A stretch of 37,458 bases of DNA. It comes from Myxococcota bacterium (GTDB lineage Bacteria > Myxococcota_A > UBA796 > GCA-2862545). Positions within the stretch are counted from its first letter, which is position 1. The number at the start of each line of letters is the position of its first letter. The stretch covers positions 1-37,458 of the forward strand of contig JBCCQY010000085.1 in assembly GCA_039208735.1 (NCBI GenBank). Reading direction: 5' to 3'. The notes beneath the pieces were generated by a model. It was not told the DNA's origin, ran no database searches, and worked only from the letters and a program-made list of their open reading frames with translations. A program made the translations under genes and the position numbers. Shown piece after piece: positions 1 through 37,458 of the stretch.

Positions 1-1019
1 ACCCGGTCTACAAGCGACGCTAAGGCTTCACAGGGCCGAGGTTCCGGCACATTGTCAAGCACCACAAGCACGGGTTTTTCGGGGTCGTGATGCAGCCGGA
101 GGGCCTCATCCAGTTCGTCCGCGACGTCGCCGCCCAGTGCCTGGAATTGGGCAAGCGAGGGCAGGTCAGGCACAAAGGTACGGAGCACGGCGTACCACTG
201 TGCCTCGAGCGCTTCCGACACAACGTCTGCGTCAATCCAAAATACGCCACCGGGAAAGCGTAGGGCTTGATAGCGCCACACATACTCCAGTGCGAGACGC
301 GACTTGCCGAACCCGCCGCTGGCGACCACCGCCGCGGTGACCGCAACAAGCCCGCCCCGGCCACCGTCTCCAGGCCGAAGGAGTTCATCGAGCTGATACA
401 GCTCGACGGCACGACCGACGAACTCCTTGTCGAGCGAGGTCGCAGCACGATCCAGCACCAGTCGACCGACCAGCGGTCGAACCGGAAGCAGCAGGTCCGT
501 CCCGCCGCCTACAGGAGCAACAGCATCGCGAGCGCCTAAGGTATCGAGCGTCGTGCCAATGGAATGCTTCACCTGGCGCAGCCGCTCCCCAATGAACTCC
601 GCAACCACGTCGAGTTGCCCAACGTGAGGCCAGTTCTGCAGCCGTGGTGACGGTGGCAACCGGTCGCTTGGGATGCGAGCTTCCCCCTCGGGCATGACGA
701 GGACAATGTGTGCCAAAGCCTGTTCAAGGGCTGCGGCATCCGCGTGACGCTGGAGCAGAGTGTGCCAGGGCGCCAGGCCGAGTTCCCACTCCCTCCAGCA
801 ATAGGGCCGTGTGAAATAGGCCTCGGACACGAAGACGACCATGATCCGGGCGTCGAGGACGGCATCTTGAAGCACCGCCGGGAAGGTGTCGCGCAGCGCA
901 ACGCCATCGATGTCAAGGAACGCATTGTTCGTCCCCAGCCTTTCAGCCAGGGCCCTCGCGGCAACAAGCGAGGCCTGGCGAGCGTAAGAAAGAAACACGG
1001 GATGGGCAGCCTCGGACAT
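1..1019 (-). CDS. TIR domain + STAND/NB-ARC-type NTPase protein (partial; 3' end lies beyond the window's left edge)
   Basis: Hand-translated stop-free frame from ATG at 1019 to the edge (~339 codons), with GGGAG upstream. TIR motifs: VFLSYAR, FLD, IMVVFVSEAY, YCWREW. NTPase motifs: EFVGRAVEL, Walker A ASGGFGKS, VFWIDA, Walker B VLVVLDNV. Absent from the ORF track because it has no stop codon in the window. Confidence 0.9.
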   Translation of the reverse strand, partial: MSEAAHPVFLSYARQASLVAARALAERLGTNNAFLDIDGVALRDTFPAVLQDAVLDARIMVVFVSEAYFTRPYCWREWELGLAPWHTLLQRHADAAALEQALAHIVLVMPEGEARIPSDRLPPSPRLQNWPHVGQLDVVAEFIGERLRQVKHSIGTTLDTLGARDAVAPVGGGTDLLLPVRPLVGRLVLDRAATSLDKEFVGRAVELYQLDELLRPGDGGRGGLVAVTAAVVASGGFGKSRLALEYVWRYQALRFPGGVFWIDADVVSEALEAQWYAVLRTFVPDLPSLAQFQALGGDVADELDEALRLHHDPEKPVLVVLDNVPEPRPCEALASLVDR

Positions 1020-1186
1020 GAAACTCCCGAGTGGCACCTTCCAGTCTACTCAGACGACATAAACACCTTGTGAATTACGCTCAGACCCAGTACGCATGTT
1101 CCGTCCAGGGCTTGGCCACGTAGCCAGTGCAAGCTATGCCTACCGCTAGCAGCGGCCTGTCACTTGCGGGTCGGTCTGCGGTGAAC

Positions 1187-1624
1187 ATGAAAAATCAGTT
1201 GGTGGAGCTGCTCGAAGCCCTCGATGGGGTGGAGCAGGACCCGGTCTGGCATCCCGAAGGCGATGCCCTCTTCCACTCCCTTCAGGTCTACGCCATTGCG
1301 CGAGCCGAGACCTCAGACCCAGAACTGTGGGCCGCCGCGTTGCTGCACGACGTGGGCAAGGGACTCCCTGGCCCTCACGAAGAAGAAGGGGTGTACCTGC
1401 TGCAGCACGTCATGCCGGACCGCGTCCTGTGGCTCATTCGCCATCACCTCGATCTGATGCGTCAACCAAACCGAACGCGCCGGCGCTTGCGAGGAACCCA
1501 GAAGCTTCGAGATTTGGAACAACTGCGCCGGTGGGACGTCAAAGGACGCAATCCGGATGCCGTCGTGGGCACGATCGATGACGCGGTACAGGCCATCCTG
1601 GAGGTTCGGCGGTGGCAAACATGA
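1187..1624 (+). CDS. Stand-alone HD-domain phosphohydrolase, similar to the HD domain of CCA-adding enzymes
   Basis: GVEQDPVWHPEGDALFHSLQV, AALLHDVGK, HHLD and a distal WD. Start moved to ATG 1187, which has GGTGA upstream. Confidence 0.88.
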   Translation: MKNQLVELLEALDGVEQDPVWHPEGDALFHSLQVYAIARAETSDPELWAAALLHDVGKGLPGPHEEEGVYLLQHVMPDRVLWLIRHHLDLMRQPNRTRRRLRGTQKLRDLEQLRRWDVKGRNPDAVVGTIDDAVQAILEVRRWQT

Positions 1625-2208
1625 GCCGGGGTCGCGTCGACCCGCAGACGGTCGCAGCCGAAGCCGCACGCCTGATGCTCGAAGAAGGCGTCAAGGAGTA
1701 CTTCACCGCCAAACGACTCGCTGCTGAACGCCTCGGCGCCCGACGACTGCCGTCAAACCGGCAGATTCGCAGCGTCATCGTCACCCTCACCTCGATCGAT
1801 GCCGAGGCTCGGCGGCGCACCCTGCGCAAGCTCCGGCGGCTCGCCGTCGGGGTGATGGAGCAATTGGAAGGGTTCGAGCCGCGCCTCATCGGGTCGGTGG
1901 CCTCGGGTGCGGTTCACGCCACCAGCGACATCGATTTGCACGTGTTCTGCATCGATCATGACGCGCTCGAAGCTCGCCTCCACCAGGCGGGCTTCGACGC
2001 GGTTCGCGAAGACCGACCCGTGCTCAAAGACGGCCGACTCCATCGGTTCATCCATTACCGGTTCGACCTCGACGACGTATCGATCGAGCTAAGCGTCTAC
2101 GATCCGGCGGAACGCCAGCGGGTTTCGTACAGCAGCATCGATGGCAAACCGATCGATCGGGTTCCCATCGGAAGGGTCAGGGTGCTCCTCGATCAACTCG
2201 AAGACTGA
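1621..2208 (+). CDS. Pol-beta-superfamily nucleotidyltransferase with an N-terminal helical extension
   Basis: LIGSVASG...SDIDLHVF (GS...DxD) and a probable third carboxylate in IELSVY. ATGA overlap with the HD gene stop codon. Confidence 0.88.
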   Translation: MSRGRVDPQTVAAEAARLMLEEGVKEYFTAKRLAAERLGARRLPSNRQIRSVIVTLTSIDAEARRRTLRKLRRLAVGVMEQLEGFEPRLIGSVASGAVHATSDIDLHVFCIDHDALEARLHQAGFDAVREDRPVLKDGRLHRFIHYRFDLDDVSIELSVYDPAERQRVSYSSIDGKPIDRVPIGRVRVLLDQLED

Positions 2209-2299
2209 TCGATTCCACGCCCGTACACATCTCCCGTCACACGGTGCCCAGGGAAGAGGCCATCACCGAGCCCAAGCGCTCACTTCCCTGGAGTTCATC

Positions 2300-3601
2300 A
2301 TGTCGCGATGGATCGTGCTTGCCGTGTCCTTGGTTGCCTGTGCCTCGACGGAATCTCCCGACCCGGGGGGTCCGGACGCCTCCCCAACTCCCGATCCCAC
2401 CGTCCCGGCCAATCCCTTCGACCCTCCTCCCCAGGCCACGGGGGCCATTGTGCAACTGATCGACAGAGGCCTTCCGCTCGAGGGCGAGCCCGTGGTCGTG
2501 CACCATGTGGATGGCACCGAACGGACGCGCTTGTACACGGACCGCTTGGGCCGGGTGTTGATCGTCGACCTCCCGGCCGAAGGGGTCGGCGTCACGTTCA
2601 ACCGTGCGGTCCTTGACGAAACCGAAGGGCTCGTCACGATTTACGGCATTCATGCCGGTGATAAGCGCACGTTCGGCACCGCAGACTCGCCCGTCCTCGA
2701 AGTCGACTTCACCCTCCCAAGTGAGGCGATTACAGGCGCCCAGGAGTTCTGGATTCGCGCCGGTTGCACCTCGAAGTCCACCTTCCAGGCCGGAGCGCGC
2801 GGCACCATTGACGTCGACCCTCGCTGCCTCGACAACGACCAACTCGACGTGACGGTCATCGCGCGCGACGCCACCGCCACACCCATCGCTTGGGCCCAGC
2901 AGATCGACGTGTCACAGGCCATGGCAGACTTTTCCGACGTCACCTGGCAGTTCGACGTTGAAGCCATCGAGATTGAAGCCCTCGGCACCGAGGACGGCAG
3001 CACCCCCAGCGTGACGACCTGGGCGCCGGGCCGACGAGGCGCCGAGACGGTTGCCCTCGACGTGATCGCCCTGCAGGCAGGTGAAGTCGGCCTCACCACG
3101 GCATACACACTCCCAGGAACGTCCACGGCGGACGTACGCATCATGGATGACCACGTCTGGTTCGACCTCGGCGAGCGCTGGTTTCACGAGGTGCTACGCC
3201 ATGAAGCAGTCGATCCCACATCACCTCTCACCGCGCCCACGACCCCTCCCGGATGGATCGGGAACCTCCACAGCATTGACGGCGTGATCACGGTGGAAGA
3301 CCGCGAGCCCTTTCAGTGCGGTGAGTTCGAGACCCCCACCGCTTCACGGCTGTTCCTGCAAACCGAAGGGTTTCACTGGCAGATCGTGTACCCCGGAGCC
3401 TTGCCCGACGAGCTTGTGGTCCCCGAACTCACCGAAGATCCGCCCGAATGGACGGGGGCCCGTATCGTCGCCACCGAGTCCGCCACGTACGGCCGTACCT
3501 ACGACGACGTGCTGAACAACCTTTCCCCCATCTACGCGCTCGATCAACCCCGGCTCACGATGGGCGGTGCGCACTGCCGACGCGGCGCGGCAACCTTTTG
3601 A
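2300..3601 (+). CDS. Hypothetical lipoprotein (acidic, beta-rich)
   Basis: GGAG RBS before ATG 2300; signal peptide MSRWIVLAVSLVAC with lipobox; Pro-rich linker; long ORF with GC3-biased codons. Confidence 0.75.
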   Translation: MSRWIVLAVSLVACASTESPDPGGPDASPTPDPTVPANPFDPPPQATGAIVQLIDRGLPLEGEPVVVHHVDGTERTRLYTDRLGRVLIVDLPAEGVGVTFNRAVLDETEGLVTIYGIHAGDKRTFGTADSPVLEVDFTLPSEAITGAQEFWIRAGCTSKSTFQAGARGTIDVDPRCLDNDQLDVTVIARDATATPIAWAQQIDVSQAMADFSDVTWQFDVEAIEIEALGTEDGSTPSVTTWAPGRRGAETVALDVIALQAGEVGLTTAYTLPGTSTADVRIMDDHVWFDLGERWFHEVLRHEAVDPTSPLTAPTTPPGWIGNLHSIDGVITVEDREPFQCGEFETPTASRLFLQTEGFHWQIVYPGALPDELVVPELTEDPPEWTGARIVATESATYGRTYDDVLNNLSPIYALDQPRLTMGGAHCRRGAATF

Positions 3602-3632
3602 TCAGCAGCAGGCAACGCTTGCGCGACGGTGA

Positions 3633-5273
3633 TCACGCGGTATCCACGATGTGACCGCCTAATCCCAAGTCCGCGATCGCTTGCTCGCGAAGTTTGAACT
3701 TCTGGATCTTTCCCGTCACCGTCATCGGGAACTCCCCGGTGACGGCGACGTACCGAGGAATCTTGTAGTGCGCGATTCGTCCGGTACAGAACGTGCGCAC
3801 CTCATCGGCCGACAAGTCACCGCCGTCGGTCGTTTGAACCCAGGCCATCAGCTCTTCGCCGTACTTTTGGTCGGGCACCCCGATGACCTGAACGTCCTGA
3901 ATCCGAGGGTGGCTGTAGAGAAACTCCTCGATTTCGCGGGGATAGATGTTCTCACCACCACGAATCACCATATCTTTGATTCGCCCAACAATATTGACGT
4001 AGCCCTCGTCATCCATCGTCGCGAGATCGCCGGTGTGCATCCACCCTTGGGAATCAATGGCCGCCGCCGTGCGCTCGGGATCGTTCCAGTAGCCCTCCAT
4101 CACCGAGTAGCCGCGGGTGCAGAACTCACCGGACTGCCCCCGCTCGACGACATCACCGGTTTCAGGATCCACGATGCGAATCTCGACGTGAGGGTGCACC
4201 CGGCCCACCGTGCCCACCTTTCGCTCCACCGGATCGTCGATCGCGGTTTGCGTACTCACGGGCGACGTCTCCGTCATCCCGTAGGCAATCGTGATCTCGG
4301 TGAGGTGCATGCGGTCGATGCATTGTCGCATCACGTCGATCGGGCAGGGGGAGCCGGCCATGATGCCCGTACGCAAACTCGAGAGGTCGTACGTCTCGAA
4401 GTCAGGGCTCGCGAGTTCGGCGATGAACATGGTGGGCACGCCATACAGACTCGTGCATCGCTCTTGGGCAATGGCTTGCAGGGTAAGCGAGGCATCAAAC
4501 GCGGGGGCGGGAATCACCATCGTCGCACCGTGCGACACTGCGGCCAAGTTGCCCATGACCATGCCAAAGCAGTGGTAGAACGGCACGGGAATGCAAATCC
4601 GGTCCTCGTGGGTGTACCCGCATCCCAGACCCGTGAAGTACCCATTATTTAGGATATTCCTATGGGTTAGCGTGGCTCCCTTGGGGAAGCCCGTCGTACC
4701 CGAGGTGTACTGAATGTTGATGGGGTCATTGGCCTGAAGGCCCGCCTCTCGTTCGGCCAGCGACGCCTCATCGACGTCGTCGGCCTTGGCGAGGAGCTGG
4801 TTCCAGTCGTCGCCGCCAAGAAAGTACACCTGCTCGAGATCGGGCAGCTCGGACCGAACCTCGCCCACCATGGCGACGTAGTCACTGGTTTTGAAATGAG
4901 GGGCCGCGATTAAGCCTCGGCAGCCCGATTGTTGAAGCGCGTAGCGCAGCTCATGGGTGCGGTAGGCCGGATTGATGCAAACCAGGATGACCCCAATGCG
5001 GGCGCTGGCGAGCTGGGTGAGCACCCATTCCACGTGATTCGGCGACCAAATCCCGAGGCGGTCTCCCGTCTCAAACCCGGACGCCATCAGCGCGCGAGCC
5101 AGCTTGGCGACGTGAGCATCGAGTTCGCGCCATGACCATCGAATCGACTGATGAGGAACCACCAGCGCCTCGCGGTCGGGCCACTTGGCCACGGTGTCGG
5201 CAAGGCACTTTCCGATCGTCACTTCGAGGAGCGGAGGTGTCGTCGTTCCTCGAGCCATGCTGGTCGCGCCCAT
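3633..5273 (-). CDS. AMP-binding acyl-CoA synthetase (ACSF2/YngI-like)
   Basis: [40 protein letters not shown] and TGKIQK motifs. AGGAGG RBS before ATG 5273. Confidence 0.95.
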
Positions 5274-5360
5274 GTGGGCCCTCCTGGCGAATCGCCGCTC
5301 CTTCAGAGAGAGGCGTTCGACCATGCTCCAGGCAGTGGGCAATGCCGTCAAGGGTCGACA

Positions 5361-5390
5361 TTTGATATCAATATCGATATTGATATCAAA
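5361..5390. promoter_or_regulatory. Perfect 30-bp palindrome, probable operator of the downstream HTH regulator
   Basis: TTTGATATCAATATCGATATTGATATCAAA equals its own reverse complement. It is AT-rich in a GC-rich background and ends 17 bp before the CPBP start codon. Confidence 0.8.
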
Positions 5391-5407
5391 CCACCCTGGA
5401 GGACGTT

Positions 5408-6160
5408 GTGACGCTGTCGACTCGCACCAAGCTGATCGGTTTGCTCGGGCTGGGAGCCGCCCTGGCTGGAGCGGCGGTCGTGCCCTACCAGGCCGAACTC
5501 GCTCCCGAGATTCGGGAGTTGCCGATCTCGCTTGGAACGCTGTCCCTCATCGCAGGGCTGCAGACAGGGGTCCTCTGTGGCGTGCTGTCGTGGCTTGGAC
5601 TGTGGGCGGCCACCCCGGTCAACCTTGGTGCGCCGGTACTGGAAGCGTGGCTTGAAGGGCAAGCTCCGTCGATAAACCGATTGCTCACGCTGATGGGCCT
5701 GGGCGTCGTCGCGGGCTTGGTCATCGCCGGGGTTGACGGCAACTTGATCCTGCCTCTGCTTCCCGACGCCGGCTCCGAACTGCCCTCTCCGTCGGCCACG
5801 GTTGCCCTCGGCGCAAGCCTCTACGGCGCGATCGTCGAGGAACTCCTGCTGCGGTTGTTCCTGCTCAGCGTGGTGGCGTGGGTCTTGTCGTGGCCGGCTC
5901 GCCGCAAGAAGAGGCCCTTTGAGGGCGCCATCACCGCCGCCGTGGTTGTGAGCGCCTTGCTGTTTGGCCTAGGCCACCTGCCCGCGGCCGCCTCGGTGTG
6001 GCCGCTCACGCCCATCGTGGTGGCTCGCGTCATTGGCCTCAACCTGCTGTTCGGCATGGGGTTCGGACTGCTGTACGTACGCTATGGTCTGTTTGCCGCG
6101 ATGTGTGCCCACTTCGGAGCCGATCTCGGCCTCCACGTCCTGCCCCGGTTGTTCGGATGA
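5408..6160 (+). CDS. CPBP (CAAX protease/Abi) family intramembrane glutamic endopeptidase
   Basis: Several hydrophobic helices; EELLLR (EExxxR), FGLGH (FxxxH) and AHFGAD motifs; GGAGG RBS. Confidence 0.9.
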
Positions 6161-6681
6161 GATCGGTGGACGCCCTCCTGCACCCCGTGCGCTTGCGGAT
6201 CCTGCTGCAAATGGCGGGACCAGAAGCGCCGCTCTCCGCCAAGGAGGTCGCAGCACGCCTCACCGACGTGCCTCACGCCACGCTCTACCGCCACGTTCGG
6301 GCCCTCGCCGATGCGGAATGGCTGGTCCGAGCCGAAGAGGTGCGGGCTCGCGGCGCGGTCGAAGTGCGCTACCGGCTGGCCGAAGGCGATGCGGTGGCCA
6401 CCGCCGACGATCTGGTCGACGCCACCCTCGACGACCACCGGCGCTGGTTTGGCCTGTTTGTCGGCACCCTTCTGGGCACCTTCACGCGCTACTCCCACGG
6501 CCCGAATGCCGATCCCATCGTCGATGGCGTGCGCTACCGCGTCGACCCCATCTTCATGGACGATGACGCGGTACCCGCCTTCCACGAGGAACTGCAAGCG
6601 CTGGTGTCGCGGTATCGCTCGAGTACCGGTCGAGCTCGCATTCTCGCCACGTTCAGTCTGCCTGACCCCGATCGGAAGTGA
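6157..6681 (+). CDS. ArsR/HTH_20-like winged-helix transcription regulator
   Basis: LLHPVRLRIL...VPHATLYRHVRAL...RGAVEVRYRL; ATGA overlap with the CPBP stop codon. Confidence 0.88.
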   Translation: MRSVDALLHPVRLRILLQMAGPEAPLSAKEVAARLTDVPHATLYRHVRALADAEWLVRAEEVRARGAVEVRYRLAEGDAVATADDLVDATLDDHRRWFGLFVGTLLGTFTRYSHGPNADPIVDGVRYRVDPIFMDDDAVPAFHEELQALVSRYRSSTGRARILATFSLPDPDRK

Positions 6682-7759
6682 CGTACTCGGCCAGTGCGAG
6701 TGCCGCGGTGAGCCCTGGCGACTCGATGCCCAGCAAGGCCACCACTCCGTTCACGCCATGGTCAGGGGGCCCCAGCACGACGAAGTCCGCGGACGGCTCA
6801 CCTGGTCCCACGATTTTCGGCCGCAAACCAGCGTAGGACGCAACGAGCGAGCCATCGGGCAGATCCGGCCAGTACTGACGCACCGAGGCATAGAATTGGT
6901 CCTCGCGATGAGCACGTGGAGCCACATCCCGCGTCTCGACCCACTCCACATCCGGGCCAAAACGCACCTGGCCCACCAGATCGACCGTGGCGTGAATGCC
7001 GAGGCCCGCCGCCTCCGGCAGGGGGTAGACGAGGTGACGAAAGGGCGGCGCCACGCCCGTAAGGGCGTAGTACGTTCCCTTCGCGAGATGGGAGGGCGAA
7101 GGCGGAAGCACCGCCGGTGGCAAGCAGGTCCTCGCCAGCGCGAGGGTGTCAAGCCCCGCACACAAATACACGGCATCGGCTTCGACTTCACCATCGACCG
7201 TGCGCACGACCGGTCCATCCGGTCCCGCATGTAGCGACAAGGCCCTGGTGTGCAGCACCACGACGCCTCCCGCGCCCAAGAGATCGGCCTCGAGTTGGTT
7301 GGTCAGCGCGTGACTATCGACAATGCCGCTGCTCGGGGACCAAAGCCCCGCCACGCAGTGCAGAGCGGGTTCCTTGTCACGGACCGCCGCTTCATCAAGC
7401 CAGCACAAATCTGTCACGCCAGAGGCTTGGGCGTTCGCCCACAACGCGTTGAGTCGCGGTAACTGCCCATCGGACGTCGCCACCACAAGCTTGCCCGTCC
7501 GGCGATGGGGGATTCCCGTTTCGGCAGCGTAGGTATACAGCAACTGCTTGCCTCGGACGCACATTCGGGCCTTGAGCGAGCCAGGTGGGTAGTAGATGCC
7601 CGCGTGCACGACCTCGCTGTTGCGAGAGGTCACCCCGGTGCCCACCCGCTCGGCCGCTTCGATCACCACGACCTCTCGTCCCCAGAGAGCGAGCCGGCGC
7701 GCGATCGCCAACCCCACCACGCCCGCCCCGATGACCACGGTGGGTCGCCCATCCTGCAT
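6653..7759 (-). CDS. FAD-dependent oxidoreductase, L-2-hydroxyglutarate oxidase (LhgO/L2HGDH)-like
   Basis: IGAGVVG, TSRNSEVVHAGIYY, KGTYY, LGIHAT, FGPDVEW, YAGLRPK and GIESPGLTA motifs. Confidence 0.9.
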   Translation of the reverse strand: MQDGRPTVVIGAGVVGLAIARRLALWGREVVVIEAAERVGTGVTSRNSEVVHAGIYYPPGSLKARMCVRGKQLLYTYAAETGIPHRRTGKLVVATSDGQLPRLNALWANAQASGVTDLCWLDEAAVRDKEPALHCVAGLWSPSSGIVDSHALTNQLEADLLGAGGVVVLHTRALSLHAGPDGPVVRTVDGEVEADAVYLCAGLDTLALARTCLPPAVLPPSPSHLAKGTYYALTGVAPPFRHLVYPLPEAAGLGIHATVDLVGQVRFGPDVEWVETRDVAPRAHREDQFYASVRQYWPDLPDGSLVASYAGLRPKIVGPGEPSADFVVLGPPDHGVNGVVALLGIESPGLTAALALAEYVTSDRGQAD

Positions 7760-7765
7760 GCCGCA

Positions 7766-7771
7766 AATGTA
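7766..7771 (-). promoter_or_regulatory. Putative -10 element for a leaderless transcript
   Basis: TACATT followed by 6 nt and then ATG 7759; no Shine-Dalgarno sequence. Confidence 0.4.
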
Positions 7772-7801
7772 TAGGAGGACGTTGGATCGAGGCGGACCTG
7801 C

Positions 7802-9301
7802 ATGCTGTTTGGGATTTTGTTCGCTTGTTCGCGCACCGTCGTGGAGGCGCCTGTGACCGACCTGCCCGCACAATCCGCGACGGAACTTCGGCGTCGCCTG
7901 CAGTCGGGCGAGCTCACCGCCCAACGCCTCGCGGAGGCCAGCCTCGCCGCAATCGAGGCCACCAATACCCGCGGACCGGAGCTGCGCGCGGTCATTGCGG
8001 TGGACTCGCACGCACCCGAGGCCGCGGCCTGGCTGGATCGGCGAGGCCCTTCCGGAACGCTGCATGGCCTCCCCGTTCTCGTGAAAGACAACATCGATGT
8101 GATGGGCTTGCCCACCACCGCAGGGTCACGAGCGCTCGCCGAGCATCGACCAACTGACGATGCCTTCCTTGTCGCAAGCCTCCGGCAAGCCGGGGCCGTG
8201 CTGATCGGGAAGGCCAACCTGTCCGAATGGGCCAACTTCCGATCGACGAAATCGAGCAGCGGATGGAGCGCGATGGGCGGGCAAACCCGAAATCCCCACG
8301 CCCTTGATCACTCGCCATGTGGGTCGAGCAGTGGGTCTGCCGTGGCCGTGGCCGCGGGGCTCGTGCCCCTCGCGGTGGGCACCGAGACCGATGGGTCGAT
8401 CCTGTGTCCGGCCTCCGTCAACGGCATCGTTGGGGTCAAACCCACGGTTGGCCTTGTCTCGCGGGACGGCATCGTGCCCATTTCCGCGAGCCAAGACACG
8501 GCTGGCCCAATGGCCCGCACCGTCGCCGACGCAGCGTTGCTGTTGCAGGCGATGGTCACGGCCGATCCCACGGACCCCGCAAGCGCCAAGCGTCCCGACA
8601 ACCTTGATACCAACTACGTCTCCGCCCTCCGCACGGACGCCTTGCGAAGCGTGCGAATCGGGGTCTTCACGCCAGCCGGGTTCCACGCCGCGACGCTCGA
8701 GCGCTTTCGGGGCGCGCTGACCGAACTCGAGGCCGCCGGAGCCGTCCTTGTGCCTCTCGAACCGCCCGAAAGCGAAGCGATGAAGCGGGCCGAGGCCCAA
8801 GAGTTCGATGTGTTGCTCTACGAGTTCTCTCGGGGACTCGCCGACTATCTTCGCGAAGTAGACGGCTACCAACGGCTCGACGACCTCATTGCCTACAACC
8901 AAGCCCACTCTGACGATGAGCTGAAGTGGTTTGGCCAGGAGTTGTTCGAGCGAGCTTCGTCGCATCCTGCGGATCCTGCCGCGTGGCAGGCGGCCCGCGA
9001 AGGCTCCCAGCGCTTTTTCGCTGCATTCCTCGATGAGCGATTGCAGAAGCACGATCTGAAAGCCATCGTCACCCCGACCACCGGTCCCGCTTGGCCCATC
9101 GACCTGAAAAACGGCGACCGACCTTCCAAAGACACCACCGGGTTCACCGCGGTGAGCGGCTACCCCGCGGTGACCGTCCCCATGGGTAAGGTGGGGGCGT
9201 TGCCGGTGGGCTTGTCGTTCCTAGGGCCCGCGTGGAGCGAGGCCCGCTTGCTTGGGCTTGCCCATGCCTACGAACACGCCACGCGACCCTCTGTGCCGTG
9301 A
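7802..9301 (+). CDS. Amidase signature family enzyme, probable lipoprotein
   Basis: VKDNID (catalytic Lys), GSSSGSA and GTETDGSI (Ser-cisSer-Lys triad); N-terminal LFAC lipobox-like sequence. Confidence 0.93.
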   Translation: MLFGILFACSRTVVEAPVTDLPAQSATELRRRLQSGELTAQRLAEASLAAIEATNTRGPELRAVIAVDSHAPEAAAWLDRRGPSGTLHGLPVLVKDNIDVMGLPTTAGSRALAEHRPTDDAFLVASLRQAGAVLIGKANLSEWANFRSTKSSSGWSAMGGQTRNPHALDHSPCGSSSGSAVAVAAGLVPLAVGTETDGSILCPASVNGIVGVKPTVGLVSRDGIVPISASQDTAGPMARTVADAALLLQAMVTADPTDPASAKRPDNLDTNYVSALRTDALRSVRIGVFTPAGFHAATLERFRGALTELEAAGAVLVPLEPPESEAMKRAEAQEFDVLLYEFSRGLADYLREVDGYQRLDDLIAYNQAHSDDELKWFGQELFERASSHPADPAAWQAAREGSQRFFAAFLDERLQKHDLKAIVTPTTGPAWPIDLKNGDRPSKDTTGFTAVSGYPAVTVPMGKVGALPVGLSFLGPAWSEARLLGLAHAYEHATRPSVP

Positions 9302-10398
9302 CGCCCCTCGTCGAAGTCTGGAGCCGCACCGACGCTGATCTGGCACGCTGTCGACAGGCCCTACGCGAGGAACCAGACCCCGAACGGGCCGCACAAACCC
9401 TGCTTCGGTCCAGAGGCCGATGGCCGCGACCTCCTGGAGTGACGCCCCAAGACCCCATCGCCCTCATTGAAGCCGAGTGGATCGACAGCGAACCCTACTG
9501 GCGCTCCCGCACCCTGGTCGCCGCCACGATGCTTCCGAAGGGGAACGGGGTCTACCTCCCCGCCGCAGAGCGTTGGCCGTTCTGGCGTGGCCCACCCGAG
9601 TCGATCACCGTGGTGCGCAAAGCCCCGCTGGGCTGGTTTGGCCTGGGGGTTCGACTTCCTCTGCGATTTGCATGGGACGCCGAGCCGCTCGGCATCGACC
9701 CCGAGCACGATCGGTTCATGGCGGCTTGGGACGCAAGGTTCTATCTCGGGCACCTCCGAGACTCGGGGGTGCCTTGGCGCGTGCGCTTCCTCGATGGTCC
9801 TCTCGTCGAACTGCTCCCGAGAACCCCGGACGCGGAACTCGACGCTTGGGTTGGACAATCCGGCTCCGAACTTGGCAAACTCGCCCACCTGGTTCGCCAA
9901 CGGTACCGACATCGCCACGGCCCAGCGGCGCTTCCCCCCGTCGCCGACCTCGCCCACCGGGCGCTCTGTGAAGCCGGTCCCCTGCGCGAAATCGATCTTC
10001 GATTCGCGGATGCGGTGCGCCCCTCAAGTCTTGACGTTGAGGCCGCCACCATGCGGGGCTTTGCCCACGAGAGCCACGCCAACGTCGTCCTCGCCGACCG
10101 CGTGCTCCTGGAGGTCGGACTCGACCCGGCAGGGGATGCTCGCCTCAAACGGCTCCGACCAGAAGAGGCCCGTCGCGCGCCTAATTCGCTGCTGCACCGG
10201 CCGGGCGACCGTCGACCCCGGATGCCCCTTTCTGCAGCGGATCGGATCTGGGAGGCGTTTCACGAACCTTTGGGAACCGAAGCGCAGGTTTACGAGGTCA
10301 CCGATACGCCCGACATCGGAATCCACCGCACCACGATCGTCGGAATGGATGCCGCGCACGCGGTCGCCTTCCACGTGACCGAGTGCATCTCGACGTAG
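9298..10398 (+). CDS. Hypothetical protein
   Basis: GTGA overlap with the amidase stop codon; fills the gap up to the hisD stop; no family recognised. Confidence 0.65.
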   Translation: MTPLVEVWSRTDADLARCRQALREEPDPERAAQTLLRSRGRWPRPPGVTPQDPIALIEAEWIDSEPYWRSRTLVAATMLPKGNGVYLPAAERWPFWRGPPESITVVRKAPLGWFGLGVRLPLRFAWDAEPLGIDPEHDRFMAAWDARFYLGHLRDSGVPWRVRFLDGPLVELLPRTPDAELDAWVGQSGSELGKLAHLVRQRYRHRHGPAALPPVADLAHRALCEAGPLREIDLRFADAVRPSSLDVEAATMRGFAHESHANVVLADRVLLEVGLDPAGDARLKRLRPEEARRAPNSLLHRPGDRRPRMPLSAADRIWEAFHEPLGTEAQVYEVTDTPDIGIHRTTIVGMDAAHAVAFHVTECIST

Positions 10399-10402
10399 GC
10401 CT

Positions 10403-11650
10403 CTATTTCAGCCGCTGCAGGGCCGACCGAGCATGCCCTTCGAGGCCTTCCAACCGGGCCAGCCGAACGCTATCGGCCACCGTTTCGGCCGAGGGGGTGT
10501 CGAGTTCCAGAAACGTGCGGACCCGCAGGAAGGTGAAGACCGAAAGACCCCCGGTATAGCGAGCGGTCCGGCCCGTGGGCAGCGTATGGTTGGGGCCCAC
10601 GCCATAGTCGCCAAACACTTCGGCTGACCCTGAACCGACAAAGAGCCCGCCATAGTGGGCCAACTGGTCGGCGAGCCCGCGCGCCCGGTCCCCCAGCAAC
10701 TCGAGGTGCTCTGGGGCGATTTCGTTGGCGACCGAAACCGCCTCTTCGAGATTCGCCACAATGACCGCACCGCCGTTCGACGTGAGCGAAACTCGAGCCG
10801 TGTCCGCTGTGGGCAAATCCGCCAGCTGCCTCGCCAGAGCCGCGTCGACTGCATCGGCAAGATCGGACGATGGCGTGATCAACCAAGGCACCGCGTCGAC
10901 ATCGTGCTCAGCCTGAGCAATGAGATCGGCGGCGACCACTTCGGGATCCGCGTCGACGTCGGCAATCACGAGCAATTCGGAGGGTCCAGCCAACAGGTCG
11001 ATGCCCACCCGACCGGAGACGATTTGTTTCGCGGCGGTGACCCACCTATTGCCAGGACCACAAATTACGTCAGCCGGAGGAATGCCCACGCCATACGCCA
11101 TCGCCGCGATCGCTTGCGCGCCGCCGGTCACGAGCAAGCCATCTGCCCCGGCCACGAGGGCGGCCACCTGGGTAACGGAGGTGGGACGGGGCGATGCCAC
11201 GTAGACCTCTTCCACTCCGGCCGCCCGCGCGGTCGCCACGGTCATGAGGACCGAGGAGGGAAGTGGATAGCGCCCACCGGGAGCGTAGCAGCCTGCCCGG
11301 GCCACCGGCACCACCTGATGACCCGCACGCCCCCCGGGGACCTGCACCGTGGCGTCGGTCAAGGCGTCGCGTTGAGCCCGTGCGAACGTGGTGATCTGGT
11401 CACACACCCTTTCCAGCAAGCTACAATCTGCATCTTCGATCTGCCCGCGCGCCTTCGCCAACCGATCGCGATCCAACACGAGCGGCTGGTCGGAGGTCAC
11501 ACCATCGAATTTCTGGGCCCAGTGTCGCAGACCAGCGACACCACGATCGCGGACGTCTTCCACGATTTGGCGCGCCTGATCAAGGGTGGGAGCATCCACA
11601 GGCTGGACCTCGGCCAGGCGCAGTTCGGCGGGCCGTTGACGGACGAGCAT
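10403..11650 (-). CDS. hisD: Histidinol dehydrogenase
   Basis: YAPGGRYPLPSSVLM, GPGNRWV, AGPSE, QAEHD, APEHLEL, GDYGVGPNHTLPT and EGLEGHA motifs. Start trimmed to ATG 11650. Confidence 0.96.
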   Translation of the reverse strand: MLVRQRPAELRLAEVQPVDAPTLDQARQIVEDVRDRGVAGLRHWAQKFDGVTSDQPLVLDRDRLAKARGQIEDADCSLLERVCDQITTFARAQRDALTDATVQVPGGRAGHQVVPVARAGCYAPGGRYPLPSSVLMTVATARAAGVEEVYVASPRPTSVTQVAALVAGADGLLVTGGAQAIAAMAYGVGIPPADVICGPGNRWVTAAKQIVSGRVGIDLLAGPSELLVIADVDADPEVVAADLIAQAEHDVDAVPWLITPSSDLADAVDAALARQLADLPTADTARVSLTSNGGAVIVANLEEAVSVANEIAPEHLELLGDRARGLADQLAHYGGLFVGSGSAEVFGDYGVGPNHTLPTGRTARYTGGLSVFTFLRVRTFLELDTPSAETVADSVRLARLEGLEGHARSALQRLK

Positions 11651-11676
11651 GTCGGCGCATAACAATGCCAACGCGA

Positions 11677-13512
11677 ATGAAGGACCTCGTTCTTGCCCTC
11701 GATTGGTGGAGAGCGACCCGTGAACCCGGGTTGGCCGACGTCGTGCGGGCCCTCTCCAGGCCCCCTCACCGGGGGCCTCCCAACGGTGCAAACGCCTATG
11801 AGCGCGACGCCGACTGGCTGTCGGTGGCGTCACGTGACGATCCGCAGGAGGTGAGCTGGCTGCTCGAGCATCTCGTGGTCGCCAGCTCGGTCGACCGATC
11901 GACCGCCCGCCTCGAACATCTGGGGGCCCGGGGCCCCGATCCGCGGGTCGCCGATGCGGCCATGGATTGGGTTGTCGCAGGCCATTTCCGATCGATGCGC
12001 CAACACGCCTGGTGGCAACGCGTCGAGCATGTGATCCGCAGTTGGGGACCACGAGACTTCGATTTTCGTGCGCTGTCGCATCGCGTACGGGCCGGTTCCA
12101 GCGAGTCGATGCTCCGTCTTGCGGGGGTCGTTCAAGGCTGGACGACGCTGGCCCCTCCGGTCCTGCCACTGTCGACCGAACAGGCGACGGTCTTCGAAAC
12201 GTGGCGGCCCCTTTTGCCCAAGCCTCGCCGCGAAGTCCCCCCTGACCTCACGCACGCCGAACTCTGGCAAGCCGTGCTTGCAACCCCCAACGCCGATGCG
12301 CCGCGAGCAGTACTCGCGGACTATCTGCTCGCCCGCGGCCGGCCCCAAGGTCGGTTCATTCGGCTTCAGCTCGAGCGAAGCGCGCATCACGGTCCCATCG
12401 ACGAGTCTCGATCGATGCTTCCCCACGAGGAACGGGTGTTGCTCGAAGCACACGAGGGAGCATGGTTTGGAGTGGCATTTCCCGCCCTGGTAGAGGGGGC
12501 CCCCGAGCGCGGATTTTACCGTCACATTCAGCTGGGCCGCAAAGCGGAACATCTCGCTGAACTCGCCGAGGCACAAGGGCTTTCGACGGTTCGACACATC
12601 CGGCTCGACCGCACTGCCATTCGATCCAAGCGCCAACTTGCGACCATGTTGCGCTCTCCGCACCTTTCCGCCCTGCAGCGGGTCAATGACCTTAGCATGG
12701 GCGATTTGGCTGCATTCAAGGATGGGGTGGCTCGACCGTCGTGGCTATCAGCCTTTCCCCCGGCCAATCGACTCGAAGCGTTGGCCAAGGCGGTCGAAGA
12801 CGTGCCTTGGCTGCAGCGACTCGAAATCTCGACCTGCCCTCCCCATCCGCCTGATGCGTTGGGGGCCTTCGCGGTCCCCGAGCTGTCGCTGCCCGTGGCC
12901 CAGTGGTTGGGCTCCCAATGGGTCGACGAGATTGGCGCGCTCATCGCCCGGGTGGGGAGCTCCGTCCAGCGCCTCGTGTTCGCTGGCGCCCACGAAGGAC
13001 TGTCCCTGCTTCGAGACGACGAGGGCATCTGGACCGTCGATCTGGGCCCTCATGCGCGAGAGCCCAAGGCCCCTCGCGACGCAACCTACCTGTCGTTGCC
13101 GCTGATCTGGGCTCTTCGGGACCGCCCCCGGCGAGTCGTCGATGGACCAGGCTACGCCTACATTCCGCATGTCGAAGGTGACCAATTCGCCATGCTTGAG
13201 CAACTGCCCCCTCGGCCTGTGTTTATCGGCGGGGGCTACCCGCACGACCGGGCCCGGTGGCTTCGGCACCTGCCCCCGCTCGATGAGGTGCGCCTGTTTG
13301 TCGATTCCCATCGTTGGATCCGCGCGTTCGATGGCGCTCCACGAATCAAGCGTATCCAACTTCTCCACCACGAAGGTTCGCTCGGCCCACTGTTGTGGCG
13401 TGGCGACGACGGAGCGCTGCGATACGCCTGGGCTTCCGGACTCACCCCCGAACAGCTTCATCCCCTATCCAAGGTCCTGAACCGCAAGCTGACCCTCGCG
13501 GCACCGCCCTGA
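11677..13512 (+). CDS. Hypothetical protein with an internal TIGR02996-like domain followed by degenerate LRR-like segments
   Basis: LWQAVLATPNADAPRAVLADYLLARGRPQGRFIRLQLE matches the TIGR02996 pattern; it is followed by ERGF and LxxL-type segments. Start is 11665 or 11677. Confidence 0.7.
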   Translation: MKDLVLALDWWRATREPGLADVVRALSRPPHRGPPNGANAYERDADWLSVASRDDPQEVSWLLEHLVVASSVDRSTARLEHLGARGPDPRVADAAMDWVVAGHFRSMRQHAWWQRVEHVIRSWGPRDFDFRALSHRVRAGSSESMLRLAGVVQGWTTLAPPVLPLSTEQATVFETWRPLLPKPRREVPPDLTHAELWQAVLATPNADAPRAVLADYLLARGRPQGRFIRLQLERSAHHGPIDESRSMLPHEERVLLEAHEGAWFGVAFPALVEGAPERGFYRHIQLGRKAEHLAELAEAQGLSTVRHIRLDRTAIRSKRQLATMLRSPHLSALQRVNDLSMGDLAAFKDGVARPSWLSAFPPANRLEALAKAVEDVPWLQRLEISTCPPHPPDALGAFAVPELSLPVAQWLGSQWVDEIGALIARVGSSVQRLVFAGAHEGLSLLRDDEGIWTVDLGPHAREPKAPRDATYLSLPLIWALRDRPRRVVDGPGYAYIPHVEGDQFAMLEQLPPRPVFIGGGYPHDRARWLRHLPPLDEVRLFVDSHRWIRAFDGAPRIKRIQLLHHEGSLGPLLWRGDDGALRYAWASGLTPEQLHPLSKVLNRKLTLAAPP

Positions 13513-13526
13513 CCCAAGAGGCCCTC

Positions 13527-15209
13527 ATGCAGCCCTCCGACTGGCAACCCTACCGTGGCGAGCGCTACCTCGACTTCGACGCGGTGGACCGACACGTCAA
13601 CGAACTCGCGGCCATCGCCCCCGACTGGGTCTCCCTCGAACGCCTCGGCTCGTCGCGAATGGGCCGTCCGTTGCACCTGCTGACGATCGGCGATCGCACC
13701 CAGGGCAACCCCGACCATCGGCCCGCGATCTGGCTCGACGGGGGAACGCACGCCATCGAGTGGACGGGCGTGATGAGTGCGTTGGCGTCGGTGTCGCGGT
13801 GGGTGGAAGGCCTTGTTCAAGGCGACCCCACACTCACCGAGGCGTTCCGGCAGCACACTGCCTACGTGGCGCCCTGCGTGAGCCCCGATGGGCTGCACGA
13901 GACGATGCACGGGCGGCCCTCCTTTCGCAGCACGCTGCGGCCCCCCCGCGTCGGCACCTCGCGGATCGGGTTCGAGCCCCACGACATCGACGGAGACGGG
14001 TTCGTCGGATGGATGCGGTGGCGGCACCCCAGCGGACCGTGGGTCGCCGATGGCGGAAACCTCGTGCTTTTGCGCCCTCGCACCGTCGATGATGATCCAG
14101 CGGAGGCCTTCTTCTTGGTGCCCGAGGGCCGGTTCTTGCAGTGGGATGGCGTCCGCTACCTCGATGCCCCGCTCGAACTCGGACTCGACCTCAATCGAAA
14201 CTTCCCTGTAGATTGGTCGCCGTTTTCGATGTTCGGCATGGACGCCGGTGATTTTCCAGGAAGTGAGCCCGAGAGTCGCGCGCTACTGGACGCGGTTGCG
14301 AAGCGCCCCCACATCGCTGCTGCGGTCACCAACCACACCTACACAGGCTGCTTGCTGTGTCCTCCCGGTCGGAAGGACACGCCGCTTTCCCCAGGCGACG
14401 TCAACCACATGCATCGGCTGGCCAAGGACTTGGTCCGCGACACGGGCTACCGCGTCTACAAGGTCTACCCGGAGTTCATGTACGACCCTGACAAGCCTAT
14501 CATCGGGACGTGGGACGACACGCTCTCGGCGGTCTTCGGCATCGCCGCCTTCACCCTCGAGCTGTGGGACCCGTTCGCCTGGGCGGGGCTCGAACCCGAA
14601 GATCCCACCACCATGTGGCGCGACCCCAATCACGATCGCATTCGCGCCGTCATGGACAAGATCGTGGCTGAGGGTGCGGCGCGGCCCTGGCAAGCATTTG
14701 AGCATCCCCAGCTTGGTCCTGTTGAACTGGGCGGAATCGACTACCACCGCACGGTGCGCAATCCTCCAGAGCCTTTGTTGCGAGCCGAGTGTGACCGTGG
14801 CCACCTCGTGGTGGACCGACTCCGGCGATCGTTGCCCCAGGTCACGCCATCCCTGACCATGCGCCCGCTGAACGACGGAATCGTCGAGATCCTCGTGGAA
14901 CTCGAAAACCGAGGGGCGCTGGCGACGAGCGGATTGCAGCGGGCGGTCACCGTCGGCGCGTCACCCCCGGTTCGGGTCGCTCTCCATGGCGCGGATCCGG
15001 TGGCGGGCGACCGCGACCAAACGTTGGACCATCTGTCGGGATGGTTCCGGTCCGGATTTGGCCGTTCGCCGGTCTATCCAGGTTTGGGTCTGGATAGCCC
15101 ACGGACCGCGGCTCGGTTCATGGTGCGGTCCGAGGATCTCGCGAACGTGCGCATCGAATGGTGGGCAGGCCGCGCGGGCCGAGGCGTTCTCACCGCCAAA
15201 GGAAAATGA
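13527..15209 (+). CDS. M14 family zinc carboxypeptidase
   Basis: GTHAIE (HxxE), SPDG, DLNRNF, SEPE, NHT (third Zn ligand) and FTLELW (catalytic Glu). Confidence 0.92.
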   Translation: MQPSDWQPYRGERYLDFDAVDRHVNELAAIAPDWVSLERLGSSRMGRPLHLLTIGDRTQGNPDHRPAIWLDGGTHAIEWTGVMSALASVSRWVEGLVQGDPTLTEAFRQHTAYVAPCVSPDGLHETMHGRPSFRSTLRPPRVGTSRIGFEPHDIDGDGFVGWMRWRHPSGPWVADGGNLVLLRPRTVDDDPAEAFFLVPEGRFLQWDGVRYLDAPLELGLDLNRNFPVDWSPFSMFGMDAGDFPGSEPESRALLDAVAKRPHIAAAVTNHTYTGCLLCPPGRKDTPLSPGDVNHMHRLAKDLVRDTGYRVYKVYPEFMYDPDKPIIGTWDDTLSAVFGIAAFTLELWDPFAWAGLEPEDPTTMWRDPNHDRIRAVMDKIVAEGAARPWQAFEHPQLGPVELGGIDYHRTVRNPPEPLLRAECDRGHLVVDRLRRSLPQVTPSLTMRPLNDGIVEILVELENRGALATSGLQRAVTVGASPPVRVALHGADPVAGDRDQTLDHLSGWFRSGFGRSPVYPGLGLDSPRTAARFMVRSEDLANVRIEWWAGRAGRGVLTAKGK

Positions 15210-16260
15210 ACGCGGCCAAGATGCCAATCAGCAGGCCCAACGAGACGGCGAGCGACATCATCCACGGCGGCAGGTTCTCGTCATCCAAGTCCCGCAGCGG
15301 AACATCATCGTCCGGCGTGAAGTCGTTGGAGGGAGGCCGACCGGGTTCGGGCAGCCGACTTCGCGATTCGTGAAAGCTCGTGTAGGTGGCCGCGTCTGGA
15401 GGCAACCGCTCGGCGAGAGGCTTGATAGTGCGCATTTTCAAGCGCCCTGATGCCGTACGACGAGCCGGGCTGCCCGGCGAGAGTTCATGGGCAAACTCGG
15501 GCACCGTCGATCGCCGGGCGTCGCCCGAACGCACGAGAGCGGGAGCACTACGTCGCTCGGGCGCCGGCTCCCGGGAGGGGCGTGGCGCGAGGTGGCGCGG
15601 CGGGCTCGGCTCCCTCGACGGCCGTGGAGCGAGATTGCGAGGGGGGCTCGGCTCCCGTGAGGGACGCGGAGACGTCGGAACGGCACGGCGAACCTGCACG
15701 GGCTCCCGCGATGGACGCGCACCGCGCAGCGGCGCGGGTTCCCGAGAGGCGCGGGGTGCGGAATCTCGAGGAGGAGCCGGATCGCGCGAGGGACGTGGCG
15801 GCTGGGACGCTCGGGAGGGCGCCGGCTCGCGAGACGCCTTCCGCGCGCTTCGGCTGGGAAACACGTCGCGCCGGGGGGCCGGCTCGACCGAACGACGTCG
15901 CACGGTCCCAGCCGGCCGATGGACCGAGGGAGGGGCTTGGCCCAACGGAGCGGGAGGCGGCGCCGGCTCGTTGGGGTTTTGTGGCCGAATAGGACTCCGC
16001 CAGCCCCGAAGGGTCGGCTCGGTTTGCGGTTCGCCATCATCGGCGAGGGGAAAGTTGTCGCGAACCGTGGGCTCGGTAGGTTCGGTGGGAGGATCACCCG
16101 TGAAGAGCGGTCCCGCCGGACGCGTCGGCGCGGTCGGTTCGTCGTCAAAGTCCTCGCTGGGGGTATGACGCGGCGCACGGATCCCGTCTGGTCTTTTGGC
16201 TCCGACCAGGGTTGGCGGTTCGCTGTCGGGATCGCGCATGGCAGCCACGGCTTCCTCCAC
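15190..16260 (-). CDS. Pro/Arg-rich disordered protein with a C-terminal transmembrane anchor
   Basis: EPT and SREP repeats; ends in LAVSLGLLIGILAAFIFLWR. Start is uncertain (16260 or 16239). Confidence 0.75.
   Translation of the reverse strand: MEEAVAAMRDPDSEPPTLVGAKRPDGIRAPRHTPSEDFDDEPTAPTRPAGPLFTGDPPTEPTEPTVRDNFPLADDGEPQTEPTLRGWRSPIRPQNPNEPAPPPAPLGQAPPSVHRPAGTVRRRSVEPAPRRDVFPSRSARKASREPAPSRASQPPRPSRDPAPPRDSAPRASREPAPLRGARPSREPVQVRRAVPTSPRPSREPSPPRNLAPRPSREPSPPRHLAPRPSREPAPERRSAPALVRSGDARRSTVPEFAHELSPGSPARRTASGRLKMRTIKPLAERLPPDAATYTSFHESRSRLPEPGRPPSNDFTPDDDVPLRDLDDENLPPWMMSLAVSLGLLIGILAAFIFLWR
15555..15840 (-). repeat. Intragenic peptide repeats: 7 x SR(E/D)P, including a 14-aa tandem unit PRPSREPSPPR(N/H)LA
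   Basis: Read directly from the translation; coordinates are approximate. Confidence 0.75.
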
Positions 16261-16292
16261 AGAGCCGAGCGTTTATCATGAACCCGCAGGAA

Positions 16293-16327
16293 GCAAGGGC
16301 TCGAGGACCCCTCGGCGCAACCCTTGC
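16293..16327 (-). other. Intergenic hairpin downstream of the polA-like gene (possible terminator or RNA element)
   Basis: Minus strand GCAAGGGTT...AGCCCTTGC (9 bp including one G-U pair) enclosing CGAGG/CCTCG; only a weak U-tail (TTCC). Confidence 0.4.
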
Positions 16328-16379
16328 ATATACAACAATTCTCCATGCATCAAATGCCAGGAGCGCCCAGGAGTTTGCG

Positions 16380-18932
16380 TCAGGGTCGAGCCACCGCTTC
16401 GAGAGAAGCCCAGTCCGGTCCTGCTTTCGCTCCGACCCGTAAAGGGACGTCGAATTGGGCGACCGCTTCGAGCGCATGGCACCCCACGCGGACGGTGTCC
16501 ATCAATTCGTCGTCGGGGACTTCGAACAAAATTTCGTCATGAACTTGGACCAGGGGCCGGGCCACGAGTCCTGCCTCTTGAAGGGCCAGGTCAACCCTCC
16601 TCAACCCGAGACGGGCCACATCGGCCACGGTGCCCTCGATGGCGGCGCGACGAGCCAAACGTTCCGCGTAAGCGCGATCCTTGATCTCGAGGCTCTGCAG
16701 TCCCCCGACCCGCCATCGTCGACCCGACCAAGACGTGACTTCTCCGGTCGTCCTTGCCTGATCGAGCTGTGATTCCTGATAGGCGCGAGCGATCGAATAA
16801 TAGTCATTGAAGCGTGAAATGAAGGTTCGAGCTTCCGGCACTTCGATGCCCAACTGGGCGGCGAGCGCACTCGATCCTTGCCCGTTGAACGTCGCAAAGT
16901 TGACGGCCTTGGCGACCTGTCGTTGGTCGTCGGTCACCGCCTCAGGGGCAACTTCGAACAAGGCGCTGGCGGTAATGCGATGCAGGTCAGCGCCCGATCG
17001 GATGGGCTCGGCGAGCTTAGGATCCCCCGACAAGTGGGCCAAGACCACCAACCCTAATTGCGCGTAATCGATCGAAAGTAAGGTTCGGCCTTCCGGGGGA
17101 GCGAATGCCCGTCGGATCCAGGACATGGCTTCGGTGCGCCCAGGGACTCGAGACAAATCCGGGTCGCTGCACAACACACGCCCAAAGAAGGAACGAGCAA
17201 GATGTTGGCGAGCCCGGACCCGGCCATCGGAATCGACCGCGGGCCTTAGGGCGGTCACCCAGGCATCGATGAGCCGGCGATGCTGCCGCCATGCCATCAC
17301 TCTGGGAACGATGGCGTGGGTGTCTTGGATGCGGGCCAATACATCGGTGGCCGTACTAAAGCCCGTCTTCGTTCGAATGGGAGGGTTGAGGCCGAGTTCC
17401 TCAAACAAGACTTTGGAGAGCTGCTTCGACGATCCGAGGTTGAACGAATGCCCCGCCAGATCATGGACTTCGCCCTGGAGTCGCTCCACCCGTTCCGAGA
17501 GCCATGCTTCAGCCTCATCGAGCCGTTCTGGCCGGCACGCAATGCCACGGGCCTGCATGGCGGCAAGCGTTTCGGAGAGCTGAAGCGCAAAGGCATGATG
17601 GGGCCCCGGTTCACCAAACCGAGGCGCCAACTCGGCAATCGCGACCGCACGTCCGCCCGCCCATCCTGCGCACATCGCGGGCTCGACCTCTGAAAAAGGC
17701 TTTGCCCCCTTCCCCTTGCCACACACGGCCTCCACGGGGACCAGAGCGCGCCGAAGGACGGCTCGAACCACCCGTTCAAGGTCGTGGGGGGCTCGGCCAA
17801 CCGGATCATCGAGGTGGCTTGCGGTCCCTGTGTCGAGATGCACACCCGCCACGTCAATGTCGTGCCGAAGACCGGTCACCATGAGATCGCTCGCGCCGTG
17901 CACGAGCTTGCGACGTACCGGATCGGCGAGCCAGGAGGCCAAGATCGCGTCGACCTCCTCCCGCACGTCCACATAGATGGCGTCGTCGGGCCCTCGGGCC
18001 AGCCCGACCCCAACCCAGGCGCCCCGCACCGGGCTCGGGCCTTCTGTCACCAGCTCCACCGCCACAGGCTCGGGGCCCCGCGACAGCCACACCGCAAGCG
18101 CCTCCCCACGCACGACGGGCACCTCGATCGCCTGCTGGGGGACATCCTGGAGCAACGCCGTGAATCCGAGGACCTGGTACGTCGCGTTGAGCGCTTCACG
18201 CGCCGGGGGTTCGAAGGCACCGTCGTCCATGGAGAAGGGAGACGAGCCCCCGCGCAACGTCGCTCGAGCCACCTCGGCGGTGGCTTGGTCCCCTGCGTTG
18301 CGCAAAGCCTTGCGCACCCGCGAGGGAAGGTCGTCGAGAACCTGGAGTGCGGCAGCGAGCGAGCCGTGAGCTTCCAGCAGCTCGATGGCTGATTTCTTGC
18401 CCACCCCGGGAACCCCATCGAGCAGGTCGCGCTCCCCGACCAGGCCCAGAAAGTCTCCGATCCATGAGGGAGGCACTCCAAACCGTTTTCGCACGATGTC
18501 TTCGGTACTGAACAGGTCTTTGTGCTGCTCGTACCACCACACTCCGGGCCGCACGAGCTGGGCCAATCGCTTGTCGGCCCCGACCACCACCACCTCATGC
18601 CCCGCCTCGACGGCCTGCTCGACCGCCGCTGCCGCTGCGCGGAGGGCATCCTCGACGTGAGTCCAGGTAAATCCATGCGCGTCGAGCAAGGTTCCCAACC
18701 GCGCGTGCTGTTCGGCCAGGGGCCGAGGCCACGACGCATCGGGAGCGGAAGCCTCTAGCACCGCAATCGCCCGATCGGGCTGCTTGCGCGCGCCCACGCG
18801 CAGCAGGGCGAGCGCCACGCCATAAAGCGCATTGGCAATCCGACCCTCCCGATCTCGCCGATCGGGAGGTACTGCCTGAAAACTTCGGACCAGCAGGTCC
18901 GTAGCGTGAACGACGACGGTACGACCCGGCAT
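16380..18932 (-). CDS. Divergent family A DNA polymerase I-like protein with degenerate 5'-nuclease and proofreading domains
   Basis: Full Pol I architecture: H3TH (GVPGVGKKSA), FNLGSSKQL..LF, motif A DYAQLGL, DLH, motif B RQVAKAVNF and motif C VHDE. The symbol polA is withheld because of many active-site substitutions. Confidence 0.92.
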   Translation of the reverse strand: MPGRTVVVHATDLLVRSFQAVPPDRRDREGRIANALYGVALALLRVGARKQPDRAIAVLEASAPDASWPRPLAEQHARLGTLLDAHGFTWTHVEDALRAAAAAVEQAVEAGHEVVVVGADKRLAQLVRPGVWWYEQHKDLFSTEDIVRKRFGVPPSWIGDFLGLVGERDLLDGVPGVGKKSAIELLEAHGSLAAALQVLDDLPSRVRKALRNAGDQATAEVARATLRGGSSPFSMDDGAFEPPAREALNATYQVLGFTALLQDVPQQAIEVPVVRGEALAVWLSRGPEPVAVELVTEGPSPVRGAWVGVGLARGPDDAIYVDVREEVDAILASWLADPVRRKLVHGASDLMVTGLRHDIDVAGVHLDTGTASHLDDPVGRAPHDLERVVRAVLRRALVPVEAVCGKGKGAKPFSEVEPAMCAGWAGGRAVAIAELAPRFGEPGPHHAFALQLSETLAAMQARGIACRPERLDEAEAWLSERVERLQGEVHDLAGHSFNLGSSKQLSKVLFEELGLNPPIRTKTGFSTATDVLARIQDTHAIVPRVMAWRQHRRLIDAWVTALRPAVDSDGRVRARQHLARSFFGRVLCSDPDLSRVPGRTEAMSWIRRAFAPPEGRTLLSIDYAQLGLVVLAHLSGDPKLAEPIRSGADLHRITASALFEVAPEAVTDDQRQVAKAVNFATFNGQGSSALAAQLGIEVPEARTFISRFNDYYSIARAYQESQLDQARTTGEVTSWSGRRWRVGGLQSLEIKDRAYAERLARRAAIEGTVADVARLGLRRVDLALQEAGLVARPLVQVHDEILFEVPDDELMDTVRVGCHALEAVAQFDVPLRVGAKAGPDWASLEAVARP

Positions 18933-19008
18933 GACCTCTTGTATGCCCTCGCCTCGAGCCTTGCGCAGGAGGTCAGGCGGCGGTACGCCACAGGCCGATG
19001 GAGTCGAC

Positions 19009-19857
19009 ATGTCGCAACTGAAGCTCGCTCTGCCCAAGGGGCGGATGCATGAAAACGTAGTGCGGCTCCTCGACGATGCCGGCATCCAGCTGCGGGTGAG
19101 TCCGCGGGGGTACCGGCCCACGGTGTCACTCACCGACGTCGAGACCAAAATTCTCAAGCCGCAATCCATTGTCGAAATGATTCATACCGGCACCCGCGAC
19201 CTGGGTTTCGCAGGAGCGGACTGGATCGCGGAGCTGCAAGTCGACGTTGTAGAGGTGCTCGACACGAAGCTTGACCCCGTCAGGGTGGTCGCTGCAGCCC
19301 CTGTAGACCTGCTCGAAAACGGCAAACTCCCTGACCGGCCCTTGGTCGTGGCTTCCGAATACATGCGACTGACGCAGGCGTGGGCGCGACCTGGAGACCG
19401 GGTCGTGCGGTCCTACGGCGCCACCGAAGTGTTGCCTCCCGAAGACGCGGACTGCATTGTCGACAACACGGCGACCGGCAGTACCCTTCGGGCCAACAAC
19501 CTGCAGATCGTGCACGAACTCATGCGGTCGTCAACCCGGCTCATCGCCAACTCGCGAGCCATGGAAGACCCGGGCAAGCGGGCGCGGATCGAAGAGATCG
19601 GCCTCATGCTCTCGGCGGTCATCGAAGCACGGCCGCGGGTGATGGTGGAAGTCAACGTGTCCCGCGAGGCCCTGGAACAGCTGCTCGACGTCCTGCCGAG
19701 CATGCGCCAGCCCACCGTCGCTGAACTGGCTCATGGCTCGGGATTTGCGGTCCGATCCGCCATTCCGCGCGGCGATCTGCCGTTGGTGGTGCCCCGGCTC
19801 AAATCGGTCGGGGGCACCGACATCGTGTGGACCGAAATCGCAGGAATCGTGCCGTGA
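19009..19857 (+). CDS. hisG: ATP phosphoribosyltransferase, long form with C-terminal regulatory domain
   Basis: LALPKGRM, DLGFAGAD, YGATE, IVDNTATGSTLRANNL and PSMRQPTV motifs. Confidence 0.96.
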   Translation: MSQLKLALPKGRMHENVVRLLDDAGIQLRVSPRGYRPTVSLTDVETKILKPQSIVEMIHTGTRDLGFAGADWIAELQVDVVEVLDTKLDPVRVVAAAPVDLLENGKLPDRPLVVASEYMRLTQAWARPGDRVVRSYGATEVLPPEDADCIVDNTATGSTLRANNLQIVHELMRSSTRLIANSRAMEDPGKRARIEEIGLMLSAVIEARPRVMVEVNVSREALEQLLDVLPSMRQPTVAELAHGSGFAVRSAIPRGDLPLVVPRLKSVGGTDIVWTEIAGIVP

Positions 19858-20897
19858 AACTTACCTGTGTCGACCGCGTTGCACAGATCCGGGCGTATTC
19901 GGTCCCGAAGTCCGGCGTTCCCTGTGACCTACGACTCGACGGCAATGAGGGGCGCAAACCGGATGGCCGGTGGGCTCAACCCCTCGGCAGTCCCGAGGTG
20001 GCACGCCAGTACCCGAAACTGACGGCGCTGCAGGAGCGACTCGCCGCTCGCCATGGCGTGGCGGCCGAACAGGTGTTGGTCACGGCCGGTGCCGATGAAG
20101 CGCTCGACCGGGCCTGCCGGGCGATGCTCGACGAGTCACGCGGTCTCGTGCTGCCACTCCCCACCTTCGAGATGCTGCACACGTACGCCAAGCTCACCGG
20201 GGCCCGCATCGCTGAAATCGCTTGGCCAGGTGGCGCCTATCCCGAGGCAGCCGTCCTCGAGGCCATCGACGAACGTACGGTAGCCGTCGCCATGGTCAGC
20301 CCCAACAACCCCACAGGGGCCGTGGCCACGGCCGAGAACCTCGCACGGGTCGCCGCCGCAGCCCCGCTCGTGCTCCTCGATCACGCCTACGTGGAGTTTG
20401 CCGACCATGATCTGTCGGCACGCGCTCTCGAACTCGGCAACGTCATCGTCTTCCGAACGTTGTCGAAGGCCTGGGGCTTGGCCGGCCTGCGCATTGGCTA
20501 CGCCGTTGGACCCTCCGAACCCATCGGATGGATGCGCAGGGTCGGTCTTCCCTACCCGGTGAGTGGTCCGAGCCTGCATGTGGCGCTCGATCAGCTCGAT
20601 CGGTCGGTCGCCGAGGTCGATGCGTTCGTTACTGCGGTCCGGTCGCGACGCCAAGTCCTGGAGGCTCGCCTGCAAACGCAGGGGGTCGCCCTCGAGCCAA
20701 GCCAGGCCAATTTCGTATTCCTGCGCCACCCGGGCGCCGATGCCTTGCGAGAGGGCCTTGCCCAACACGGCATCGCGGTCCGCGGCTGGCCCGGTCATCC
20801 AGTGCTCGCCGATGGGTTGCGCATCACCGTGCCCGCCGACGATGCGAGTCAGCAACGTCTCCTCGCTGCCCTTGACGCAGTTCTGGCTGTCGCATGA
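19854..20897 (+). CDS. hisC: Histidinol-phosphate aminotransferase
   Basis: LDGNE, GADE, SPNNPTG, DHAYVEF and RTLSKAWGLAGLRIGY motifs; GTGA overlap with hisG. Confidence 0.95.
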   Translation: MKLTCVDRVAQIRAYSVPKSGVPCDLRLDGNEGRKPDGRWAQPLGSPEVARQYPKLTALQERLAARHGVAAEQVLVTAGADEALDRACRAMLDESRGLVLPLPTFEMLHTYAKLTGARIAEIAWPGGAYPEAAVLEAIDERTVAVAMVSPNNPTGAVATAENLARVAAAAPLVLLDHAYVEFADHDLSARALELGNVIVFRTLSKAWGLAGLRIGYAVGPSEPIGWMRRVGLPYPVSGPSLHVALDQLDRSVAEVDAFVTAVRSRRQVLEARLQTQGVALEPSQANFVFLRHPGADALREGLAQHGIAVRGWPGHPVLADGLRITVPADDASQQRLLAALDAVLAVA

Positions 20898-21478
20898 GTC
20901 GAATTGCCGCGACGAAACGCACCACCCGCGAGACCTCGATCACCGTCCGCGTCAACCTGGATGGCACGGGAACTCGGCAGGTTTCGACGGGGGTGGGATT
21001 CCTCGATCACATGGTCGAGACCCTGGCCCGGTTCTCGAACGTCGACATTCAACTGACCTGCGAAGGCGACCTGCACATCGATGCCCACCACACCGTGGAA
21101 GACTGTGCGCTGGCCCTCGGTCAGGCGGTTGCCGAAGCCCTTGGCGAAAAGCGTGGAATTGTTCGCTTTGGCCATGCCTACGCCCCGCTCGATGAGGCGA
21201 TGGCCCGAGCCGTCATCGACCTTTCGGGCCGCCCTTGGCCCGACATCAACCTGCACCTCACGCGGGACCGCTTAGGCACTCTCGATACGGACGACCTCGT
21301 TCACTTCCTGCAGTCGTTCGCCATCGCGGCGCGAGCCAGCCTCCACGTCGATGTGCTGAAGGGTCGCTTCGACCATCACAAGGCTGAGGCTGCCTTCAAG
21401 GCGGTTGCCCTGGCCCTCCGCCACGCCATCGCCCACGACGGCGGCGACGAGGTTCCTTCCCTCAAAGGCACGCTGTGA
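20894..21478 (+). CDS. hisB: Imidazoleglycerol-phosphate dehydratase (monofunctional)
   Basis: RTTRET, FLDHM, DAHHTVED, DHHKAEAAFKA and PSLKG motifs. Confidence 0.97.
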   Translation: MSRIAATKRTTRETSITVRVNLDGTGTRQVSTGVGFLDHMVETLARFSNVDIQLTCEGDLHIDAHHTVEDCALALGQAVAEALGEKRGIVRFGHAYAPLDEAMARAVIDLSGRPWPDINLHLTRDRLGTLDTDDLVHFLQSFAIAARASLHVDVLKGRFDHHKAEAAFKAVALALRHAIAHDGGDEVPSLKGTL

Positions 21479-22068
21479 GCACGATCACCATCATCGAAAC
21501 GGGCCTTGCGAACCTCGCCAGCGTCCAGGCCGCCTGGCGCCGGCTGGGTCATGACCCTCTCGTGACCAAAGACCCCGACGTCGTCGGCTCGGCTGACCGC
21601 GTCATGCTCCCTGGCGTCGGGGCCTTCGCCCCTGGCATGGCCATGTTGAATGCGCATGGGCTGACCGAGGCGCTGCGGGAACGGGTGGCCCAAGGTCGGC
21701 CGCTGCTCGCGGTGTGCTTGGGCCTGCAGCTCCTCGGACAACAGAGCGAAGAGGGCCCAGGCATCGAGGGCTTAGGCATCGTCGAAGCATCCGCGGAACG
21801 ACTGCAGGGGCCCGACCGCGTACCCCACATGGGGTGGGCCCCCATCTTGCCAACGCCGAACGCCCGCTACCTCGTTGCGGGTCACGCCTACTTTGCCCAT
21901 AGCTACGCGATTCGGGCGGAAGGCCTTGCGGGAGCTTCGAGCGCGCACAGCGGACGTCGCTTCGTCGCCGCCATCGAACACGGGCCCGTGCTAGCATTGC
22001 AGTTTCATCCAGAGTTATCGGGATCGCTCGGCGAGTCGATCCTCGCCCGCTGGGCCGAGGAGGGCTGA
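21475..22068 (+). CDS. hisH: Imidazole glycerol phosphate synthase, glutaminase subunit
   Basis: PGVGAF, VCLGLQLL, VPHMGW, YFAHSY and QFHPE motifs. Confidence 0.96.
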   Translation: MSTITIIETGLANLASVQAAWRRLGHDPLVTKDPDVVGSADRVMLPGVGAFAPGMAMLNAHGLTEALRERVAQGRPLLAVCLGLQLLGQQSEEGPGIEGLGIVEASAERLQGPDRVPHMGWAPILPTPNARYLVAGHAYFAHSYAIRAEGLAGASSAHSGRRFVAAIEHGPVLALQFHPELSGSLGESILARWAEEG

Positions 22069-22070
22069 TC

Positions 22071-22841
22071 ATGGCAACCCGACGCATCATTCCGTGCCTC
22101 GATGTGGCTCACGGGCGCGTGGTCAAGGGGATTCAGTTCCAAGGCTTGCGTGACGCGGGCGACCCGGTTGACCTGTCGCAGGCCTATGAAGCCCAAGGGG
22201 CCGACGAACTTGTCATCCTCGATGTCGCGGCGACCCCTGAAGGCCGAGGCCACGCGGTGCGCACCGTCGAAGCGGTCCGCGCGGCCCTGCGTATTCCATT
22301 GACGGTGGGCGGTGGATTGCGAACTGTCGACGACGCCCGCCAGCTGCTCGAGGTCGGCGCTGACAAGGTCGCGGTCAACACGGCGGCCGTGCGGCGCCCT
22401 GAGCTGCTCGGCGAGTTGGCCGAAGCGTTTGGGGTGCAATGCGTGGTGCTCGCCATCGACGCCGCCCGTGCACGCGACGAGGCGCCCACCGACAGTGGCT
22501 ACGAAGTCGTGGTCCGTAGCGGCAAGGAACGCACGGGCCGCGACGTGGTGCAATGGGCCATTCAGGCCGTCGAGCAAGGCGCCGGCGAAATCCTTCTCAC
22601 GAGCTGGGACCGCGACGGCACCCGTTCGGGCTACGAGCTGCCCCTGCTCAAGGCCGTGTCCTCGGCCGTCAACGTACCGGTCATCGCGTCGGGAGGCGCG
22701 GACACCATCCAGCACCTCGATGAAGCCGTGCAAGCCGGCGCAGACGCGGTCCTGGCCGCTTCGATTTTCCACGACGGCCAGTCCACCGTTGCCGACGTCA
22801 AAGCCGCCCTCATCGAGCGCGGCCTGGAGATTCGCCCGTGA
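22071..22841 (+). CDS. hisF: Imidazole glycerol phosphate synthase, cyclase subunit
   Basis: [31 protein letters not shown] and AASIFH motifs. Confidence 0.97.
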
Positions 22842-24097
22842 TCGTCCCATCCATCGACTTGCGTCACGGTCAGGCAGTCCAGCTGGTCGGCGGGGCTGAA
22901 CCCGCGATTGAGGCTGGCGATCCCGTTCCGTTGGCCCAGCAGTTCGGCGTGGTCGGCCCCATCGCGGTGATCGATCTTGGCGCCGCCCTTGGCGATGAAG
23001 TCCAGCACACCGAAACCATCACCCATCTCTGCCAGGTTGCGCGCTGTCGGGTAGGCGGAGGCCTCCGCACCATCGACAAAGCCAAGGCCTGGCTCGACCG
23101 AGGGGCGGAACAGATCATCATCGGGACCGCCGCCACGCCCGAATTCGTGCGCCAGTTGCCTCGCGAACGTGTCATCGCGGCCCTCGATGCCGTCGATGGT
23201 GAGGTCGTGGTCGAAGGTTGGCGGACCAAGACGGGGCGCTCCATCCTCGAAGGGATGGCCGAGCTGCGCGACCACGTTGGGGGCTTCCTCGTCACCTTCG
23301 TCGAGCGCGAAGGAAGGCTTCAGGGCACGGATCTGGAGCGCGTCGCCGCGTTGGTCGAGGCCGCCGGTGATGCCGAGCTGACCATCGCGGGGGGCGTGTC
23401 TTCGATCGAGGAAATCCGAGCCCTCGATGAACTCGGGGTGGACGCGCAAGTGGGCATGGCGCTCTACACGGGGCGCTTCACCGCGGGCGCTTCGGTGGCC
23501 GGCCTCTTGAAGACCGACCGCCCCGACGGACTGTTCCCCACCGTGGTGACCGACGAGTCCGGCGTCGCGCTGGGCCTTGCCTACAGCAGCGCAGCGACCC
23601 TCGCCGAAGCCATCGATACCCGTACGGGCATCTACCACTCGCGCAGGCGAGGCCGATGGCAGAAGGGGGCGACCTCGGGAGCCGTCCAAGAGCTGATCGC
23701 CGTCGATCTCGACTGCGACCGCGACACCGTTCGGTTCACCGTTCGCCAGGCCGCACCGGGGTTCTGCCATGAGAATACCTGGACGTGCTGGGGAGACGCC
23801 GGCGGGGTTCCCGCCTTGGCCCGAACCCTCGCGTCTCGGGTCACCTCGGCGCCCGCAGGTAGCTACACACGTCGGCTTCTCGACGACCCAGAACTCCTGG
23901 CGTCGAAACTGCGTGAAGAAGCCCAGGAACTCATCGAGGCCTCTACGCCCGCGGAGGTCGCCCACGAGGTCGCGGACGTCGTGTTTTTCGCACTGGTCGC
24001 GATGGTGCGGGCCGGCGTGCCGTGGAGTGAGGTCGAGGCAGTGCTCGACCGTCGGTCACGCCGAGTGACCCGACGTCCCGGGCATGCCAAGCACTGA
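22838..24097 (+). CDS. hisAIE: Trifunctional HisA-HisI-HisE fusion protein
   Basis: HisA barrel (IVPSIDL, VGGGLR, AALD, IAGG, GMALYTG); HisI (SRRR..W.KGATSG, DCDRD, FCH..TCW); HisE (SYT, KLREEAQE, EVADVVF). Confidence 0.92.
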   Translation: MIVPSIDLRHGQAVQLVGGAEPAIEAGDPVPLAQQFGVVGPIAVIDLGAALGDEVQHTETITHLCQVARCRVGGGLRTIDKAKAWLDRGAEQIIIGTAATPEFVRQLPRERVIAALDAVDGEVVVEGWRTKTGRSILEGMAELRDHVGGFLVTFVEREGRLQGTDLERVAALVEAAGDAELTIAGGVSSIEEIRALDELGVDAQVGMALYTGRFTAGASVAGLLKTDRPDGLFPTVVTDESGVALGLAYSSAATLAEAIDTRTGIYHSRRRGRWQKGATSGAVQELIAVDLDCDRDTVRFTVRQAAPGFCHENTWTCWGDAGGVPALARTLASRVTSAPAGSYTRRLLDDPELLASKLREEAQELIEASTPAEVAHEVADVVFFALVAMVRAGVPWSEVEAVLDRRSRRVTRRPGHAKH

Positions 24098-24172
24098 ATC
24101 GGCCTGGCCGTCTGGCGAACGTTCCCTGAGTGGTGCGCAAGGAGGATATCGTCGCCCCTTGGAGGTGGTTTG

Positions 24173-25630
24173 GTGCAGAAGACGTGGTTGATGGCGTTGG
24201 GCACACTGGGGTTCGCCGCATGTAGCGGAGGTAGCGGCAATGAAGACCTGCAGGTGGTCGATGGCGCGGTCGCAGGCGTGGCCCTCGTGACGCTTCCGGG
24301 AGCTGATGCAGGCACCGCCGAGGTCACGTTCGAAGACCCCTCGGGCGAAGTGTTGACCACGACCGCTGAGCTGCCAGGCGACATCGTCCAGCTCGGTCTC
24401 AAGGCTGGAGGCAACTACACGGTTCGCGCAACCGTGACGAACGATGGCGACAGCGAGACGTTCGATGACGTGAGCTTCCAGGCGGGGCCACCACCGAGCA
24501 ACGGCCCGACCTTCCTGCAGCAGTCCTTCGACCCGAGCCTCGCCTGTGACCCCGACGGACGGTACCTCGTGTCGTGGCTCGGCAATTCCACCGGCGTGGC
24601 CATCATCGACCGGGACGGAAACTACCGCTGGTCCGTGCCAAGCGCGTCGGACGAAGAGCAGGTCAACCGGGTGCGGATCTCACGCGATGGCGAGTCCCTG
24701 CACTGGATGTTCGTCGACACGGACCGCATCGACGACATCGGCCAAATCGTGACCCGTCCGCTCGATGGCGGTGACGCCACGCAGACCCGCGCGCTATGGG
24801 GCCACCACGACTTCGTCGAGCATCCGGACCAGACCACCATCGGGTGGTTGGGCTTCGACTTCCGCGACATCGCCGCGGCGGATGTGGTCGGCCTTCCGAG
24901 CCCGTGGCAGGGGTCAGACCCGCTCCCCACCGCGTCCGACACCATCTACGAGACCACGATTGGGACGGATGGCACGGCCGAAACCACGACCGTCATCAAC
25001 CTGTACGACGATTACTTCCCTGACCATCCGATCGTGTACACCACGGAGCGGAACTTCCGTCTTGGAAGCTTCCTGCCTGGCTACCACGAACTCACGCATG
25101 GAAACTCGCTTGCGTTGGTCGGCGACACCTACCTCGCGATGCTCCGGTGGGTCGATTCGGTGGTGGGTGTCAATCGGACCAACGGCGAAATCTGGACGCT
25201 CGGCGGGGTCTACAACGAGTTCACGCCGGTCGACGGGCAGACCGTGGACGACCTGTTTTTGCAGTCCCACTTCTCGGATGCCTGGCAAGACACCGACGGT
25301 CTGCACATGCTCGTCTTCGACAACCGACCCCGCCCCGAGCCGTCGCGTTTGTCGGAGTACGTCCTCGACATTGAGAATCGCACGTTCGACCGCGTCTGGA
25401 CCTACCAGGACGACTCGCATGAAGCCGTGCTTGGCGACGTGCGCAGGTTCGGCATTGAGGGCTGTGACAACGTGTTGGTCAGCTTCTCGGGCAGCGGCCG
25501 GCTGGTGGAGCTGACCCGCGATGGTCAGGTCGCGTGGGAAGTCGCTACCCGCTCGGGCGCGGCGCTGTCTCGCGTCCAGTATCTGCCGAGCTTCGACGAC
25601 CCTGCGGCGGCGGTATATCCGGCCGAATAG
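24173..25630 (+). CDS. Arylsulfotransferase (ASST)-like beta-propeller lipoprotein
   Basis: FAAC lipobox; GHHDF, THGNSL, QSH and VFDN motifs typical of ASST-like proteins; GGAGGT RBS. Confidence 0.7.
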   Translation: MQKTWLMALGTLGFAACSGGSGNEDLQVVDGAVAGVALVTLPGADAGTAEVTFEDPSGEVLTTTAELPGDIVQLGLKAGGNYTVRATVTNDGDSETFDDVSFQAGPPPSNGPTFLQQSFDPSLACDPDGRYLVSWLGNSTGVAIIDRDGNYRWSVPSASDEEQVNRVRISRDGESLHWMFVDTDRIDDIGQIVTRPLDGGDATQTRALWGHHDFVEHPDQTTIGWLGFDFRDIAAADVVGLPSPWQGSDPLPTASDTIYETTIGTDGTAETTTVINLYDDYFPDHPIVYTTERNFRLGSFLPGYHELTHGNSLALVGDTYLAMLRWVDSVVGVNRTNGEIWTLGGVYNEFTPVDGQTVDDLFLQSHFSDAWQDTDGLHMLVFDNRPRPEPSRLSEYVLDIENRTFDRVWTYQDDSHEAVLGDVRRFGIEGCDNVLVSFSGSGRLVELTRDGQVAWEVATRSGAALSRVQYLPSFDDPAAAVYPAE

Positions 25631-25655
25631 ACCCCTCCAAGGAGGGGGCGACATC

Positions 25656-26048
25656 GTGGCGTTCGTTCATCCCGTGATCGGGACCGTGGCCATCCTGTTC
25701 ACCATTTGGATTGGGAGCCGCGGCATCACCGCCCGGCAGGGCACGAAAGGCGCGCACCAGGCGCGCCGCATCCATCGCAAATACGCAGTCTACGCCCTCA
25801 TTGCGATGGTGGTGGCCTCGATTACGGGCACCGCGAGCACGGTGTGGTTGCGCGATGACCTTTCGCTCGGCGATACCTGGCACCTCGCGATTGGCTGGGT
25901 CATCGTCGGGCTCATGGGCGTTTCTGCGCTGCTGACGCGCTACTTCACCAAGAGTCCCGTGCTGCGGTCGGTCCACCCGCTCTTGGGGATGCTCGCCGTC
26001 GCCGCCGCGGTCTTGCAAGCCATCATCGGCATTGAACTCCTACCCTGA
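25656..26048 (+). CDS. Four-helix membrane protein, DUF4079/cytochrome b561-like
   Basis: Four hydrophobic helices with His residues at VHP, IHR, WHL and VHP; AGGAGG RBS. Confidence 0.7.
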   Translation: MAFVHPVIGTVAILFTIWIGSRGITARQGTKGAHQARRIHRKYAVYALIAMVVASITGTASTVWLRDDLSLGDTWHLAIGWVIVGLMGVSALLTRYFTKSPVLRSVHPLLGMLAVAAAVLQAIIGIELLP

Positions 26049-26127
26049 CGACTAAGGGTCACGATGGCGTTCGTGAATCTGTACGATTGGCGGCTTGCGC
26101 ACAGTGTAGGGGACGGCCTGATCTAGG

Positions 26128-26167
26128 CTAGACCGTCTAGACTGATCAGTCTAGACTGAATAGTCTA
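26128..26167. promoter_or_regulatory. Tandem palindromic operators (TAGACT-N4-AGTCTA x2), probable TetR binding sites
   Basis: Perfect 22-bp palindrome GTCTAGACTGATCAGTCTAGAC (26135-26156) overlapping TAGACTGAATAGTCTA (26152-26167), directly upstream of the hydrolase-TetR operon. Confidence 0.8.
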
Positions 26168-26181
26168 ACAGCGGAGGTCAG

Positions 26182-27348
26182 ATGTCCAGATCACCGCTTG
26201 CCACGTGGCCCGACCCGCCGAAGCCCCTTCCTGTGGGCTTCCGCCACCTGCACCGGGCGCCGTTCGTGAACTATCAGCTCAACCGCCTGGTCTCGCTCGG
26301 CCACGCCGACGGCGACGAACTCGCGCGCACGACCCGCGGCGTGCGTCGCTTTGCCACCCTTGCGGACATCCTGCAGGCCCTCTCCGAAGACGCGGAAGGA
26401 GGGGGTCAGACCGCAGCGGCCATGGCCTACGCACGCGGCGCCGAGTTCTTTACTGACCCCACGACCGACCTGCGACGCGACCGATACCTGCGTTATCGCA
26501 ACCTGTTCGATGTCGTTCATGCCGAGCGCCCCCTCACCCGGGTCGAGATCCCGTTCGGCGAGGGATTCCTGCCCGCCTACCGGCTGGCGGCGCGCGGAAC
26601 GGCTCGAGGTGTGGTCCTCCTCCATGGTGGCTTCGACTCCGTGATCGAGGAGTTCTTCGCCATCTGGGAGCGCATTGCGTTTGCCGGCTACACCGTGCTG
26701 GCCTTCGAAGGGCCCGGCCAGGGCGGCGCTCGGCTGTTGCACGGGCTCACCTTCGACCACGACTGGGAGCATCCTGTCGCCGCGGTCCTCGACCACTTCG
26801 ACGTCAACGAGGCGACGCTGATCGGCTTGTCGATGGGGGGCTACTGGGCACTGCGGGCCGCGGGCCGCGAGCCGCGGATCACCCGCGTCGTCAGCTGGCC
26901 CCCCGTGTACGACTGGCTCCACCAGCTCAGCCCGTGGCTGCGAGGCGTCGTGGCAGCCATGCTGCGGTTTCGGAGCGCGATGAACCTGGGTATTCGATTC
27001 CGCATGAAGCTCTTCCCGGTCCTCGAGCATGCCGTGCGCCACGCGCAGTACCTGTGCGGCGGACGCGAGCCTATGGATGCGGTCGACTGGATGCTCGGCA
27101 TGAACGCGGACCACCTGAGCAGCGGCCGCGTGACACAGGACGTGCTCGTGATGTCCGGCGACAACGACGCGTTTCAGCCACCGCGCCTCGCCGACCTGCA
27201 GATCGCGGCGCTCACGCGGGCCCGGCGAGTCCAGCGGCGCCGGTTCACCGCAGCGGAGCACGCGGGCAGCCACTGCCAGATGGGCAACCTCGATCTGGCC
27301 TGCCACGTGCTCACCCACTGGCTGGACATGGGCGAGGTGCTTGAGTGA
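26182..27348 (+). CDS. Alpha/beta hydrolase (FrsA/S9-like)
   Basis: HGGFDS, FEGPGQG, nucleophile elbow GLSMGG, GDND and SHCQ motifs. Confidence 0.9.
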   Translation: MSRSPLATWPDPPKPLPVGFRHLHRAPFVNYQLNRLVSLGHADGDELARTTRGVRRFATLADILQALSEDAEGGGQTAAAMAYARGAEFFTDPTTDLRRDRYLRYRNLFDVVHAERPLTRVEIPFGEGFLPAYRLAARGTARGVVLLHGGFDSVIEEFFAIWERIAFAGYTVLAFEGPGQGGARLLHGLTFDHDWEHPVAAVLDHFDVNEATLIGLSMGGYWALRAAGREPRITRVVSWPPVYDWLHQLSPWLRGVVAAMLRFRSAMNLGIRFRMKLFPVLEHAVRHAQYLCGGREPMDAVDWMLGMNADHLSSGRVTQDVLVMSGDNDAFQPPRLADLQIAALTRARRVQRRRFTAAEHAGSHCQMGNLDLACHVLTHWLDMGEVLE

Positions 27349-27971
27349 GCTTCGAGCGGGACTTCGAGCACCGTGATGCCCTGCGGGACGCAGCGAGCAA
27401 GGCCTTCTGCGAGCACGGATACGGCCGCGCCTCGCTCAGCGCCATCCTCACCGCGGCTGGCATGAGCAAGGGCCAGTTCTACCACCACTTCGACGGCAAG
27501 GAGGCCCTGTACCTCGCGCTCGTCGACGACATGGTAGCCCGGAAGCGAGCCTGGTTCGACGAGCACCCCGTGCCCGACCACGGAGGGTTCCTGGCGACAC
27601 TCCGCGCGCAGCTCGAGGCGGGGTTGGCCTTCTCGCGGTCCCATCCCGAACTCGACCAGTTCTCCAGGTCCTTCCTTCGCGAACGGGGCCGTCCGATCTT
27701 TCGCGTGGTCATGCGCCGCGCCGCATTCAGCGACGGAGGACCCCTTGATGAGCTCGTACGGCGCTACCACGAAGCGGGAGCGTTCCACGGGAGCCTCTCG
27801 GTGGAGGTCGTCCGTGCGCTCATTGACACCACGTTCGAGCGCGTCGTCGACCTGCTTGATCTCACGTCACCCGAGCAGCTCGGCCAACGTATGGACGCCA
27901 TCGTCGGCTTCCTCGGCCGTGGCCTGGGCGTTCGGCTGGAAGCTCCAGAGGATCGGGCCGACGAACCCTGA
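27345..27971 (+). CDS. TetR/AcrR family regulator
   Basis: FCEHGYGRASLSAILTAAGMSKGQFYHHFDGKEALY; GTGA overlap with the hydrolase gene. Confidence 0.93.
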   Translation: MSFERDFEHRDALRDAASKAFCEHGYGRASLSAILTAAGMSKGQFYHHFDGKEALYLALVDDMVARKRAWFDEHPVPDHGGFLATLRAQLEAGLAFSRSHPELDQFSRSFLRERGRPIFRVVMRRAAFSDGGPLDELVRRYHEAGAFHGSLSVEVVRALIDTTFERVVDLLDLTSPEQLGQRMDAIVGFLGRGLGVRLEAPEDRADEP

Positions 27972-28004
27972 CGTTCACGCGGGCGCTTCGTGCGGGACTG
28001 GTAG

Positions 28005-28802
28005 GGTGAGGCACAGCCGTCAACCAAGAGCCTTGGAGCCCGCATCCGTATCCACGGAGATTCTGAAGAACCATGGTTCTTCGAGCACGAAGGTCCCGAG
28101 CGTACTTATCGAGAGCCAGGAAGCCCATTCGCTCGTCTGGTGGTCTGTGATGAGGGTGCCGTTGAGGTCGCAGGGCGCTGGCTCGACGCCGCCTTGATTC
28201 TTCCCACGACACGCTGGATGGAGGTGCGATGGCATCGTCGAATGGTGGGATGCGAACGGCGCCTTTACCTCTCACCAGAGAGGCATCGCCAGCTTGCTTA
28301 GGCTCCAAGGGTTCTTTCCTGGTCGATGGCGGCTCGCATGCTAGATCGACCCGATCTGGCTCACGAACGAGACATCGGTGTGATGACGGAACTCCTTGCT
28401 GACGACTGGACTGCGCCGAAATGGCTCGAGAACAGCTGGAGTCATGCGATGGAGGGCCTCGTCAGCCGTGCTGACGCAATGCTCCGAGAAGCCCCCATTT
28501 CCTACCGAAACGCTGCTCGAACGTTTCGTGATGCCATGGGCGTCAGGCCCAAGCAAGCCTTGCGGCTGGTTCGATTCTGGAGGGCCCTTGCGATGCTGAG
28601 CGCAGGTGTCCGGAGCGTGGAGGTGGCATATCGCTGTGGCTATGCCGATCAATCCCACCTCAATCGTGAATTCTCGGCCCTGGAAGGCTCGACGCCGAAG
28701 CGATGGGTATCTCGGCTGACCTCGGTCGACCGGATGTGGTGGCAGGACCACAACGCACATCCAAAAGATCCAATCCTTCGCCAAGGCCCTTCCGCATACT
28801 GA
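28005..28802 (+). pseudogene. AraC family regulator, apparently interrupted (intact HTH portion 28326-28802)
   Basis: The C-terminus has FRDAMGVRPK and VAYRCGYADQSHLNREF...TP. The same frame is open from 28005 to 28298, then hits TAG at 28299-28301, and has no early start codon. Confidence 0.6.
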
Positions 28803-28819
28803 CTCTGACGGGAGGTCAG

Positions 28820-29161
28820 ATGTCGAAGATCAGCCATCTTGAGTTTGGAACCCACGATGCCCAGCAGAGCCGCTTGTTCTTCGAACAGCTGTTCGGATGG
28901 ACGTTCGCAGCCTTCAAGGGAGGTCAACAGGCAACAATCGATATCCACGGAACGTCCGGAGGGCTCCACGACGGCGTGAGTCAACCCAACATCCGAGTGT
29001 ACTTTCAGGTGAGCGACATCCATGCTGCGGTGCGCCAAGTCCGTCAGTTGGGCGGGTTGTCCACTGAACCGGCGGGAGAACCTGGACATGGCCAGTTCGC
29101 ATCATGTGTCGATAGTCAAGGTCTTCCCTTCGGCCTGCATCAGCCAGGAGGCCATCGATGA
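28820..29161 (+). CDS. VOC/glyoxalase family protein
   Basis: ISHLEF..D..FFEQLFGW, VYFQVSDI, LGG and DSQGLPFGLHQ motifs; GGAGG RBS. Confidence 0.92.
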   Translation: MSKISHLEFGTHDAQQSRLFFEQLFGWTFAAFKGGQQATIDIHGTSGGLHDGVSQPNIRVYFQVSDIHAAVRQVRQLGGLSTEPAGEPGHGQFASCVDSQGLPFGLHQPGGHR

Positions 29162-29255
29162 CATGCAATGTGAATGCGTGTCATCTAGGCGTCGGATCAC
29201 CGGTGTTGCGCGCAATACGACCGTACAAACTTCACGAACGCTATCGCTACCCCGA

Positions 29256-30662
29256 CTACTTCTCGTCCTGAGGTCGCCACGGGTCGAGGATGAACGGCCG
29301 CGGCCCTCCCCCCATCACAAGCTCACTCATGATGGTGATCTGCGGCGTCAGCTCCTGCCACAGGCTCCACTGGTCCGGATCTGTGGGGTCACCGATGTCA
29401 TTCTGCTCGTCGGGATCGACGGTGCGATCGAAGACCTCCACCACCCCCGTCCAGCGGTAGTGGATTTTCAGGCCGTTGCGGACCGCCATCTGAACCCCAC
29501 CACGACGCGCCAGGGCCTCCCCAAAGATGACACGATCTTCGGGCGCGGTCCCGACCACATGACCGGTGATCTCGTCGGGAATGGGCTGGTCGAAGACATC
29601 GAGCACGGTGGGGGCGATGTCGATGGCTGCAGTCGGTCCAGAAAACCGCGCAGGCACGATGTTGCGCGCCCAAAACAACGCAAAGCCATCACTCTCTTCG
29701 CCGTAGAGGTTGTAGGCATGGGTCTGGTCGCCGTGCTCGTAAAACTGCTCCCCGTGGTCGTTCCAGATGATGACCAGCGTGTCGTTGAGGTAGCCCTCGC
29801 GGTCGAGGTTCTTCCAGACTCGCCGCAACCGGTCATCGATGGTGCGAATCTCGCCTTCGTAGAGGCGCCGCAGGTGCTGCTCGAACAGATCTCGCCGCTC
29901 GATTTCAAGCTGGGAGGCGGTGTTGCGCTGATCGTAGTGCACCTCGCGGTCCCGTAGGTCCTCGGGCCACGGCTCCAGCTCGTCGATCCCTTCCGTGAAC
30001 TGGTCGGGCGGGTCGTAGCTCGCGTGCGGCTCCATGAAGTGAAGGTGCATGTAGAAGCGCTCCGCCCCATCCTCCACCAATGCGGCCACCCGAGGCCGGG
30101 CCGTCTCGAGCACGTTCAATGCACCGGATGCGGAGGGTCGGCGCACCTCGGTGAACCCCTGACCATTGCCCCACTTTGAGACGATCTGGTTGCCCTCGGC
30201 CCCAAACCAAATGTTGTTCGAGGCCAACACGGACGCAAACCCTGCCTCCCCAAGCCAGGTGGCAAGAAAGGGCGTACCGTCGGGCACGGGCAGCCGATTC
30301 GCCTCGTTGCCCGAGAGACGAGGAAGGTGGCCCCGATCGAGGTTGGTGCGCCCCGCCATCGTGCACGTGGTACTGCCGAACGTCCAGTTGGAGCACTGAT
30401 GGTGGTTGTCGAGCACCACCCCATCATCCGCAATACCGTCGAGGAACGGGGTCAATCCAAGGTTGCCGTGGGCCCCCAGGTGGTCCTTTCGGAACGTATC
30501 GATCGACAGCATGATGAGATTTTTGGGCTTTTGCCCATAGAACTCGAGCGGTGCCGTGCCGACCCTCGGAAGCGTGGGGTCGGTCGGGAGGGGACGGTCG
30601 TCAATCTCGCGCGACAAGCAGCCGGCTGCCGACGCCAACAGCACCAAGGCGATGGTTCGCAT
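29256..30662 (-). CDS. Sulfatase/alkaline-phosphatase superfamily lipoprotein
   Basis: AAGC lipobox; SIDTFRKDHLG, NWTFGS, HFMEPHASY, YEGEI, NDHGE and DIAPTVLD motifs. Confidence 0.88.
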   Translation of the reverse strand: MRTIALVLLASAAGCLSREIDDRPLPTDPTLPRVGTAPLEFYGQKPKNLIMLSIDTFRKDHLGAHGNLGLTPFLDGIADDGVVLDNHHQCSNWTFGSTTCTMAGRTNLDRGHLPRLSGNEANRLPVPDGTPFLATWLGEAGFASVLASNNIWFGAEGNQIVSKWGNGQGFTEVRRPSASGALNVLETARPRVAALVEDGAERFYMHLHFMEPHASYDPPDQFTEGIDELEPWPEDLRDREVHYDQRNTASQLEIERRDLFEQHLRRLYEGEIRTIDDRLRRVWKNLDREGYLNDTLVIIWNDHGEQFYEHGDQTHAYNLYGEESDGFALFWARNIVPARFSGPTAAIDIAPTVLDVFDQPIPDEITGHVVGTAPEDRVIFGEALARRGGVQMAVRNGLKIHYRWTGVVEVFDRTVDPDEQNDIGDPTDPDQWSLWQELTPQITIMSELVMGGGPRPFILDPWRPQDEK

Positions 30663-30668
30663 GCCGGC

Positions 30669-30674
30669 ACTATA
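30669..30674 (-). promoter_or_regulatory. Putative -10 element for a leaderless transcript
   Basis: TATAGT followed by 6 nt and then ATG 30662; no Shine-Dalgarno sequence. Confidence 0.5.
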
Positions 30675-30762
30675 GCCAGCGTTCACCCGGCCGCGGACTG
30701 AATCTGCGTGGCGGGACACTCGCGAAAGAACGCCATACAACGGAGATCAGGAAAGAACGTCG

Positions 30763-31185
30763 ATGGCTGCGCCCCTCTCTGAACGACAACACCAACTGCT
30801 GTTGGACCTCCGCCAGACGGAACGTGACGGGACGCCCATCGACGTCCCCGCCCTCGCCGCCAGCACGGGCTACAGCGAGTCGTCGATTCGCACCTACATC
30901 AGCAAGCGCTTGCTGGGGGCGTTGGTTCACCGTGATGAAGATGGCGCCTTCGTCGTACGCGGCGCGCTGCGCTGTACCGAAGAAGCGTTTGCTCATCGCA
31001 TGTCTCAGAAGGCCCAAACCGCGGCGGAAGCATTGCAATCCGAGGATGCTTGGCGAGAGCTTGTGCGGAAGCTGCTGCGCGAGGGAAGTCGCCGTGGCTA
31101 CAGCCTTTCCGATGACGAACGGGTCTTGCTCGACGAGCTGTTCGACGACGATGAACTGGGCCCAACTCAGCCCTCCTTGTTCTGA
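30763..31185 (+). CDS. Small winged-helix DNA-binding-like protein
   Basis: LSERQ..LL...ALAASTGYSESSIRTYISK HTH pattern followed by a beta-wing. Confidence 0.75.
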   Translation: MAAPLSERQHQLLLDLRQTERDGTPIDVPALAASTGYSESSIRTYISKRLLGALVHRDEDGAFVVRGALRCTEEAFAHRMSQKAQTAAEALQSEDAWRELVRKLLREGSRRGYSLSDDERVLLDELFDDDELGPTQPSLF

Positions 31186-31242
31186 GCTTCGCGAAGCCAA
31201 AGGCCTCGGGCCGCCAGGGGTAGAGTAGGGCACGGAGGAATT

Positions 31243-32775
31243 GTGGCTGGAACGGCGTTCTGGTTGGTGCTCATCGCATCGTGGGGATGCCGTCCCGTTC
31301 AGCCCACCGGCGCAGGTCCCATTCCCGAGGGTCGGGAAGCCCGGGTGGCGTTCTTCCATGATTTCGTGGCCAAGACGGTCCTGCGAACCGCGTTCTCTCC
31401 TCCCAAGTGGCGCGCCCTCGGCACGGACTATCGAACATGGGTCGAAGGAAGCGGCCTCCGCGAGGAGTTCGCCCAGGCGGAAACCACCGACGCGCTTTGG
31501 CACGCGGTGCATCGATTGAACCACAGCCGACGAGACCGCCATCTGCGCGTCCGGGGCCCCGTGCCTCCCTTGCGCTGCATTCCCGTGCGGTTCTACCCAG
31601 ACCTGCAGGACGACAACGCACCATCCTTCTTTGTCGCCAACCTTGACGCAAGCGCCCAAACCCAAGGCGTCGAGCGGGGAGACCAGTTGGTCGCCGTGGA
31701 CGGGATTCCCGTGGCCGATGTGGTCGAACGACTCTGGTGGGAGGCGCCCTATTCCTCGCCCCTCAACTTCTACGTTCGGGGACTTGGAAATGGAGGGCCA
31801 TACCCTGGCCTCTTGTCGTGTGCGGTCGGACCCGCGGGGCATGAAGGGCCAGATGTTGCCCGCCTGACGTTGCGCAACGCGAAAGGCGAACGAGAGGTCG
31901 CCCTCCCCCGTACGCCCCCTCGTCCGGTGGAGTGGATGTACGAACCCCTGTTTCCGGGACGAAGATCCACCCACGCCGACATTTGGCGTCGACGCTACCT
32001 CAACCTGGGCCTCAAGGCGATTGCCGAGAACCGAGATGCAACGTTGTACGTCGATCATGACCGACGACTGGCCGTGCTCGAATGGGTGGCGCTGTCCGAC
32101 GTTGAACGTACGCTCCCAGAGATTGTCGACGCCGCCGAACGAGCCAACGTTCTTGATTACGGATTGGTCCTCGATCTCACGCATGGCCGAGGCGGAAGTC
32201 GCAGCGAGCAGGTCGTCGCCGCCATGGCGGACGCTCCCTTCAAAACCACCTTCGGAAACGTCCGGGTCGACGATGTCGCGTTTGCGAGGGCCCACCTTGA
32301 CCAGCACTCACGCGCCGTTCGGTCCTGGATCCGCCAGGCACTTGCGCAAGGCGCGTCGTTCACCACCAACGAGCCGTTCAAGCTGCGTCACTTCCCTCGG
32401 GGCAGCGACGGCATGATGCAGCCAGCCAGGCGTCGGTTCACAGGCCGGAAAGTCGCATTGTTCTTTCCGTGGGGAGGGTCCAATCTCGACCAGTTCGCAG
32501 CGATGATCGTGGACAACCCACAACTCGGCATCCATTCCATGGGAATGAGTCCTGGCGGCTACAGCAACACCTGGGAATGGAGTGAGTCGCTAGACGTGCC
32601 AGGGCTTGGGCCGGTGGTGTTTTCGTGGACGGTCGGACACACCATTCGACCGAACGGAGAGGTGCTCGAAGGCAACCCCGCCCGTGCGGTGGACTGGCGT
32701 CCGCTGACGCAAGACAATGCGTCGACCTACCTGATATCACTCCTCGAAGCAGGAATGGCCTACGTCGAACGTTAA
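31243..32775 (+). CDS. PDZ + S41-like peptidase lipoprotein
   Basis: SWGC lipobox; DRHL; PDZ segment GVERGDQLVAVDGIPV; LVLDLTHGRGG; GGSNLDQF; EGNP. Confidence 0.72.
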   Translation: MAGTAFWLVLIASWGCRPVQPTGAGPIPEGREARVAFFHDFVAKTVLRTAFSPPKWRALGTDYRTWVEGSGLREEFAQAETTDALWHAVHRLNHSRRDRHLRVRGPVPPLRCIPVRFYPDLQDDNAPSFFVANLDASAQTQGVERGDQLVAVDGIPVADVVERLWWEAPYSSPLNFYVRGLGNGGPYPGLLSCAVGPAGHEGPDVARLTLRNAKGEREVALPRTPPRPVEWMYEPLFPGRRSTHADIWRRRYLNLGLKAIAENRDATLYVDHDRRLAVLEWVALSDVERTLPEIVDAAERANVLDYGLVLDLTHGRGGSRSEQVVAAMADAPFKTTFGNVRVDDVAFARAHLDQHSRAVRSWIRQALAQGASFTTNEPFKLRHFPRGSDGMMQPARRRFTGRKVALFFPWGGSNLDQFAAMIVDNPQLGIHSMGMSPGGYSNTWEWSESLDVPGLGPVVFSWTVGHTIRPNGEVLEGNPARAVDWRPLTQDNASTYLISLLEAGMAYVER

Positions 32776-33089
32776 GCCAGCAGCTTTGCCCAGTCGGCCG
32801 CCCCACCCAGAATCTCGATGCCGATCGCGACCCCCGCATCGCCCGCTTCACGGGTCGAGATCACCACCCCCATGCCAGTAAGTGCACCATCGGTGGTGTT
32901 GACTTGGACTTGCGCGTCCATCGGCAGGCTCTGGGACGCCACCACCGTGATCTGATCCCCAGCCGCGGACTGCAGCTTGGCATCATGGGTCGTACCGTCG
33001 GCTTCAAGCTTGACCGGCACCGATGCGGTCGACGCCTTGAGGTCCGGAACCGGCATGTTGTCGGTCACATCTTCATCATCGGCCGCCAT
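32772..33089 (-). CDS. Small acidic beta-rich protein, possible degenerate PilZ fold
   Basis: GGAGGG RBS; the strand pattern GVVI...GVAIGIEI...W resembles a PilZ barrel; no RxxxR motif. Confidence 0.6.
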   Translation of the reverse strand: MAADDEDVTDNMPVPDLKASTASVPVKLEADGTTHDAKLQSAAGDQITVVASQSLPMDAQVQVNTTDGALTGMGVVISTREAGDAGVAIGIEILGGAADWAKLLA

Positions 33090-33150
33090 CGGGCCCTCCA
33101 ATCGATCCTTCGTGGTTCGCCAGTAAACACGATGAGCCCGCCGCGTCTCG

Positions 33151-33420
33151 TCAACCGGCCTCAGACGTCCAACGGACTCGCCGCACCACTTCCACGTGAT
33201 CCAGGGGAAGCCCCGGTTCCGCCAATCTTACATCACGTCGCGTGAACCCCGGGTCATCCTGCACCTGGTTGGCGAGCGCGATCGACCGGACCTTCAGCAC
33301 CAAGATGGCCTCCCCATGTGCGGAGGGCTCGATGCTCACCTCGTCCCCTTCGCCAAGCTCCAGCCGAGCCAGGACTTCGTCGGCGGTCTTCAAAGCCACG
33401 TCTGCCCTCGGCTTCGTCAT
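33151..33420 (-). CDS. Small hypothetical protein with an AbrB/MazE-like N-terminus
   Basis: VALKTADEVLARLELGEGDEVSIE resembles the swapped-hairpin consensus; co-oriented with its neighbours. Confidence 0.5.
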   Translation of the reverse strand: MTKPRADVALKTADEVLARLELGEGDEVSIEPSAHGEAILVLKVRSIALANQVQDDPGFTRRDVRLAEPGLPLDHVEVVRRVRWTSEAG

Positions 33421-33444
33421 CGGCCAGCCGGCGCGGAGCTTGAG

Positions 33445-34233
33445 CTACGGCGGGAAACCAGCTCGTTCCAGTGCCCGACGCCCCACTGCGGTCAGATCAA
33501 CATCCCGGCGATCCCGGGCCCAAACCCAGGTCGCCAGACCATAAATCGCAAGATTTCCGCGTAGAGCGTCCGCATCGGGCTCCCCCAGAACCTCGACGAA
33601 CGCCGCGCGCTGCGCCTCGGACCAGGGCCAGGCCTCCAGGCGCACCCAATCCACGAGCGGATGGTCAGGCCGGGTGTGCTCAAAGTCCAACAGGCCCAAG
33701 GCCCCATGGTGAAAAAGCCAATTTTGAGGCAGGTAATCACGATGACACCAGACGCGGAGTGCATCCAGAGCCTCGCGGTGGGCCACCACCCAATCGACGA
33801 TGGCCTGTCCGACGGGCGGAGCCCCCGGTCGCACCGCCCAAGCGGTCGCGCGCTGGGCCATGGCCTCACCGAGGGACAGCGCTTCCTGCGCACACGGAAT
33901 GCGGTGGATCCGGGCGAGCACCCTCGCAGCCTGGGCGAACACCTCGGGGGGATCGTCAAGGGTGACCGGTCGGCCCGGCACCTCGTGGAGGAGCCGAACC
34001 TTCAAGGATCGTTGCTGGGCCAAACGTTCAGGGACCGCAACGCCAGACCGCGCCAACGACGGCACCACGATGCCAAAAGCCCGCTCGGACTGTGCCCAGG
34101 CGCGCCCCGAACGGTAGCGCTTCACCCACACCGTCGCTTTTTTGGTCTGAATCCGGGTGGCGGCCGACCGTTGTTCCACGATCTCGAACGGCCCGCAGGT
34201 CTGCTCGACCCACTGCCGCACCGCGTCCGGCAT
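33445..34233 (-). CDS. Aminoglycoside phosphotransferase/choline kinase-like protein
   Basis: VWVKR, HRDYLPQN (HxDxxxxN) and LLDFE motifs. ATG 34233 lies 2 nt after the fdhD stop codon (alternative start 34254). Confidence 0.85.
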   Translation of the reverse strand: MPDAVRQWVEQTCGPFEIVEQRSAATRIQTKKATVWVKRYRSGRAWAQSERAFGIVVPSLARSGVAVPERLAQQRSLKVRLLHEVPGRPVTLDDPPEVFAQAARVLARIHRIPCAQEALSLGEAMAQRATAWAVRPGAPPVGQAIVDWVVAHREALDALRVWCHRDYLPQNWLFHHGALGLLDFEHTRPDHPLVDWVRLEAWPWSEAQRAAFVEVLGEPDADALRGNLAIYGLATWVWARDRRDVDLTAVGRRALERAGFPP

Positions 34234-34235
34234 GC

Positions 34236-35030
34236 TCAGGCGTACCGCGTCCATCGATCGTCTCGCACAAAACCGTACAGTCGCATGCTAGACCGTTCGG
34301 CAAGTTCCACCGCCAGCGACGAGGCCGCACCGAACGCAATCACGGCCGGAACACCCGCCACACGGGCCTTCTGAACGATCTCGAATCCCGCACGACCACT
34401 CACGACCAAGAAGCGATCGTCGACGGGAACCTGATCCGCCAACAACCGCGCCCCCAATACCTTGTCGACCGCGTTGTGACGTCCGATGTCTTCGAACGGC
34501 GGCGCAAGCTCGCCCGTGGGGGTCATGAGGGTTGCTCCGTGCAGTCCCCCCGTGCGCCGAAACACGGGCTGCAGCGAATGCAATCGACCTGGCAACCCCG
34601 CGAGGATCGCCTCGTCGACATCGGTGGGGAGGATCGGGGTGGTGGCCGTCACCTCCACCTGGTCGAGGCGAGTCTTGCCGCACAAGCCGCACGCACTTGT
34701 GGCGACGACCTCGCGCTGGGCGCGACGGAGGGCCTCCCGATGGGCTGCGACCCCACTCGCCAACCGGACCGCCATGACGTTCTGGCCACCGTCGCCGCCA
34801 AGATGGTCGAGAGCCGAAAGGTCATCTGGACCATCGATGACCCCCTCGCTGTAGAGGAATCCCGCCGCCAACACGCGGTCATGGCCCGGTGTTCGCATCG
34901 TGACAACCAGCGGTTCACCCTCGACGCGAATCTCGAGCGGTTCCTCGATCACCAGCTCGTCGTCTGCCCATGGTGCTGCATTTCGTTGGGTCGCGCGGAC
35001 CACCGTGCCCGTCGCCCGATGATCGGCCAT
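34236..35030 (-). CDS. fdhD: Formate dehydrogenase accessory sulfurtransferase
   Basis: EEPLEI, MRTPG, AGFLYSEG, SACGLCG, TGGLHGA, EDIGRHNAVDK and SGRAGFE motifs. Confidence 0.95.
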   Translation of the reverse strand: MADHRATGTVVRATQRNAAPWADDELVIEEPLEIRVEGEPLVVTMRTPGHDRVLAAGFLYSEGVIDGPDDLSALDHLGGDGGQNVMAVRLASGVAAHREALRRAQREVVATSACGLCGKTRLDQVEVTATTPILPTDVDEAILAGLPGRLHSLQPVFRRTGGLHGATLMTPTGELAPPFEDIGRHNAVDKVLGARLLADQVPVDDRFLVVSGRAGFEIVQKARVAGVPAVIAFGAASSLAVELAERSSMRLYGFVRDDRWTRYA

Positions 35031-35172
35031 CGAACCGCCCCGTGTTACGCGGAGTAGCACGTTCATAGACACGCTGCGGCCGGACGGACCCGGCTCCAGC
35101 ACAAACACCGGACCCGCTCGTCCGCGTTGGGCCCCGTTCTCGTGACGTGGGCCGGTTTTGAGGATGTTCCGC

Positions 35173-37365
35173 ATGAGTGATGCGCTTGAGATGTGGAGTG
35201 ACCGTATGGGCAAGGCCCAATCGGTCGAGGACCAACGTGCGCTCCTGGCCGACCTGGCGGTTTGGCGTGCGCGCCATCTGTCTGACGTCGTGGCCACGCG
35301 CCGCGCGACCTACACCATCGCCAGATTGCACCAGCGCTTAGGCAACCAGAGCCAAGCGCTCGCCGAGGCCCAGTCGCTGGCTTCGCTGTTTCGCACGCCG
35401 CCGAAGCCGACCGACGAAGCCACCGCGTCGGCGACGGCGTTGTTTACAAGCCTCGGTCAAGCCGTGCCCGAGATGAGCCAGACCGGGGCTCGGAGAGGCC
35501 GAAACCGCGATCGCGATCGGGAACGTCCCGAACGCCGGAGGGACCGCGAGAATCCGAAACGGGAGCGCCCGGCGAAGAACAACAATTCCAACCAGAAGAA
35601 CGGCGTACAGGACGCCAAGCGCGCCGCTCAGGACGGCGACTTTGGCAAGGTCCTGAAGGAACTCGAGGGTGCTCGGGGTCCATCGGCCGCCGTTCTTCGC
35701 GCGTATGCGGAGCTTTCCACCCTGCTGCAGGGTGAAACGATCGAGAAGGGATCCCTTGAGAGCATCCGGCAGGAGCTGGGGCGTGCGGCAGGCCTTCGCC
35801 ACAGCGCTCCTCCGTCCGGCGATGACCCGTTGTCCAAGCTGGTGGGCCAGCCTGTCCCAACCCGCCGCCCCGCTCGGATCCGCGTCCTCGAACAGTTTGC
35901 GGAAGCCCATCCGGATCGCGTCGACGAACTCGCCGACGTGGCCTTGCGCCAGCACGTCGTGGCCTCCGGCAAGGATGCTCCCGCACCCTGGCTGGTGGGC
36001 TTCGTGGGTCGGGCGCTGGCCACCTCCGAGGGCTCGCGCACCCGAGCCGCTATCGGCGATCTTCGCCAACAGTCGGCTTTCGCGGTCAAGGCCTACGACG
36101 AATGGCCGTTCGAGCGTTTGCTTCGGGTCATGAAGCACGCGATTGCCGAGGGGTTCAAGCTCGGCCCGCTGCGGCGCGGCGTTCTGGCCCGTGAAGAACC
36201 GGACGATCGCAAACTGTGGACGCTCCGACTCACCGGGCCCGATGGAATCGAGCGCATGATCGCGGTCGGACCGCACGCCACGAACGCGTACGTGGGCAAC
36301 CTCTCTGAGACCCTCGCGGCACGCCTCGTCAGCCTGTCTCCGCGAACGTTGTTCCTGGGGACTGGGTTCGGCAACGAGGCCCTTCGCAAGGCGGTAGAAG
36401 CCCAAGGCCTCGGTACGCTTGAACACGACACCGATGATGCCGCGATTCTTACTGCCACGTTGGCCGTCGAAGGACCCAAGCGCGCCGAGGGCGCTGGCCA
36501 GACGCCTCCTGCACAGCTTGTGGCGGCCTTGACGGCCGAGCCCTTCGAGGCCGACGCAGTGGGTGAAGCCGTCCAGCGATTCCGTCGACCGGACCGGGCC
36601 CTGCGTTCGGTCGTCAAGCTCGACCTCGACGACGAGCGGACCGCCGCCCTGTTGGCGGCGGTTCACGAAGCGGTTCCCGCCGACCAGGTCATTCCCGAAG
36701 GCACGACGCTGGCGGTTCGGACCGCGGCCACCGGGCCCAAGACCTTGGCCCTCATCGAGTCCGGGCCGGCCGCGGCTCGGTTCGGAGGACCGAACATCAC
36801 TCAAGTGGTGGAGGTCACGCGGACGGCCTTGTCCGATGGCTGGATCTTGCATCGCGTTTTGCAAGGCCCAACTCGCCGTGAAATCCGCAACCATCCTCCC
36901 GTTCAACCGCTCGCTAGCTCCCTCGACGGGCTGTGGCGCTTGTTGGTCCGACGGGGCGACCAGCGTGGAGAACTCTGGTACGTCGCGGTGCTTCCGCCCG
37001 AAGGCCGCGGTGCGATCCCCATGCTCCTCCTGGAGCAGCACGAGCGCGCCGTCGTTCTTGCCGCAGACGAAGAACTCGTCAACTGGTGGGGCACGCTGAG
37101 CAGTGCGCCGGCCGGCATCGCATGGTCGCCGGAGGCCGCCGATGCCGTGAAGTCTGCCCTGAACGGATTCGCGGCCGAAGCGCCCCGTACCGACAACGGG
37201 GCCCCCGCGGCAGAGGCGCCGGCTTCCGAGACTCCCGAAACGCCAGCCCCCGAGGCGCCGGCTCCCGAGACTCCCGAAACGCCGGCTCCCGAGACGCCAG
37301 AGGCTTCGGCTCCCGAAGTGCCCTCCGCCCCCGAAGAGCCCCCGACGCCTGACGCGAACGCGTAG
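35173..37365 (+). CDS. Large hypothetical protein with an Arg/Glu-rich insert and a Pro/Glu/Thr-rich tail
   Basis: ~730-codon ORF with strong GC3 bias; start uncertain (35158-35206); no family recognised. Confidence 0.8.
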   Translation: MSDALEMWSDRMGKAQSVEDQRALLADLAVWRARHLSDVVATRRATYTIARLHQRLGNQSQALAEAQSLASLFRTPPKPTDEATASATALFTSLGQAVPEMSQTGARRGRNRDRDRERPERRRDRENPKRERPAKNNNSNQKNGVQDAKRAAQDGDFGKVLKELEGARGPSAAVLRAYAELSTLLQGETIEKGSLESIRQELGRAAGLRHSAPPSGDDPLSKLVGQPVPTRRPARIRVLEQFAEAHPDRVDELADVALRQHVVASGKDAPAPWLVGFVGRALATSEGSRTRAAIGDLRQQSAFAVKAYDEWPFERLLRVMKHAIAEGFKLGPLRRGVLAREEPDDRKLWTLRLTGPDGIERMIAVGPHATNAYVGNLSETLAARLVSLSPRTLFLGTGFGNEALRKAVEAQGLGTLEHDTDDAAILTATLAVEGPKRAEGAGQTPPAQLVAALTAEPFEADAVGEAVQRFRRPDRALRSVVKLDLDDERTAALLAAVHEAVPADQVIPEGTTLAVRTAATGPKTLALIESGPAAARFGGPNITQVVEVTRTALSDGWILHRVLQGPTRREIRNHPPVQPLASSLDGLWRLLVRRGDQRGELWYVAVLPPEGRGAIPMLLLEQHERAVVLAADEELVNWWGTLSSAPAGIAWSPEAADAVKSALNGFAAEAPRTDNGAPAAEAPASETPETPAPEAPAPETPETPAPETPEASAPEVPSAPEEPPTPDANA
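37213..37290 (+). repeat. Intragenic 39-bp tandem repeat (2 near-identical copies plus partial copies) encoding EAPA(S/P)ETPETPAP
   Basis: gaggcgccggcttccgagactcccgaaacgccagccccc followed by gaggcgccggctcccgagactcccgaaacgccggctccc. Confidence 0.85.
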
Positions 37366-37458
37366 TCCAGGCGTTCGGGGCGGTCCTTCGCCTGCACCCA
37401 GGAGGTGCGGGCCTCTCGGGGTGACGAGGCGATACGTAGCGAGCTACACCGCTGCGCA

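Follow-up and report, generated by a model that had tools for sequence, protein, structure and literature searches.

In family A DNA polymerases, the motif A glutamate known as E710 in Pol I of Escherichia coli acts as the sugar gate, paired with Y766 (PMC3715850; PMC13492167). Both residues are called universally conserved in the family (PMC3715850), and the E710A and Y766A variants are mutators with poor closing of the fingers (PMC3715850; PMC13492167). The window analyzed in this work, a stretch of 37,458 nucleotides from a Myxococcota bacterium (contig JBCCQY010000085.1 of assembly GCA_039208735.1), contains at 16380..18932 on the minus strand a gene for a Pol I-like protein, hereafter P0001, with glycine at the gate position. 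The initial annotation of the window, which was made from the letters alone, proposed an active but re-specialised polymerase that may incorporate ribonucleotides. The locus raises the question of whether a Pol I derivative without its sugar gate is a functional enzyme and, if so, which nucleotides it uses and for what task.

Domain structure and active-site residues of P0001

P0001 is an 850-aa Pol I paralogue whose gene starts with the ATG at 18932, a start position shared by its homologues. The Pfam domains occur in the order typical of Pol I: a 5' nuclease (FEN-like) domain (residues 6-227, 18252..18917; PF02739 and PF01367), a vestigial 3'-5' exonuclease-like domain, the core of which (residues 308-408, 17709..18011) matches PF22619 with 26.6 bits, slightly below the 27-bit cut-off, and a family A polymerase domain (residues 469-842, 16407..17528), all on the minus strand. 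The score of the latter against PF00476 (E 4e-94, 316 bits, cut-off 34.3) makes P0001 a member of the family A polymerases. The existing Atlas structure model matches Pol I clusters with TM of 0.93-0.96, and the best PDB matches are the Taq, M. smegmatis, Bacillus and Klenow Pol I.

All the motifs quoted in the initial annotation are present on the minus strand and were placed by a residue map. Motif A (DYAQLGLV) extends at 17052..17069 from D622, the equivalent of D705, to the gate residue G627, which is encoded by GGG at 17052-17054. Motif B (RQVAKAVNFATFNG; 16884..16922) keeps R671, K675 and F679 and has N683 in place of Y766. In the rewritten motif 2a/6 region (17142..17195), R580-S581-F582 precede R585 (the equivalent of R668), and PNLQNIP is replaced by PDLxRVP, which reads PDLSRVP in P0001. 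Within ARRAAIEG, the R762-x-x-x-E766 arrangement (16635..16649) replaces N845 and Q849, while motif C (VHDE; 16533..16541) contains H798, D799 and E800, corresponding to H881, D882 and E883. Alignment with E. coli PolA (NC_000913.3) confirmed the proposed joint change E710G, Y766N, N845R and Q849E, together with N675D, Q677S, N678R, R712V and Y640W. The residues D705, R668, H734, R754, K758, F762, H881, D882 and E883 are kept in P0001, as are the equivalents of the duplex-binding thumb residues N579, S582, T609, R631 and R841.

Two further losses had been overlooked. The metal-binding carboxylates of the 5' nuclease, D13, E113, D115, D116 and D140, are all absent from P0001, the D140 equivalent being an arginine within the invariant motif DKR, and the catalytic acids of the proofreading 3'-5' exonuclease are missing as well. 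The 5' nuclease domain of P0001 is predicted to be inactive but is conserved. P0001 shares the three-domain layout and the catalytic and triphosphate-binding residues with canonical Pol I of bacteria (PolA1 in PMC12926913; cluster 1 in PMC10201439). It differs in that E710, Y766, N845 and Q849 are replaced, in that the 5' nuclease carboxylates are missing and in its scores under both NCBIfam Pol I cut-offs (NF004397/TIGR00593; 506 of 720 and 410 of 600 bits).

Conservation and descent of the Gly family

Of 421 candidate stretches in a scan of GTDB genomes, 364 were confirmed. The 80 loci obtained, most of which carry Myxococcota titles and which include one of Labilithrix luteola DSM 27648, were picked by the patterns NFATFAGQ and DKR[LYF]AQLV, so that position 766 is partly selected in them, whereas the gate is not. 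A non-redundant set of 157 sequences was obtained from 212 pooled sequences after removal of those that were more than 90% identical or had more than 150 gaps in the polymerase domain. Glycine occupies the gate column in all 120 best homologues, at all 91 loci and in all 157 non-redundant sequences, and all four Gly codons occur at the gate across the 91 loci. Equally invariant (157/157 each) are the equivalents of D705, H734, R754, K758, F762, D882 and E883, namely D622, H651, R671, K675, F679, D799 and E800, as well as R762, R580, S581, F582, W558, D592 and R595. The Q849 site, E766, is Glu in 156 sequences and Asp in one. At position 683, the Y766 site, Ala was found in 152 sequences and Asn in five, the latter being specific to the P0001 lineage; the conservation to be checked at both substituted positions was therefore borne out for the glycine and not for the asparagine. 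Similarly, the claim that all catalytic and triphosphate-binding residues are kept applies to P0001 itself and fails family-wide at two positions: R585 (R668) is retained in 94 of the 157 sequences and absent from 63, the residue being variable, and H798 (H881) is retained in 66 and absent from 91. In total, one conserved residue has given way to another at 17 columns in the Gly family, and all five 5' nuclease carboxylates are lost across the 157-sequence set. A sharp pattern emerges from these alignments, in which the predicted metal and triphosphate binders are invariant, the putative readers of the sugar and of base-pair shape are replaced by new invariant residues, and the likely holders of the primer end drift.

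The dN/dS ratio among the 12 closest pairs is 0.16-0.28. Over 210 pairs from 21 genomes, mean identity in the polymerase domain is 0.68 for the Gly family and 0.54 for canonical PolA; the pairs are non-independent, and transfer may inflate the Gly-family figure. A contig from another study, spanning 16954-17697, has 13 differences, and the Gly codon is untouched in the 12 that are listed; of 30 differences listed for related contigs in public runs, 23 are synonymous. Assembly error and decay are both ruled out by the invariance of the glycine, the independent contig, the dN/dS values and the invariant catalytic residues; the initial annotation had likewise argued against random decay.

The separate canonical polA that the initial annotation had suggested searching for is encoded in the same genome (C178), along with a second paralogue that keeps both Glu and Tyr (C136, incomplete at the contig end) and, at C110, a distant PolA of the mobile type. 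Among 50 carriers searched, canonical polA was confirmed by its motifs in 20 of the 20 checked, and the Gly polymerase was always an extra copy where checked; replacement of a sole polA is excluded by these observations. The Gly family is a re-specialised Pol I paralogue under purifying selection beside canonical polA. In polymerase-domain trees, built by quick searches without bootstrap on subsets of 99 and 49 rows, the family is monophyletic (support 1.0 in FastTree, 100 in SH-aLRT) and nests inside the group of Glu-keeping paralogues (0.999 and 99), which retain the 5' nuclease carboxylates. Since it falls in a clade separate from its own genome's polA, it is not orthologous to canonical polA. 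We infer that a duplication of polA was followed by a second duplication, after which the 5' nuclease lost its active site and the pocket was rebuilt. Obligate pairing with the Glu-keeping paralogue was rejected, as a full-length, high-scoring copy (judged by score) is found in only five of 50 carriers. A phage origin was likewise rejected: no Gly-family member was found among the viral contigs of IMG/VR, and the closest matches in the phage collection are about 27-31% identical.

The descent of the family bears on the comparison with T7 RNA polymerase. As the initial annotation stated, T7 RNA polymerase has glycine five residues after the motif A aspartate, and this residue, G542, aligns with G627, in favor of a processive DNA-dependent RNA polymerase or primase of the T7 type. 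However, T7 RNA polymerase keeps Y639, R425, H811 and H784, which are lost or vary in the Gly family, and a profile comparison detected no similarity (probability 0.2%). The promoter-recognition insertions are absent, P0001 matches Pol I in length and domains, and no viral members were found in IMG/VR or the phage collection. The likeness to T7 RNA polymerase is one convergent residue in a family that descends from Pol I; this framing is not supported, and an enzyme of the T7 type appears extremely unlikely.

Pseudo-enzymes usually lose their catalytic carboxylates and triphosphate ligands first. In the Gly family, none of the 157 sequences lacks any of the three catalytic carboxylates or any triphosphate ligand, which makes it very unlikely that P0001 is a catalytically silent DNA-binding scaffold that would recruit repair enzymes in the manner of ImuB. 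Such a role would be compatible with the better conservation of both dead nuclease domains than of those in canonical PolA (0.56 vs 0.45 and 0.46 vs 0.31), with the frequent loss of R668 and H881 and with the impairment of Klenow by substitutions of Q849 and E710 (PMC10520511).

LigC-type ligase and candidate activities

A polymerase without the gate would need a ribonucleotide-tolerant ligase, and candidate ligases were therefore examined in a directed test, not a genome-wide screen. The LigC-type ligase considered here is NF006078, a 350-aa minimal ATP-dependent ligase, which we take to be LigC. This naming fits the finding that 19 of 47 loci have a Prim-Pol close by, and the size of LigC in PMC1920237 fits the 350-aa ligase. 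In the genome of P0001, the ligase is encoded at C271 (452 bits, cut-off 296). Among the relatives, it is present in 7/7 carriers vs 2/54 non-carriers, and in 2/19 of the non-carrier relatives with genomes of at least 6.6 Mb; for the order of Labilithrix, the figures are 8/8 carriers vs 28/113 non-carriers. It was also identified in 52 of 53 further carriers, the sole miss being a 4.8-Mb bin, and in 2 of 27 control non-carriers, which are mostly large and mostly from other families. In total, 64 of 65 carrier genomes encode LigC after merging of duplicates (G002 is G203; G191 and G235 are counted once). One LigC-positive non-carrier (G339) and one carrier (L044/G199) are flagged unpublished, and their removal shifts each affected count by one; kin genomes make all these counts non-independent. 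A control ligase, NF002868, occurs in 26 of the same 53 carriers and in 1 of the 27 non-carriers.

The genomic context of this association was analyzed for other repair functions. A Prim-Pol of the LigD/Prim-PolC type is present in 58 of the 65 carriers, and all seven others still encode LigC. In the two unbiased samples, a Prim-Pol is lacking in 3/15 carriers vs 0/30 LigC-positive non-carriers (Fisher p 0.03). Strict dependence on Prim-Pol was rejected (7/8 vs 65/113, p 0.14, not significant). Non-homologous end joining was rejected as the context, since Ku was not found in any of the five carriers searched, including the genome of P0001. RNase HII is present. The strongest class of ATP-dependent ligase hits, which is LigB-like in the two checked, also tracks carriers among the 61 relatives (7/7 vs 8/54), and a general repair-rich lifestyle may therefore drive part of the LigC link.

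The co-occurrence with LigC fits ribonucleotide repair. As reported previously, mycobacterial Prim-PolC fills gaps of 1-3 nt with rNTPs and LigC seals the product (PMC5663958). We give about an even chance to a low-fidelity short-gap filler on a Pol I scaffold, which would accept ribonucleotides, or either sugar, and serve LigC. Such an enzyme would resemble Prim-PolC in its task while being built from Pol I. Gapped duplex DNA would be bound via the retained thumb and H3TH elements; Gly710 and Ala/Asn766 would open the sugar pocket to the 2'-OH and loosen base-pair checking, so that one or a few ribonucleotides, or nucleotides of either sugar, could be placed in short gaps with low base fidelity. 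With a 5' nuclease that is predicted to be inactive, nick translation would not take place and the patches should stay short; LigC would seal the nick, and RNase HII with canonical Pol I may replace the patch later. Counting for this role are the intact two-metal and triphosphate residues, the Gly gate, the lost nuclease sites, purifying selection, the kept polA and the near-complete co-occurrence with LigC. Counting against it is the absence of the primer-end holders R668 and H881 from 63 and 91 of the 157 sequences, respectively; the former, with Q849 and N845, reads the terminal base pair, and R668A lowers the activity of Klenow (PMC3347538; PMC10520511). Gap filling would also often be redundant, since 58 of the 65 carriers already have a Prim-Pol. 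Furthermore, there is no linkage to ligC, the Glu-keeping paralogue likewise tracks LigC (13/18), and no distance co-evolution of the Gly polymerase with LigC was detected when canonical PolA was controlled for (partial r 0.22, permutation p 0.14; 0.00 without the genome of P0001).

The nature of the incoming nucleotide depends on how the rebuilt pocket is read. Glu-to-Gly substitutions at the gate confer rNTP use on Pol theta (E2335G) and on Taq E615G variants (PMC6158600; PMC9533422), whereas the main reported gain in rUTP binding by E710A is only about twofold (PMC3715850). The latter figure cuts both ways for a specialised dNTP polymerase for lesion bypass or mismatch extension, in which the carboxylate lost at 710 would reappear at 849 as E766 and R762 would help to restore sugar selection. 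The loss of Glu at the one site and its gain at the other are both fixed, the Bst equivalents of Q849, R668, E710 and D882 sit close together (PMC10520511), and the retained F762 contributes to the exclusion of rNTPs (PMC13492167). Nevertheless, we regard a dNTP enzyme of this kind as unlikely: it leaves the association with LigC unexplained, and an invariant glycine, rather than any small residue, suggests that space is needed.

Protein-directed nucleotide choice, as in Rev1 and the CCA-adding enzymes, offers a parallel for a different activity. A template-independent nucleotidyltransferase might use R762 and E766, with R580-S581-F582, to pick one NTP for addition to DNA or RNA ends, gaps or abasic sites. 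All the readers of the nascent and terminal base pair (E710, Y766, N845, Q849, N675, Q677 and N678) are switched, and 17 columns in total exchange one conserved residue for another; R668 and H881 are dispensable while the metal and triphosphate residues are invariant, and Pol theta E2335G synthesises RNA without a template (PMC6158600). The equivalents of the duplex-binding thumb residues are, however, kept, and where R762 and E766 would lie with respect to the nucleotide is deduced from sequence. A transferase, which is compatible with a LigC partnership and hence not exclusive, seems a rather unlikely reading. Rather doubtful, too, is a full switch of this family A enzyme to rNTPs, in which the side chains of the rebuilt pocket (G710, A/N766, R845, E849 and RSF) would, in place of the template, choose the ribonucleotide added at gaps or ends and the product would pass to LigC. 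If true, a DNA polymerase would have turned into an RNA polymerase independently within the Pol I lineage, and the extant Glu-keeping group would offer an ancestral reference.

Related systems, distribution and gene neighbourhood

Mycobacterial DinB2 is reportedly a repair polymerase with a natural loss of sugar discrimination, but it belongs to family Y, whereas the Gly polymerase belongs to family A. Prim-PolC (PMC5663958), with which the proposed job of short ribonucleotide gap filling sealed by LigC is shared, has an AEP fold and is encoded beside ligC, in contrast to the family A fold of the Gly polymerase, which lies outside any ligC operon. The engineered gate mutants Pol theta E2335G, Taq E615G (SFR3, AA40 and SFM4) and Klenow I709E E710G carry the same Glu-to-Gly change (PMC6158600; PMC9533422); according to their listed mutations, they keep the equivalents of Y766, N845, Q849 and R668, while the Gly family is natural and its pocket is further rebuilt. 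APEX/PolA2 of Actinobacteria is also an accessory family A paralogue with dead proofreading, found in large genomes and proposed to act in error-prone repair (PMC10201439; PMC12926913). However, APEX lacks the 5' nuclease domain that P0001 has and is reported only from Actinobacteria, whereas the hosts of the Gly family are mostly Myxococcota, and P0001 scores far under the cut-off of the NF011539-type (APEX/PolA2) profile (152 of 640).

No published description of the Gly family was found in the literature searched, in which subscription journals are thinly covered. The accessible text of PMC12926913 names PolA1, PolA1-like, PolA2 and PolA3 and no Gly-gate group, and its genome list includes L. 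luteola; in PMC10201439, none of the 19 cluster headings names the family, and the accessible text does not contain Myxococc-. Otherwise, family A enzymes known to use rNTPs are engineered mutants and the RNA polymerases of the T7 type, which are distant. With its fixed glycine, its co-evolved pocket changes and an ancestor clade that can be identified, this widespread natural clade allows the transition from DNA to RNA polymerase to be tested within a single lineage. If the proposed gap filling is correct, a second polymerase fold would serve LigC-type ribonucleotide repair, and the Gly polymerase could be a ready scaffold for the synthesis of RNA and modified nucleotides. A cultured host is available, Labilithrix luteola DSM 27648, in which the protein (AKU93633.1 / WP_146645358.1) is annotated simply as DNA polymerase I.

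Carriers are patchily distributed: 7 of 61 relatives, 6 of 151 genomes across the phylum and 8 of 121 genomes from the Labilithrix order. In the window, the his operon is head to head with the P0001 gene, and a scan for the sigma-70 consensus at positions 15000-20000 gave no promoter. No conserved neighbour or operon was found across the 80 loci, and the gene is unlinked to ligC. Shadow frames aside, the only neighbour cluster present at more than 6 of 81 loci is a broad one (26 loci), presumably of generic kinases, and the 143 adjacent genes are heterogeneous. A TANNNT hexamer ending 5-14 bases before the start codon is present in 29 of the 80 upstream regions, the counts in seven control bins being 0-3. 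Shine-Dalgarno-like words are present in 13 of these 80 regions; the position of the hexamer and the scarcity of such words suggest that the gene may be transcribed stand-alone and often leaderless.

Origin of the Gly family and variation within it

A second full group of Pol I paralogues (L002 at G000:C136:24405-25481, in the window's own genome, together with L011-L019, L021 and L120-L128) keeps Glu at the steric gate and carries the motifs DWSQIELR, NFATIYGQG and PDLQRTP; the 5' nuclease carboxylates are retained, and proofreading is lost. This group would be the ancestor of the Gly family, the paralogues with Gly at E710. No name for such a group was found in the portions consulted of two surveys (PMC12926913, PMC10201439). 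As with the Gly family, LigC (the NF006078-type minimal ATP-dependent ligase) tends to accompany it. Possible intermediates are P0130, P0128 and L018: P0130, the sister of the Gly clade, retains both Glu and Tyr (E710 and Y766) and has lost the 5' nuclease acids, and the gate residue is Asp in P0128 and L018.

Within the Gly family, the large L039-L114 subclade, which includes L. luteola, retains all metal ligands; the residue at R668 has changed to His, Gln, Glu or Asp, and the one at H881 to Leu or Val.

Gene neighborhoods and transcription

In the window, the Gly-family gene (16380-18932, minus strand) is separated by 76 bases from a divergent his operon (19009-24097; hisG, hisC, hisB, hisH, hisF, and hisA fused to hisIE); hisG also adjoins the Gly-family gene in a same-genus genome (L069). 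A minus-strand gene (15190-16260) encodes a 356-aa protein rich in Pro and Arg, which contains RPSREP repeats and is hydrophobic in a segment at its C-terminus; Pfam comparison gave no matches for it.

A TANNNT hexamer lies 5-14 bases upstream of the start codon in 29 of the 80 Gly-family upstream regions (L035-L118), where Shine-Dalgarno words are scarce; canonical polA has the reverse pattern (0/15 and 12/15, respectively). The hexamer's position and the few Shine-Dalgarno words suggest that Gly-family transcripts are often leaderless.

Other loci

Three related Myxococcaceae loci (L042, L047, L058) have a gene for a DinB-type Y-family polymerase immediately downstream, in convergent orientation. 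In G037, a Gly-family carrier without the LigD/Prim-PolC-type Prim-Pol, a stand-alone 5'-3' exonuclease gene is convergent with the LigC gene (L171, G037:C17). A distant PolA domain (L004, G000:C110:5085-5801), probably on a mobile element, ends a long ORF whose front part appears primase/helicase-like; its motif A reads GDWRAAFVQ, and therefore the usual Glu is missing here as well.
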